Notes: generated from the sequence alone by a model not told the origin. Positions 1 through 64,000 are shown, numbered from the stretch's first letter. The stretch is DNA of 64,000 nucleotides from an uncultured virus (IMG/VR IMGVR_UViG_3300024999_000036) (IMGVR_UViG_3300024999_000036); one strand, 5' to 3'. Made by a program: numbers and translations.

Positions 1-111
1 AATAAGTATTTTTATTGGATAATCCATAAAACTTCTACATATTGTACCACCTGCATATGTAGTATGTCTTGTACGAACTACCTTTTTACCAATTAATTGT
101 TCAGCTTTCAT
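1..111 (-). CDS. hypothetical protein, partial (runs off window start)
   Basis: ATG at 111 after AAGGAGG; frame open to position 1. Confidence 0.6.
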   Translation of the reverse strand, partial: MKAEQLIGKKVVRTRHTTYAGGTICRSFMDYPIKILI

Positions 112-143
112 GTTAATATTCCTCCTTGTTTTTTATTTTATAT

Positions 144-392
144 TTACTCACCAACAACAATCCATACTCTCTTGTGTCCAATTTTTATTTCCTCAAAATC
201 TAGTTTATCCAATGTTCTCCACAAATCTGGTCTGTTCTTGCGTAATTGTGAGGTTGATTTAAAGAATCCATGCTTTACTAACAACTTAGGCAGGAATCTT
301 TCTTCATCTGTTATTGTGATTTCAGATTGTGTTATACCTAGTAGAATTAGATTAACTAATGGAATGCCAATTATTATGTTGTTTGGTTGCAT
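144..392 (-). CDS. small protein resembling the S4-like C-terminal domain of TyrRS
   Basis: LLVKHGFFKSTSQLRK...IKIGHKR pattern; GAGGAG RBS before ATG 392. Confidence 0.45.
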   Translation of the reverse strand: MQPNNIIIGIPLVNLILLGITQSEITITDEERFLPKLLVKHGFFKSTSQLRKNRPDLWRTLDKLDFEEIKIGHKRVWIVVGE

Positions 393-419
393 TTTATTAT
401 CTCCTCTGTTCATTATAAA

Positions 420-611
420 TTACTTCATTACCTCACAAGGCATACAAGGAGATGAAAAACCACACCTTAAAGCACATTTAATACAATCATTCTTCTCTTT
501 TATAAGTTTTTCCTCAGTTAGAGTATTTTTATCTGATACATTAAAACAACATTCCCTTATTTCTTCACCTTTATTATAAATTATGCCAGTGTATTTTCCT
601 ACTTTAAACAT
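420..611 (-). CDS. hypothetical Cys-rich protein
   Basis: ORF with AGGAGG RBS. Confidence 0.6.
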   Translation of the reverse strand: MFKVGKYTGIIYNKGEEIRECCFNVSDKNTLTEEKLIKEKNDCIKCALRCGFSSPCMPCEVMK

Positions 612-638
612 TATATTTCCTCCTATTATATTTATTAT

Positions 639-830
639 TTAACCCTTAATTTCAAGCAGTATTTTATTCTTGCAAACATTACACAAATAAATCACATCAT
701 GAGATGGGTAAAACAATCTCACTTCATACATTGACTCAATTTGTAGACTTGCACTTGATTCATCACATGATATACAGTCCCTAAGTTTTTCGTTGTCAAC
801 ATCAATTTTTCTAATATCAAATAAATTCAT
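639..830 (-). CDS. hypothetical zinc-ribbon protein
   Basis: CxxC...CxxC; AGGAGG RBS. Confidence 0.6.
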   Translation of the reverse strand: MNLFDIRKIDVDNEKLRDCISCDESSASLQIESMYEVRLFYPSHDVIYLCNVCKNKILLEIKG

Positions 831-895
831 TTTAAATCCTCCTTTTAAATTTGTTGTTGTTATTCAATCTGTTAATACCAAATTATCTTTTCATC

Positions 896-1105
896 TTATT
901 TTAAATCAATACATTCAACATTATTAAAATTAATTATTTTATTATTTAATGCCAGCAATCCATTATCTTTTGTATTATTGTATATCATATTTTTAACTCT
1001 GATAATAAATTCTTCCTTTTGAGATTGTTCTTTATATTCATCAAACCATATATAACAAGTATCTTTACTACCACTTTTATATTGAATATCTATTATTATA
1101 TTCAT
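896..1105 (-). CDS. hypothetical protein
   Basis: GGGAG RBS; ATGA overlap with upstream gene. Confidence 0.6.
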   Translation of the reverse strand: MNIIIDIQYKSGSKDTCYIWFDEYKEQSQKEEFIIRVKNMIYNNTKDNGLLALNNKIINFNNVECIDLK

Positions 1106-1473
1106 TCAATTATCTCCCTTTTTATTATATCACTAATTATTTTAGGTTTAAAATCATTTTTATTTGAATTTAATCCAAGTGCTTTACATATTTTTTCATA
1201 CGAACATGCACTTCTACTATCATCTTTTCTGCTCAATGGATTACTATAAACCCTTCTAACACGTTTACTTTGTCTATCTGCAATAATTACAATACCATTG
1301 AATTCATGCTTATATATGCTATTCTCTTGATCAACTAATTCTTTTCTCCAGTTAGTTGCTATGATCATAGCAGTTAGTTTTCTTTTGACAATTGGTATAG
1401 TTAAGTTATTAAACTTAATACGAAGATTTTTGAATTGATTAGCTACTTTGGTAGGAACATAGTATAGGCACAT
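1102..1473 (-). CDS. hypothetical protein
   Basis: 123-aa ORF with AGGAGG RBS. Confidence 0.7.
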   Translation of the reverse strand: MCLYYVPTKVANQFKNLRIKFNNLTIPIVKRKLTAMIIATNWRKELVDQENSIYKHEFNGIVIIADRQSKRVRRVYSNPLSRKDDSRSACSYEKICKALGLNSNKNDFKPKIISDIIKREIIE

Positions 1474-1702
1474 GAAATTGTCCTCCTGTTTAATAACTTA
1501 TTTAAGCATATCTCTTATTTCTTTACCTGCAAAGAAAAATACAAAACTTAAAACAAAGAATAAAAATGAGAGTAAATAATTTCCTACATCAAATTGATCA
1601 TATCCATTTTTAAAAATAACACCAGAGATAATAATTAATGGAGCAGTTAAAACAATTGACAATATTTTATTTTTCATATTTATATTCTCACTCCTTAATT
1701 AA

Positions 1703-2113
1703 TTATATTGCTTTACGATTCAACGGAACAACCTTATTTAATTCCATACTTTCTAGTACTCTTGGTCTATATACCTTATTTTCTTTTAAACTCAATAATT
1801 CTCCATCTTGTCGTTTAATATTATTATATGTATTTTCTAAATTTATAATATTCTTATCAATAAATGTTTTCTTGAGATTAATCATGGTTTCCAGCTCAAT
1901 TTTAAAATCTCTTCTATCATTTCTTATATCTTTAATTTTCTTAGATAATTTGTAACCTTGCACAACATTGAATTTTTCATTTTCAATAATATGTAGAAAA
2001 TCTTGTTCTAACCATTGCAAATAATGAAGTTGATATTTAAAATATTCTACATCATTGTTAATGTTATCATATATTTCTAGTAATTGTTCGGTGTATCTTT
2101 TTGCTTTGCACAT
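1703..2113 (-). CDS. phage coiled-coil hypothetical protein
   Basis: 136 aa; AAGGAG RBS; LHIIE...QGYKL..K.K..R..RR pattern common in Firmicute phages. Confidence 0.7.
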   Translation of the reverse strand: MCKAKRYTEQLLEIYDNINNDVEYFKYQLHYLQWLEQDFLHIIENEKFNVVQGYKLSKKIKDIRNDRRDFKIELETMINLKKTFIDKNIINLENTYNNIKRQDGELLSLKENKVYRPRVLESMELNKVVPLNRKAI

Positions 2114-2131
2114 TTATATCGCTCCTTGTGT

Positions 2132-2410
2132 TTACCATTTACCAGTTTTTAGTTTATTATTTATTCTTTTTATAATCTTCATTTGCTGTTGATAGTAATC
2201 AAAATTAAATTCTTTATCTGATTCCATAATTTTTAGATATTCTTTATAATCATATTTTTCAGGCATTGGATTCACATTACATGAATTATGTTTTCTCCAT
2301 GTAATAATCTCCATAGTTAAAGGATTAAAACTAACTTCTAACCATGCTTTTGTACCAGTTAATGATATTTGATAAAATCCTAATTGTTTTGTGCAATTTA
2401 ATTTAGTCAT
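2132..2410 (-). CDS. hypothetical protein
   Basis: GAGG RBS; own sigmaA promoter upstream. Confidence 0.65.
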   Translation of the reverse strand: MTKLNCTKQLGFYQISLTGTKAWLEVSFNPLTMEIITWRKHNSCNVNPMPEKYDYKEYLKIMESDKEFNFDYYQQQMKIIKRINNKLKTGKW

Positions 2411-2444
2411 ATGTATTACCTCACTTATTATTCTCTTCTAACTA

Positions 2445-2476
2445 TATTATATCACACATGCTTGACTTATGGCAAC
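2445..2476 (-). promoter_or_regulatory. sigmaA-type promoter with extended -10 (representative of many in the left arm)
   Basis: minus strand TTGCCA-17-TATAAT with TG extension. Confidence 0.7.
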
Positions 2477-2524
2477 TATTATTTTATATTTTTGTTAAGT
2501 TTATTAAAACTAATTAAATATCTA

Positions 2525-3181
2525 TTACGCTGTCATCTTTTTTAATAACTTCTTATCAGTCCTATAACCTACACCATTTCTAGTCTGTGCTGAAATAATT
2601 TTCTTCTCGTTCACAAGTCCTTCAAATATGTCTGCTATATATTGCCAATCAATATTACTAGATGAATAAACACCTATATAATGTGATAGTCTCTTAATTC
2701 TGTATTTATCTAAAACCTTTTTAATTTGACTCATATTATTTGTTATATATAGATTGCTTCGTTTAGTCTTATATACTTCCATAATATCTAATTTTATTTC
2801 TTGTCTTTTTGATTCCAGTATGTTTAAATATTCTTTATCTGTTATATCAAATACTTCCTCGTAGATGTCTGTTTTACGCAATTCAAATATATTACTATCA
2901 CTTAAAAGTTGTTCAATGTAAGAAATATTCTCTTCTAACACTATTCCGCTAAAACTTTGTGGATGTAAGTATAATTCCTGTTTGTCTTTAGTTATTTTAT
3001 TACAACCGCCATTGCTTTTATATTTATCTTCTTTTAACTGCCAACCATCATTAAGGAAAATATTTAATACTTTAGAATGAAAAGATTCACTATCTTGTTG
3101 ATTCTTAAAACCTACTCCGTTATTGTTATAATACATAGGTGTCTCAATTCTAAAGTATACTTCCTTGTAAGTTTTCATCAT
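2525..3181 (-). CDS. hypothetical protein
   Basis: 218-aa ORF with AAGGAG RBS. Confidence 0.75.
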   Translation of the reverse strand: MMKTYKEVYFRIETPMYYNNNGVGFKNQQDSESFHSKVLNIFLNDGWQLKEDKYKSNGGCNKITKDKQELYLHPQSFSGIVLEENISYIEQLLSDSNIFELRKTDIYEEVFDITDKEYLNILESKRQEIKLDIMEVYKTKRSNLYITNNMSQIKKVLDKYRIKRLSHYIGVYSSSNIDWQYIADIFEGLVNEKKIISAQTRNGVGYRTDKKLLKKMTA

Positions 3182-3223
3182 TGTAGCACTCTCCTTATGT
3201 GTAATGTTATTTTGTCTTTTAAA

Positions 3224-3415
3224 CTAACTCCAATAAACTAACACATCACCATCTGCACCCCTACACTTCAATATATACTCTGCTGATTCTCTCCAATCAA
3301 GTGACATATCGTATAAATCAAACTTTGTTATACTGTCTAGTAATTCTAAAATTTCTTTATTTGTTAATTTGAGAAGGGTGTTTCTATTTAAGATGAAGTC
3401 CATAATTAGCGACAA
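3224..3415 (-). CDS. hypothetical protein
   Basis: ORF with RBS and upstream promoter. Confidence 0.5.
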   Translation of the reverse strand: MSLIMDFILNRNTLLKLTNKEILELLDSITKFDLYDMSLDWRESAEYILKCRGADGDVLVYWS

Positions 3416-3530
3416 CTCCTTTTCTTTTTTTTATTTTAGTATTCTATTAAATTAATAATACCACATCTGAATTGAAAAAGCAATAGGTTTTTAAAGAAAT
3501 AATTAGTTAGATTTCATTTATTTTTATTTA

Positions 3531-3989
3531 TTATTTTGCATATGGATTTTCACTTTTAACAAACCAAGTCCAGTTAATATTCTCTGCATCCACAACTGTC
3601 AATCTGCCTTTGCTATCATAACCTGCATTATCTGCTTGATCTAACACTGGAATTAACTTTGTAACTTCATTTAATGCTTCAACGCTCATATTAACTATCT
3701 CATATACATACCATAAACCATAATCCTCTTCATATTCATATACTTCTGGAAATTGTACACAACATTCTCTATTTTTAATGTTTTGATATAAAGTAACTTC
3801 TTCATAGTTAATACAAGATGCCCTTATTGTTTTTGCTACTTTTAAACATTTTGTATCTGATAATTTATAAACTATACGATCCATTCCTTCGCCCAATACT
3901 TCTAAATCACAATCTATTTTTTCTATGTAGTTTCTATCCTTGTCTAATGTAATAGTTAAAATGTCTTTGTATTTGAAGATATTTTTCAT
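3531..3989 (-). CDS. miniature protein-kinase-like protein
   Basis: LGEGMDRIVY Gly-loop, CLKVAK Lys, NYEE helix C, DNAG and VVD motifs. Confidence 0.6.
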   Translation of the reverse strand: MKNIFKYKDILTITLDKDRNYIEKIDCDLEVLGEGMDRIVYKLSDTKCLKVAKTIRASCINYEEVTLYQNIKNRECCVQFPEVYEYEEDYGLWYVYEIVNMSVEALNEVTKLIPVLDQADNAGYDSKGRLTVVDAENINWTWFVKSENPYAK

Positions 3990-4080
3990 ATTGCTTGCCT
4001 CCAAGTTTTTTATATTATTATTCTTATTATAGCATGATTTAATTAAAAATACAAGAGATTAAACAAAAGAAAAAGAGACT

Positions 4081-4245
4081 TTATTCAGTCTCTATAGTTC
4101 TAATTTCTATATCATATGCTGTTGGTAATGCTTTGACTATCTTTTTGACTTCTTCTGCATCATCTCTGGTATACCCTGCTGGCTCATACCATTTATCTCA
4201 TGTTTTATTATTTTTGTCTTTATAATATACTCTATATTCAGTCAT
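4081..4245 (-). pseudogene. small ORF interrupted by in-frame TGA (4198-4200)
   Basis: AAGGAGG RBS, ATG 4245; frame continues 38 codons past the TGA to TAA at 4081. Confidence 0.5.
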
Positions 4246-4417
4246 TAATATAACCTCCTTATAGTTTATTACTTATTATATTAAACTAATATTATAATAA
4301 TGTCATGTTTTAATTCGTGAGAAAATATCTGTTTTATAAAAAATATGAGGTTGTAAATTATTTATCAGTAATACAACCTCATATTAATCAATTTACTAAT
4401 TATAATTTAATCAAATT

Positions 4418-5347
4418 TTATCTTTTAATCTTCATTCCTCCTAAGATTTTACTACTTGCAACTTCATTTTGTGATTCATCATAAATTGACAATACACAAG
4501 TTGAATCATCCATGTTTTTAATAATTTGTGTAAATGATTTAAGCATCTGCTCTGAAAAATACTGTTTTTCACTTTCCGACATTAAATACCATGAATTAGA
4601 AACATGCATAACAATAATCCCCTTATCTGGATGTTCTACGTTTAAAATAGCTCCTTTCGAACTACTTTTAATTTGATTTACCATTTGATTAAATAATTCA
4701 TTCTTTTTATTTTCCACCACTTCTTTTGATGGATATGGAATATCAAATGTAATCGTTGCTATTTTCCCCTTAATTCCATCCTTAAAATTAGCTTCTTTTG
4801 CATTTTCACCTTCAAGCTTTTCTCCACGCTGTCCATATATTTCTTTCACATTGTCGGGTTGCTTAATAGAATCCGCATTAAATTGAAATGTAATCATACC
4901 AGCATAATTTTTAATATCGGTATTAGTAAGCTTGAATGTACTAGATATCTTTTTATCCTTAACTATAGGCTTATCATTATATACTTCCTTAAAATTAGCA
5001 GACAATAAGGAAATTTGCATTATAGCTCCATCTGGACAGTTAATATTTGCTTCAATAGTTATATTGCCATCACTACATATTGTATTTATGTTAGGCTCAA
5101 ATTTTAAAGTATAAGATTCTTTAACAGATTCATTTTTTACTTTTTTATTTTGGTCAGACACAATAGTTTTATCAGTAGTTTTATTATCGTTTTCTCCACT
5201 AAATGAAGCAAATATTATAAGTGCAACAAATATATATCCAATACTTGCGACAACCTTTTTCCATTTCTTACCTGACCTAAAACCTAATATTCTAAACTTT
5301 GCTTTTTCTTTTTGTTCGTCTTCCTTAACTTTTAAATCATCTGTCAT
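4418..5347 (-). CDS. membrane-anchored extracytoplasmic protein (moron-like)
   Basis: N-terminal GFRSGKKWKK plus TM helix; own promoter; downstream inverted repeat 4344-4384. Confidence 0.75.
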   Translation of the reverse strand: MTDDLKVKEDEQKEKAKFRILGFRSGKKWKKVVASIGYIFVALIIFASFSGENDNKTTDKTIVSDQNKKVKNESVKESYTLKFEPNINTICSDGNITIEANINCPDGAIMQISLLSANFKEVYNDKPIVKDKKISSTFKLTNTDIKNYAGMITFQFNADSIKQPDNVKEIYGQRGEKLEGENAKEANFKDGIKGKIATITFDIPYPSKEVVENKKNELFNQMVNQIKSSSKGAILNVEHPDKGIIVMHVSNSWYLMSESEKQYFSEQMLKSFTQIIKNMDDSTCVLSIYDESQNEVASSKILGGMKIKR

Positions 5348-5453
5348 AATAATCCTCTCCTTTTTATATTTATTTTTTATTATTATAACATATTACATAT
5401 AATTGTAAAGTATTATTTTTCAAGGTTTAACTTTTCAGCACAAAAGAAACTTT

Positions 5454-5711
5454 TTATGCAATATACTGTAATATAGTTAATTGTGCTTCGTGATTATAAG
5501 TATTGTTATTATATTTAGTAGCTGTTAATATAGCAATTTCAATATTTTTAAAACCACCTATAACATTAAATACTTCAATTTCTTTATTACTTGTTACATA
5601 CATTTGAACTATAAATAATCCTGTTATTTTATCAAGATATATTTGATTGCCACCTTTACCAACCTTAATAGTTTCACCATTTATTAATTTTGTTAATTGA
5701 TCGTAATTCAT
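5454..5711 (-). CDS. hypothetical protein
   Basis: AGGAGG RBS and promoter. Confidence 0.65.
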   Translation of the reverse strand: MNYDQLTKLINGETIKVGKGGNQIYLDKITGLFIVQMYVTSNKEIEVFNVIGGFKNIEIAILTATKYNNNTYNHEAQLTILQYIA

Positions 5712-6086
5712 ATGTATTACCTCCTTTTATTAATTATAACACATTACAAATATAATTACAATCTATTATTTTATTCTTTTCTTATTTATTCGGAAACTTT
5801 CTAGATAATTATAATTCCTTACTTTACCACTTCTTCATTAAGATAATTCAATACTTTTTCTGGTACATTAAGTTTTTCATTTTTAATGATTCTTAATGCC
5901 CATTTAATGTAATCATTAGAAATTAATTCATAAACTCCTTTTTCTGACTGAATAGACTTTTTAATAAAATTATATGTACTAATCATAATATCAATCTCCT
6001 TCCTTTATTTTAACTACCTCCTGCCATTTCAGACAGGAACGCTTCTGGCCTAAAGTCTATTTATACTCGCCAAGATCGAGTTGATA

Positions 6087-6293
6087 CTAAAGTTTCTTTA
6101 ACATTTCCAATGTACTGCAAGCAATATAAAATGGTGCAAGTGAAACCATTGATTCATTTTTTACCCAATTGTATTGAATAACATCTACATTATCAATTTT
6201 AGTTTTCTTTGCAAGCAATTCAGAACCATCAATTTCAATTCCGCAAGATTTAAAACCTTCAAATAAATACCATTCCTTAGAAATATTATTCAT
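6087..6293 (-). CDS. hypothetical protein
   Basis: AGGAGG RBS; TTGACA promoter. Confidence 0.6.
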   Translation of the reverse strand: MNNISKEWYLFEGFKSCGIEIDGSELLAKKTKIDNVDVIQYNWVKNESMVSLAPFYIACSTLEMLKKL

Positions 6294-6406
6294 AATAATT
6301 TATTCCTCCTTTTATTAATTAGATTAATAATATAATTATATTATACTTCTTTTAATTTGTCAATTCCTAATCCTAAACTAATCAGTATTATTCCAAATTT
6401 TATTTA

Positions 6407-6673
6407 CTATCTCACATAAAATCCTGCATTTGAAACAAATAAAAGTTTAACTACATTTCTAAATCTATTATGTGCCTCCATCAATAATTCATCTTCTAAA
6501 TACTTTATAATAACAGTTCTATGTTTTTGATGATTTTCATATTCTGCGTACTTAGTATATAACTTTCTAAATAACCCTTCTTGGTTCAATGTACCTGAAT
6601 GTTTCCATTCGTAAATCTCATTGCACATAACAATTAGATCACTATCAGAAATTTCTTTTACTATATTGTTCAT
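6407..6673 (-). CDS. hypothetical protein
   Basis: AGGAGG RBS before ATG 6673. Confidence 0.6.
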   Translation of the reverse strand: MNNIVKEISDSDLIVMCNEIYEWKHSGTLNQEGLFRKLYTKYAEYENHQKHRTVIIKYLEDELLMEAHNRFRNVVKLLFVSNAGFYVR

Positions 6674-6905
6674 AATTAATTCCTCCTTTAATTGCATTTT
6701 TCTAAGTAGTTTCTTATATATTATTCAGCACTTTCTTTACTATTTCCAATATACCAATCGTCATTATTCCCAACAATCCAGTATCCTTTTGTCAACCAAT
6801 CATATTTAACTTCAGTTAATTTATGATCTGCTTCTTTTAAAAATGTTACTTAGATATTTGGCAGTCTCTTGTATATCTTTCATAATATAATCCTCCTTTT
6901 TAACA

Positions 6906-7328
6906 TCAAGGTTTAACATTACTCTCACCAGTTAAATACTCTAACAAACTAACCAGACCACTATAATAAACAGGTATGCATTCATCTTTTCTAATAACAG
7001 TTGCAATATATCTATGATTTCCGTCTGTAATAATTGGAATTGGATAAATATTTGAGAATGCACATTGATTATCTAACATTATTGGTTCTATCTTATCAGG
7101 ATTATTTACAAAGTATAAGATTCTACCTATGTGCCATTCCTTATTTGCTTCATCAGTTTTATAAACGTCCGTCCATGAAGTAGCAAATATTTCTTCTTGC
7201 TCTGATATATTATTCTTAATTCCTTCTATAATGTCTTTATAAGCTATTTCAATATTGCCCCATGTAATAGGGAATTTAATATATTGTCGAAGTCTTTTAA
7301 CTTTTATGTAATCAATATTATCTGGCAT
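6906..7328 (-). CDS. ParB/Srx-like N-terminal domain protein
   Basis: PI...IITDGNHRY signature. Confidence 0.65.
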   Translation of the reverse strand: MPDNIDYIKVKRLRQYIKFPITWGNIEIAYKDIIEGIKNNISEQEEIFATSWTDVYKTDEANKEWHIGRILYFVNNPDKIEPIMLDNQCAFSNIYPIPIITDGNHRYIATVIRKDECIPVYYSGLVSLLEYLTGESNVKP

Positions 7329-7332
7329 ATTA

Positions 7333-7521
7333 TTAACCTTCTTTCACTTCAAATCTATTTCTTTCTGGACAATAATCGTTTCTGTCTTTATCTAAATAAT
7401 ATTTAAAATTGATATAATCTAAAAATTGCTTGAATTTTTCTGCTAGATTATCATTATAAATCATAACATAACCTTGTTCTTTGAGAATATCAAAGTGTTT
7501 TTTAATTTCATTATCTATCAT
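7333..7521 (-). CDS. hypothetical protein
   Basis: AGGAGG RBS. Confidence 0.6.
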   Translation of the reverse strand: MIDNEIKKHFDILKEQGYVMIYNDNLAEKFKQFLDYINFKYYLDKDRNDYCPERNRFEVKEG

Positions 7522-7571
7522 TTTTATATACCTCCTTTAATTTTTAATAAAAGTTTTCTTTTGTTATGAAT

Positions 7572-7859
7572 TTACAAATTTAAAAACTTTTCATGGTATT
7601 TATGTAAATAATTCATTATCGCATAAACATCATTATAATTTGCAATATCATTAATCCAATACTTAAATGGAATATATTTGCCATTACTATAATGAAATGA
7701 AATAATACAATTGTCTGTTGCTCCTTCAATGATTGAAGGTATTGGCTCATCATTAATTAATGATTGTATCCTTCTTTCTTTCGAATACTCATCAAATAAT
7801 GTTTTAGAGAAACATTTATTATCTCTTGTAAAACCAAGGAATTTTATTTCTTTAATCAT
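7572..7859 (-). CDS. hypothetical protein
   Basis: AGGAGG RBS before ATG 7859. Confidence 0.6.
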   Translation of the reverse strand: MIKEIKFLGFTRDNKCFSKTLFDEYSKERRIQSLINDEPIPSIIEGATDNCIISFHYSNGKYIPFKYWINDIANYNDVYAIMNYLHKYHEKFLNL

Positions 7860-7860
7860 A

Positions 7861-8157
7861 TTATCCTCCTTTACTTTCCTTATTCCAATGATTCCACCAT
7901 TCCACACTCTTTTTAACATAACCTTTCTTTTTCTTACCTATCGAAGCCACATTTCTTTCCACATTCTTTTCATCTCTTAGACAACCGCATGACTTCGTAT
8001 TACCATTTCTGAGACAATAATACCTTACTACAAACCTATTACCACACTCACATTCTACCAATACTGCTGTATTACGTTTGATAGGTTCAACTTCTTTAAT
8101 AACGGTTAGTCTATCAAATTTTTCACCTATCGTTGGAAAATACTTTTTATTTGCCAT
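7861..8157 (-). CDS. N-terminal DNA-binding repeat of an HNH/AP2 homing endonuclease (no nuclease domain)
   Basis: IGEKFDRLTV...CECGN...LRNGNTKSCGC. Confidence 0.7.
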   Translation of the reverse strand: MANKKYFPTIGEKFDRLTVIKEVEPIKRNTAVLVECECGNRFVVRYYCLRNGNTKSCGCLRDEKNVERNVASIGKKKKGYVKKSVEWWNHWNKESKGG

Positions 8158-8369
8158 TTTATTTACTCCATGTAAATAAGGTTAATTTTTAAGTTTATTC
8201 TTATTTGCTTTTTTCAATTTATAGTAAACAATTGAACATGACAACAATAAGACAATGGATATAATGATGATTAATTTTAGCATTTTATATCTCCTTTTTA
8301 ATTTTATTTTTAATCCAATCTTACCACTTCCGCACACATATATAAAATCAAATGTGCAGAGATAGCAGA

Positions 8370-8885
8370 TTAAAATTCAACGTCATAATCTACATTTTCT
8401 TGCTTTAATCTTTCAATACATTGTTCAAATTGACTTTGCACTTGCTCCTCCATATGGTCATCAATGTCATACTGTTCCATTTCACTGTCAACTCTATTGG
8501 CAATTTCAGTATTCCAATCTCTTAATTCATTTCTTCCATAATATTCAATTTCATTAGCATCAAGGTATTTCTTAAATTCTAGCATTTCATCTGATTCTAA
8601 AATGTTCTTTATTGCTTCGTCCTCTGATTCATTCTCCCAAGGATTAAATCTTTTAAAACTGATAACACAAACTGCATCACCATTCCAAGTATCTTGAGAC
8701 TGCCAATTTTGCTGTTGTGTCTCTGTGCGAATATTACCGTATTTATTAACAATAACATCTTCAGTCATAGAAAATGAGTTGTCGTATACGGTTGTGCAAG
8801 CGTTACGATATGCTTGTCTGCCAGCTTCTAAGATTGTCTCTTCGTGTTGCTCTAGAATCTCAACCCAATTAATTTTTTTAGTCAT
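8370..8885 (-). CDS. hypothetical acidic protein
   Basis: long ORF with AAGGAG RBS. Confidence 0.7.
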   Translation of the reverse strand: MTKKINWVEILEQHEETILEAGRQAYRNACTTVYDNSFSMTEDVIVNKYGNIRTETQQQNWQSQDTWNGDAVCVISFKRFNPWENESEDEAIKNILESDEMLEFKKYLDANEIEYYGRNELRDWNTEIANRVDSEMEQYDIDDHMEEQVQSQFEQCIERLKQENVDYDVEF

Positions 8886-8930
8886 TTTCATCAATCTCCT
8901 TTTCACGATCAAATAATTGTTTTGTTAAAT

Positions 8931-9143
8931 TTAAACAATTTTACCTTCTACTATTTTACATTTAATTTCTTTCTCTTCAGTATTAATTGAAGTAACACTT
9001 ACATCATAACTGTAATGATTATAATCTTTTTCATGCTGATTTATTACTTTTTGCGTAGCTTCTTCTATAGTATTTGCTTCTATTTTCCCTTCATACTCTG
9101 TCCCAAAACCCATACATATTATTTTCCAATTGAATTTTTTCAT
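8931..9143 (-). CDS. hypothetical protein
   Basis: GAGGAGG RBS. Confidence 0.6.
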   Translation of the reverse strand: MKKFNWKIICMGFGTEYEGKIEANTIEEATQKVINQHEKDYNHYSYDVSVTSINTEEKEIKCKIVEGKIV

Positions 9144-9162
9144 TTATAATTCCTCCTCAAAT

Positions 9163-9357
9163 TTAAATTTTCTTTTTCAATTCTTCTAAATCAATATTCA
9201 AAACCTTTGCAATCTTTAGCAATTCATCACCCTTAATAGTATTCCTGGTTAACTTATCAAAGAAAGTTTTATACTTCATATCTATCTGCTCTGCTACCCA
9301 AACTTTTGTCCTGCCTTGTTGCTCAATAACTGAGGAAATGTAATCTGCTAGATTCAT
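9163..9357 (-). CDS. XRE/Cro-like HTH regulator
   Basis: GRTKVWVAEQIDM...LLKIAKVLNI. Confidence 0.75.
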   Translation of the reverse strand: MNLADYISSVIEQQGRTKVWVAEQIDMKYKTFFDKLTRNTIKGDELLKIAKVLNIDLEELKKKI

Positions 9358-9602
9358 TATTCATCATCCTCTAATTTTTCTGTTCCGCATTCATTTATAA
9401 CATCTATTATTTTATCTGCATCATAATCTTCAATAATATTTTCATCAATACACCATTGTAATAAATCCTCGATCATTACTCTAGCTGCTCTTTTTTCATC
9501 ATCACTCTCAATATTTCTTTGTTCCAATGCTTTGATACAATCTTTTAAATCGTCCTTAGTATTCGCAAACCTACAATAACTCATATTGCTCATGTAATTC
9601 AC
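9357..9602 (-). CDS. phage hypothetical protein
   Basis: MSNMSYCRFxNT..DL.DC motif; RBS. Confidence 0.65.
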   Translation of the reverse strand: MNYMSNMSYCRFANTKDDLKDCIKALEQRNIESDDEKRAARVMIEDLLQWCIDENIIEDYDADKIIDVINECGTEKLEDDE

Positions 9603-10057
9603 TCCTTAGTTATTATTTTGTGTTTCCTTGATTCTTAAATATATTGTATCACAGAATTAAATTTGTGTCAAGATAATTGTTCTTATTTTTCAGATATAAT
9701 TCCGAAGAAAATTTATGAAATATGGATATTTATAACTCCTCCTTTAACAATTCTGATAGTCCAGAATTCTTTTTCATTCATATTATACACCATCCTTATT
9801 ATCTTTAAAATAATTACAATTTTTAAACATTCCCTTACATTTATACTTACATTTATAACATTGACAACAATCACATTTATATTTATTTATACTCTTATCA
9901 GAAGGTATTAAGCATATATTTGTATTTGGAATTAAGCAACATTCTTGTATAAGTTCATCATCATAGTTTTCATATATTTTTCCTGAATGAATACCAATAT
10001 AATTCATATTATACACATCCTTATCTATTATTTAACAAAATCGTTCTTTTATCACGT

Positions 10058-10321
10058 TTATTTAATTATAGTTAATTTATTATTTTTTAACATAATTATA
10101 TACCATCTTTTTGATATTTCGCTTTTTATTTTTGATATAATATCGAGAAAATTCAACCCTTCACTTTCTAAATTACGAATCATCCCATCACGTAAATAAC
10201 CTTTTCTTTCCCACATACTTACTTCTAAAAATAAATGCTTTAAAATATCATTAGAGCAATTTTGAAGATATTCTTGTAAATTTCCTTTATAGTCCTCCAA
10301 TGTTATACACACCCTTCTCAA
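10058..10321 (-). CDS. hypothetical protein
   Basis: ORF on the coding strand. Confidence 0.5.
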   Translation of the reverse strand: MRRVCITLEDYKGNLQEYLQNCSNDILKHLFLEVSMWERKGYLRDGMIRNLESEGLNFLDIISKIKSEISKRWYIIMLKNNKLTIIK

Positions 10322-10784
10322 TTTAATTTTTATATATCCGTCCTATTTAACATTGAACAAAACTGTCCTTTTATACAAAGTTCTACCTACTCACTACAAG
10401 TAACAATTGCAATTTCTTCTCAGGATATTCAACTTTCAGTCTATTAAATTCTTCCTCTGCTCTATCAATAGTGAAGTTTCTAAATTCGGTAATAAATTCT
10501 GTTTTAAAGGTACTAATAACTTCTATTATATACCAATCACCACGAATTAAATCTGCTATCATAATTTATAATCTCCTCCTAATTTATGTATTATTATTTC
10601 ACATAAGGAAATAAATCTCCACTTGTACTGTCATTGCTATACTCTACTTCTAACAATTCATCTTCTTCAAAAATTCTTACACCACCTATGGATTGAATTG
10701 TTATGCCATATTTATTGCTTAGTTCTGATAATTCTTTGGTGAATGCTTCGAATCTTTGTTGTGCTGTCATAGTTAATATCTCCT

Positions 10785-10958
10785 TTATTCTTCTTTCTCA
10801 TAAAATACTTCTTCAAAACAACTCATATGATAATATCCATCACTATGAGTTGTATAATCATCACCTTCATTAGGATGAATAAATTCTCCACACCATGCAC
10901 ATTCATGTATAACTTCTCTGCTGTCACCTGTGCCTATAATTTTCATGTTTCTGCTCAT
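10785..10958 (-). CDS. small zinc-finger protein
   Basis: CxxC...HxxC; AAGGAG RBS. Confidence 0.55.
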   Translation of the reverse strand: MSRNMKIIGTGDSREVIHECAWCGEFIHPNEGDDYTTHSDGYYHMSCFEEVFYEKEE

Positions 10959-10972
10959 AATATCTATCTCCT

Positions 10973-11431
10973 TTATCCACAACATTTATAACCACTACTA
11001 ACAAATGAATTAATCCAAGTATTTAAATACTCAGCAGTTCCACTTATTAATTTCCTAAATCCTTCCTTCTCAACCATAGATAACTGCTTAGTATCATGGT
11101 CAACATATACTGCATACTCAGTATAATTTAAATCCTTATTTTTGATAAATTCAATAACCCTATCAATTAACTGCTCAAGTTCTTTTCCTTTGTAATCTTT
11201 ATATGCCTCAAAATCAATTTCTTTCTCAAATGGTTTAACATATTTTTCTACTCTATCTTTAGAATCAAAGATTGAATCACCGTCATTATATACCCTGTAA
11301 TAAACATGTGACACTGTTATGAATAGATTCATGTATTGGTTGTCAGTATATTCAAAGTCTGGCATAAGTAGATTTAGTTTTTCAATTTCCTGTTGATGTT
11401 TGCCATTACTGTTCCAGTATGTATTTTTCAT
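10973..11431 (-). CDS. phage hypothetical protein
   Basis: TYW..NGK.Q and YY..YNDG motifs; GAGG RBS. Confidence 0.7.
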   Translation of the reverse strand: MKNTYWNSNGKHQQEIEKLNLLMPDFEYTDNQYMNLFITVSHVYYRVYNDGDSIFDSKDRVEKYVKPFEKEIDFEAYKDYKGKELEQLIDRVIEFIKNKDLNYTEYAVYVDHDTKQLSMVEKEGFRKLISGTAEYLNTWINSFVSSGYKCCG

Positions 11432-11652
11432 TAATTATTACCTCTTTTCATTATATTCTTTTCCATTAGTTAAATCACCTTTGCCTACTTATATCAAATC
11501 AAATAGACAAAGATAACAAACTTGGGAGATAAATATAAACTACTTATGTTAATGGGTTTTGATATTTTAATAGTATTAACTTTTTGTGGTTGACCAATCC
11601 ACTAAGTTAATATTACAGATTAATTTTAATAAATAGTGCTCATCAAGTAGGA

Positions 11653-11898
11653 TTATAATTCCAAAGGATTTGAATAATACATTTCCTTTATATCGCTAAA
11701 TTGAATAATTTTTTCACGTTCTTTTGCTTTGCTATTAGTTAATGTAAAACTATCATCATGTAAAGACAATACTTTCCCTTTAAATTCAGTGTCATCATTT
11801 AGTTTTACATGTAAATATGTTATACCTTCTCTAACATCCATTTCGACACCACTATCATTTTTAAATACGATTGCTTTTACATAATTGTTAAATATCAT
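11653..11898 (-). CDS. small Sm/SH3-like beta-barrel protein
   Basis: VKLNDDTEFKGKV...IQFSDIKEM; own promoter. Confidence 0.5.
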   Translation of the reverse strand: MIFNNYVKAIVFKNDSGVEMDVREGITYLHVKLNDDTEFKGKVLSLHDDSFTLTNSKAKEREKIIQFSDIKEMYYSNPLEL

Positions 11899-12287
11899 AA
11901 TATACTCCTCCTTTAATGTTTATCTTTATTATAATAATTATAACACAATGCTAAAATAAATACAAGTGTTTTTATAATTTAATTAAGAAAAAATCGTCAT
12001 AGAATTTATTACCCAAATGTTTTTATTCCTTCTTACAATCTCCCAAGCATTGTCCCAATTTTTCGCTTCTATAATAACTTCTTTCATTTTCTTTCCTTCT
12101 TCTTTAATCCAAAACAAATACTTTCTCATAATATATATTCCTCCTATTATCTTATATTAAAAACATGATAAAATTTTACTTTTATGCAATCTTCTTACCT
12201 ATTATAATGCAGACTTTAGTTTTAATTGATTTTTGTTGTAAATGTTCTGCAAATTCTTTTTTGTCTAATATCATTTTTTATATCTCC

Positions 12288-12584
12288 TTAATCAACATCA
12301 AAATACTCTTTGTTTACAATTTCTTTTCCTTCTTGTAAAATTTGTGTCTGTACTTCTTTCCAAATGGTCTTATAATTAATTCCACAAGCATCCATCATAT
12401 ATTCTACACCACGTAACCATCCACGATGAAAAACTTCGCTTGCTTGCCCTCTAAGATATTTATATAATGTATACCTGTAAGTTTCATGTACCATTTGCTC
12501 AGTAGTAGAATTTTTTGTATCGTTAATTATTTCTTCTATACCTTTTTTTAATTTTTCACCATTAAAATCAATTACTTTACACAT
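12288..12584 (-). CDS. hypothetical protein
   Basis: AAGGAG RBS. Confidence 0.65.
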   Translation of the reverse strand: MCKVIDFNGEKLKKGIEEIINDTKNSTTEQMVHETYRYTLYKYLRGQASEVFHRGWLRGVEYMMDACGINYKTIWKEVQTQILQEGKEIVNKEYFDVD

Positions 12585-12644
12585 TTAAAACGCTCCTTTC
12601 AAAACTCTAAACAAAACCCTTAATTGATCATGTTATAATTTCTT

Positions 12645-13172
12645 CTAATTATCAAATTTATACTCTTTCAATGCTAATTTAATTTCTGACATTGCCACGT
12701 CAACCAAATGTTTTAAACATTTTTTCTTTAATTTATCTAATTCATTAAGAAAATTCCTACCAGACTTAACCAATTTCTCAACATAAATAGGATTATGCAA
12801 ATAATCATCTCTTAACATAACATATAATTCTTCTTCCTCAATTTGCAATACACCAATCTGAATAAATCCACCACTATACCAGTCACATAAAGACTGTCCA
12901 TAATCTTCAAAATCTGGATCTGAAAGATTAGATATGTTTATGTGTTGACTTATATAATCTTTAATTTTCTGTTCTTCAGATTCTTGATAATAATACATAT
13001 GGTCATCTTCTTCAGAAAAGAAAAATAAACTTTTAAATTCTTGAGAGGACTCCATATTGGAAAGAATATTTTCGATTTTACTTTCGGTTGTTGAATCTGC
13101 ATTTCTTATAATTTTGTCGAATATTGATTCTACATTGATAAATTTAATTTTATTGGTTATAAGTGTTGCCAT
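12645..13172 (-). CDS. hypothetical protein
   Basis: AAGGAG RBS; long ORF. Confidence 0.7.
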   Translation of the reverse strand: MATLITNKIKFINVESIFDKIIRNADSTTESKIENILSNMESSQEFKSLFFFSEEDDHMYYYQESEEQKIKDYISQHINISNLSDPDFEDYGQSLCDWYSGGFIQIGVLQIEEEELYVMLRDDYLHNPIYVEKLVKSGRNFLNELDKLKKKCLKHLVDVAMSEIKLALKEYKFDN

Positions 13173-13493
13173 TATAAACACTCTCCTTTTAATTATTATG
13201 TCCTCTATTCTACCTTACTGAGTGTTTAAATAGTATTATTGTAAGATAGATACAAAACATATTAATTATTTGAAGATAATTTTTGAACGCAATTTTTTAT
13301 TGACTTACAACTTTGTAAACATGTTTTTGAACGTCCAATTATATTCATGCAAAAATTTGTATCTATATTTATTTGTGATACTGACATTTCATATTTATTA
13401 CACCAAATTGTCTTTAATTCAGAATTCTTTACGTTCATATTTTTAGCCTCCTTGAAAATAATACCAAACTTTTGTTTTATTCAAAAGATAAAA

Positions 13494-13914
13494 TTATACG
13501 CACAATTTATTAACATAATCAATTATATTGTTTGCCAATTGTTGTGATTCACTTCTAACTATATTATCAGATATTACAAAATTTTTACGCTGATAATCAT
13601 TATAAAAAATTGTACCAGATAAATTATTAAAAGTAAATTCTGTATCATATCCTTTTCGTTTTATAGTAAAAATCATTTAAATCTATATTAATACTAATCA
13701 TTTTTAATACTTGTTTTGTAATGTTTACATCATAAATTTCTACATGTTCTACTTTTCTATTATTATTTTTATAATACATATAAGGATGATTTATATTTTC
13801 ATCTTCATTATATGTATTAATAATATCTTTTAATGAAGTTAATTTTTGCAATTGTTTATATGTATTTCCTTCACTTCCTTTATTAAATCCTACACTTATA
13901 ACTATATTATTCAT
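13494..13914 (-). pseudogene. probable single gene split by a frameshift in a T5 run
   Basis: overlapping ORFs 13645-13914 and 13494-13676; the second has no RBS and removing one T joins them. Confidence 0.4.
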
Positions 13915-14032
13915 AATTAGACTTCCTTTCTATCCTTTATTTCATTGACTTCTCTGATATTCTGATTAATCAATAATTTAATATCCTCTTTTTCTATTTT
14001 ATATCGTTACCTAATCCATGTTTTGTTAATAC

Positions 14033-14260
14033 TTAGTCAAGTCTTTTCAAGTTTCTTAGTAAACAGTAATTTGGTGTTGAAACATTTAAATCTTTAACTA
14101 CTGCAACTATTATTCTATTTAAATTGACTTTTTCTATATCTCTTGCTTTTTTACTGGCTGTTTCAAGAGTGCCGATGTGATCCTGCATCCAAACTCCGTT
14201 AATAAATTCACTTGATTGCTTATCCACATTAATTAAAGAAAATTTCATATTATTAACCAC
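14033..14260 (-). CDS. hypothetical protein
   Basis: ORF with promoter and RBS. Confidence 0.55.
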   Translation of the reverse strand: MVNNMKFSLINVDKQSSEFINGVWMQDHIGTLETASKKARDIEKVNLNRIIVAVVKDLNVSTPNYCLLRNLKRLD

Positions 14261-14323
14261 CTTTCAAACTTATAATATATTTGTTGTATTAATAATACCA
14301 CATTACAATTAATATTGTCAACA

Positions 14324-14584
14324 TTAATTTTTATCGTTTACTAAAAATTCTTTTGCATTAAAACCGTACTCTATAGCAATATTTAAAGCCTGTTCAAACA
14401 TAGGTATATTTTTACTTGCTTGATTTGTCCATGAGTATACGTTATTAGATTTAAAACCAAGGGAAATAATATCCCCTGGTTTAATACTATACTCAAGCAT
14501 TAATCGTCTTAAATTAGCCTTTATAATGGTTCTATCTGTGCTGTTATAGGCTTTAATTAATTCTAGTATTTCTGCTTGATTCAT
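14324..14584 (-). CDS. XRE-family HTH protein
   Basis: NLRRLM...VYSW...IP.FEQAL.IA. Confidence 0.7.
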   Translation of the reverse strand: MNQAEILELIKAYNSTDRTIIKANLRRLMLEYSIKPGDIISLGFKSNNVYSWTNQASKNIPMFEQALNIAIEYGFNAKEFLVNDKN

Positions 14585-14653
14585 AACTCCACCTCAGTTC
14601 TGCTGTTATGCAGCCATACATTATTTTACACTAAATTATTAATGTTGTAAACA

Positions 14654-16264
14654 TTAAGCTAACATTAATAATTTACTTGATTCTACAATATAATAATCTT
14701 TCTTAAGCATGACTTTTTTATAACTTTGTTCGCCCTCAAATTCAATTACAACCTGTTTTTCTTCCTGTGTCATATCTTCAAATTTTTCTTTTCCATAAGA
14801 AGGTGGAAGCCAGTTCTTACGCTGTGAACCATATAAATTGAATTTATGTAATAATTCTAAGTTAGTAAATTCAATATGACAAGTACCTTTCTTATAAAAT
14901 GTTACCATAAAGTATTTTAATTGTATTTTCTTTGTATCTCCATAACTTTCTGCAAAGTTTAAAGCTGTTTTTAAATCATTTTCCTTAGTTAATCCTTGGT
15001 CAATATAATTAAACACCTTTTCGATATCGCTTAATTTATCTACTACTTTATAATCTGTTGGACTATATCTGTTACTATAATTATTAAATGCACTCAAAGG
15101 AATAATAACTTTTTTATTAATCTTAAATGCTTGATTAGTTTTCCATCCATTATAATAATGGATATTATTACCTGTTTCTGGATGCCAATGATATTTATGA
15201 CTAAAATCTTCAAATAATTTCAATATAGTATCTTCTACGCCTTGAATCATTTCTTTGTTAAGTTGAATCTTAATAGTGTAAATATTATACAGAGAGAAAT
15301 CATAATCTCTTAATTCACCAATTTTTGATAAATATTTTTCTTTTAAATTACTTGTAAATAATCCCATAAACTGTTCAGATTTAAAAAGTGCTTCCCAATA
15401 TTTAGATCTTATTTGTTTAATATAAGAATTCTCAATACTACAATTGCCATCATCATCCTTATAACTTAATTCTAAAGATAGTATAGGGTTTTTGTTATAT
15501 TTATCTTTAAAACTATTCAGCATAAAGGGTTTTAATGCTTCATACTCAGCAATCAATTTTAATCCTGCCTTAATTTCAAAATTGTACTGTTCAATTATAC
15601 CATTGATAAAATCAGCATTAATAACTTGACCATTACTATAAGGTATTTCTTCCCTATGCTGTTCTTGTTTTCTTAATTCTTCTAATATTATGCTATTGTT
15701 ATCTGGTTTAGGAATATTGACTTTTATTAAAGCAATCTCTACTCCTGTTTTTCTCTCAGCATCGGCAAAAGCATAAGGAATGTATTCAATTTCCGCATTA
15801 TACCTATCTAATTTATTAACTAAATCCTTTCTAATATTGTTATATGGGTTCTTTAATGTTTCTGCATTTAATAAACATACTATTTGACCACCTTGTTCTT
15901 GCATCTCTATAGCTTTTAAAAGGTGTTTATCACCTTCAGAAAATGGTGGATTCATCACAATTAGATCAAATCTCTTATAAGTGTTATAGGTTAAAAAATC
16001 ATTATGTACTATTCTATATCCTTTCCCTTTTAAAATATGTTGTAAATTTTCATCAATTTCAATTATGTCAATGTCCCATACTGCTGATTTATTATAATAA
16101 TAACTGTGTGCATATTTTAACTTTTCTATTACCTCATTGACTATATCACCCTTACCTGCTGATGGTTCAAGAATTGAATTAATTAACTTAAAATCAATAT
16201 TAGATAGCATTTTGTTAATTATACTTTTAGGTGTTGGGTAAAAATCTTTAACATTATTAAACAT
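14654..16264 (-). CDS. N6-adenine DNA methyltransferase-like protein with DUF4942 domain
   Basis: FYPTP, ILEPSAGKG (SAM binding), NPPF; C-terminal GWKTN...YF.V.FYKKGTCHI.F. Confidence 0.85.
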   Translation of the reverse strand: MFNNVKDFYPTPKSIINKMLSNIDFKLINSILEPSAGKGDIVNEVIEKLKYAHSYYYNKSAVWDIDIIEIDENLQHILKGKGYRIVHNDFLTYNTYKRFDLIVMNPPFSEGDKHLLKAIEMQEQGGQIVCLLNAETLKNPYNNIRKDLVNKLDRYNAEIEYIPYAFADAERKTGVEIALIKVNIPKPDNNSIILEELRKQEQHREEIPYSNGQVINADFINGIIEQYNFEIKAGLKLIAEYEALKPFMLNSFKDKYNKNPILSLELSYKDDDGNCSIENSYIKQIRSKYWEALFKSEQFMGLFTSNLKEKYLSKIGELRDYDFSLYNIYTIKIQLNKEMIQGVEDTILKLFEDFSHKYHWHPETGNNIHYYNGWKTNQAFKINKKVIIPLSAFNNYSNRYSPTDYKVVDKLSDIEKVFNYIDQGLTKENDLKTALNFAESYGDTKKIQLKYFMVTFYKKGTCHIEFTNLELLHKFNLYGSQRKNWLPPSYGKEKFEDMTQEEKQVVIEFEGEQSYKKVMLKKDYYIVESSKLLMLA

Positions 16265-16265
16265 G

Positions 16266-16484
16266 CTATTTATTTTCCTCCTTTAATATTTTTAATACTA
16301 CTTTTTTACATTCTTCCGGTAAATCATTAACTTTTACACTTCTAGGATTTTCCATAGTATATTCTGTATAATAAAATTCACCTCCTTCATTTACTTGTAT
16401 ATCTCCCCACATACACCAGAACGCATTTGCTCCATCAGTCCTTTTCATCTGGATATGTTGATTAATTGGCATAATATTTTTCAT
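16266..16484 (-). CDS. hypothetical protein
   Basis: AGGAGG RBS. Confidence 0.6.
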   Translation of the reverse strand: MKNIMPINQHIQMKRTDGANAFWCMWGDIQVNEGGEFYYTEYTMENPRSVKVNDLPEECKKVVLKILKEENK

Positions 16485-16520
16485 GAATAAATAACCTCCT
16501 GTTATAGTAAATTTCATTAA

Positions 16521-16754
16521 TTATATTCTGTTACAATTCTTAAAATATTCCATGCATTCATTAGGATATTTATTCAATGTTTCATTGCATGACATCCCTT
16601 TTGAATAATAGTTATTATAAATCATACATTGTTTACACTTTTTTACACCTGCACCATAACAATAACTTTCTCTTGCCTCAAACAATTCCCTTGTGATATT
16701 TTTATAATCCATAACTTTACATTCTATTTTTAAGAAATCTTCATAATTTCTCAT
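16521..16754 (-). CDS. hypothetical Cys-rich protein
   Basis: AGGAG RBS. Confidence 0.55.
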   Translation of the reverse strand: MRNYEDFLKIECKVMDYKNITRELFEARESYCYGAGVKKCKQCMIYNNYYSKGMSCNETLNKYPNECMEYFKNCNRI

Positions 16755-16829
16755 GATAATTAATCTCCTATGTATAATATTAAAGGATTTTTGTTATAGC
16801 AGAATCCTTTCAAACTGCTGTTATATAGT

Positions 16830-18713
16830 TTAAAATACAGGTTTGTAAGTGTTAATAATTGGTTTTATTCCCTCCTTTGCAAAATGGTTTAAAATCTCGT
16901 CATATTGTCTTTTGTCACAACTTAAATATTTAGTTCGTGTTATTGTCATTCCTGTTCCTGTCTGTTCTACTGTATTTAAAACTTCTTTAGGTAGATTTAA
17001 CCATCCGTTATATACTAAAATCTCCTTATAAAAATAATTATAGTGTAATTTTCTTTTTCCTTCTGGTTTAAATATTAACTTAACTGTTTTGTCATACTGT
17101 GCATATTTTGTATACTCTATACTGTCAAATATTATTCTACTTGTTATAACACTTCCCCAATCAGATATATAAAACATTGTTACTTTTTGCCCTTCTTGTA
17201 AATTTGCTTCTTTAAATTGTTCTTGTATTCCGTCAACTTCTTTTAATAGTCTATACATAGCAACTTTTAATTTCTCGTATTCTTCCGGCAATTGTTGAAC
17301 AATTTCCTTGGTTAACTTAAAATAATTCTTATTAAAAATCTGCTTCATTCTGTTCTTGTATTCTGTAAAATCTTCTTTATCCCATGTATCCGATATGTTA
17401 TCATCACAAGTTATTGCTTCAGCAGAAAAGCCTATTAATGTTTCGGCAGATTGTTTTAACTCATCTATTTTTGCAGAATCTACAAATTGCTTAACAGTAA
17501 CATCCTTCTGAATTTTTGCACCTTCTACAAGTCCAACATAACGAGCATAAGAATGACCTTGAGCATCAACAACAAATTGCAGGTTATTGTTATAGTATAC
17601 AGCCACACCGTAAAGGTTAAATATAATTGATTCTCTTTCTTCCTCTGTCATATTGTGGTAATCTGTTATACTTGTAAATCTTGCATCATCAGTAAAACTT
17701 CCTCCAGTACCTTCCAGAAAATCAAAATCATTAAGTAACAAATTAGAGAAATTATTTAATGATTCTTCATTCTGAAAATATATTTCCTTGGTAATTTTAA
17801 TGTCTTTTAGATAAAAATCACCTTTAGCAATTTCTTCTTTATATTGTTCTAAAGTATTATTCTTATTGCAATTTGCCATTTGGGAGTTAATTACATAATA
17901 TTGTTTTTCTTCTTCTAAATCTAATATATCAATACTGTTATAGATAGTCTTAACTTGTTCAGCCTCTTTTTTGGCATATTCTTGATCGTCTTTTATATCC
18001 TGCTCCCTTTTTAATTCCCACAATCTAAATTCTGCTTGTTTACGTTCTTCTTCTTGCTTCTCAAATTCGGCAAGTTTAGCATCAAAATTAATCATATCGG
18101 ACTTAATTGCTTCGGTCTGTTCTGTTTGTGTGTAATCATAGCTAATATTAGCATAAGCACCATAAAAGTTATTATTGTTACCGTATGTAGTATAATTATA
18201 GGCTTGCAATAAACTGGTACAATATTTTTCAATAGCCTTAAGGTAAATACTTTCTTTTTCATAAGGAGATGAAACAATGTAAAAACTAATACTGTTATGA
18301 TCAGAAGTAACTGAAAATTTACACATTGGGAAACGTGCTTTAACATGTTTTCTGACTTCTGCTGCAATGGCTTTAACTGGTTGTTTTCCATTGACTTCTA
18401 GTTTTTCGATTCTAGTAGAATCCCACAAGTTTAATGTTACAAAGGTTTTATTTTGTTTTTTTGTAGCTAATGGAATAATATTTTCTGTTCCTTCTGCTGT
18501 TGTTTCTTGTTCTGTAATTGTTCCTGTTAATTCTTGAGCAAATTTTAAGGTTTTTTCATTCTGTTTAGCATACCAGCAAGTTTTAAAACTAGAATATCGG
18601 AAACTATTAGCCTTTAACTCAGTAATAATCTGTTTAGCTGGTTTAGCATCAAAGTATAATTCCACTCCGTTTAATTCTGGATTTAAAACCATGTTAATAT
18701 TGCTCTGTGTCAT
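16830..18713 (-). CDS. large polyvalent-protein-associated protein (LPD29-like domain)
   Basis: NGVELYFDAKP N-terminal domain; KAIAAEVRKHVKARFPMCKFSVTS LPD29-type motif. Confidence 0.7.
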   Translation of the reverse strand: MTQSNINMVLNPELNGVELYFDAKPAKQIITELKANSFRYSSFKTCWYAKQNEKTLKFAQELTGTITEQETTAEGTENIIPLATKKQNKTFVTLNLWDSTRIEKLEVNGKQPVKAIAAEVRKHVKARFPMCKFSVTSDHNSISFYIVSSPYEKESIYLKAIEKYCTSLLQAYNYTTYGNNNNFYGAYANISYDYTQTEQTEAIKSDMINFDAKLAEFEKQEEERKQAEFRLWELKREQDIKDDQEYAKKEAEQVKTIYNSIDILDLEEEKQYYVINSQMANCNKNNTLEQYKEEIAKGDFYLKDIKITKEIYFQNEESLNNFSNLLLNDFDFLEGTGGSFTDDARFTSITDYHNMTEEERESIIFNLYGVAVYYNNNLQFVVDAQGHSYARYVGLVEGAKIQKDVTVKQFVDSAKIDELKQSAETLIGFSAEAITCDDNISDTWDKEDFTEYKNRMKQIFNKNYFKLTKEIVQQLPEEYEKLKVAMYRLLKEVDGIQEQFKEANLQEGQKVTMFYISDWGSVITSRIIFDSIEYTKYAQYDKTVKLIFKPEGKRKLHYNYFYKEILVYNGWLNLPKEVLNTVEQTGTGMTITRTKYLSCDKRQYDEILNHFAKEGIKPIINTYKPVF

Positions 18714-19136
18714 TGTAGTAAAACCTCCTAGAATTATTTTGTTATTCTGTTGTAGTAAGTATATCAAATAATATTCATACTGTCAACATTAATTCATGGT
18801 ATTTTTATATTTGTTTTCTGTTAATGTAATCAGATCCAAACTTGTCTTTTATTATGATATTGAAAAAGTAAAACCCTTATATTATAAGGGTTTAAGAGGT
18901 GTTATTTTTTAATTTTTTGAATTAATTCACCTCCGATAATATTTTCTTGATTATTGAGACTGTTTTCTTCTCTAAAACATTTCAAACAAATTTTTAATCC
19001 TTCTTTAGATTTAAATTGCACTCTTCTTCCATGTTCTTTTTTACATTTTTCACATATCATTAAGTAAACACTCCTTATTTATTATGTATTTGATATTTAC
19101 AATTATATTATATTTTTATTTCTATGTCAACCTTTG

Positions 19137-19376
19137 TCAACTACATTCTTTAAAACATAACCTTTGACACTTCTTCCCTGGATAATAAATTGTTTTTCCT
19201 CTTAATTCACCTTTAACTAATATAATTGTAGCGAATCTCCCTGCATCACCTGTTAACCTTTCAAAATCCTTGTTAAAATGCTTTTTAAGAGCATCTTTTG
19301 GGGTCTTACCTTCTATTGTTTCGTATTCGCTGAAAATTGATTTACTACTATCATACATAATAACGTATTTATTCAA
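19137..19376 (-). CDS. hypothetical protein
   Basis: AGGAGG RBS, TTG start, promoter. Confidence 0.6.
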   Translation of the reverse strand: MNKYVIMYDSSKSIFSEYETIEGKTPKDALKKHFNKDFERLTGDAGRFATIILVKGELRGKTIYYPGKKCQRLCFKECS

Positions 19377-19485
19377 TGTGTCAGCCTCCTAAATAATTAT
19401 TAAATTATTTACACTTACAATTATAATATATTTATGTTAATAAATCAATACCCAGACAAACAAAAAACCTACTAATTAAAGTAGG

Positions 19486-19824
19486 CTAATTATTACCTTC
19501 TGCAATTGTATCCCAATCTCCTATTCTTAATTTACCTTTATAATACAATATAGTTAGTGCGTATGTATCCCCTATATTGCAGTATTGTAAATCCTCATAT
19601 TCAGGATAACTGGATTCAACGCCAAATGTACATAATACCTTGTTAATATTCTCTAACCAGTCACGAATAGCAAAAGAAATATGAACACCTCTTGAATGGT
19701 AGTCTTCTATAGTTTTCTTTGTGCATACTTCAATTAATTCCTTTTCCTTCTGCTCAGTGTATTCATTTCCTAGCAAATCTTTTGCGTACTGCTTTAGATT
19801 CTTTTTATTTGCTATTAATAACAT
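19486..19824 (-). CDS. phage hypothetical protein
   Basis: FGVE...Y.N.GDTY..TI motif; RBS; terminator. Confidence 0.7.
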   Translation of the reverse strand: MLLIANKKNLKQYAKDLLGNEYTEQKEKELIEVCTKKTIEDYHSRGVHISFAIRDWLENINKVLCTFGVESSYPEYEDLQYCNIGDTYALTILYYKGKLRIGDWDTIAEGNN

Positions 19825-19973
19825 TGTGTGTCCTCCTTCAAGGATTATGTATTTGCTTACCTGCTACTTATTATATTATATTTTCGTTAATATTGCAATA
19901 CCCAAAAACATATAACAAAAATAAAAAACAGGAGGTTTTTATTTTCCTGCTTGTTATTCTTTATATATTTATT

Positions 19974-20330
19974 TTAACGAATTCCAATAAAGGACATTAT
20001 TTCTTTTTTCGTTCTGCTCTCTGCTCTTTTGTATCCATCACACGTTATTTCTCTTGTCGTGGCTTCGCCAAAACTATTGACAAATGTTTTAATTCCTTTG
20101 ATTGTTGTATTTAAAGAGGATTCTTTTTCTTCTTTTTCCATCTCATATAATTTATTAAGCAATTCCTTTAATTTTTTACTGCCTTCTCTCCATTGTTTTA
20201 ATATTGGTTCAGCTTTTTTATTTAATGGGTCTTCGTGTGAAGCAATTGGGACTGATTTATAAAGATTTATATTAATTTCTCTTTGCTTTTCTATCATTTC
20301 TTTTAATTCTTTTAATTCGTTGATTTTCAT
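19974..20330 (-). CDS. hypothetical protein
   Basis: FVNSFGEATTREIT motif; promoter and terminator. Confidence 0.7.
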   Translation of the reverse strand: MKINELKELKEMIEKQREININLYKSVPIASHEDPLNKKAEPILKQWREGSKKLKELLNKLYEMEKEEKESSLNTTIKGIKTFVNSFGEATTREITCDGYKRAESRTKKEIMSFIGIR

Positions 20331-20460
20331 TAATAAAACTCCTTAGAATATGTATTAGACTTAATTAATTATAATACTATTCTATTACTAAGTCAAGTGT
20401 GAATACGCCTAAAATGCAAAAATAAAAACCCTTGATTTATAAGGGTTTGAGAGCATTTAT

Positions 20461-20751
20461 TCAATTATAATCTAAAATTGTTTTGTACTTATTTTTTATA
20501 TTTACATTTTCATTAAAGTTATTTAATATGTGTAAAATAGCTTCTTCCATGCTTTTATATCTTCTGCTCCATGTTTCACAGCTATTATCTTTTTCCCCAT
20601 AAATTGAAAAGGTAAACGGAAGATAAATTTTTTCTTCTTTTCTAAGTGTAATTTTCCAATTACCATATTTAAAAGTATCTTCTTCTCCTTCTTTCCATAG
20701 TCTTTCCTCTTCCAATGTTCTAACAATATACTCTTTGCTTAATTCTAACAT
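20461..20751 (-). CDS. hypothetical protein
   Basis: AGGAGG RBS; terminator. Confidence 0.65.
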   Translation of the reverse strand: MLELSKEYIVRTLEEERLWKEGEEDTFKYGNWKITLRKEEKIYLPFTFSIYGEKDNSCETWSRRYKSMEEAILHILNNFNENVNIKNKYKTILDYN

Positions 20752-20842
20752 TTTTTAAAACCTCCTTTAAATTATTATATAAAATGACAATTTATTCAAA
20801 GTTAATATTACGATATATAAATAAAAAGTAGGTTATTCCTGC

Positions 20843-21136
20843 TTAAAAATTTTGAAATGTAAATTTACCCAATTCGGCTGATTCTGTTTTTAACATTTCT
20901 GCTGTTACTTTAAAATTAATAACTTTCTCAAAGGACAGTATATTCTTGCTTAATCCATATCTACTTAAAATATTACTATCAATATTACAATAATATTTTT
21001 CTGTTTCTTTAATCCAATTAACTTCTTTTACTATTCCGTGATCTGCTCTAAATATTGATTCATTGATAAGATGTTTTCTGTACTCTTGAACCATAATAAT
21101 TAAAGATAATAAACCTTTTGACATTTGTATTTTCAT
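20843..21136 (-). CDS. hypothetical protein
   Basis: GGAGG RBS; TTGACA promoter. Confidence 0.65.
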   Translation of the reverse strand: MKIQMSKGLLSLIIMVQEYRKHLINESIFRADHGIVKEVNWIKETEKYYCNIDSNILSRYGLSKNILSFEKVINFKVTAEMLKTESAELGKFTFQNF

Positions 21137-21440
21137 AAATAAATAACCTCCCTTAAATTATGTATTATATTAACTATAAGTATAGACTACTAATATAAAT
21201 ATGTCAAGTTTTCTGAGTAAAAAAAGAAAAGCCTTTCGGCTTATGTTATATTCACATTTTACCTATAACATTTTGCTGTCAACATATCAATAGTATTTTT
21301 TAATTCTTTATATGCGTCAGAATCTTTTGAATAATTGTTCATTCTTAACTTTAAAGTATTGATTATCATTTCTAATGTTTCATTATTCATAAATAAAAAA
21401 CCTCCTTAAAATATTGTGACCTAACACCAGTTTTATCACG

Positions 21441-21743
21441 TTATTGTCTTCTTACATATCTATTTTGATTAGTCCGGCAATACTCTAATTTATTACCAAA
21501 CTTTATTAATATATAACCTCCGTCACCTGTTTTAACTATCTCAGGGTTAATTGCTTCGTTCTGCTCTGACAACTTCTTACCACTGGTTAGCTTTAAAATA
21601 CCCTCTTTAAGTCTATTAATTTCTTCTTGCAGACTTTTTAAAATTATCTCAGGTGCTTCTATCTCTGTAAGTTTATTTAATCTATTTTGCAAAATATCTA
21701 ATTCAAAATTAATAATATATTCTTTAATTGTCATTCGCTCCAC
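21441..21743 (-). CDS. hypothetical protein
   Basis: AGGAGG RBS; TTGACA-17-TATAAT promoter. Confidence 0.65.
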   Translation of the reverse strand: MERMTIKEYIINFELDILQNRLNKLTEIEAPEIILKSLQEEINRLKEGILKLTSGKKLSEQNEAINPEIVKTGDGGYILIKFGNKLEYCRTNQNRYVRRQ

Positions 21744-21839
21744 CTCCTATGTAATATCCTTAATCTGTTAATCTATTATATCACAATCATAATATAATTG
21801 TCAACTACATTTTAAAAATCAGCCAAAAATAAAAACCTG

Positions 21840-22256
21840 TTATTTTAAACAGGTTAATCTTTCCTTCCAATATTCAGTTATTATTTCTTGACTAAATCCT
21901 TCTATGTAAATAATTATTTTTTGTATGTCTTCTGCTATTATGCGACCTCTGTTAATATCAGATAAAATTTGATTATAATCATTATTTATAATATCCCAAA
22001 AGATTAAATATTGCTGATAGTTGAAAGGATTATCTTTCTGCAATGCTTGAAGCATTTCCTTTTTACTGTCATATGCTCTTTTTTGCTTTTTCTCTCGTTC
22101 TTGCTTCTCTTGTTTCTCTTGTATACCTTTTGCTATATATATTGCATCTTGAAATTTTTCTCGTCTTGCTTGCTGTCTTTTTCTTTCTTCTTTATCTAAT
22201 TTATCTTTCCTTTTAGATTCTCTTTCCCATTTTTTACATAAGGCAGTATATGACAT
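21840..22256 (-). CDS. hypothetical coiled-coil protein
   Basis: RBS and promoter. Confidence 0.65.
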   Translation of the reverse strand: MSYTALCKKWERESKRKDKLDKEERKRQQARREKFQDAIYIAKGIQEKQEKQEREKKQKRAYDSKKEMLQALQKDNPFNYQQYLIFWDIINNDYNQILSDINRGRIIAEDIQKIIIYIEGFSQEIITEYWKERLTCLK

Positions 22257-22371
22257 ATTTTTCGCTCCTTTATTATTTATATTGTTATTGCTTTGTATAG
22301 AATACTATAATAATTGTTGTATGTCAATAGGAAATACCTTCATAGACAAAATAAAAACCCCGTAAAGGGGT

Positions 22372-22698
22372 TTAAATTTCAATTTGATATTCTTCTTCCT
22401 GCTCCCATTTTTGTCCTCTGTGTTTTGCAACTTCGGTCTTAATATCATTTAAAATTTTCTCGATAAAATCATTGGCTGATTCAGGAGATAAAAAACCTTC
22501 TTCAACACAATAACTGGTATATTCATATTGAGTATCCTCACAGGATAAATCAACTTTTATAAAATTGTTACTTTCTTTATCATGTTGAAATATGTTAGAT
22601 GTTGGTATTTCTTGGTTAGTTTCTGTCACTTCAATTCTAGCAATCACTGGACAAACTTGAGTAAAATCGTTAAACTTCTTAACTGTCAAAATAATCAT
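22372..22698 (-). CDS. hypothetical protein
   Basis: GGAGG RBS; terminator at about 22352-22372. Confidence 0.65.
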   Translation of the reverse strand: MIILTVKKFNDFTQVCPVIARIEVTETNQEIPTSNIFQHDKESNNFIKVDLSCEDTQYEYTSYCVEEGFLSPESANDFIEKILNDIKTEVAKHRGQKWEQEEEYQIEI

Positions 22699-22837
22699 TG
22701 TATTACCTCCATTTATTTTATATTTTTTTGTATTTCCTATTTACAATTATAAGTATACAGGAAAATTAAATCAAAGTCAATAGGTTTAAATAATTTATTT
22801 TTCTATTCTTTAAAAAATTAACCCTCTTATTTGAGGG

Positions 22838-23044
22838 TTAATTTGTAGCATACAATGGAATTCCCTTTTTCTTACCTTTGTAATATTGCTTACCCAATAT
22901 TGATAGTCTACCATATGTTTTATTCCCTACCACTAGGAATTCGTTATATTGTAAGAATCTAGCCCATGTTTCCGGTTTATCTGGTGTTTTAAAGGATCTT
23001 AATATTTTACCGTTTGCATTGACAATTTTAAAATTTTGCATCAT
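22838..23044 (-). CDS. hypothetical protein
   Basis: AGGAGG RBS; terminator. Confidence 0.6.
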   Translation of the reverse strand: MMQNFKIVNANGKILRSFKTPDKPETWARFLQYNEFLVVGNKTYGRLSILGKQYYKGKKKGIPLYATN

Positions 23045-23416
23045 ATGTGATATCCTCCTATATGTATTGTTATTTTACTATTTAGTTATTTTGTTGTTCT
23101 AACTGCTGTTGTTCCCCTGCTCTGCATAACTGATTAATTAACTGAGGTGTTACTTGATTGTTGGTTACTGTTGTTTTCATATGTATAGCCTCCTATGTAT
23201 TTATATTTGTTTTCCGTATTACTTAGATACATTTTAACAGATTAATAATATAATTGCAAGTGTTAATTTAACGTGTTTCTCGGCCTATTTCAGAGGGTAA
23301 ATTGTTATTAGAGTATTTGTATCTATGTGGAGGTTTAGAGTGCTTAGAATGGTTTATATGTGTTTGTGGTATGGATTTAGGGAAAAGAAAAAGAGGGTTA
23401 ATAACCCTCTAACTAA

Positions 23417-24301
23417 TTAAATAACTATATTACCATTTTTAATATCGTCTAATATTTCTTTCCTGCTATTTTTAACAGTAATACATTCAACTAGATTTCT
23501 TTTCTCATCATAAATCCATAATTCATGTTGCCAATAATATGTACCATCTTCATTATCAATTCTTTTTCTTTTTATTTTATAAGCTGGTTTTTCTTCTATG
23601 TATTTTTTATAATCTTCTTCACACCATAACATTATTTTATTATATTTGTCCTGTGTAAACTCTTTAAGATACCCTAATTGAAATAATTCTTCTATGGTTT
23701 TCGCTCTTTTTGAACTATTACATTGGGTGCATGAAGGGACACAATTTCTAACATCATTATACCCTTCGTGATCTACATGCTCTTTATGGAATTGATGATT
23801 ATTTTGTTTATATTGCTGTTCTAATGTCTTACCACAATAAGCACAAGTATAATTAAAATATTCTTGACACGATTTCCATTCTTTAGTTGATATGTCATGG
23901 TTTCTATGATTTTGTATGTATTGTTTAGTCTTTTCTGGATGGTCTTTTCTCCACTGTATCGTTAAATCTTTTGTTTTTATATAATTTTCCTTTTTATATG
24001 CCCTCCATGAATCTGTTTTCATATACCTTTTATATGATGCTTTAAAATTTTCTGGATTATCTTTTATCCATTGTGTTGCTCTTTTCTTTTCGCATTCAAT
24101 ACAACAATTAGACAATCCATCTCTTGAATTCTTGTCATTCTTATAAAAGTATTCTGTTGTAGATGGTTTATATGTATTACATACTGAGCATATTTTGTGA
24201 TCTACATCATAGATCAACCTATGCTCTTTTTCATATTTTAACCTTTTTCGCTCCTCCTGTCTTCTTTGTTTTTCTTTTGGTTCTAATTTTGAAAATGCCA
24301 T
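23417..24301 (-). CDS. HNH endonuclease
   Basis: CAYCG...EHV...N.VPSC..CN..K; N-terminal CxxC...F.....DGL...C..C. Confidence 0.85.
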   Translation of the reverse strand: MAFSKLEPKEKQRRQEERKRLKYEKEHRLIYDVDHKICSVCNTYKPSTTEYFYKNDKNSRDGLSNCCIECEKKRATQWIKDNPENFKASYKRYMKTDSWRAYKKENYIKTKDLTIQWRKDHPEKTKQYIQNHRNHDISTKEWKSCQEYFNYTCAYCGKTLEQQYKQNNHQFHKEHVDHEGYNDVRNCVPSCTQCNSSKRAKTIEELFQLGYLKEFTQDKYNKIMLWCEEDYKKYIEEKPAYKIKRKRIDNEDGTYYWQHELWIYDEKRNLVECITVKNSRKEILDDIKNGNIVI

Positions 24302-24464
24302 ACTTTACCCCTTTCTTTTAATTTTTATGATACATTTGTATTATAATATATTATTATTCTATTGTCAAGAAGTTTTTATTTTATATGATAAGAATAATTA
24401 ACCTGTTATTGACAAAAATAAAAACCCTTAATTAAAAAGGTTTAAAGGTTATTGTTATATTCAT

Positions 24465-24686
24465 TTAAGAATTTTTCATGCTTATTATATCTCTAAATAT
24501 TTCAGAATCAAATTTTATTTCTTGAATTGCTTCAAATGTTTTTATTGCTTTTAATTCTATCTCTAATAAATCAGCGTTCAATAAACCTTCAACTTGTTCA
24601 ACTGCTTTTTTAAGTATTTCTAATTCTCTATTTAATTTTCTGGTTATCATCTTAGTATAATGTTCTTGCTTTGATTCTCTAGCCAT
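24465..24686 (-). CDS. hypothetical protein
   Basis: GGAGG RBS. Confidence 0.6.
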   Translation of the reverse strand: MARESKQEHYTKMITRKLNRELEILKKAVEQVEGLLNADLLEIELKAIKTFEAIQEIKFDSEIFRDIISMKNS

Positions 24687-24773
24687 TTATATATTACCTC
24701 CCTGTTATTGTTATAATTTAATTTCTCTGGTTAGGAGGTTTTTAACGGGTATACCTCCGTAAACCGATGAATA

Positions 24774-25115
24774 TTATTTATTTTTAAATAATTCATCTAA
24801 ATATTTCTGTGCTTCTGTTTCGGTTGGGAAGTCTGTTATATAGTTATAATAACCGTATTTACTCCCTTTCCAATTGCCGGAATAACAATTTTCTTGACGG
24901 ATAAATCCTTCCCAAGCAGGACGATTGAAGAATACAGCAAAAACTTTTGTTTGTTCTTCCTGTTCTGTTATGTAGTTTTTTGCTAATTCCTCAGTGTTAA
25001 ATTCCTGGTAACAAGTGAAATACCCATCTTGACGTGAACAATCTTTTGTTAATTCCCTTATAAAACATTCACCTGCTGCGTTATTCTCAAATACTCCAAA
25101 AGTTAATTTTTCCAT
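24774..25115 (-). CDS. hypothetical protein with internal duplication
   Basis: two F.VF.N....E.FIR...F.TE..A..Y units. Confidence 0.65.
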   Translation of the reverse strand: MEKLTFGVFENNAAGECFIRELTKDCSRQDGYFTCYQEFNTEELAKNYITEQEEQTKVFAVFFNRPAWEGFIRQENCYSGNWKGSKYGYYNYITDFPTETEAQKYLDELFKNK

Positions 25116-25133
25116 TAATAAAAACCTCCTTTT

Positions 25134-25328
25134 AATATAATTCCTTACATAAACTCACAAACTTACAAATATAAAAATAATCTTTACTGTTAAGCAATTA
25201 ACCGCTGTCACTGCTATCTGATTGAATCACTTAACAGTATTATACTATCAATTTGCATGAAGGGTAAACTGGATTGGTAATTGATAGTATAAGGAAGGTT
25301 CAAGCAAATTTACATAAGGAATTATATT
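25134..25328 (-). other. nested inverted repeats (multibranch structure)
   Basis: outer 20-bp stem plus inner 10-bp and 14-bp perfect stems. Confidence 0.65.
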
Positions 25329-25406
25329 GTTGTCGCTGTTATACTGGGAATTATAATCCTGCTCATATTACATTTTGGAGAGCAGGATTATTGATAATTT
25401 ACTTTG

Positions 25407-26573
25407 TTATGCTATATTTTGTAAATCTTCTGTGTCCTTCATTGTTTGCAATGTTTTCATGATTATATCATAGTCATCTGATTTTTCGTTATTGTTACTG
25501 CTGCTATTGTTATTATTACCTTCTGTTGGCATTTTGATATTATTAATATTGCTTTTGAAATTATCAATTGCAATTTTAATCCTTTTTTCTGTATTCTCTT
25601 TTGTGCCTGTTCCACTGGTAGAATTCTGTTGATACTCAGTATTAGAGCCTTTCCTTCCTGTATTATTAAGCAAGAATTCTTTTACCCATAACCCAAATCT
25701 TTCTGGTTCTATTCCCTTTTTAATAGCTTCTTGTGTTGTCATGAATATAATAGGGACATGAGTTTTTCTTAACTCTTTGACTGGTTCTGTTATGGCTAAA
25801 TTTAAGTAACTGGCAATTTCCATAGTTTCACTAATTAATTCTTCATATTCTGGTAAATTCTGAATAGATTCCATTTCTTTTACAAAATTATCTATATCAG
25901 ATCCGCCTATTCCTGTTTCACCTTGGTAATATGTTAATAATAATACTTGCTTCACAACTACCTCATCAGTAAATTTATCCTTCATTTTACTGGATATATT
26001 TACATTAGTAAAAAATGGTTGCTGGCAGAAATCATTTACAATATCGTTCATAAAATCCGAATCACAATGTGATAATTGACTTTTTGTTAAAGTTGTACCT
26101 CCATTATATCTTTTAAATAACTTTCTGGTTTGACGGTCTGACAAGTCTTTGTAAATATCAAACTTGAATTCAAATTTTTGAAGTTTGTTTTTTACTGCTT
26201 GCGGTAAGTCTGCATAATATTTACCTCTAATATCTTCAAGTGTTATTTCTTCTTCACTCTCTAATTCTTCAATGTCAATATCTTCTAAATGTTCAATGTT
26301 ATCCGTCATAGGGAATTTTCCTTCAAAAAATGCAACCGAAGCAGTAATCCTCTGTTTCCCATCAATTGCATATTTAATCCCATTTTCTTCTACTACAACA
26401 ATACCTGGTATTTTTATATTTTCGATAATAGATGCAATAAATAATTGCTGTTGCAATAATGTCCATGCACCTCTACGCTGTATCCTATGTTCCAAGTTAA
26501 TAGTATTTTTCTTAATTTGCTGTGCGACACCTCTAATAGTAAATTGACTTTGAGATGGTTTTTTTATACCCAT
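25407..26573 (-). CDS. DUF262 (ParB-like/GmrS-type) domain protein
   Basis: IQR..AW...SI..N..IP, IDGKQR, LFKRYNGG..L. Confidence 0.8.
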   Translation of the reverse strand: MGIKKPSQSQFTIRGVAQQIKKNTINLEHRIQRRGAWTLLQQQLFIASIIENIKIPGIVVVEENGIKYAIDGKQRITASVAFFEGKFPMTDNIEHLEDIDIEELESEEEITLEDIRGKYYADLPQAVKNKLQKFEFKFDIYKDLSDRQTRKLFKRYNGGTTLTKSQLSHCDSDFMNDIVNDFCQQPFFTNVNISSKMKDKFTDEVVVKQVLLLTYYQGETGIGGSDIDNFVKEMESIQNLPEYEELISETMEIASYLNLAITEPVKELRKTHVPIIFMTTQEAIKKGIEPERFGLWVKEFLLNNTGRKGSNTEYQQNSTSGTGTKENTEKRIKIAIDNFKSNINNIKMPTEGNNNNSSSNNNEKSDDYDIIMKTLQTMKDTEDLQNIA

Positions 26574-27059
26574 TAAAAAACCTCCTATATATATGTATTT
26601 TTGACATTGTGACATCTAGGGAACACCTCACCTAGTAGCTTGATTATTTGTTACTTAAGTCCGTTTTTGAAGTTAAGTTATTCTACCATATAGGGGATTT
26701 ATATGTCAATACTATTTTAGATATTTATTTTAGTATTCTTTAAAAAATATAGTCATATAGATAAATAAATAAGAGACTAAAAGCCTCCTATTTTAGATTA
26801 GATAACCTTAAAAATAATAACTAAATAATAACCATACAACCATAAAAATAATTGGATAAATACCCTAAAATCAATTCTAAGCACTCTAGCAAGCCCATAC
26901 CTGATATACACTTATCATTATACCCGATTCAATTTTCATCGGCCTTGTAGGGGATTCTGTGAGGTTGTTTTTGTGTTGGTATGAGGATTTTATAGAAGGG
27001 GAAAATAAAAAACCTGCTTTATAGTCCGTCAAGCAAATAAAAATACCTCATATGAGGTA

Positions 27060-27266
27060 TTAGTCAGATTCTATTATTCCGTTTTCTTCTAGTGATATCC
27101 TGGTATCCGTTGGAAAATTCACTTCACAGTATGTCAGTATTTCTTTTTTCTGTTTGACTGTCATTGTGTCAAGTGCTTTTTGTAGTAGTTCGGCTTTGTC
27201 GTGTTTGTCTAGCTGATTAATTATTCCATCTAAAACCTCTTTAAGTTGTAAACGTGTCATTGTCAT
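27060..27266 (-). CDS. hypothetical protein
   Basis: AGGAGG RBS; promoter. Confidence 0.6.
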   Translation of the reverse strand: MTMTRLQLKEVLDGIINQLDKHDKAELLQKALDTMTVKQKKEILTYCEVNFPTDTRISLEENGIIESD

Positions 27267-27636
27267 TATGTATCTACCTCCTAAGATTAATTTATTAACT
27301 AATATACTATACTAATACATTAAAAATGTCAAGCTGATATGTATTATTTATTTTTTGTTTTTGTTAATAAATTTCTGAATTGCTTCTCTGATAGTTTACC
27401 AGAGATAAACAGAGATATTAAAGTTAATTGTGGCATTAAACCGTTAACTCCTTTCTATTAATTTTTATTATATTTATTATTACTTAAACCAATTGATATA
27501 ATACCTACAATTATTAACTATTATATACTGCCCGTGTGTATCCTCTAAAACTAAAACAGTAAACTTTTTACCGTCTATAGTTCCGGTGACTCTCTCAGGA
27601 TTAATGTAAATATCTGTTATAATTACATTTTTATAT

Positions 27637-27930
27637 TTAAATTGCATCTAAACAACTCCTTACCTTTTTAATAGCTGCATAAAATCCTATACAATTTAGT
27701 TTTGCAAATTTTTTAAGTTGTTTTGTATAGGATTTAGTAAAACAACAAGTAATAATTTTGTTAGTTTTAGGATCTACTATAACATATAAATCATTGTATG
27801 TATACTTTGTTAACCCATTTTTTGCTGATGAGGAAATGCCTAACTTGACACAATTAAAAACATCCTGGAGGGTTATTATTCGCTGGCTCATACGTTGTTT
27901 TGCGTGTTGTGTTAGTGTCAAGTTGATCAC
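27637..27930 (-). CDS. DUF4258-like (RelE/BECR-fold nuclease-like) protein
   Basis: LTQHAKQRMSQRII...VIVD....IIT. Confidence 0.65.
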   Translation of the reverse strand: MINLTLTQHAKQRMSQRIITLQDVFNCVKLGISSSAKNGLTKYTYNDLYVIVDPKTNKIITCCFTKSYTKQLKKFAKLNCIGFYAAIKKVRSCLDAI

Positions 27931-28041
27931 CTCCTGAGATGAGAAAGGTTAATATTGTTTAAATTCTTAAATCTATAATTAATTATATTCGTTTTTTATT
28001 TATGTGTCAAGATAGATAAAATAAAAAATAGGCCATATGGC

Positions 28042-28368
28042 CTATTTAAAATCCTGTTCTAATTCTTCAAATACATCTTTATATTTTGCAGGTATATTTT
28101 CTTTGTAAAATTCTTTAGAATAATATATATCAAATGGATATTCTTTTTTCTTCATAGCTATTTTATACTTTAAACAATTGGGATATTTTACTATATAATA
28201 ATCAAGGTAACATTTTTCTATTTCTTTTATTACTCCAATTGACGGAATACTCATATTTTTATGTATTACATTTACACTGTTTAAAAATTCCTCTGTTTCC
28301 TGTTGTCTTTTAATTCTGGCCTTTTCAATTCTTTCAGATCTCTTTTGCTGATATGCAGTCAATGTCAT
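28042..28368 (-). CDS. hypothetical protein
   Basis: RBS, promoter, terminator. Confidence 0.65.
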   Translation of the reverse strand: MTLTAYQQKRSERIEKARIKRQQETEEFLNSVNVIHKNMSIPSIGVIKEIEKCYLDYYIVKYPNCLKYKIAMKKKEYPFDIYYSKEFYKENIPAKYKDVFEELEQDFK

Positions 28369-28729
28369 TTATAAAACCCCTTTCGATATTTATATTTGCT
28401 ATCTATTATATTAAACTATCTTAGCCAATATGTCAATAAAAATTCACATTAAACAAAAGTATTGTTTTATACAGAAATTTGAGGTAAAATTGGGGTTATT
28501 TTGTTTAGGTATGTATAAGTTTATCTAATTATTTTATGATTAAATTTTTAGTATAATTTAATTAAAATATCTAACTATATATAATTATTATCATGAAAAG
28601 CCTTTTTATTGTTTTAAGGTGTGAATGTATGTTAATAATGTTTCAAGTGTCTGTATGAGCCTTATATTAAAGATAAAAACATGACAATAAAAGAAAAACC
28701 TTAGACTATATCTAAGGTTTTAATTCCGT

Positions 28730-29116
28730 TTATATTCCCTGCACTATTTCAACTTGATCCAACTTATACCAATGGTCTGCAAGCTGATTATTTATAAATT
28801 CTTGTGCTAATTCTTTACTGTCGAATGTTAGAGGGATTTTTTTATACAATTTTTGCTCATCTCCCCAGACATTTTCTATTTCTATAACATCAAATACAAC
28901 TGCTCTAAATGGCCAATAGAATGAAATTTGATATACTTCTTTCTTGCCAAATTTAAGTTTAGTTATTTTAGTTTTTCCTGGTAAGGTTTTAGGTGCTTTG
29001 TTTTGGCAGTTTAGGCAGGTAGCTTTTTGACTGGGATTCCAAGAGACTTCTGAGCCTATAGCTAAAATTTTACCGCAACATGGACATTTACTTTCAAACT
29101 TAGCTTTTATAATCAT
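28730..29116 (-). CDS. zinc-ribbon hypothetical protein
   Basis: AKFESKCPCCG...W......C..C. Confidence 0.65.
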   Translation of the reverse strand: MIIKAKFESKCPCCGKILAIGSEVSWNPSQKATCLNCQNKAPKTLPGKTKITKLKFGKKEVYQISFYWPFRAVVFDVIEIENVWGDEQKLYKKIPLTFDSKELAQEFINNQLADHWYKLDQVEIVQGI

Positions 29117-29387
29117 ATGTTTAATTCCTCCTTAAATATTGATATGTATATTAACTATAATACTATAAATCATACATAATAACAAGTATTATTTTTATAT
29201 TCTATTGATTAATTTATAGTAATAATACATAATAATTTTAATTAAAATATCTAAGTTTATATAATTATAGTTGTAGGTGGCTTTTTGAGTGATTAGAAGT
29301 ATAAATATATATAGAATTGATTTTAAGGGTTAATATGGCCTTGTGGTGTGTTTATAATATGTGTCTATTAAAATAAAAACCCTACTA

Positions 29388-29744
29388 CTAAGAGCAGGAT
29401 TTATATTTATAATTATTCTCACATTTCCTTTGGTTGTCTAATATGTTTTCCCTGAGTGCCTTTTTAATTTGTGTTTGTTCCCATTCTTCTAAACCTTTTC
29501 CCTTTGTTCCTCTAAATATCCTTCTGGTTGTTGGTTCACCAAACATTTTTACATATGACCTAATGACTACTTCGGGTATATTGCCTACTTCTGCACGTTC
29601 TAATAATACATTTTCCCAATCTTTTAATAAATCCTTTTTCTTACTTTCCCATTTTTCAGGATTGCTTTTATATGCGTTTTTATATTTGTTATTTTCTAAA
29701 AAATGATTACAATATTGAATGTAGGTTAATTTCCATAATTCCAT
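29388..29744 (-). CDS. hypothetical protein
   Basis: AGGAGG RBS; promoter. Confidence 0.65.
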   Translation of the reverse strand: MELWKLTYIQYCNHFLENNKYKNAYKSNPEKWESKKKDLLKDWENVLLERAEVGNIPEVVIRSYVKMFGEPTTRRIFRGTKGKGLEEWEQTQIKKALRENILDNQRKCENNYKYKSCS

Positions 29745-29866
29745 TGGTTTGGCCTCCTTAGTAAACTATAATTAATTAATATAAATATTTTACTATAGGT
29801 ATTCAGCAAATGCAACTATTATTTTATATTTCTAAGCAAATAAAAAATCCTTCAATTAAGAAGGAT

Positions 29867-30055
29867 TTAAATACATTCTAAATATTTTTTAAATTGTCTC
29901 TGTCTATGTGCTTTTAGGTTTTTTAATTGCTCTACACAGGATAATGGCATAATCTTATTTTTTAATTGTTCGGTGAAATATTGAATGTCCTTGTCAATTC
30001 TGACTAATGAATTTAAAAGTCTTATTCTTCTTTTTTTGCTGGTTGTAGCTGTCAT
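29867..30055 (-). CDS. hypothetical protein
   Basis: AGGAGG RBS; terminator. Confidence 0.6.
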   Translation of the reverse strand: MTATTSKKRRIRLLNSLVRIDKDIQYFTEQLKNKIMPLSCVEQLKNLKAHRQRQFKKYLECI

Positions 30056-30301
30056 TAAGTTATAGCCTCCTTATTATTATTTTATGGTTATAGGTTTATT
30101 AAGGATTAAAACTTTGCTATGTTGCCAAGGAACGTCCAAAAGGTATAAATTGTTAAGCTGGGAATAGTGCCAATTAGTAGAAGTTCTTTTAACATTGTTT
30201 CGGCCTCCTTTGAATTGATTTAATTAATATATTAAGTATTGCTAAGTAATATTATATAGGATAATGAGAAGGATTGCAAGAAGTTTTTTATATTAATGTT
30301 T

Positions 30302-30317
30302 TGTTCCACGTGGAACA
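30302..30317. other. parS: parS (Spo0J/ParB-binding) site
   Basis: perfect palindrome TGTTCCACGTGGAACA in intergenic DNA. Confidence 0.85.
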
Positions 30318-30375
30318 TGAAACAATGGAACAAATTAATAATCCTGCTATTGTTGGTTAGCAGGATTATTAATAA

Positions 30376-30789
30376 TTAACTAATTTCTTTATATTTTTTA
30401 TGTAAATACTGATAATACTTTTCTGGTAACTTTACTTTTGATAATAATCTGTTAGTTAATTCTGTATGTTTTTTGCCATGTCTCCAAATTTGTGTATGTG
30501 CTAATTCATGGCAGATAACATGCTCTAAAGTATCACCAGATCCCAATTCCCAGGTTAGACCTACAATTGAGTTTAATTCAAAATAAAGATAACATTCTTT
30601 GACAAAAAATTCGTCTATAGTTATGTAATATTTTTCGTTATCCTGCCAGCAAAGACCTAAAGCCCGTTTGTCTTTCCCTTTTAATGTTTCATGATCTAAT
30701 ATAGTTATGGGTACATCTAATGTGCAACCTATAGACGATATAATTTTTTTGACTGTCTGGTTAAAGTATTCTTGCATCGTTAATGGCAT
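30376..30789 (-). CDS. SprT-like zinc metalloprotease domain protein
   Basis: ALGLC...I.I; ICHELAH...HGK.H. Confidence 0.75.
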   Translation of the reverse strand: MPLTMQEYFNQTVKKIISSIGCTLDVPITILDHETLKGKDKRALGLCWQDNEKYYITIDEFFVKECYLYFELNSIVGLTWELGSGDTLEHVICHELAHTQIWRHGKKHTELTNRLLSKVKLPEKYYQYLHKKYKEIS

Positions 30790-30949
30790 TTGATCAACTC
30801 CTTTTAATGTTATGTGATATTAATATTTATTATATAGGATATACTGAGATATTGCAAGTGTTATTTGTTATATTGTTATTCTTAGACATAATTAAACCCT
30901 GTTTAGTTTTACTTAATTTAATAAGCTACTAAACAGGGTTATTATATTG

Positions 30950-31771
30950 TTATGCTTGTTTAAGTTGTCTCATACCGTCTGCAAGTATCCAAAGAGCCTT
31001 GTTAAGTTTAACATTGTTGTCTATGCTTTGGACTTCTCTTGTTGTTGTTCTTTTTCCTGTCGCTGTCCTGCCTCTTAATCCACCTCTTATTATGTTTTCC
31101 TGTACCCTGTTAAAGTTTGACCAAAGATCAGGGTTTCTGTCTGCAATTCTTCTGGTTTGTAATAACTGGTTTGGAGTGATTGGTGCTTCATCATCATATT
31201 TTAAACTTAATGCTGCATTTGCAAATATTTGTTGCTCTTCCGGTAATAACAAGGTAGATTTCATTCCTTCGATAGATTCCGTGACCTGCTCAAAATCATC
31301 TACAATGGTATAAGCTGCATCTATTACGTTATGGACAATATTTCCCTTGTGTCTTACTCTGATATCTTCTACTATGTCACCAGTAACCATTCCATTTTGA
31401 CAGACAAATCTAAAACAACCTGCCATCATTTGGTAAGATGATGTACCGTCATGGGAATTGATTAAAATTATCTCATTTGCTTCTTGCTTTTCGATTTCTC
31501 CTGTTTGGCGTAAGCGTAACATGTGCTTTGTAAATTCGGATTTTCCTTCGATTCTGGATCTGGATTGTGCAACGAAAAATGGTTCAAATCCTTCTTTTCT
31601 GAGACCGTCAAGAACATCAATAGTAGGTATGTAAGTATAACGGCTTGACCTTGATTCGTGAGCCTCATTTGCAAAAATTGAAGGTGCTATGCGGAATAGT
31701 TGAGAATTGTCTAAAGGAATATTACTTCTTAATGCGTTACTGTTTTTACCGAAACGTGTTGCTAATGCCAT
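30950..31771 (-). CDS. DUF932 (DUF945) family protein
   Basis: HESRS.RYTYIPT, FTKHMLRLR, NSHDGTSSYQM..G.FRFVC.NG, FNRVQEN, N..LNKALW. Confidence 0.9.
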   Translation of the reverse strand: MALATRFGKNSNALRSNIPLDNSQLFRIAPSIFANEAHESRSSRYTYIPTIDVLDGLRKEGFEPFFVAQSRSRIEGKSEFTKHMLRLRQTGEIEKQEANEIILINSHDGTSSYQMMAGCFRFVCQNGMVTGDIVEDIRVRHKGNIVHNVIDAAYTIVDDFEQVTESIEGMKSTLLLPEEQQIFANAALSLKYDDEAPITPNQLLQTRRIADRNPDLWSNFNRVQENIIRGGLRGRTATGKRTTTREVQSIDNNVKLNKALWILADGMRQLKQA

Positions 31772-31796
31772 TTTAAATAACCTCCCATTTTTATAT

Positions 31797-31814
31797 TATT
31801 TAGTTGTCAAAGAA
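31797..31814 (-). promoter_or_regulatory. boxA-like antitermination element in leader
   Basis: UUCUUUGACAACUAAAUA between promoter and RBS. Confidence 0.5.
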
Positions 31815-32037
31815 TTGATACTTGGTTGTTATGTGTTAGTGCTTATGTATTTATTTTATTGTTGTGCTTAAAGACTATTATATACTAATTAGAGATAATT
31901 GCAAGCGTTTTTTTTAATTATTTTTATATTTATTTTCTATTGTTTTTATTACCTTATTTTGAGTAGGTAAATTAAAAATAAAAACCCTTGCTCGATAGCC
32001 TTGTTAAAGGTAAAATCAAGCAAGGGTTAAAGCTAAT

Positions 32038-32517
32038 TTATGCTAATTTTTCGGTCAATAATTCTTTGTGGTTGTCTGTAATATTTCCAGTCAATAAATC
32101 ATTTTTTAATTCTTCCTTAAGTTTAGTAAAATATTTATCCAATGTGGCAACAATCTTTTTAGCATTCCCTTTAGTTTTTCTGAAACTTAAATTCCTCCTA
32201 CTATATACCAAATGTGAATTATTGGGTTTTATTAAATAGTTTTTATTATTTACTTCCATTTTTAATTTCTCAGGTAGTTCTGATTCCTCAGTAGTACCTT
32301 TTTCAAATTCTCCTGATTCTACATCAATTGAAAACCTAATATTTAACATATCGTTACGCCAAATTTTATTATATACTTCTGTGCTATTTCCGGCTAAGTA
32401 ACAAACTATAGAAATAGAACGGTAAATATTGCCTACATAATCAACAGATATTCTGGAAAAAGGAAAATGTTTACTATATGTAGTCTCAATTTGCTGCATA
32501 AATTCATTAATTTTCAT
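32038..32517 (-). CDS. hypothetical protein
   Basis: AGGAGG RBS before ATG 32517. Confidence 0.7.
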   Translation of the reverse strand: MKINEFMQQIETTYSKHFPFSRISVDYVGNIYRSISIVCYLAGNSTEVYNKIWRNDMLNIRFSIDVESGEFEKGTTEESELPEKLKMEVNNKNYLIKPNNSHLVYSRRNLSFRKTKGNAKKIVATLDKYFTKLKEELKNDLLTGNITDNHKELLTEKLA

Positions 32518-32539
32518 TAGGTGATACCTCCTATTATTA

Positions 32540-32557
32540 TATTTAGTTTTCAAAGAA
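32540..32557 (-). promoter_or_regulatory. boxA-like antitermination element in leader
   Basis: UUCUUUGAAAACUAAAUA, close to the Firmicute rrn boxA. Confidence 0.55.
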
Positions 32558-32929
32558 TTGAATCAGGTTGTTACTCGGTTGTTGCTTATGTATTAATTTA
32601 CTTAGTGCTTAGTGCATGGATAGATTATATCAAAATTAATAGTGGCAGTCAAGCATTATTTATATTATTGTTTTGTTAAGTTTATTAGGTTATATGTGTT
32701 TATATTGTTATATTATATATAGGTTTGTGTAATAATCGTTATGTAGGCTGATTTGAGGAGTTTTAGGTGTTATGATAGGTGTTAAGGTGTTAAAGGGGAT
32801 TATATGGGCATTGTGGGAATAGGTGTTTTGTTGTGTTGAGGTTGTTTGTTGGAGTTGTTGTTGGAGAATAGGGATCTGTTATTGGGTTATTGGAAAAGGG
32901 AAAAGAAAAAACCTACTAAATAGTAGGTT

Positions 32930-33589
32930 TTAAGCTGTATATAATTTCATCTCGTATTCGTTCAATTCCTTTTTGGTTAGTTCCCTGTTATATCCAACTA
33001 TTCCCCATTTACCCTTGTTATTGTCTATCCCTATAAAATCCCTTGGTTGACAACCAGGAGAAGGGGATCTGAATTTTAACTCATACCAGTATATATTGCT
33101 TTTATTTTTCCATTTTTCGAATTCTTTTTCGGCCTTGTATTCTGATATGAATTTTTTGTATAATTCCAGTTCGGTCAATTGTTCTTTTAATTTTTCGTTC
33201 TCTTCCTGCAATTTACTGTCAATAGGATTATTCCAATAATGTATATTGTCGGTGTAATCTTCAAACAATGTATTATTGTTATCGTCAACAATCTCAGTGT
33301 AAATATCATAGGTTTCTATAGTTTTATGAATACCTTTTTTAACTAGAAGTGATACAAAATAACTGGCTGTCAATACTTCAGATAAGGTATTATAATTATA
33401 TTCACGTTGATCAAGTTCGTTGGATAGTTTGAGACATAGTTTATATTTTACTGTTGTATTAGTATTGCCATATTGCCGGATATTATCTTTTATAGAATTT
33501 AGGGACATTCTTATTACTTGTTTTTGAATCTCAGGATATTTATAAGATTGTAGATCGTTGTAGATGTTACCAGTGTTTTTAATTGTCAT
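32930..33589 (-). CDS. protein with C-terminal DarA_C-like (defence-against-restriction) domain
   Basis: YWYELKFRSPSPGCQP...WGIVGYNRELTKKEL.EYEM. Confidence 0.6.
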   Translation of the reverse strand: MTIKNTGNIYNDLQSYKYPEIQKQVIRMSLNSIKDNIRQYGNTNTTVKYKLCLKLSNELDQREYNYNTLSEVLTASYFVSLLVKKGIHKTIETYDIYTEIVDDNNNTLFEDYTDNIHYWNNPIDSKLQEENEKLKEQLTELELYKKFISEYKAEKEFEKWKNKSNIYWYELKFRSPSPGCQPRDFIGIDNNKGKWGIVGYNRELTKKELNEYEMKLYTA

Positions 33590-33906
33590 TGTTGTATGAC
33601 CTCCTTTTTGTGGTTGGTGATATGTAAAATAATTTGACAAGATAATTATATCAAATTAGCATTTGAATGTCTATAAGTTTAGGGTATTTGTTAGGATTAT
33701 TTATTTTATTGTTTTTAACAGTGTTAACTGTGCAACTATATTATAAATTATGTCTTCATAGGAAGTTGAATAAGGGTAGTTAAATTAGTTTTAAGTAGGA
33801 TAGGATGTAGTGTTTGAGGATGGGAACGTGGGAGGGATTATTGGATATAGTTTGATATATGGGAGCTGTGGGAGAAAAGGGGAAAGAAAAAACCCTCTTA
33901 AGAGGG

Positions 33907-34533
33907 TTAATATTTATAAATTAATGTTCTATAATGTAGTTTTTGAATGTTGTATCCTCCTGCTAGTATTGTATCTATATTTATAGTTCCCTTTTCTCCT
34001 TTAATGATTCCGTCCATACCCTTGTTAGGGTTATATTCAAGTCTAGTTATTCTTTCTATATTCCCCACATTGTCTTTAATCATGTAGATTAATTCTTTAA
34101 GCATAAAATCATGAGTGTAAATAATTTCTTTGTCAGTCCATTTTCCCTTATCCCAGGTTGCAAGTGCAGTTAATTCCATCTCTTTAACTTTTAATATTAA
34201 GGGTTCAATATTATCTTTGTTGTTTGCCATGTATTTATCATATTCAGTTTGATTTAATCCTTCCTTTTCTTTTTTATCAAGTATCGGTTTTAACTGCTCA
34301 AGCATTTTAATATCTTCCGTTAAATCTTTAGTATAGCTTTTTATGGTGTCTGCATGATCTTTTAATCGTGGTAAGTAGTTTTTAGCTTCTGTATTTAAAT
34401 TAACTATACTTTCAGCATTTTCTTTAATTAAACTCTTAGTATTTTCGCATACTCTAGAACGTTCAATATATATACCTTTGATTTCTCCTAGTGTCTTAGA
34501 TTCCCAAAATTCTTTAAATTCTTTTTTAGTCAT
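33907..34533 (-). CDS. phage hypothetical protein
   Basis: C-terminal GII.GEKG...I.TI.AGGYNIQ.LH.R motif. Confidence 0.7.
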   Translation of the reverse strand: MTKKEFKEFWESKTLGEIKGIYIERSRVCENTKSLIKENAESIVNLNTEAKNYLPRLKDHADTIKSYTKDLTEDIKMLEQLKPILDKKEKEGLNQTEYDKYMANNKDNIEPLILKVKEMELTALATWDKGKWTDKEIIYTHDFMLKELIYMIKDNVGNIERITRLEYNPNKGMDGIIKGEKGTINIDTILAGGYNIQKLHYRTLIYKY

Positions 34534-34822
34534 TCGGTAGACCTCCTTAAATTTATGTATAGTTCAACTACTATTATATCAAATGGTAGGTGATATGTAC
34601 AGTATTACTTTATAGAAAAATATATTAATATTGTGTTTATTTTAGGTTAGATTTAAGCATAGATTTTATATTTTATTGACTGGATAGGGTTAAAACGTGC
34701 TAGGATTGGATATATGGGTAGGGAATTAATTTTAGGTACTAGGAGAGGTGTAAAGGATTTAAGATGGGTTAAAAGGGATTGTGTGAGGTTGTTTTTTGTT
34801 TGTTGGTTGTGGAGGGTTAAAA

Positions 34823-34838
34823 TGTTCTACGTGGAACA
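34823..34838. other. parS: parS site (1 mismatch)
   Basis: TGTTCTACGTGGAACA in intergenic DNA. Confidence 0.75.
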
Positions 34839-34912
34839 TTATTTATTTTTTGGTTGTGTTATATTGGAGAAGTGAAAAGAAAAAGCCACTACAAAAGTGG
34901 CTTTAAAACTAA

Positions 34913-35518
34913 TTAAAAAACATATATTAAATTAACATTATCTCTTTCAGCAAAAAATTTTTCAGCTATAGGACATTGGCTGCATATTGCTGTATTGCAT
35001 TCTTTTGGATGTCTACAAGCAGATCCATCTATTCCGCATATGTCAGGTGCTTCCATTTTTTTATGGTAGATAATTCTATTTCCGGTTAACTTCTCTGCTA
35101 TAAGTTTTTTAAGGTACTGCTCGGCATAACTGTCTTTACTAAAAACCTGTTTATCAATTTGCCATAACCATATTGATCCATTATATTCAGGATTTTTTAC
35201 AATGTCTATTTTAATGCCATTGCTTAAGGTAATATAAAATTTATTTTCGCTTACCTGTTTTGCAGGTATTAAATCAAAGATTTCTATTTCCTGCTCAGGT
35301 GCTTTGTCACTGTAATATCTACTATTAGGATGTTTGTCGCTCCAAAACTCTGTAATACAAGTGTCGGTATCGGTTACTTCATAAAAAGTACCATTCGTTA
35401 CGGTTGCATACTGTTTTCTAATGTAACCATTTTCCAGTGTGGAATATTCCTTGAATTCTAGACCGTAAATGATCTGGTTTTTAGCTGCTTGGTATTCTTG
35501 AAAATTTACTAATTGCAT
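34913..35518 (-). CDS. hypothetical protein with C-terminal Cys cluster
   Basis: AAGGAGG RBS; terminator. Confidence 0.7.
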   Translation of the reverse strand: MQLVNFQEYQAAKNQIIYGLEFKEYSTLENGYIRKQYATVTNGTFYEVTDTDTCITEFWSDKHPNSRYYSDKAPEQEIEIFDLIPAKQVSENKFYITLSNGIKIDIVKNPEYNGSIWLWQIDKQVFSKDSYAEQYLKKLIAEKLTGNRIIYHKKMEAPDICGIDGSACRHPKECNTAICSQCPIAEKFFAERDNVNLIYVF

Positions 35519-35582
35519 TGTTTCGGCCTCCTTAGTTATTCCCTATACTAGCTTACGTGTTTGAAGTGTAGGGAATATATTG

Positions 35583-36227
35583 TTATAAAGATTTAATCAG
35601 CTTAACCATTTGTTCGTTACGTTTATACATTTTACCTTTTTTATCTCCTATCAGTTTTAAAACCGTATCAGTAAACAAACAAGCAAAATTTTCTTTTCCG
35701 TTCTTTTCTGCGTATTTTTCTTTTCCTTCCTTGTCAAATCTAAAAGATTTATGGTTAAATATTACATCATGGATCTGGTGTGCTATTTCGTGGATAACCG
35801 TTTTAACTTCTGCATTGGCTTTAATGTAAATTTGTTTAAAATCTGAGAAATAAACACCTTCCCAAGCGGTTCTAACTGAGCAAAATTGTAGTTTATCCAT
35901 AGTTTGGATATTTAGGGTTATTCTATTTGTTATGCCAGGAAAAACTGTATTTATCTTATCTATTCCTTGCTGAATTGTTTCTGTTAAATTGTCTGTTAAG
36001 GTTGTAAAAGGATTGCTATTATTATTTAATTCTATTTTTTGCAGTTTGCACCAACGATCCCGGCTAAAATCTTCAGTTCCTGTGTTTATTATTTCGTCTG
36101 ATTCGCTGTCTAGTATTACATATGATACGTTTAGCATTTCTATAGTGTTTAATGGTTGTGCATTGTATCTTACCCAGCCTTGACTTGCTATGTAAACTTC
36201 TTTGATGTCTCCGTATACTCTTGTCAT
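35583..36227 (-). CDS. HExxH zincin metallopeptidase-like protein
   Basis: TVIHEIAH.I...YA..N..ENFA..F. Confidence 0.7.
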   Translation of the reverse strand: MTRVYGDIKEVYIASQGWVRYNAQPLNTIEMLNVSYVILDSESDEIINTGTEDFSRDRWCKLQKIELNNNSNPFTTLTDNLTETIQQGIDKINTVFPGITNRITLNIQTMDKLQFCSVRTAWEGVYFSDFKQIYIKANAEVKTVIHEIAHQIHDVIFNHKSFRFDKEGKEKYAEKNGKENFACLFTDTVLKLIGDKKGKMYKRNEQMVKLIKSL

Positions 36228-36799
36228 TTGGAATACCTCCTTGATTTTATATTTTTTCTCTTTATTATATCAAATTTTAGGGTAAATGTATATAGATTTT
36301 AGATATTTATTTTAGTATTTTTTATATTTGTTTTTCTTATAGTTGAAAGGAATAAAGTTAACGTGTGTTTACTTATATTTGGTAATATATAGGTTGTTTG
36401 AGGTGGCTTTATATAGGCTTTATACAATGCTAATATAATATATTATGGTATGGAAATTAGGTGTATTTGAGGTGTTTTATACATTTATGCATGTATTAAT
36501 GAGTTAATATGTATATTTATACTGAATATTGGTAGATATTAGGTATGAGATAGATTGTACCTATGATTATACAAGGGTTTGAGGTGTGTCGTGAGAATGC
36601 CCAGGAAGGACTGTATAATTTATTTAGTGTATGTTAGTAGGTTGGATTGGTTGGTTAGAGTGATGAGAGGAAGAAGGAAAGAATAGAGGTAAGGAGAGAT
36701 AGGAAAGGGAATGTATTAGTATTATTTATTGTTTAGGATTTGGTTGGATTATGATTTGATATTATTAATAATGTATCATGATGGGAAATAAAAAAGAGG

Positions 36800-37366
36800 T
36801 TATAGTTCAACCTCTTTTAATATCTCTATTTGATTATTATTGAATACTATTACTGTTAATTCCTGCTGATTTAAGAAATCTTTCAGATCCTCATAACCTG
36901 TGATATAATCTTCTCTATCATAAGAATTAACACTATATAAATCTAACCCGTTGTATTCAGTATCTATTTTTAACTTATACTTATGACCTCTTGGTGTTTG
37001 ATATATTGTTTCACCAGTTGTATATAATTCCTGTTCGTTTACTTTAGGTATATCATTAAATATTATTCCGTCATAACCTAGAGATTTTAAATTGATTCTT
37101 ACTACATCACATAGACTTCTATAACCTTCTAAATCTGTATTTCTTAATTCTTTTGCAAGTTTATTTATAATATTATGCGGTGCTGGATTGTTTAAGGTTA
37201 CAATACATTCTTTGAGATAGTTTGCTTTTCTGAATGAAGGAGAAGTATTCTTCTTACTAGAGAACCAAAAACCATTATAAAGAGCGTCTGTCTCGTTAGC
37301 TTTGATTTTATTTTCATTAAAGTATGTAAAGGATTCAGTTGAAGCATGGTATAGAGTGTATTTCAT
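36800..37366 (-). CDS. ADP-ribosyltransferase-like protein (ART-PolyVal type)
   Basis: LYHAS...F..F, GFWFS, LNNP, LGYDGII, IVFNNNQI. Confidence 0.7.
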   Translation of the reverse strand: MKYTLYHASTESFTYFNENKIKANETDALYNGFWFSSKKNTSPSFRKANYLKECIVTLNNPAPHNIINKLAKELRNTDLEGYRSLCDVVRINLKSLGYDGIIFNDIPKVNEQELYTTGETIYQTPRGHKYKLKIDTEYNGLDLYSVNSYDREDYITGYEDLKDFLNQQELTVIVFNNNQIEILKEVEL

Positions 37367-37746
37367 TATATAACCCTCCTTAAATATGTTACTATATATT
37401 ATATTCTACAAAAGGATGAGGAATACCTTCTTTTTTAGAAAATTATTTTATGATTTTATAAATATCTTTTGCAAAAAAATTATAGATATTTTTTATATTT
37501 GTCTATGTTTATTGTAGATGTATTGATTAATTGTTTATTTTTATTAATTATTTGTATAGTGGTTAAGTGTCCCAATTTATTGTATGTTTTATAGGGTAAA
37601 GTGGAGAGTTGATGCCTGGATTTGGTTGTTTTTAGGTGTGAAGTGGAGTGTACTACCTTATTAATACACTGGTACATTAATAGTTCAAAAATCCACTGTA
37701 TGTTATAATATCCGATACCTAGATATACTAGGTATTAATTTTAAGA

Positions 37747-37762
37747 TGTTCCACGTAGAACA
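37747..37762. other. parS: parS site (1 mismatch)
   Basis: TGTTCCACGTAGAACA in intergenic DNA. Confidence 0.75.
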
Positions 37763-38180
37763 ATGAGTAAATTTTTATTTTAATATTGTGTTGTGTTGGT
37801 TGCTGGGTGCATAGCTGGGACTGGATTTTTTTATATTTTAATTTAACTCTTAATTTTAATCCTATTCAATTTTACAGGTCGTATTATACTTATAATCAAT
37901 TTAACGTCCCTATTTGGGCGTTGTGTGAAGGATAATATGAAGGATTTTATTATTAAAACTTAAGATTTAACTAGGATACAGCTATATTTTTCATAACTAC
38001 CAAGTTATTCATCTAAAAAATAACACTGACTCCTTACATAATTTATATATTATATAGCAAGCTAGACGTTTATAAATGTAAATTTTACCTCATACTCCCA
38101 ATAATTCACCTCGCAATATATCTTGTGGGAGAAATTTTTTGAATGTCAGATAGACGGGGGCATAGTTTACAAATTGAGAG

Positions 38181-38195
38181 TGATAATCATTATCA
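38181..38195. promoter_or_regulatory. Fur-box-like 7-1-7 palindrome
   Basis: TGATAAT-C-ATTATCA. Confidence 0.45.
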
Positions 38196-38745
38196 ATAGG
38201 CAGGACATCTATTCATCTTCGACACCAAAATTATTTTTAAACTCCGACTCATCGCAAATTAATCGTACAACTCCACAAATTACAACTATTTCCACATATT
38301 AATTATCATAAATAATAATCAATAATCAACTCTAATCTACCACAATTTCATCTTAAATTTACAATAAATATACCGTAAATTAACCTATCTATTATCATAA
38401 TTATATCATATTTAATCACCCATAAAACACAATTATATCAACACTTTACTACTCTCTTATCACTCTTATTTTTCTCCTTCTCATTCCCACTTAATATTAT
38501 CATAAATTAATTATAAATTTTAAAATTAAACTACAAATCACGAATAATATTTTACACTAAATAATTATATCTTATATATCTTATAAAATCATCATTAATC
38601 CTATCAAACCATTAATATACCTACATTAACAATCAATTAATTAAACCAAACAAAGCGGTTTTATTGATAAATAACCCTGTTTGTTTGAAATTTTTCTATA
38701 TTATTCATCACTCTTTTATCCACTCTACACCTAAACCTACACCTA

Positions 38746-39126
38746 TTACCCTCGCTTTCCCAACTCATCTTTTTTCTTAACCATTTCCCATACTTTCCTA
38801 TGTAACCCTTCATCCCTTATCAATCCTTCTAACACAGTAAAACTAATTTTCCCATACCTAATACTTAATTTTACCTCATCTACACCATAAATTAAACTCA
38901 ATCCTTTAATCAATTCCTCATTAGGTACTTTCTTTCCTCTTTCAATATCACTTAAACTTGTAGCACTATTTAAATCTAACTTATCAGCAACATCAATTAA
39001 TCTTAAGCCTAATTTATCCCTTAATCTACTCAAATAATATCCATTTTCTATGTTCTTAGATACAATTTTTATTCTCTTATCTATATCTTTGTTTATGTTT
39101 TTATTATTCTTATCATCATTGTTCAT
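38746..39126 (-). CDS. XRE-family HTH transcriptional regulator
   Basis: LR.KLGL.L.DVA..L....SLSDIERGKKVP. Confidence 0.85.
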   Translation of the reverse strand: MNNDDKNNKNINKDIDKRIKIVSKNIENGYYLSRLRDKLGLRLIDVADKLDLNSATSLSDIERGKKVPNEELIKGLSLIYGVDEVKLSIRYGKISFTVLEGLIRDEGLHRKVWEMVKKKDELGKRG

Positions 39127-39319
39127 AGTTTTTACTACTCCTTTAGCATAATATAATTTTACAAAAAATAATCCCCTTTATAAAAAGAGGATTCAATTTA
39201 TATCTATATAGGAGGAGGTCTTAACTTTACTTTACTTTACCTAAATTTTAATTTAATCTTATATTATTCTATCCATTAATTCTTAATACTATACTTTGCT
39301 TTATTCTATTTTATTCTAC

Positions 39320-39428
39320 AAAATAAAATATAATCACTATCTCACCAATATAGGAAAGTAGTGATTATATTACGTATTACGTGGGAGTGCTATTGCGTAT
39401 AAACTATGTGACTCCGCTATTGAATATA
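39320..39428 (-). ncRNA. candidate small RNA
   Basis: TTGACA-17-TAATAT promoter, about 110 nt with no ORF or RBS, 13-bp stem plus U-tract terminator. Confidence 0.4.
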
Positions 39429-39490
39429 ATAAAATATTATCACAACTATAATAACTTGTCAATATTAATTTATTCTATCATTTCAAATTC

Positions 39491-39760
39491 CTATTCATTC
39501 CTACTATTATACCCTAAAAACCATAATAAACTACCACAAAACACTCCAAATCCATAACATATATATCCAATACTCTTAAATAACATTCCTAATCCTACCC
39601 CTAATACACTATTCTCTACATCACCAATTATTAACCCAGCTATTGAAAACAATGACAAACTTAACATAGATGATATATACATTATATTTTTAACATTTAC
39701 ACTAACATTGCTAACATTACTTCTACTGTTTATATTTAATTTATCTGTACCTTCTATCAT
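39491..39760 (-). CDS. two-TM membrane protein
   Basis: hydrophobic helices; AAGGAG RBS. Confidence 0.6.
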   Translation of the reverse strand: MIEGTDKLNINSRSNVSNVSVNVKNIMYISSMLSLSLFSIAGLIIGDVENSVLGVGLGMLFKSIGYICYGFGVFCGSLLWFLGYNSRNE

Positions 39761-40177
39761 TTAATTTATCTCCTTTTTAAATTTATATTATTATAACCGT
39801 CAAAATTAAATTTTATTCTTACTATTATTTTCCTTTATAATTATATTAATATTAACTAATAAATGAATCAATCAACTAAATGGGGCGTACTTTTACAATT
39901 CATACTTTTCACACTACTCCCCCTCTACGTTCACCTCAATTTTTACTCATAAAACATACCAATTAATTATGTTTCACATAATCTTCTTAGTCTTATTTGA
40001 TTTATAAAGTAATTAATAGGATTTAACTGTATTTTTCGTATTTTCTACAATACGTATTATAACTCATATTGTAATATATATTCTCATTCATATTCTTACC
40101 CATATTCTTACTAATCTCTAATATTATTATCTACTAATGTACAGACTATACTCATACTAAAAAAACAAATAAAAAAT

Positions 40178-40921
40178 TCAACCATTTCTGATTGAATCAA
40201 ATAAATACTTTTTAATTTCACTTACAGTTATAACAATAAATTTTAACTTATCTCCAACTTCCTTTCCTATACTTTTATCAAACACTCTAAATTCTATATT
40301 ATCTCTCTCAACATACTCTAACACCTTCAACTTCTTCTTATCATTATTACAAACAATCAATATATGTGGGAATCTCTTAACTCTATCATACCAAAACTCA
40401 CCCTTATAATTGTTACTCCTATAAATATCAACATAATCTTTAATCTTAGTAAATTTATTTCTACTCTCTACTCTATCACTTTCAATTATCACATATCTAA
40501 ATTCATTGGTAACATAATTTCTAAATCCAATTATACCATCTGGTCTTTTGCCACATCCCATAACATACTCATTTCTAATATCTACAAACTTATAATATTC
40601 TTTAAATTTATACATATATAAATTATAAATATATCCCCAATTTCTATTTGTATCATGCTCTAGAAACTTAGGTTTCTTATCTATAAAATAAATTCTATGT
40701 TCGTTTATATCTAATCTCACACTATTAATTTTTTCTTTTTTTAATATAATTCTCAATCTCTCTCTACACTTAACTATTCCATGTTTTATATCAGTAAAAA
40801 ATAAATAATATATCTGCTCAGTATTTAAACATTCAAACATCTCAATTGTATCTACTATACACCTATCTCGGTAATAACCTTTTTGTCTCGTATTCATATA
40901 TTTGAAATTGTTCTCCAACAT
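40178..40921 (-). CDS. replication-relaxation family protein (wHTH + PD-(D/E)xK)
   Basis: RD..I......L.T.QI..LFF; RPDG...IIESDR...KI..Y...FP.ILIV; overlaps FtsK gene. Confidence 0.75.
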   Translation of the reverse strand: MLENNFKYMNTRQKGYYRDRCIVDTIEMFECLNTEQIYYLFFTDIKHGIVKCRERLRIILKKEKINSVRLDINEHRIYFIDKKPKFLEHDTNRNWGYIYNLYMYKFKEYYKFVDIRNEYVMGCGKRPDGIIGFRNYVTNEFRYVIIESDRVESRNKFTKIKDYVDIYRSNNYKGEFWYDRVKRFPHILIVCNNDKKKLKVLEYVERDNIEFRVFDKSIGKEVGDKLKFIVITVSEIKKYLFDSIRNG

Positions 40922-42152
40922 ACCTATCATCACCTTTAATCTTCTTATCAAACATTTTTAATCTCAATATAGCTTCTTCTTGTTCTAATAACATTGCTTG
41001 CAATTCCATTTGTTTGCTACCTAATTGAAATATCATTCTACCTTTTATATTTGGCAAATAATAAGCATCTGTATTTCCTAATACAGTCATAGATGTACCA
41101 TAGTTAACACATTTAAATGATATTGCACATGGAAAATTACTCTTTATCTCCATAGGAATTAATTTATCTGATGGTCTTTGCATTGCTATAATTAAATGTA
41201 CCCCAGTCTTTGCACTTATCATTCCTAAATCTGCACATATACTTTGCAATCTTTGTCTTCTAGTCTTTGTTACTTTATCATCACTTTTTCTAGGAGATGT
41301 AAAAGCAAATTCATCTATAATTAACACAATATAATTTAATTTATTATTAGGATTTTTTTCATTGTATTTAATAAGATTTACACAATTATTCTGAACAAGA
41401 AAATATCTTCTTTTTTCTACTTCTTGCATTAAATATTCCAATATTATCTCTGCACTGTCTAAATTATATCCAAATACAACATAATCTTTTAAATGTACAA
41501 AATCAGTCATTGCTAAATCTGTAACAAATAAATCAACATTATTATTTTGCATTAAAGCATCACAAATTCCAGTTAACAAAATACTTTTACCTGATCTTGT
41601 AACACCACCAATCATTATATGTGGAACTTTTGCCAAATCTACAATTATAGGTATACCATTAACACTAACACCTATAGGGATAGGTATACATTTATCAATA
41701 TACTCAATATAATTAAAGTTATATCTATATAATTCAGGTATAATTCCTTTAATAACTTCTACCATTAATAATCCTCTTCTATTTTCTATATTAACATGTG
41801 CAATCATAGAATCAGAGAAATATTTAACCTTATCTATAATAGTTTTATAATTTAATCCATATGGTAATTTAAACATTACTTGATAATGATAATCATTAAC
41901 TTTACTAGTAGCAATATGATATGGGTATTCACCTCTGGAATTATAACAATTAGTTTGTATAAATACATTCTCTATCTCTGCTTCTATCTCTCTACCTTTC
42001 CTATTCCTAATTAATTTCTTAATTGTAGTTTTAAAGTCTTCTGGTTTCTTTTCTTTAAGCGGATTATATGATAATTGTTGCAAATACTTATTAAAATTTT
42101 CTTTAAAATTACTCTTATCTTTTTTATCATTTTTCTTTTTCTTATCTACCAT
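40863..42152 (-). CDS. FtsK/SpoIIIE-family ATPase
   Basis: PHIMIGGVTRSGKS, IVLIIDEFA, GVHLIIAMQRP, L...KGR. Confidence 0.9.
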   Translation of the reverse strand: MVDKKKKNDKKDKSNFKENFNKYLQQLSYNPLKEKKPEDFKTTIKKLIRNRKGREIEAEIENVFIQTNCYNSRGEYPYHIATSKVNDYHYQVMFKLPYGLNYKTIIDKVKYFSDSMIAHVNIENRRGLLMVEVIKGIIPELYRYNFNYIEYIDKCIPIPIGVSVNGIPIIVDLAKVPHIMIGGVTRSGKSILLTGICDALMQNNNVDLFVTDLAMTDFVHLKDYVVFGYNLDSAEIILEYLMQEVEKRRYFLVQNNCVNLIKYNEKNPNNKLNYIVLIIDEFAFTSPRKSDDKVTKTRRQRLQSICADLGMISAKTGVHLIIAMQRPSDKLIPMEIKSNFPCAISFKCVNYGTSMTVLGNTDAYYLPNIKGRMIFQLGSKQMELQAMLLEQEEAILRLKMFDKKIKGDDRYVGEQFQIYEYETKRLLPR

Positions 42153-42736
42153 TTAAACCACCTTCCTGACTTTTCTCTTGAAATATAATCCTTAAATCCT
42201 TTAATCCTATCAACTACACCTTTTTTAATATTATTGCTACCTTTAATACTATGAATATAATCAGTTACAGCATCTATACTTTTTCTGCATATCTCCTTAT
42301 CTATATCACTCATATTGCCTGATCCTATTTTGCGTGTAATATTAACCTCATCAACACCATTTTTAATTATAATCTCTATACTTCCAGGTGTTTTATCATC
42401 AGTAATTCTAGTATTTTCATTTGATTTTTCTTCTTTTTTATTTATATTATGTTCTTTTTGCTCATTATATTGTTTATTCTCATTAATCTCTTTGCTCTCA
42501 TTATAACTTTTATTTTCGTTATAAGTTTTCTCGCTAATACCACTTCCACTATCATCTACTCTAACTATTAAAGGCAACTTCTTATCCTCGATAATTAAAT
42601 CACCATAAAATTGACTATTCTCATGTCTATAAATTTTAGTATCAATATAACCATTTTTAAATAACAAATTAAAATTAAACATAACAAACATTGCCATTAT
42701 ACCTACTACAAATTTGTTAACTATTACAGTTTGCAC
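42146..42736 (-). CDS. membrane-anchored hypothetical protein
   Basis: N-terminal TM; charged low-complexity linker. Confidence 0.7.
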   Translation of the reverse strand: MQTVIVNKFVVGIMAMFVMFNFNLLFKNGYIDTKIYRHENSQFYGDLIIEDKKLPLIVRVDDSGSGISEKTYNENKSYNESKEINENKQYNEQKEHNINKKEEKSNENTRITDDKTPGSIEIIIKNGVDEVNITRKIGSGNMSDIDKEICRKSIDAVTDYIHSIKGSNNIKKGVVDRIKGFKDYISREKSGRWFKW

Positions 42737-42764
42737 ATAATCACTCCTTTTATTACTATTGCTA

Positions 42765-43151
42765 TTATCTTGTTCTTGGATATTCAGTTAGTTTTTGAAA
42801 AAACCAGTTATCAGGAATATTCTCATCTATTATTTTATCTATTGGCTTCTTTGCTTCATTTTGGTTATATAATTTACTATTAGGATCAATATATTTTTTT
42901 GCATTTTCTATTCTATTTTCAATATACTTTTGTTTTTCTTGTTCAATTTCAATAATAGGTATTACTTTTTCCATAACAATATTTAAACTAGCAAGTATGG
43001 TTATTACTACTATCATCTTTGCCATATATCTATTAGATAAAACTTTACAAATAATATAACCAACGAATCCTAATATAAATTGTATCATTAATTGTGGTAA
43101 GCATAAGCAAGTTATAGCAAATATTAAAATTGGTATTATAATTAAATACAT
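42765..43151 (-). CDS. membrane protein, SpoIIIAC/AD-like hairpin
   Basis: IICKVLSNRYMAKMIVVITILASL..V...V.PII. Confidence 0.55.
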   Translation of the reverse strand: MYLIIIPILIFAITCLCLPQLMIQFILGFVGYIICKVLSNRYMAKMIVVITILASLNIVMEKVIPIIEIEQEKQKYIENRIENAKKYIDPNSKLYNQNEAKKPIDKIIDENIPDNWFFQKLTEYPRTR

Positions 43152-43162
43152 TTTATCATCTC

Positions 43163-43450
43163 CTAAAAATATGCTAATAATTTATTTACTATCTCAAATC
43201 CTTTGTTTACCATAATTAAAGTAGCAACAAATGTAGCAACTATTCCTACTAATATAGCAAAATTATTTTCACCTATTATTTTACATATTTGTTTTCCTAT
43301 AAAAGCAGCAACAGCACAACCAACAATTAATAATATTGCAAATCCGTCTTTACCTACTCCAACGGTTTCTCTCATTAGTCCAGTAACAGTCATTGCATAA
43401 CAAGGTAAGGGATATATTAAACAAATTAACAATATAATTATTCTACTCAT
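43163..43450 (-). CDS. membrane protein, SpoIIIAC/AD-like, with signal peptide
   Basis: GKQICKIIGENNFAILVGIVATFV....V...F..V..LL..F. Confidence 0.6.
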   Translation of the reverse strand: MSRIIILLICLIYPLPCYAMTVTGLMRETVGVGKDGFAILLIVGCAVAAFIGKQICKIIGENNFAILVGIVATFVATLIMVNKGFEIVNKLLAYF

Positions 43451-43453
43451 TAC

Positions 43454-43726
43454 TTATTCCTCCAATTTTGAATTAATAAATTTCTGTGCAACATCATCAC
43501 CAACATTCACTATCTCTTTAACATTTTTAAATTGCTTATTCAATTCATCAAAACAACCAATATTATTCATATAAAATATTTCATCTGCTTTAAATTCTTC
43601 TTTAATAAATTCTTCTATAACTTCTCTAGGTAAATATCTTACTTTCATTAAATCATCAATTAAATCAGTAATATCTAATGTTACTCCTTCATTGTTAGAA
43701 TTGTACCATAATAAGTAAGTTTTCAT
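43454..43726 (-). CDS. hypothetical protein
   Basis: GGAGG RBS before ATG 43726. Confidence 0.65.
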   Translation of the reverse strand: MKTYLLWYNSNNEGVTLDITDLIDDLMKVRYLPREVIEEFIKEEFKADEIFYMNNIGCFDELNKQFKNVKEIVNVGDDVAQKFINSKLEE

Positions 43727-43727
43727 A

Positions 43728-43931
43728 TTACACCTCCCAACTTGCTTTAATATTTTCCAATATATTATCTGGCATAATTTCAATAAATGATTCACAGATA
43801 CCTAATAATGCAAAACAAGCATCTATAACTTTATCATATTTTTCTTCTATATCTATGTCATTATTAGCATCTAATTCATTTAATTGATTATTTGTAAACT
43901 CACAGAATTGTTTATATTCTTCCTTTTTCAT
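43728..43931 (-). CDS. hypothetical protein
   Basis: AGGAGG RBS. Confidence 0.65.
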   Translation of the reverse strand: MKKEEYKQFCEFTNNQLNELDANNDIDIEEKYDKVIDACFALLGICESFIEIMPDNILENIKASWEV

Positions 43932-43961
43932 TTATATATCCTCCTTTAAAATTATAATTAT

Positions 43962-44267
43962 TTACTCTGGAAAATTCCATTTAATAATATCTTTTGATTT
44001 ATTGATCTCTGTTTTTTTATTAATCTGTCTAACTTCAATGTCATCTTTATCCGTATTGGATGCAGGTGTTTCATTAGTAACAACAACATTAGTATCAACA
44101 CTCTCCAATTCTTCCACAAATACATCTTCTACTTCACGTTTCCGATAAACTAAACTATCTCTTAGTATTTTTCTAATAACTTGTGATAAATTTTTTTCTT
44201 TATACTTTTCTAATTGCCTTATTAATTCTGTATCATATTCTCTGTTTAGTTTAAAAGATATTCGCAT
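43962..44267 (-). CDS. ribbon-helix-helix DNA-binding protein
   Basis: MRISFKLN...D.ELI..L....NLSQVIRKILR. Confidence 0.7.
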   Translation of the reverse strand: MRISFKLNREYDTELIRQLEKYKEKNLSQVIRKILRDSLVYRKREVEDVFVEELESVDTNVVVTNETPASNTDKDDIEVRQINKKTEINKSKDIIKWNFPE

Positions 44268-44298
44268 TTTCTCTCACTCCTTTTTGATTTAATTTTAA

Positions 44299-44352
44299 GT
44301 CTTAATAATCGTCTTATAGAACGTCTTAAATATAGTCAGTAGAATCGTCTTA
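44299..44352. repeat. 12-bp-phased GTCTTA direct repeats (operator or centromere-like)
   Basis: GTCTTA at 44299, 44311, 44323, 44347; degenerate GTCAGT at 44335. Confidence 0.75.
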
Positions 44353-44554
44353 ACTCTTAATTCAAATGTATTGTTGAATTAATTAATTTAGAATATATTT
44401 ATTATTGTCAATATATAGAAATATAAAATTCAAAAATGTCTTACTATAATATATTTATTTTATTATTCCTATTGACTACAATAAATAATTATGGTAATAT
44501 ATATCTAACAACATACATAATATATAAAATAAAAACTTAAAGGAGAGATTTTTT

Positions 44555-45424
44555 ATGACAATTACAAATAATCAAATAAACCACAATAAATACTTATCAA
44601 ATTTTAAACAGCACTTAACACTCTTATCCAAATCTATCAATACAATAAATTCATATTTATCAGATTTAAATCAATACTTCTCACTCTATACTACAATAAC
44701 ACGCAATAATGTTCAATATTATAAATCTCAAATATCTAATTTAGCATCTACGTCATTTAATAGGAAACTATCATCATTGAAACAATATAATGAATATTTA
44801 TTGTCTGAAGGTTTGATTAATGAAGTTTATATTTATAAACAGGATTTTATAAGAATACAAGATCAATCTAATCCTACAAATATATCAGAAAAAACTGTAT
44901 TAGAATTTTTAAATAATGTAAATAATAAACCTGCTACTTTTAAATCAAGGAATATAGCAATTATATATCTTATGGCTAATACAGGTATTAGAAGAGAGGA
45001 ATGTTGTGATATGATGATTAGTAATATTGTTGATAATAAGAGAATGATTTTTAAAGGAAAAGGTAATAAGGAACGTAAAGTTGCATTAAATAAGAAAGCA
45101 CAAGAAGTAATTAATGCTTATTTAATTGATAGAGCAAAAAGCAAATATGCTGATTCTGAATATTTGTTTTTATCAGAAAGAGGTAATAAATTAATAAAAG
45201 AAAGTATAAATGGTATTTTTAATTTTTATTGTACTAATGATTGTAAGGTTAAATGTCACGATCTTAGACATAACTGGTGTTCTACAATGATTGAAAAAGG
45301 TATTTTATCACCTACAGAAGTACAGAATCAGGCTGGCCATAGTTCGTACTTAATTACTAATCGCTATGTCCATGCTAGAATGGAAAGTATTGAAGAAAAA
45401 ATTTATAATTATAGTATTGGGTAA
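44555..45424 (+). CDS. tyrosine recombinase/integrase (XerC/D-like)
   Basis: SAM-like N-domain; TGIR, GKGNKER, HDLRH, GH...T.RY. Confidence 0.92.
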   Translation: MTITNNQINHNKYLSNFKQHLTLLSKSINTINSYLSDLNQYFSLYTTITRNNVQYYKSQISNLASTSFNRKLSSLKQYNEYLLSEGLINEVYIYKQDFIRIQDQSNPTNISEKTVLEFLNNVNNKPATFKSRNIAIIYLMANTGIRREECCDMMISNIVDNKRMIFKGKGNKERKVALNKKAQEVINAYLIDRAKSKYADSEYLFLSERGNKLIKESINGIFNFYCTNDCKVKCHDLRHNWCSTMIEKGILSPTEVQNQAGHSSYLITNRYVHARMESIEEKIYNYSIG

Positions 45425-45557
45425 ATGAAAATATTGTGTGATTATAGTTATTATGTTGATTATGTTATAATATTATTTTATTGGCTTTTATGTGAGTATT
45501 ATTTGTAATTTTATTTTTGAAGAAATATACAAAGTGTATTATAATCTTGCAGACAAT

Positions 45558-45624
45558 AATTTGTTCGGAAAAAATCATTCCGAACAAATTTCAGTCGTTG
45601 GGGCAAAAAACGCCCCACTCCTGA
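45558..45624. repeat. two tandem inverted repeats
   Basis: AATTTGTTCGGAA/TTCCGAACAAATT (13 bp) and TGGGGC/GCCCCA. Confidence 0.65.
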
Positions 45625-45936
45625 ATATAATTTTTATTGTTTTTTATTTACTATAAAATTATATGTTGACTTTTATTTTACTATTGTGTATAATATGTAT
45701 AAGAAAAATATCTGTATTTTTGGGAGGTGAAAATTTTGATATGTATATTTGTATTGCTTTTATTTTTATAGATAAGTAGATGGTAATTTATTAATTATAT
45801 ATATTATTATAATTGTGTTGTAAATGTAGGTAAAATTTTAATATAAGGATCGTACTAATAGGGGACGAGGTATGGAAGATAAGATGTACTAAAGCATCAA
45901 CAAACTACTGATATACAAGGGTTTCAAAATTTATAA

Positions 45937-46051
45937 TTCCGCTATTTGTGGAATAATATTAGAATTAAAGATAGTAGCATATAAGAGTTATTTAAAGTAT
46001 GAGAAAGATATATTAAGATAACTTAACTAAATTAACTTTCCGCTATTTGTG
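45937..46051 (+). repeat. 14-bp direct repeat TTCCGCTATTTGTG x2
   Basis: exact copies at 45937 and 46038 upstream of the RepL-like gene. Confidence 0.7.
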
Positions 46052-46080
46052 TAAAAAATATACTAAAAGGAGAAAATATT

Positions 46081-46596
46081 ATGGCAAAGAAAATTAAAAA
46101 AGATCCAAAGTATAATGTTGTTGAAGTAGAATCCGGTGAATTAATTAATGTAATGTATCAAGGAGATAGAATCAGAAGAGAAGAACAAGACGAATTTGCA
46201 AAGAATAAAACATTATTAAATCCTAAAGAAGAATTTATTAAAGTATTTGTAAAACCTATACTTAAATTAAGCACTATGCTTACAAATCCTGAAGCATGGT
46301 TTGTAACTTATTTATTAAAATATTTAAATTATACTTCTGGTATATTAAAGAAAGATGATGGTTCATGTATTAATATTGATAATATTATGGATGAATGTGG
46401 TTTAAAACCTAGTTATACATATAAAATATTAAAAAGTTTATGTGATAAAGGTGTAATTGCAAAATGTAAAACAGAAGGTAAAATTTATTTTGCAATGAAT
46501 CCTTATATATTTATGAAAGGTAGATATGTAAATAATACTTTATTAGATTTATTTAAAAATACTCAATGGGTAAATATATTTAAGGAGGATAAATAA
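46081..46596 (+). CDS. RepL-like wHTH replication/maintenance protein
   Basis: V...SGE, FIKVF, HTH, Y.MNPYIFMKG. Confidence 0.7.
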   Translation: MAKKIKKDPKYNVVEVESGELINVMYQGDRIRREEQDEFAKNKTLLNPKEEFIKVFVKPILKLSTMLTNPEAWFVTYLLKYLNYTSGILKKDDGSCINIDNIMDECGLKPSYTYKILKSLCDKGVIAKCKTEGKIYFAMNPYIFMKGRYVNNTLLDLFKNTQWVNIFKEDK

Positions 46597-46598
46597 CA

Positions 46599-48524
46599 TT
46601 GGATTTTAACGAAAATCAGTTAAAAGCAATAAATCACTATGAAGGGAATTGCTGTGTGTTAGCTAGTGCAGGAAGTGGAAAGACAAGTGTATTAACAAAT
46701 AGAATAGTAAATCTTATTAATGTATATAAAGTAAATCCAAAAAATATTCTTGCTATTACATTTAGTGTTAAAGCAAGAGAAAATATGCAAAATAGATTAG
46801 CAAAATTAATAGGAGATAAAGTAAATCTCTTAACCATTGAGACTTTTCATGCTCTAGGAAATAAAATATTAAAAGAAAGTAAATATAATTATTACCACAA
46901 CAAAATAAAGCAATGGCAACAGAAACAATTTATAAATAATATTGTAGTTAAAACTCTTGGGATTGAAGTTAATGAAAAAGATGTGAATACTAAAGACATA
47001 ATATCTTTTATATCTTATCAAAAGAATAATTTGATAGATTGTGATGATGAATTAAAACCAACTACATATATGCCTTATAGGATTAATACAATGCAAGAAA
47101 TATATCAAAGGTATGAGACAACAAAGAAAAATGAAAAATTAATGGATTTTGATGATATGTTAATTAATACCTATAAATTATTACTTAATAATGATTCAGA
47201 AAGAGAAAAATATCAAGATAGATATAGATTTATCTCAAATGATGAATTTCAGGACACGAATTTAGCACAATATGAAATACTTAGATTATTAGGTAAGAAA
47301 CATAATAATGTCTTTGTGGTCGGTGACGGTCTTCAGTGTATTTATGAATGGAATTTAGCCAACAATGATTATATTATTGATTTTCATAAAGATTGGATTG
47401 ATACAACAGTAATTCCTCTTAATACTAATTATAGAAGTTCTCAAGATATTGTTGAATTATCTAATAAGTTAGTTAAGAATACAAAGGAAACTACACACGA
47501 ACATTATTATGAATCTATAGCAAACAAATCTAAATATAAATCACCTGAGTTTGCTTGTTTTGAAGATGAAGTAAGTGAATCTGATTATATTGCTAAAAAA
47601 ATACTTGAAATTAAAAATTCTGGAGGTAAGTTTTCTGATTTTGCTATCTTAACAAGAACAAATTATCAAATACAAGCAATTGAAAGAGGTTTATATAAGA
47701 ATAATATTCCATACGAAGTTATTGGAGGTACATTATTTTATGAACAGAAAGAGATAAAAGATATTTTGTCATATTTAAGATTAGTTGAAGATATTAATAA
47801 TGATGAAGCATTTAAGCAAATATATAATTCACCTAATAGGTATTTAGGAAATGTATTCCTAAATGAAGTAACTACATATTCTCAAAAATATAATAAATCG
47901 TTATTTACTAGTATGGTATCCTTCCCTAGAAGTAATGAATGGAGATATAAAAAAGGTATTAGTGAGATATGTGATATTGTTTCAAAAATTAAAAAGAAAA
48001 AGAAATATAAAGTTGGAGATTTAATAAATATCATAAGAAAAAACTTAGATTATGATAAATACATATTAAAAGAAGATACAGATAGTAATCTTAGAAGTGA
48101 AAAAATTGATAATTTAGATATTCTTGTTGTTTTAGCAAACAAATATAGTAGTATTGATAGTTTTCTTGAAGAAGTAGATAAATTATTAGGATTTTCTAAG
48201 GGTTCGGATAGTGATGATAAGGTTAAGGTGATGACCTGCCATCGGTCGAAAGGATTAGAATTTAAAATAGTATTTTTAGCAGGTGTTAATGATGGATTAC
48301 TCCCTCATGCTAAGTCAGACAATGAAGCAGAAGAAAGAAGATTATTTTATGTAGGTATGACTCGTGCGGAACAATTACTGTATATTATTTCTACTATGTA
48401 TTATGGCAATAAGGAGATGGGAATTAGTAAATTTATATTTGATATTTTTGATAAGAAATATGTAAAAAGCAGATATATTGGTGATATTGAAGAATTTGAA
48501 GATGAAGATTGGGAAGATAAATAA
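46599..48524 (+). CDS. UvrD/PcrA-family ATP-dependent DNA helicase
   Basis: ASAGSGKT, TFH, DEFQDTN, VGD..Q.IY, NYRS, H.SKGLEF, EERRLFYVGMTRA. Confidence 0.95.
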   Translation: MDFNENQLKAINHYEGNCCVLASAGSGKTSVLTNRIVNLINVYKVNPKNILAITFSVKARENMQNRLAKLIGDKVNLLTIETFHALGNKILKESKYNYYHNKIKQWQQKQFINNIVVKTLGIEVNEKDVNTKDIISFISYQKNNLIDCDDELKPTTYMPYRINTMQEIYQRYETTKKNEKLMDFDDMLINTYKLLLNNDSEREKYQDRYRFISNDEFQDTNLAQYEILRLLGKKHNNVFVVGDGLQCIYEWNLANNDYIIDFHKDWIDTTVIPLNTNYRSSQDIVELSNKLVKNTKETTHEHYYESIANKSKYKSPEFACFEDEVSESDYIAKKILEIKNSGGKFSDFAILTRTNYQIQAIERGLYKNNIPYEVIGGTLFYEQKEIKDILSYLRLVEDINNDEAFKQIYNSPNRYLGNVFLNEVTTYSQKYNKSLFTSMVSFPRSNEWRYKKGISEICDIVSKIKKKKKYKVGDLINIIRKNLDYDKYILKEDTDSNLRSEKIDNLDILVVLANKYSSIDSFLEEVDKLLGFSKGSDSDDKVKVMTCHRSKGLEFKIVFLAGVNDGLLPHAKSDNEAEERRLFYVGMTRAEQLLYIISTMYYGNKEMGISKFIFDIFDKKYVKSRYIGDIEEFEDEDWEDK

Positions 48525-48573
48525 TTAGTAAGTTAATAGATTAATATTATAAATAATATAGGAGGATTATTAT

Positions 48574-49980
48574 TTGAAAAAAGTATTTTTAGATGATTTA
48601 CCTAAGAAGTATGGTTTTGGTGCAAATAAAGATAAACTGTGTATTAGTTGGAAAGAAAGTATAGGGCATAAAGTTAAATTTATTTATGATAATATAGTAG
48701 GTGAATTAGAAATAATTAATTATTATACAGAATCAAATCATGGTTATTTAGATATTAAATATAATAATAAAATAGTCAATATGGATACTGGTGCTTTTAT
48801 TAACTGTAGTATAGGAAATTTATTAAATAAAATTGTTACAGATTTTAGATATAATATTAATGATATAATTAATTTAAAATTTAGTAATATAAAAATATTA
48901 GAACAAATTAGAATTCCAAGTGGTAAATCAATATTGATGCATAAAGGATATGAATATGAATGTTTAAAATGTGGTAATAAAGATCGTGTACGAGAGAATG
49001 ATTTAAATGAAGGGAAAGGTTGTAATGTATGTTGTATTCCATCAAAGAAAATATTGATTGGTTATAATGATTTATGGACTACACATTTTAAAATAGCTAG
49101 TTTAATGAAATATCCACAAGATGGTTATGAAACAACTTCTGGAAGTGATAAATACAAAAAATTTATATGTCCTAATTGTAGATATGAAAAATCTTATCTT
49201 GTACACAATCTTATAAAATTTGGATTTAGTTGTCCAAAATGTGGTGATGGAATATCTTTCGCTAATAAAATAGGATTTAATTTATTAGAACAATTGGGAA
49301 TTAATTTTATACCTGAACATAAATTTTATAAATATAGATTTGATTTTTATTTTGAATTAGATTATAAAAAGTATGATTTAGAAATGGATGGGGCATTAGG
49401 ACATGGGAATTATAATACATTAAGTAAATTATCAGTAAAAGAAACAAAAGAAAATGATATTGAAAGAGATAATTTTACAAAAAAATATGAAATAGAAGTT
49501 ATAAGAATTGATTGTTTAAAATCAGATTTAGAATACATAAAAAATAATATATTATCTAGTCAATTAAATGAGTTATTTGATTTATCTAATATTGATTGGG
49601 ATAAATGTGAAGAATTTACTAATAAAAGTTTAGTAAAAATTGCATGTGATTATTGGAATAATGGTATTAAATCTAGTTTAGATATTTCCACAATAATGAA
49701 ATTAAGTAAACAAACAATTATATCATATCTTAAAAAAGGTGCAAATTTAGGATTTTGTGATTATAATGCATTTGATATCGGGAAAAGAAAAATAATTCAA
49801 TTAGATAAAAATAATATTTTAATATCAAGTTTTATATCTATGAATGAAGCAAGTAAAATAACTGGAATTGACCATAGGAGTATATCTTCTTGTTGTAGGG
49901 GGAAACAAAATATTGCTAAAGGTTTCAAATGGATGTACAAAGAAGACTATGAAGCAATGTTATTAAATAAAGCACAATAA
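48574..49980 (+). CDS. zinc-ribbon/PD-(D/E)xK homing-type endonuclease with C-terminal NUMOD1 domain
   Basis: CxxC ribbons, GYNDL.T, RFDFY...EMDG..H, F.S..EAS...GI....I..CC.G....GFKW.Y. Confidence 0.75.
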   Translation: MKKVFLDDLPKKYGFGANKDKLCISWKESIGHKVKFIYDNIVGELEIINYYTESNHGYLDIKYNNKIVNMDTGAFINCSIGNLLNKIVTDFRYNINDIINLKFSNIKILEQIRIPSGKSILMHKGYEYECLKCGNKDRVRENDLNEGKGCNVCCIPSKKILIGYNDLWTTHFKIASLMKYPQDGYETTSGSDKYKKFICPNCRYEKSYLVHNLIKFGFSCPKCGDGISFANKIGFNLLEQLGINFIPEHKFYKYRFDFYFELDYKKYDLEMDGALGHGNYNTLSKLSVKETKENDIERDNFTKKYEIEVIRIDCLKSDLEYIKNNILSSQLNELFDLSNIDWDKCEEFTNKSLVKIACDYWNNGIKSSLDISTIMKLSKQTIISYLKKGANLGFCDYNAFDIGKRKIIQLDKNNILISSFISMNEASKITGIDHRSISSCCRGKQNIAKGFKWMYKEDYEAMLLNKAQ

Positions 49981-50127
49981 TTTATAATAAATTTAACAGA
50001 ATACTAAAATAAATATATTGACATCTACCCCAACATCATGCTATAATACAGTTAGTCAATAAACAAATACATAAACAAGAAATCAAAAGTAATAAAAAAT
50101 ACACAAGAAAGGAGGTGTCTACTCTAT

Positions 50128-50526
50128 TTGCAAAAATATTTAGGAATTTATGCTATCTTCTATGAAAAAGATATAAACACAAATCAAACAATCATAGATA
50201 AAGAAACAAATGAAACTAATCAATATCTTCAGGGGAATTCAAAAACAATTATATATCGTTATGATGAAAATACACTAGCAATTTACTTCCCATCTAATCA
50301 AACTATAGGAAAATTAGATGAACAAAACATTAAATATTCTATATTATGTCAAGGAGATACAGAAAGTATTCTATTAGTAGATGAAAATAAATACATAGAT
50401 AAACTAGATTTAGCTTTGAAAATAAAAGTTAAAGGAAGGTTGGAGCAATTAAAAGAATACAAAAGACAACAAAAACTAGAAATGAGATTAGAAAAGGAAA
50501 AAGAGAAAGCAAATAAGAAAAAATAG
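50128..50526 (+). CDS. hypothetical protein
   Basis: TTGACA-17-TATAAT promoter; AGGAGG RBS. Confidence 0.7.
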   Translation: MQKYLGIYAIFYEKDINTNQTIIDKETNETNQYLQGNSKTIIYRYDENTLAIYFPSNQTIGKLDEQNIKYSILCQGDTESILLVDENKYIDKLDLALKIKVKGRLEQLKEYKRQQKLEMRLEKEKEKANKKK

Positions 50527-51057
50527 ATAGAATACAAATATAATTTTTTAATAATTTTTAGCATTATGACTTTTATTAAATTTTTATATATTGATTGGAT
50601 TTATTAAATTTAGAAAAATATCATAAACTGTTGATTTTAAAGGGTTTGTGATATGTGTCTAAAAAGTCAATAAAATCAATGGTTTGTAGCACTTTTTATA
50701 AATTTTTGGTATTTAATTTAATAATTAGCGGTCAAATTCAAAAGTTGTAAAAATTTTTGTATAAGTGTAAGTTTGGTTAAATTGAGAGCAAATATGAACG
50801 ATTATTTTGAGTTTAAATTAATTTTTAAGGAGGAATTTTTATATGTTTAAAAAGATAAATGAAAATTGCTATTTAGTTACTAATTCAGGTAGAAAGAATA
50901 GAAATTATTTAGTTTGTAAAGGTAAAGTAACTCAAAAATATTTATGGTTGAGTAAATTACAGAATAAATTTAGTAGTTAGTTAGATGGCTATTATAAATA
51001 TTAGGAGTTAAAAATCTAAATAAAAATAAAAATAAAATAGAAAGAAGGAATATACAT

Positions 51058-51459
51058 ATGAACAAAAATAAATTAAACAATTCAAATAAAACAAATAAAA
51101 ATTTACATATTTATACAGGAAAACTTATATATAATGACGGAAATATTTATACCTTACACTCCCCTACAACCAAATCTACAACAAACATATCAGATATACT
51201 ATATAATATATGCTACTCTTATAATAATTACATAAATATTAAAATAATGAAAGGTTGTAAAATTTTATTTGAAGAAGATGGTAGATTAATAAATAAGATT
51301 AATAATAAAAATGGTTTACTTAGTTATCATGTTAATAGTGAAGATTTAGAAAGTGTACTCTTTTTTAATACAGATGATTATATAGATATTGAGATTCATA
51401 GTGGATTTTTAGATGATTTAGACAAGCAAGGAGTAGAAGTTATAGATGGGACAAAATAA
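51058..51459 (+). CDS. hypothetical protein
   Basis: RBS; ORF. Confidence 0.65.
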   Translation: MNKNKLNNSNKTNKNLHIYTGKLIYNDGNIYTLHSPTTKSTTNISDILYNICYSYNNYINIKIMKGCKILFEEDGRLINKINNKNGLLSYHVNSEDLESVLFFNTDDYIDIEIHSGFLDDLDKQGVEVIDGTK

Positions 51460-51661
51460 AATTACTTATATAGACGTAAATATAACTACAGGATATTGTG
51501 CTAATTGCTTAAAGAATTTAGATGATATTGATAAAAGTGATAAATGGAAAATAACTAAAGACCATAATAACAATGAATTTTGTGATAAAGAATGTAAGGA
51601 GCAATTTAGCAGAGAAAATAAAGAAGAGATTGATGATATTGTTAATATGTGGTTTGGGTAA
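51446..51661 (+). CDS. TRASH/MYM-like zinc-finger protein
   Basis: CANC...FCDKEC. Confidence 0.6.
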   Translation: MGQNKITYIDVNITTGYCANCLKNLDDIDKSDKWKITKDHNNNEFCDKECKEQFSRENKEEIDDIVNMWFG

Positions 51662-51721
51662 AATTGAATAGAATAATAGATAATTATAATAAAATATAAA
51701 TTAAAAAGGAGAAATAATATT

Positions 51722-52189
51722 ATGAGCAATGAAAAAGAATTAATTTGGGTCACTAAGGAACAAGCAGAAATATTTAAAGAATTAGATTCAAATGATAATC
51801 AAAGGAATTTTGTTGATAAATTAATAAAAGAAAGAAAACTAGATATTGAAAATAGTATTGAAAGTTTAGATGATGATTTACTTAGGTTAAAATCATTTAC
51901 TTTAACTTATAAAACTGAACTTAGAAAGGTTTATGATGAACAGGATAAGGCACTAGAAGAATTATAGGAGAAACATGATGATAAGATTTATGAGTTAAAA
52001 AATAAGATTACGCAATTAAAACCTGAGTTGGAGAAGGTTGTTAAGGAAATTAAGGAAGTTACTAAGGTGTTGGATGGGATATCAACGTATAGTATGGATA
52101 GATTGATTGAGATGGTTAATAAGGTTAATTATATGAATGAGAAAGATAAGAAATTGTTGATGGATTTGATTGAGTTGAGTGGGAAGTAG
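51722..52189 (+). pseudogene. coiled-coil protein gene with internal TAG (51965-51967)
   Basis: frame stays open and coding-like for 73 codons past the TAG. Confidence 0.6.
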
Positions 52190-52240
52190 ATGGATTATAA
52201 AATAAATATATTATAAATAATTAAAAGGAGAAATAATATT

Positions 52241-52681
52241 ATGATTACCAATAAAAGTTTTATAGTATCGGAATTTGACTTAGATGAAATTGAAACAGAT
52301 ATGGAAGAAAAATTACATAAGTTTGCAGTAGATACCTTCGGTGAAGAAACTTCTAAAAATATAAATGTTAAAGCAGAATATTTAGAATATCAAGATGATG
52401 GTATGAGATGTTTTAAGGATGAATTCAGATGTGAATTATGGTTGGAAGTTAGTTTTCCACAATATAATTATTTGATTAAAGGTCATGGAGTTAGAAATGA
52501 AAGTATTAGGATGATGTTGGAGTTTAAAGGTAGTCAAGTATTTTATATTGATGGTAAGTTTGAAAGTAGAAATGTATTTGAGTGGATTCAAGGTGGCATT
52601 ATACAGAAGTGTGAGAAGATATATGGATTTGGGAAAGATGAGATTTATAAGAAATTTAATGAGTATATGATGGATTGTTAG
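52241..52681 (+). CDS. hypothetical protein
   Basis: AAGGAG RBS. Confidence 0.7.
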   Translation: MITNKSFIVSEFDLDEIETDMEEKLHKFAVDTFGEETSKNINVKAEYLEYQDDGMRCFKDEFRCELWLEVSFPQYNYLIKGHGVRNESIRMMLEFKGSQVFYIDGKFESRNVFEWIQGGIIQKCEKIYGFGKDEIYKKFNEYMMDC

Positions 52682-52778
52682 GAAGATTAATTTAATTGAT
52701 TAGTTTGTTGGTTAGTGCAAGGGATTAATTTTTTCTTGTACTAACTGATTATTAAATAACAAAGGAGAATGATGTTTT

Positions 52779-53147
52779 ATGAGTTTAAAAGAATTTATTG
52801 AATTTCTTGAAGAGGAAGAAGAATTATTAGATGAATACGAAGAAGAACAAATAGAAGATTATCTATATAATTTTAATAAAGATGATTTAATTGAATTGGC
52901 AAATAAATTAGAAGTTAAATATGATGATTCTGAAGATTTATCAAAAGATGATTTAATATATAAAATAATTAATTCTGAAGATGAAGATGAAATAAAAGAC
53001 ATTTGTGAAGATTTATTTAATTATAGTTATGATGATTTTATAACTGATAACGCATGGCGACATAGTAATTATGAATCAAAAGATATTAATGATTGGGATG
53101 TAGATGATCATTTAGCTGCTTGGTTTGATCATATGATGGAAAAATAA
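52779..53147 (+). CDS. acidic protein with Rho-N/HeH-like motif
   Basis: KDDLIELANKLEV....LSKDDLI..I. Confidence 0.6.
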   Translation: MSLKEFIEFLEEEEELLDEYEEEQIEDYLYNFNKDDLIELANKLEVKYDDSEDLSKDDLIYKIINSEDEDEIKDICEDLFNYSYDDFITDNAWRHSNYESKDINDWDVDDHLAAWFDHMMEK

Positions 53148-53177
53148 ATAATAAAATATTAAAGGAGGAAATGTTAT

Positions 53178-55931
53178 TTGGCAAAATATCCACCACAAAG
53201 ATTTATATATAAAATCAATTCTACTAGATTAAGAAAATCAAAATGGAATTTAAATATTAATGTTGATGAAGCATCTGACAAAAATGAATTGGTTTCTTTA
53301 GCAGAAAGTGAATTAATTAGATTTATAGATATTATAAATAAAGTTAATACTAAATCTATATATAAAAAAGTTAATAATGTCTACAAAGATATAAATAAGA
53401 TAAAAAAATTATCTACTTCTATTGAAAATCGTAGAAAAATTAAATCATTGTATAATAAAAAATATGATTTATTATTGATAAAGGATTATGTTTGTATAGT
53501 AATAGATAACAATAAAGATTTTGATAGAATGAATGGGAAAAAATTATTTTATATTAATGGAGTTAAATTTAAACATTTACTAGGTACTCCAGGAGGGGTA
53601 AAGAAATATACAATAACTTATGTCAGTGAAAATGTTTATGATGAATTAGAAAAAAGAATAGATAATGGAAGAAATATAAATAATAAATTTATACCAGCAA
53701 AACTAGAATCATATAAATCTTTAGTTGCTTCTTCTAGTATTCCTGTGTCAGATCCAAAAGGAATACTAGTTGTAAATGATTGTATAACAAATTTTAAAGC
53801 AAATGTAATTAAAATAGATGATACTAAGTCAGAATATCCTGATATTACATATGAAAAAGATTATCCTATTGAATTAAATGATAGTGATGGTTATGGCATT
53901 ATCTCTCCAGAATTAAGTAGAAGATGGGTAAAAGAAATTAATAATGATAAAAGCATAGATGAAGAAGATAAAGAATATTTTATACCTAGTGGATATTGTC
54001 TGCGTAATTCTTTCTGTAAGGGCATGGTTTTTACCTTTGATTTTTTTTCATTTTCTGAAATAATTGCAAATAATAAATACATAGTTAAAGATGTTTGGAA
54101 TGAAGATAGAGATATTAGAAATATAGAATTAATTTTAACAACCTCAATGCTAAAATTATGGGATTCCTATGATTCACTTGAACATTATTTATCATGTTGT
54201 AATAATAATGGATATTCATTTAGTATTACAAAACATACACCTGAAGTATTGGAAAATGAACGGCATACAAATTATCAGTTTATACAATCTTTATATTTAG
54301 ATGATGAAGGTATCGAACAGTTAATTAAACCAACAATAGAAGAAATACATGATATTATTAGTAAAGATTATGGAAAAAGCATTTTATTTCTTAAAGGTAT
54401 TCATTTAGATAGTATGAATTTTGAAAATGAAGAAAATGATTTTATTAAAGCATTAATGATTGATAAAAGAATGATAGATGATCCCTTTGTTAAAAATAAA
54501 ATACATAATATGATAAAGAAGAAAATTAAAGATGCTAAGATAGGGGTATTAAAGACAAAGGCAAACTATTCTATTGTATCAGGAGATCCATTTAGTTTGT
54601 GCCAAAGTATATTTGGAATTGAAGCAACAGGGTTATTAAAAGAAGGAGAATTTTATTCTAAATACTGGAATGATTTAAATGTAAATAAAGTCGCTTGTTT
54701 TCGTGCTCCTATGACTTGTCATAATAATATTAGAATATTAAATTTAATTAATACAGATAAAGTTAATTATTGGTATAAGTATATGAAAACAGTTACAATC
54801 TTTAATTCTTGGGACACTACTGCTCATGCTCTAAATGGTCTCGATAAAGATGCAGATGCAGTATTTACCACAAATAACAAATATATCCTTAATTCTATTA
54901 AACCAACAGATGCAATATTTTGTGTACAGAAAACAGCAGATAAAATAATTCCTGAGAAAAAAGATTTTATAAAGTCAAATAAAGACGGTTTTGGTGATGA
55001 TATAGGAGTAACAACTAATCATATTACTTCTATGTTTGATGTATTAGCAAAATTTAAAGAAGGTAGTTTAGAATATAATACTGTATTAGATAGAATTATG
55101 TGTGGACAAAATTATCAGCAAAATGCGATAGATAAAATTAAAGGCATTGTTAGTAAAAAAATACCTAAAGAATGGTATGACTATCGTTCTGTTATCAGTG
55201 ATTTTGATAAAAGTATTGTAGCAAATAAAAAACCTTATTTTTTTAATTATATATATCCGTATAGAAAAAAAGTATATGATAGATATATAAGTCAAACAAA
55301 AAGTAATTGTCTTATGAGATTTGGATTAACGATAGATGAATTAATTGCTTTAGAAGATAAAACAAAAGAACAAGAAGATTTTATTAAATATTATTATTTA
55401 AAAATGCCAGTATCATTAAGTAAATCTGTAATGAATAGAATTTGTTGGAAAATTGAAGAAGAATTTGATAATTATAATTTAAATAATAGTGGTAATAGTA
55501 ACTTTGATTATTCAATATTAATGACTAATGTTAAGTATTCTAAAGGTAGATATGATGCTATTAATAAATTGTATCATGATTATATTGAAAAAACACAACA
55601 ATATTCTCAAAATATTAAAAGTAAAAGAATTGATAAAGAAGAAAGTAAGATACATAGAACAATTTTAAAAAATAGTTTTAAGAAAAAAGCATATGAGTTA
55701 TGTAGCAATACAGAAGAATTGTGTAATATTGTAATTAGTATTTGCTATAAAAATAATAACTCAAAACAATTTGCATGGGATATTTGCGGAGATGAAATTA
55801 TTAATAATTTATTAAAGAATAATAATTACAAAGTATCATACCCTATTATAAAAACAGATGGAAACATTGAGTTTGGTGGTAATAAATTTTCTATGATTAT
55901 GGAGGATATTAATGAAGATAATATTGAATGA
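53178..55931 (+). CDS. yonO: YonO-like single-subunit (double-psi beta-barrel) RNA polymerase
   Basis: 917 aa; DGYG, R..F.KG, NYQF.Q, FRAP, catalytic GLDKDAD, DIG..TN, Q..ID..KG. Confidence 0.85.
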   Translation: MAKYPPQRFIYKINSTRLRKSKWNLNINVDEASDKNELVSLAESELIRFIDIINKVNTKSIYKKVNNVYKDINKIKKLSTSIENRRKIKSLYNKKYDLLLIKDYVCIVIDNNKDFDRMNGKKLFYINGVKFKHLLGTPGGVKKYTITYVSENVYDELEKRIDNGRNINNKFIPAKLESYKSLVASSSIPVSDPKGILVVNDCITNFKANVIKIDDTKSEYPDITYEKDYPIELNDSDGYGIISPELSRRWVKEINNDKSIDEEDKEYFIPSGYCLRNSFCKGMVFTFDFFSFSEIIANNKYIVKDVWNEDRDIRNIELILTTSMLKLWDSYDSLEHYLSCCNNNGYSFSITKHTPEVLENERHTNYQFIQSLYLDDEGIEQLIKPTIEEIHDIISKDYGKSILFLKGIHLDSMNFENEENDFIKALMIDKRMIDDPFVKNKIHNMIKKKIKDAKIGVLKTKANYSIVSGDPFSLCQSIFGIEATGLLKEGEFYSKYWNDLNVNKVACFRAPMTCHNNIRILNLINTDKVNYWYKYMKTVTIFNSWDTTAHALNGLDKDADAVFTTNNKYILNSIKPTDAIFCVQKTADKIIPEKKDFIKSNKDGFGDDIGVTTNHITSMFDVLAKFKEGSLEYNTVLDRIMCGQNYQQNAIDKIKGIVSKKIPKEWYDYRSVISDFDKSIVANKKPYFFNYIYPYRKKVYDRYISQTKSNCLMRFGLTIDELIALEDKTKEQEDFIKYYYLKMPVSLSKSVMNRICWKIEEEFDNYNLNNSGNSNFDYSILMTNVKYSKGRYDAINKLYHDYIEKTQQYSQNIKSKRIDKEESKIHRTILKNSFKKKAYELCSNTEELCNIVISICYKNNNSKQFAWDICGDEIINNLLKNNNYKVSYPIIKTDGNIEFGGNKFSMIMEDINEDNIE

Positions 55932-56682
55932 GAAAGCATTATTAAATAAATCATTAAATGATGGATATATTGATAAAAAACCAAGTATTACAATAAAGTT
56001 ATTAGTAAAACATTTTTTTAAAATTGGTCAAAATAAAGAACAGGTTATTGATTCTATTGATAATTTTATGTCAAAATATCATAAAAAATATAATTTTATG
56101 GATTGGAAAGATACTATAAAAAGAATTATATATCAAGTTAGTAAATTAGAGGAGATCGAATTTGTTGATATAAATAATATAATTATTTATAAAAATGAAT
56201 TAGATGTAATTAAAGATATTAATAATTTAAGATTAGAAAAATTAGCATTTGTTTTACTTGTTTATTCAAAAATATATAATAAAATTAATAAGAATAAAAC
56301 TAACTGGGTTAATTCTAGTTTAAAAGATATTTATAGTGATACTAAAATGACAATAAGTAAAAAAGACCAAACTTTAATGATTAATAAATTAAGTGACATG
56401 GGATTATTAGAAGTATCAAGAATAGTTGATTGTACTAATATAAAAGTTTTATTTACTAAGAAAGAAGGAGAAATTGCCATTGGAATTTGTGATTTTAGAG
56501 ATTTTGTTTTAGAATATTTAGATTGGAAAGGTTTTAAGATAGGTATTTGTGAAAATAGTATTTGTCGTAGATTAATTATGGTGAAAAATAATCATCAAAA
56601 ATTCTGCCCTATTTGTTGGAAGGAAAAAGAACGTGAATTATGGAGAGAAAATAAAAGAAAACATAGAAATGTCCAAGTTTAG
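55912..56682 (+). CDS. conserved protein coupled to the RNAP gene (wHTH-like plus C-terminal Zn ribbon)
   Basis: 20-nt overlap with RNAP gene; C-x4-C...CxxC. Confidence 0.7.
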   Translation: MKIILNEKALLNKSLNDGYIDKKPSITIKLLVKHFFKIGQNKEQVIDSIDNFMSKYHKKYNFMDWKDTIKRIIYQVSKLEEIEFVDINNIIIYKNELDVIKDINNLRLEKLAFVLLVYSKIYNKINKNKTNWVNSSLKDIYSDTKMTISKKDQTLMINKLSDMGLLEVSRIVDCTNIKVLFTKKEGEIAIGICDFRDFVLEYLDWKGFKIGICENSICRRLIMVKNNHQKFCPICWKEKERELWRENKRKHRNVQV

Positions 56683-56911
56683 AAAACAGCAATAAACCAT
56701 TATAAATAAAGAGTTTTATAGATATGTGCAAGAAAAATCTAATGTGAATACATATTGAATTGCGGTGGTTGTCTTCGGACTACACCTAGAGAGTTTGGAT
56801 GCGTCCTACTCTCTTTTTTAATTTTCTACATATCGTGAGAATTAATCAATAAAGTCACTACATATCGTATGGCAAATTTAAAATTTTAACAAAAGGAGAA
56901 TCTACTAAAAA

Positions 56912-57112
56912 TTGAAACAAGTTACGAAACAAGAACTAAACTTATTAATTTCTAAAAATATCTTAAAAATGGAAGGTGGGCAGTATCCAGATTTATGTAT
57001 CGTTGGAAAACAGAAAAAATCAAGAAGAAGAAAATATTTTGTACCTGAGAAATATCTTTATAAATTATATGGTAAAGGATCAGATGAAAATGAATTAAAT
57101 ATTGAGGAATAA
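56912..57112 (+). CDS. hypothetical basic protein
   Basis: AAGGAG RBS; TTG start. Confidence 0.6.
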   Translation: MKQVTKQELNLLISKNILKMEGGQYPDLCIVGKQKKSRRRKYFVPEKYLYKLYGKGSDENELNIEE

Positions 57113-57171
57113 GATAATTAGTGCAACAAAAATTTTCCGCAAAGGATTGATTAATATGATGAGTGAATCAT

Positions 57172-58596
57172 ATGGGTAAAAAGAAAAAATCGAAAATTAA
57201 GATTTCATTTGTTGGTAATAACGCAATTAATGTAACTGGTTCTATGATTTTAATAGAAACTGAATATAATAATATCCTATTAGAATGTGGATTAATACAA
57301 AGTTCAAACTCAATCAAAGATTATAAAGATAACGCAAAGCACTTTCCTTTTAAACCAAAAACTATTGATTATTTATTCATTAATCATGTTCATACAGATC
57401 ACATGGCATTAACACCTAAATTAGTTAGAGATGGTTTTAAAGGAAAAATAATAACTACAGAAATAACATCTAAATTAGCAAAACCAATGCTAAAAGATTC
57501 TGCCAATATTATTAGAAAAGATGCTGAGTATATATCTAAAAAACGTGGTGTGAAATTTGAACCTTTTTACAATGAAGATGATGTTTATAATACTTTAAAT
57601 TTAATAGAAACTTATGATTATGGAATTATACATAAACTTGATGAAAATACAAGTTTTAAATTTTTACATAATTCACATATAATTGGAGCATGTCAATTAG
57701 AATTATTTTTAAAAACAAGTACAGGACATATTGAGAAAATATTTTATACTTCTGATTTAAAAGGTAATCAAAATAAAAATTATTATGTAGAAGATACTGA
57801 GTATTGCAGTAAAGCAAATATAGTAATTAGTGAATGTACATATGGTGCGGATGAAAAGAATATTAAAGTAAATAGAATAAAAGATTTAGAAAAAATAAAT
57901 ACGGTTGTCAATCAAGTGTGTTTAATGGATAAAGGGAGAATATTAATTCCTGTATTCTCTTTATCTAGATCACAGCAATTATTAACTGATTTATATATGT
58001 TATTTGGTGAAGATAAAGATTTTAAAATTCCTATAATAATTGATTCACCTTTGATTTGGGAAATAACAAAAGTATATAAGGATACTTTGCAAGGTGAACA
58101 TAAGGAATTATTTGATAAAGTTTGTAATTGGGAAAATGTAAGGTTTATTAAAGATTATAATGAGAGTAAATTAAGTGTTGGTGATAAATTTCCTAAGATC
58201 GTATTAAGTAGTAGTGGATTTTTATTAAAAGGAAGAAGTGTTAATTATTTAAAAGAATTTATATCTGATATTAAATGTCATATTATTACAGTTGGATATT
58301 CACCTGAAGGTAGTATCGCTTTTAAGATTAAGAATGGACAAAAATTTATTACTATTGAGGGAAAAAGTTATAAAAATAAATGTGGTATTACTGTGTTGAA
58401 TAGTTTTTCTTCCCATATTGGACAGATTGAATTATTAAATTATTTAAAAGGAATTAATTGTGATAAGATTTATCTTGTACATTCGGAAGAGAAAAGTAAA
58501 TTGAGAATGAAAGAATTATTAGAAGAAGAAATAAGTAAAATGTGTAAAAGTACAAGGGTTATTTGTACTAATAAAAATTGTGTTTGTAGTTTATAA
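57172..58596 (+). CDS. MBL-fold beta-CASP metallo-hydrolase (RNase J/CPSF-like)
   Basis: VTGS, HVHTDH, HIIG, ECTYG, IPVFSL.R.Q, DSPL, FSSH, VH.E. Confidence 0.88.
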   Translation: MGKKKKSKIKISFVGNNAINVTGSMILIETEYNNILLECGLIQSSNSIKDYKDNAKHFPFKPKTIDYLFINHVHTDHMALTPKLVRDGFKGKIITTEITSKLAKPMLKDSANIIRKDAEYISKKRGVKFEPFYNEDDVYNTLNLIETYDYGIIHKLDENTSFKFLHNSHIIGACQLELFLKTSTGHIEKIFYTSDLKGNQNKNYYVEDTEYCSKANIVISECTYGADEKNIKVNRIKDLEKINTVVNQVCLMDKGRILIPVFSLSRSQQLLTDLYMLFGEDKDFKIPIIIDSPLIWEITKVYKDTLQGEHKELFDKVCNWENVRFIKDYNESKLSVGDKFPKIVLSSSGFLLKGRSVNYLKEFISDIKCHIITVGYSPEGSIAFKIKNGQKFITIEGKSYKNKCGITVLNSFSSHIGQIELLNYLKGINCDKIYLVHSEEKSKLRMKELLEEEISKMCKSTRVICTNKNCVCSL

Positions 58597-58666
58597 ATTG
58601 GTCGATTATGGGTAATAGGATTAATTTACTCTACCCTATTTTTAAATTTATTCTTCGGAGGAATAA

Positions 58667-60019
58667 ATGGAATTTAAACGTAAAGAAAATGAATGTTTTC
58701 TTAGCTATGCAGAAAGATTATTAGTAAATAAAAAAGAGTATGATTTAGATAAAGTAGAAATTTATGAATTATTATACGCAAATCAAGTATCTTCAGATCA
58801 TGCACGTAAATGTCTAACTAACCTACAAATGACTATTGATGAACAAAAGAAATGTAATATAGTTAATCAGATATGTGATAATATTACTGAAAATAGTAAT
58901 AAAAAAGACAATAAAAATTTAGAAAATGAAGTATTGAATTCAAAATCTACTATTGAGTTAAATAAAGATAATACACAAACTAGTGAAAAATTAATTCAAA
59001 TGTCAGAACAAGATGCTAAAGATGTTAATTTTCTTTTAAAATCTCATGGTTATGATTCTAAAGTTTGGGAGTTGGTTTCTGCTAGAAATAATATATGGAA
59101 TAGTTATAGTAAAAAAGATGGTATTTTAACATTGTATTCTAGTAAGATTACGGTTAAACCTAAGACAACTAAATTTAATCCTATTTGGATTAAAGAAACA
59201 TTAGAAAATCTTGATTTAGATAGTCCAGTTATTTATATAAAACCATACAATATTTCAGGTAAAACATTAGAAATTAATCTTGCAGATGTACATATTGATA
59301 AACTTTGTAATATTGATGAAACAAGAAATGAATATTCTACGGAAATAGGTTTACAAAGATTATGGCAGGTAATATTTGATATTATAGAAAAAACTAAATT
59401 TTATGAAATTAAGAAAATTATATTCCCATTTGGTCAAGATATAGCGAATATTGATAATATGTTCAATACAACTACTAAAGGCACACCACAAGATACTGAT
59501 GTTAAATATGATGTACTATATAAATCTTTATTGAAAAATATTATTAAAATTATACATAAACTTTCTGAAATTGCTCCTGTTGAAATTATATATGTCGGAG
59601 GAAATCACGACAAATTAACTTCATTTACTATGACAGAAGCAATGTATTGGCATTTTATAAATAATGATAATGTTGAAGTAGATTCTATTTATAATAATAG
59701 AAAGTATAGACTTATAGGTGATAATTTAGTAGGATTTGCTCATGGTGCAGATGAACGTAAAAATATAATTTATTGTATGCAAAATGATGTTCCTGAATTA
59801 TGGGGTAAAGCAAAATATAGGGAATTTCATTTATCTCATTTTCATAAAGAAAAAATGATAGATGAACAAAATGGCATTATATTTAGATGGATAAGTGCAA
59901 TTTGTGGGAATGATGCTTGGACTTATAATAGTGGATATGTTGGAAGTCAAAAGAAAGCACAAGCATTTATTTGGGATGATAATAAAGGATTAGAATGTAT
60001 TATTAATAGTTATGTATAA
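58667..60019 (+). CDS. calcineurin-like metallophosphoesterase (YonJ-like)
   Basis: ADVH, GQD, GNHD, HG, HFH. Confidence 0.8.
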   Translation: MEFKRKENECFLSYAERLLVNKKEYDLDKVEIYELLYANQVSSDHARKCLTNLQMTIDEQKKCNIVNQICDNITENSNKKDNKNLENEVLNSKSTIELNKDNTQTSEKLIQMSEQDAKDVNFLLKSHGYDSKVWELVSARNNIWNSYSKKDGILTLYSSKITVKPKTTKFNPIWIKETLENLDLDSPVIYIKPYNISGKTLEINLADVHIDKLCNIDETRNEYSTEIGLQRLWQVIFDIIEKTKFYEIKKIIFPFGQDIANIDNMFNTTTKGTPQDTDVKYDVLYKSLLKNIIKIIHKLSEIAPVEIIYVGGNHDKLTSFTMTEAMYWHFINNDNVEVDSIYNNRKYRLIGDNLVGFAHGADERKNIIYCMQNDVPELWGKAKYREFHLSHFHKEKMIDEQNGIIFRWISAICGNDAWTYNSGYVGSQKKAQAFIWDDNKGLECIINSYV

Positions 60020-60049
60020 AAATAATATTAACTGAAAGGTAATATAAAT

Positions 60050-60649
60050 ATGGAAATATTAACTCCAATAAATAAAATAGTAGAAGAAATTAAACTCAAT
60101 GCTTATATAAATGAACGGACAATATATTTAAATGATGATACTATTAATGAAGATACGGAATTTATTATCAATAGAATGTTTGAAAAAATAGTAGAAAGAG
60201 ATCAAAAAAGTGGCATAAATCCTAAAGATGCAGAACCTATAATATTAAAAATTTCAAGTTATGGTGGTTCAGTTTATGCAACTTTAAGTATTATTTCTAC
60301 TATTGAAACACTTAAAGATATGGGATATAGAATTATTGGTAAAGCATATGGAATAATTTTTTCTGGTGCTTTTAAAATTTTCATCTCTTGTTCTGAACGT
60401 ATTTGTCAGAGACATACAAGATTTTTGTATCATCAGGTGCAATCTTATGAATTAGGCAATACATCAGTAGAACAATCTAAGAGAAAATTAAAAGATTTAG
60501 AGGAATTATGGCGTAGGTGTCAAGATGTTATTTTAAAATATACTAATATTACTCAAGAAACACTTGATAGTATTACAGAACATGATTTAGATGTTTCTCT
60601 TTGGCCTGAAGAAGCAATGATTCTTGGATGTATTGATAAAATTATATAA
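60050..60649 (+). CDS. ClpP-like protease
   Basis: I.L.ISSYGGSV, FSGA (Ser), FLYHQ (His), EA..LG.IDKI. Confidence 0.85.
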   Translation: MEILTPINKIVEEIKLNAYINERTIYLNDDTINEDTEFIINRMFEKIVERDQKSGINPKDAEPIILKISSYGGSVYATLSIISTIETLKDMGYRIIGKAYGIIFSGAFKIFISCSERICQRHTRFLYHQVQSYELGNTSVEQSKRKLKDLEELWRRCQDVILKYTNITQETLDSITEHDLDVSLWPEEAMILGCIDKII

Positions 60650-60667
60650 ATAGGAGTAAAAAATATT

Positions 60668-61033
60668 ATGAATAATAATAACAATAAAACAAATACAATT
60701 TCACAAGAACAAGAAATATTATCTTCTGTTTCCTCTACTTCAGAAACAATTTTATTCTTCGAACCATTAGAAATTAGCACAGATAATCTAGTAGAAGATA
60801 CTAATATCCAATTAGATAATAATGAATTCATAAAAGGATTAAAAGATGCTTCATATTATTCTGGTTTTTATACAGGACTTATTAACTCAGGATTATCAAT
60901 GGATGATTCAGTGACACTCATTCTAAATAAAATGAATGTTGATCATAGTATACAAATTACAACTATAAATTCTAATGCTAGTATTGAATGTTCTAAAAAT
61001 GCAACATTGATTAAAGAGAAAGATATGTTGTAG
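60668..61033 (+). CDS. hypothetical protein
   Basis: AGGAG RBS. Confidence 0.7.
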   Translation: MNNNNNKTNTISQEQEILSSVSSTSETILFFEPLEISTDNLVEDTNIQLDNNEFIKGLKDASYYSGFYTGLINSGLSMDDSVTLILNKMNVDHSIQITTINSNASIECSKNATLIKEKDML

Positions 61034-61115
61034 TTAATATAAAATACTAAATCAATAAAATACTAAAATAATAATAATTAAAATAAATTTACATATTAAA
61101 AGGAGAAATTTAAAC

Positions 61116-61929
61116 ATGCAATTAACAACCAAACATTATTATGATGATGAAACTTTTGAAAATGTAAAAAAATAAATTCTATATTGATGGAGAAGAATGT
61201 GACTTTGAAGTATATATGGATTTTATTAATGGGTTAGATGAATATAACGAAGATGTGATTAAAATTAGTGAAAGTCCTTATGAATATAATGATACTGATG
61301 ATAAAGATGATTGTAAATGTGAAAAATGTTATGACCATGATAATTACTGTGAGAATGGTAAATGTAGTTGTAAGGATTGTAAGGATGAATGTTGTGAAGA
61401 ATGTGAAGATGATGATGAAAGAATTGAAGGATTTGACTATGGAGAGTTGTTGGATATTTTTGTAGGTAGGATTCAAGATACTGGTGGTGACTTCTATGAA
61501 ATTAGAGAAATTTTAGATGAGTTTGCGGATATATTCATTCCTGATTATGTTGATGATGAAGATTATAATTTTGAAGATGAGATAGATGATGAGTGTGAAT
61601 GTCAAGATTGTAATGAATGTGTTGATTGTGAAAATAAAAGAGAGTGTATGGAAAATAGTGTGATAGAAGAAATTGCAGATATGATTGAAAACAGTGATAT
61701 GTGTTCAAATTGTTTAAGAAGTACACTTTATGAATTATTTGTATTAGGTAAGAAGATTGGTTGGAGTGATTGTGAAAAGGAATTAGATGATGAAGATGTA
61801 ATAAAAGATGAAAATAATAAAGTTAATAATGTTACATATAATTTAAATATAAACTTAGATAGTATGAATGGTGATGAATTATTTAAACAGATAAATGACG
61901 GATTAAAGAAAATGAGTAGGAATATTTAA
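61116..61929 (+). CDS. acidic Cys-rich protein; 5' end frameshifted in an A7 run
   Basis: RBS and ATG at 61116; main ORF 61216-61929 is in the +1 frame. Confidence 0.6.
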
Positions 61930-62041
61930 TATTAATGTAGATTAAGTTCATCCTTAATATTATTTTTGAGGGTGAATTTTATTGTGCATTAAAATATGCA
62001 TAAATATGGGTGATGACCGACCATCGTGGAGGTAATATAAT

Positions 62042-62821
62042 ATGAACATTGGTACTGATAATTTTGTTACAAGATTAAAATGTTATGGTAAAAATGGATT
62101 GAATATTTGTTCTATGCCATCTGATAAGTTTCATAAAAAAGGTAAACCTTATATTGAATGTTTTGATTATTTTAAAGAAGATAATTATGGTTTTTCTGAA
62201 GAAACTAAGGAACAATTTATAATTGAAAAAAATTATGTAAATGAATACATAACAGATATGCATGAATTATATATCTTAGGGTTGGAATATTTATTGAAAA
62301 ATTGTAGACCTAATTCTTTTGTAGAAAATAATTTTTATGATGGTATTGTTTCCAATCTTAAACAAGAAGCAAGATATTTGAATGATATACTTGGATACCA
62401 TAGAAGGAAAGATAATACAAATGGATATATATCAACATTAAAATCTTTAAGAGAAACATTAGATTTGATTAAAAAATATGACTGGCAATTGATGTATTCT
62501 GAGTATGGGGTAGAAAATCATACTAGTATTATTAATGTTTATAATGATAATTTAGATATAGCAATATCTTCAGGTAAATCAAGAGATATAATTGATCATT
62601 TAATTAGAGAAAGAGATAGTGTTAAATTAGTTACTGAAATTGCAGTATGGGAACAGAATCATGAGGGAAATATTAGAAATCATAAAGTATGGAGAACTAA
62701 TATTCCTTATAATAAAGGAATTAGTATTAGAGATAAAGATGGATTTACTGCATTACATATTGGTAATGATGAATTAGTTATAAAAGGTGATACTTTGAGT
62801 ATTATGGATAAGAAAATATAA
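62042..62821 (+). CDS. hypothetical protein
   Basis: GGAGG RBS; 259 aa; terminator-like IR 62823-62877. Confidence 0.75.
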   Translation: MNIGTDNFVTRLKCYGKNGLNICSMPSDKFHKKGKPYIECFDYFKEDNYGFSEETKEQFIIEKNYVNEYITDMHELYILGLEYLLKNCRPNSFVENNFYDGIVSNLKQEARYLNDILGYHRRKDNTNGYISTLKSLRETLDLIKKYDWQLMYSEYGVENHTSIINVYNDNLDIAISSGKSRDIIDHLIRERDSVKLVTEIAVWEQNHEGNIRNHKVWRTNIPYNKGISIRDKDGFTALHIGNDELVIKGDTLSIMDKKI

Positions 62822-62969
62822 TTTTTGTAAGTTATAAGGACATCAATTTTATTGGTGTCTTTTTATATTTACAAAATAAAATGTAACCAAAGCAAGATTT
62901 TATTAAGTTTAGATAGTGTCTTACCACTAAAAATATTGGGTCATGTCCTACCATGAGAAGGAGGCAAAT

Positions 62970-64000
62970 ATGCCAAGTTATCAGAATTTTAATTCAAATA
63001 AAAAATTTATTCCAAAAGAATTATTAAACAAAAACAGAGTTTTAACTATGTCAAATAATCGAAAGTGTGATTATTTAATTGTTGATGTAGGTAATAATTT
63101 AGCATCTATAATGGCGATTAATAATCAAGGTAATAGCAAAGATATTTTAGTAGTTAAAACATTTGAGAATAAAAAATTTTCTGAACTTGTAGATGAAGCA
63201 TATTGGTTATGTACTGAATTTGGAATAAGAATTATTTTAGCAGATATTCGTGGATCAGGATTAGGATTTATTGATACATTTAAAATTAATATTAAGCAAG
63301 ATTATATACAGATTAAAGCATTAGATGGAAATAAAATAAATCAATTTGTAAATATTAATGAGATAGTAAATGATTTAAATAATGGTGTTTTAAGATTTTT
63401 GCAAACACCAGAATTAGCAAAAAATACATATATTAAACCGTTTTTAGGATTGTCTAATATTATTGAATATCATAAAGAAACAGATAAATTAATTGATGAA
63501 GTTAATAATCTTGAAATTAAAATGAGATTAGGTAATATTGTTTTGGGTCGTTTAGATGATATTATTGGGAAAACAAGATTAAATTGTTTACTAATGTTTT
63601 ATTCTTATCCTATGAATTGTGTAGATAGTGAAAATAATACGGATAACAAACAATATGATATTGCTAAACGAATGGCACAATATGAAGTAATTCATGGTAC
63701 ATTTTATAAATATTTATTTAAATGTATAGAGAATGAGAAAATTAATGTGATTTTTTATCATAGTAATAAAAATAAGATTGAACAGTTTAAAAATATAGTT
63801 AAAGAAAATAATTTTGTTAATTTAAGTGAAAAATATATTGATAGAATTATTGTATCTAAGGATAGATTTGAAATTATATTTTTAAATAGTAGTCAAATTA
63901 GGTTTATTTATGCTAGTGATAATGCAAGAGGTTATAGATATCATTTTGCTGTAGTGGATAGAGAAATTGAAAAAGATATGTTTGATAATGTGATTGCTGG
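62970..64000 (+). CDS. terminase large subunit-like protein with reversed domain order, partial
   Basis: AAGGAGG RBS; frame open to window end; YLIVDVG and ADIRGSGLG (nuclease-like) precede IIFLNSSQI...DNARGYR...AVVD (ATPase-like). Confidence 0.6.
   Translation, partial: MPSYQNFNSNKKFIPKELLNKNRVLTMSNNRKCDYLIVDVGNNLASIMAINNQGNSKDILVVKTFENKKFSELVDEAYWLCTEFGIRIILADIRGSGLGFIDTFKINIKQDYIQIKALDGNKINQFVNINEIVNDLNNGVLRFLQTPELAKNTYIKPFLGLSNIIEYHKETDKLIDEVNNLEIKMRLGNIVLGRLDDIIGKTRLNCLLMFYSYPMNCVDSENNTDNKQYDIAKRMAQYEVIHGTFYKYLFKCIENEKINVIFYHSNKNKIEQFKNIVKENNFVNLSEKYIDRIIVSKDRFEIIFLNSSQIRFIYASDNARGYRYHFAVVDREIEKDMFDNVIA

Follow-up and report, generated by a model that had tools for sequence, protein, structure and literature searches.

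Of the hallmark proteins of tailed phages, the large terminase subunit, TerL, is the best conserved, and it is a prime target of those bacterial immune systems that work by pattern recognition. According to the available text of PMC13601566, the sensors Avs3 and Avs2 read the active-site residues of TerL together with bound ATP, and for Upx there is a model in which it threads the strands of the TerL ATPase core in unfolded form. The same text describes T4 vs.8 and Ksap1/Ksap2 as activators of Avs2 and carries its authors' suggestion that they may be anti-defence proteins (PMC13601566).

A limited literature search, combined with a fold search of BFVD, found no permuted or catalytically dead two-domain paralog of TerL; the literature matches for permuted or paralogous terminases dealt with permuted genomes and terminase structures and, in one case, with an unrelated subject. 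No terminase decoy was found in the literature searches, and those on YonF and YonG found no functional information on packaging accessories.

The window analysed here is a stretch of 64,000 nucleotides from an uncultured virus (IMG/VR IMGVR_UViG_3300024999_000036). The gene that runs off its end very probably encodes a 370-aa derivative of a YonF-type TerL in which the order of the modules is reversed and both catalytic centres are disabled, and which is maintained by purifying selection at a fixed place in the packaging block.

Coding sequence and upstream region

On the + strand, an ORF was read from position 62970 and remained open to the end of the window (64000). The first-pass annotation had reported an ORF leaving the window, and this frame is real: the permuted pseudo-terminase coding sequence (62970..64000, + strand) encodes aa 1-343 inside the window, and a further 27 codons and the stop codon, beyond its end, complete the 370 aa. 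Locus L001 was taken as the continuation because its overlap with the window (5,442 nt) holds 0 mismatches. There the complete gene occupies 4412-5524, and its 370-aa product is identical to protein P0001, which gene callers started at MPSYQ, i.e. at the ATG at 62970. A Shine-Dalgarno sequence (AGGAGG, 62959..62964, + strand), read directly, stands 5 nt ahead of this ATG. The preceding gene stops at 62821, and a terminator-like hairpin followed by a T run (62836..62862, + strand; 1 site against 0.1 expected in shuffles) lies between it and the ORF, which suggests that the permuted gene opens a new transcription unit. None of 4 runs from one study is listed as carrying RNA of the gene.

The window has a G+C content of about 25% and carries no tRNA genes. 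Upstream of the ORF, and on the same strand, are genes for an integrase, a UvrD-type helicase, a beta-CASP nuclease, an Mre11-like exonuclease and a ClpP-like protease, and three ORFs without an assigned function. The nearest described relatives of an upstream 917-aa protein were found in Clostridium phage c-st (44.7%) and in Enterocloster and SPbeta-like Bacillus phages. The element, which carries this integrase, is probably temperate.

Domain assignment

The N-terminal domain (62988..63629, + strand; aa 7-220) has the RNase H-like nuclease fold of the TerL type. Its predicted model was compared with known structures by VIA-align and matched D6E TerL (5oe8_A) with Z 17.1 (rmsd 2.7, 171 residues aligned), residues 355-558 of T4 gp17 (3cpe_A) with Z 16.8 and the PhiV-1 TerL from the Avs3 complex (8dgc_E) with Z 13.0. 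For this query, terminases took all of the top 14 rows in VIA-align and the first 17 ranks in Foldseek. By hhalign, positions 8-218 of the family profile were aligned with TerL 258-519 (E 1.1e-4, probability 56%), and BLASTP aligned residues 83-208 with TerL 362-518 (E 0.08). A linker with pLDDT below 50 (63618..63653, + strand; aa 217-228) lies between the two domains.

The C-terminal domain (63648..64000, + strand; aa 227-370, of which aa 227-343 are in the window) corresponds to a TerL ATPase core without beta1 and the P-loop. It was modelled with a pLDDT of 90.3 when folded alone, and in the predicted model residues 232-369 adopt the fold of the TerL ATPase core, which they cover between the Walker A position and the coupling motif (Z 8.8-8.9). 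Matches at Z 8.8 were obtained with residues 37-178 of P74-26 TerL, with PhiV-1 TerL (8dgc_E) and with residues 160-286 of T4 gp17; five of the six chains at Z ≥ 8 were TerLs (Z 8.2-8.8). The top 11 structural rows comprised 9 viral packaging ATPases, with one non-terminase chain at Z 8.7, and all 7 Foldseek matches with E ≤ 0.001 were TerL ATPases. Z scores of about 8-9 would be weak on their own; the assignment is firm because independent sequence evidence is available. BLASTP aligned residues 248-352 with TerL 70-175 (E 2e-4), and the only match in PHROGs, a weak one, was that of residues 250-344 to phrog_15503, the ATPase half of the YonF-type TerL (E 6.8e-6; the phage's real TerL gave E 3.8e-42). 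The aligned ranges begin at the Walker A position and stop close to the coupling motif, and the domain is therefore a truncated ATPase core: as read from the model, the N-terminal Q-motif segment, beta1/P-loop and everything past the coupling-motif strand are missing. The ATPase domain proposed in the first-pass annotation was thus retained as far as homology to TerL ATPases is concerned and had to be reduced from a full domain to this truncated core within a 370-aa protein. The isoelectric points of both domains were near neutral and uninformative.

The order of the domains was examined with profiles in both directions. Of 26 canonical TerLs searched with the family HMM (22 long matches from an exhaustive profile search, described below, and 4 local ones), 21 were matched by both halves, in reversed order in 21/21, and the other 5 by one half only. 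Reciprocally, a profile of 17 canonical TerLs matched the ORF of the window in three pieces and in permuted order, with 64 bits in total. The whole protein, modelled by AlphaFold2 with 49 family sequences as input, reached a pLDDT of 82.7. Judged by sequence comparison, the resemblance to canonical TerL is far above chance, and the two halves are homologous to one parent, TerL, with their positions swapped within one conserved frame. All nine motifs quoted in the first-pass annotation were recovered at their given places in the ORF, among them YLIVDVG (aa 35), IILADIRGSGLGFID (aa 88), LRFL (aa 141), TDKLIDEVNNLE (aa 171), KTR (aa 201), EIIFLNSSQI (aa 301), ASDNARGYR (aa 315) and AVVDRE (aa 327), and its assignment of the two halves to TerL domains was borne out by both folds and by the profile matches.

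Among general resources, the neighbours of the protein in the ESM Atlas were all viral TerL clusters (used as a lead only), and BFVD returned only TerLs, each aligned over about one domain (TMq ≤ 0.48), with no listed model of the whole permuted architecture. The Pfam search returned 0 families for the protein at E ≤ 10 (and likewise at E ≤ 0.1), and a profile search of PDB sequences with the family gave nothing meaningful (best E 0.63).

Catalytic residues and selection

Active-site positions were mapped on 17 canonical TerLs and T4 gp17, and residues were counted over the 49 aligned family members. The canonical nuclease carboxylates are TerL D307, D371 and D512, the last of which is invariant in 17/17. 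Two of the three are kept in the family: D39 (63084-63086), the first nuclease Asp, in 45/49 members and D92 (63243-63245), the second, in 48/49. The third is lost: at its position (T202, 63573-63575) S, T, L, G, A, N or I is found, and D or E in 0/49 members. The family has further invariant residues that are acidic or His, namely D58, E83, H168, E170 and E177. T481 and E487 are invariant in the canonical TerLs, and their counterparts in the permuted protein are T171 and E177.

In the ATPase core, the Walker A residues R58 and K62 are invariant in the 17 canonical TerLs. The first-pass annotation had noted that Walker A is absent, and a P-loop (R-G-x-x-K-[ST]) was indeed present in the C-terminal domain of 0/57 members; 3 matches to the strict pattern fall in the N-terminal domain. 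The P-loop region of the protein was modelled as an unbroken helix. Retained are the NxS motif (aa 306-308), the RG motif R320-G321 (63927-63932; R320 in 46/49 members) and the Walker B Asp, D330 (63957-63959; 48/49), and position 323 is R or K in 49/49. R320 may be equivalent to the trans-acting Arg finger, R139 of P74-26. The catalytic Glu, E155, is invariant in 17/17 canonical TerLs and maps to the Glu of the T4 gp17 YIDE motif, presumably E256 in gp17 numbering. At this position the permuted protein has R331 (63960-63962), the Arg that had been pointed out from the sequence; position 331 is acidic in 0/49 members, where S, T, N, K or R is found.

For the pair L001 and L002, dN/dS was 0.33. 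Usable dS was obtained for 341 of 465 locus pairs, which are not independent of each other; their median dN/dS was 0.28 for the N-terminal and 0.36 for the C-terminal domain, and 0 pairs reached 1. Since catalytic residues have been lost while dN/dS is low, the protein is, by its predicted inactivity, a pseudoenzyme kept by purifying selection and not a decaying fragment. The earlier description, that of a TerL paralog of the YonF type with permuted domains and degenerate catalytic sites, is supported.

Relatives and gene order

An indexed search returned 57 relatives of 206-384 aa, none with a Pfam domain; the family alignment was built from 49 of them, omitting 8 that were truncated. The exhaustive profile search covered 1.84 billion representatives and gave 208 proteins at E ≤ 1e-3 and 30 at E ≤ 1e-10. 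No relative was found among 50,697 GenBank phage records by megablast or tblastn, or among species-representative genomes. The carriers are uncultivated SPbeta/c-st-like large phages.

The locus survey comprised 45 unique loci, of which 36 were not cut by a contig end. Both halves lay in a single frame in 32 of these 36, so that the reversed order is not an assembly chimera, a reading that the original proposal had itself named as its refutation and that is now excluded. Two uncut loci had the N-terminal half only and two the C-terminal half only. In one of them (L042), the N-only gene is directly followed by a TnpB-like ORF, and the truncation looks secondary for this reason.

Where 3.5 kb or more of downstream sequence was available, a YonG-like gene followed the permuted gene in 19/20 loci; where 5.5 kb or more was available, TerL followed it in 14/14, and the strand was the same in every case. 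A homing-endonuclease-like ORF lay between the permuted gene and yonG in 15/20 loci. The position of the gene is thus constant: it opens the packaging block, often with a homing endonuclease next to it, and the module of YonG-like gene, TerL and portal comes 1-2 kb downstream. L001 itself follows this order: behind a homing endonuclease stand the gene for a YonG-like protein, which shares 32% identity with that of Brevibacillus phage Sundance, a canonical TerL of 557 aa (7667-9340) and the start of a portal gene. The search for a canonical terL downstream, advised when the ORF was first noticed, therefore had a clear outcome, the gene lying about 2.1 kb downstream. This TerL is of the YonF type: it is 45% identical to Sundance TerL, and the 102 phage records that it matched include those of SPbeta, of the Lactococcus 949 group and of phages of Bacillus and Clostridium. 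Sundance has no counterpart of the permuted gene at the syntenic place. Its gp017 was considered as a counterpart and rejected, as it is an Mre11-like exonuclease.

Exchange of the neighbouring terminase

Over 13 loci, the permuted proteins were 56%-97% identical and the TerLs 22%-100%, and the identity of the permuted protein was correlated with that of TerL, YonG and portal at Spearman 0.30-0.37. Permuted proteins at least 70% identical stood beside TerLs less than 35% identical in 16/78 pairs; the reverse was seen in 4 pairs. TerL identity tracked that of YonG (Spearman 0.55) and not that of the portal (0.11). L015 and L016 have permuted proteins that are 97% and TerLs that are 25% identical: at the DNA level the two loci are 96.7% identical over the upstream gene, the permuted gene and the endonuclease, similarity disappears exactly over yonG and terL, and it returns at the portal gene (88.3%). 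In L023 and L025, the permuted gene alone is conserved, as a 1.2-kb DNA island (93.9%) between dissimilar flanks.

yonG and terL have been swapped as a cassette between near-identical phages. A specific, co-evolving contact of the permuted protein with TerL, YonG or portal is unlikely, because its identity is decoupled from that of these neighbours, and the decoupling also argues against a role as a TerL-specific regulator.

Stand-alone halves and origin

Among the 150 matches listed in the exhaustive search, about 93 (counted by eye) were proteins of at most 200 aa that matched with the C-terminal domain only. The Walker-A-less ATPase core is a widespread family of stand-alone mini-proteins, and for several of its members the complete gene lies on a contig, the longest such contig having 149 kb. 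Eighteen relatives (12 stand-alone mini-proteins together with fusion and short forms) were scanned: none reached the Pfam threshold, 16 matched only phrog_15503, weakly, 1 matched the nuclease-half family phrog_24618 and 1 matched nothing. In GenBank phages, the mini-protein P0120 matched solely the ATPase domains of YonF-type TerLs and P0110 had no match; P0203 matched TerL ATPase regions only. P0083 and P0089 had no match in viral contigs, and a search of metagenome contigs with the mini-protein alignment returned nothing. P0206 (locus L052) is flanked by ORFs for a putative anaerobic ribonucleotide reductase, ligase and dUTPase, as read from their translations only. T4 vs.8 was tried as a sequence relative of the C-domain family and rejected (hhalign E 0.51).

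The domains also occur in other combinations. The C-terminal domain is fused to unrelated N-termini in P0063-P0067, and the N-terminal domain is joined to another C-terminus in P0061. A possible fusion of a YonG-like fragment with an N-domain of the permuted type was seen in P0162; this one case is weak (14.9 and 41.3 bits), and no weight was given to it.

Related TerLs (P0090, P0142 and P0165) carry inteins inside Walker A, and the intein site is the boundary where the C-terminal domain and the mini-proteins begin. The permuted gene may have originated by fusion of duplicated pieces of terL; the other route considered is a classical tandem duplication followed by truncation. More speculatively, endonuclease-induced breaks at the Walker A intein site may have made the ATPase fragment, an idea prompted by the ATPase piece beginning exactly at this site.

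Discussion

Our tentative preference is that the protein is a non-enzymatic look-alike of TerL, made with the packaging genes, that acts as an accessory in the DNA packaging of its own phage. It would bind what every TerL binds, whichever TerL cassette is present: contact with DNA would run through the dead nuclease domain, in which the two metal-binding Asp are kept, or contact with the motor surface through the ATPase core, in which the RG/R motif beside Walker B is kept. The main argument for such an accessory is the constant position of the gene, first in the packaging block. Opposed to this reading are the near independence of the protein from the identity of TerL, YonG and portal, its absence from characterised relatives, the loss of one half in 4/36 uncut loci, and the location of P0206, the sole stand-alone C-domain relative with a recovered context, among genes of nucleotide metabolism; the proximity to terL may also just reflect a local duplication. 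A rather unlikely alternative is that of a counter-defence mimic, in which a harmless TerL look-alike, made when TerL appears, would soak up or mislead sensors such as Avs1-3, Upx or their Firmicute equivalents. The preservation of generic TerL folds without predicted activity, irrespective of the resident cassette, is consistent with such a mimic, as is the patchy and lineage-specific spread of domains that are lost, gained and re-fused in the manner typical of arms-race genes, and the PhiV-1 TerL of the Avs3 complex (8dgc_E) is matched by both halves (Z 13.0 and 8.8). In addition, vs.8 and Ksap1/2 provide a precedent for stand-alone TerL-ATPase-like Avs2 activators with a suggested anti-defence role, as far as the available text goes (PMC13601566). 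However, that text reports that SeAvs3 and EcAvs2 recognise active-site residues and bound ATP, and the permuted protein has no P-loop; it describes Upx as modelled to thread beta1, beta4, beta5 and beta6, of which the predicted fold lacks beta1, and lacks also the part past the coupling motif; and binding to a sensor normally triggers it in the assays described there (PMC13601566). The absence of the active-site and ATP features that Avs2/3 read argues against a simple decoy of these two sensors, and dN/dS gave no sign of positive selection. Widening this idea, the permuted protein and the Walker-A-less mini-proteins together might be terminase mimics that neutralise or misdirect TerL sensors, or stator-like, non-catalytic subunits for any motor; we regard this, too, as doubtful.

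The retention of R320 (46/49) and of R or K at position 323 (49/49) after loss of the protein's own nucleotide site would also fit a poison subunit: a dead fragment of TerL would enter the terminase rings of competing phages, or cap them, and so block their packaging. Independence of the resident TerL type and the integrase of a probably temperate element are in keeping with such a poison, but the gene heads the late packaging block behind a hairpin, not an obvious lysogeny or early region, so that the poison would also meet the phage's own TerL, and we consider it quite improbable. Catalysis of another kind appears just as improbable. RNase H-fold enzymes vary in their third and fourth ligands, and a non-canonical nuclease, for example a structure-specific nickase or an enzyme for concatemer debranching, could use D39 (45/49), D92 (48/49) and another conserved acid (D58, E83, E170 and E177 are invariant, as is H168), with the ATPase-like domain as a DNA-binding or regulatory appendage. 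This nuclease has to be set against a third carboxylate position that is D or E in 0/49 members, where D512 is invariant in 17/17 TerLs; T171 and E177 are shared TerL features and not novel, because T481 and E487 are invariant in TerLs. It is equally improbable that the gene has no present function and persists as a leftover of a terL duplication, serving as a homology arm beside an exchangeable terminase cassette and a homing endonuclease. The conserved DNA island of L023/L025 (1.2 kb, 93.9%) with its dissimilar flanks, the position of the permuted gene at the left edge of the yonG-terL cassette exchanged between L015 and L016, the homing-endonuclease-like ORF behind it in 15/20 loci and the loss of a half in 4/36 loci all point in the direction of a homology arm. 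Intact frames in 32 loci and low dN/dS (0.28-0.36, with 0/341 pairs reaching 1) indicate selection on the protein and not on DNA alone, and the strong ribosome-binding site and the confident, compact folds predicted for both domains likewise speak against it.

A conserved paralog with both TerL folds, in reversed order and with predicted inactivity, would mean that phages recycle terminase domains non-catalytically. The mini-proteins form a broad family of TerL ATPase cores that stand alone, lack the P-loop and have no Pfam or PHROG family of their own. A paralog that modulated packaging or immune sensing would offer a new handle on either, and one that was a mimic or stator-like would be the first functional domain-permuted pseudo-terminase. 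Annotation is affected as well, since TerL-based classification of phages and the prediction of terminase triggers could be misled by such paralogs.

The delta-prime subunit of the clamp loader is an inactive paralog of a ring ATPase: it no longer binds nucleotide, retains its fold together with a basic motif that acts in trans, and takes part as a partner without catalysis. The permuted protein would follow the same logic if it joined a ring; delta-prime belongs to another ATPase class and is not permuted.

T4 vs.8 is closer in kind, being an offshoot of the TerL ATPase that is phage-encoded apart from terL (PMC13601566, available text), and in this it resembles the stand-alone mini-protein relatives. 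From its translation and this text, vs.8 keeps Walker A and B (PMC13601566), and it has no nuclease-like domain; the C-terminal domain of the permuted protein lacks Walker A. Ksap1 and Ksap2 are small, lineage-restricted phage proteins with TerL-ATPase-like secondary structure and are non-terminase activators of Avs2; by the description available, they are single-domain coliphage proteins, not reported there as permuted or nuclease-fused (PMC13601566).

The closest known system remains the YonF-type TerL, represented by SPbeta YonF, Sundance gp019 and the TerL of L001. The permuted protein differs from it in the reversed order of the domains and in length (370 aa against about 560-590 aa), and lacks the Q-motif segment, beta1/P-loop, the catalytic Glu, the part past the coupling motif, the third carboxylate and a Pfam terminase match. 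In common with it, the permuted protein has the folds and the sequence homology of both domains, the NGS, RG and T..E..NL motifs, the Walker B Asp, the two nuclease Asp and the same genomic neighbourhood.

Exchange of the yonG-like and terL genes

The yonG-like gene and terL, the gene for the YonF-type large terminase subunit, behave as a single cassette that is swapped among otherwise near-identical phages. In the contig loci L015 (cassette at 3543-6322) and L016 (3753-6322), the DNA is 96.7% identical through the end of the homing endonuclease gene, no DNA identity is found across the yonG-like/terL cassette, and identity returns, at 88.3%, from the portal gene on. The two TerL proteins share 25% identity. 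Exchange of the same cassette was seen in three further pairs of loci (L001/L002, L020/L022 and L023/L025). TerL identity correlated with that of the YonG-like protein (0.55) and not with that of the portal protein (0.11, i.e. no correlation). This pattern would fit a role of the YonG-like protein as the dedicated partner of TerL; it may be the small terminase.

Variant forms of the pseudo-terminase and of TerL

In P0162 (303 aa), a protein found in the searches, a YonG-like fragment (14.9 bits) appears to be fused to a pseudo-nuclease domain of the type found in the permuted pseudo-terminase (41.3 bits); this single weak case is a hint that YonG-like proteins and the N-domain of the pseudo-terminase may be functionally linked. 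In L042, a TnpB-like ORF of 424 aa (1453-2727), in which a zinc-finger CPVCG motif was read from the sequence, has inserted immediately behind a version reduced to the N-domain, and a transposon is the probable cause of the truncation. A canonical TerL is broken into three consecutive ORFs in L049 (1557-3182; profile positions 51-149, 153-263 and 267-578), for which frameshifts, introns or sequencing errors could be responsible.

Stand-alone ATPase cores and Walker A inserts

P-loop-less TerL ATPase cores also occur as a large unnamed family of stand-alone mini-proteins (~100-170 aa) with the motif NGS ... ARG.[RK].H..[IV][IV]D, including P0082-P0201 among the matches listed; they have no Pfam or PHROG family of their own. 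Contigs bearing some of them reach 149 kb, and one (L052, 5564-6073) sits amid nucleotide-metabolism genes, not packaging genes. The related YonF-type TerLs P0090, P0142 and P0165 are interrupted by intein-like inserts exactly in Walker A, following its Lys, and the sequence of P0185 starts within such an insert. The C-domain of the pseudo-terminase and the mini-proteins start at this very boundary.

Gene content upstream in the window

The coding strand switches and the GC skew reverses at ~44000-44555: nearly all genes before ~44 kb lie on the - strand and all later genes on the + strand, beginning with a tyrosine integrase (44555-45424, +). The packaging block is preceded by genes for a beta-CASP metallo-nuclease (57163-58596, +), a ClpP-like protease (60050-60649, +) and an Mre11-like exonuclease (58667-60019, +), the counterpart of gp017 of the Brevibacillus phage Sundance. 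A very acidic, Cys-rich protein of 237 aa with many CxxC pairs (61216-61929, +) matched no family and has a partial counterpart in L004 and L005. The 917-aa product of 53178-55931 (+) matches phrog_25339, phrog_8308 and phrog_35857, all families of unknown function; its closest relatives include a Clostridium phage c-st protein (44.7%) and proteins of SPbeta-like Bacillus phages and of Enterocloster phages, some of the latter annotated as RNA polymerase. The protein could be a single-subunit phage RNA polymerase of the YonO type.
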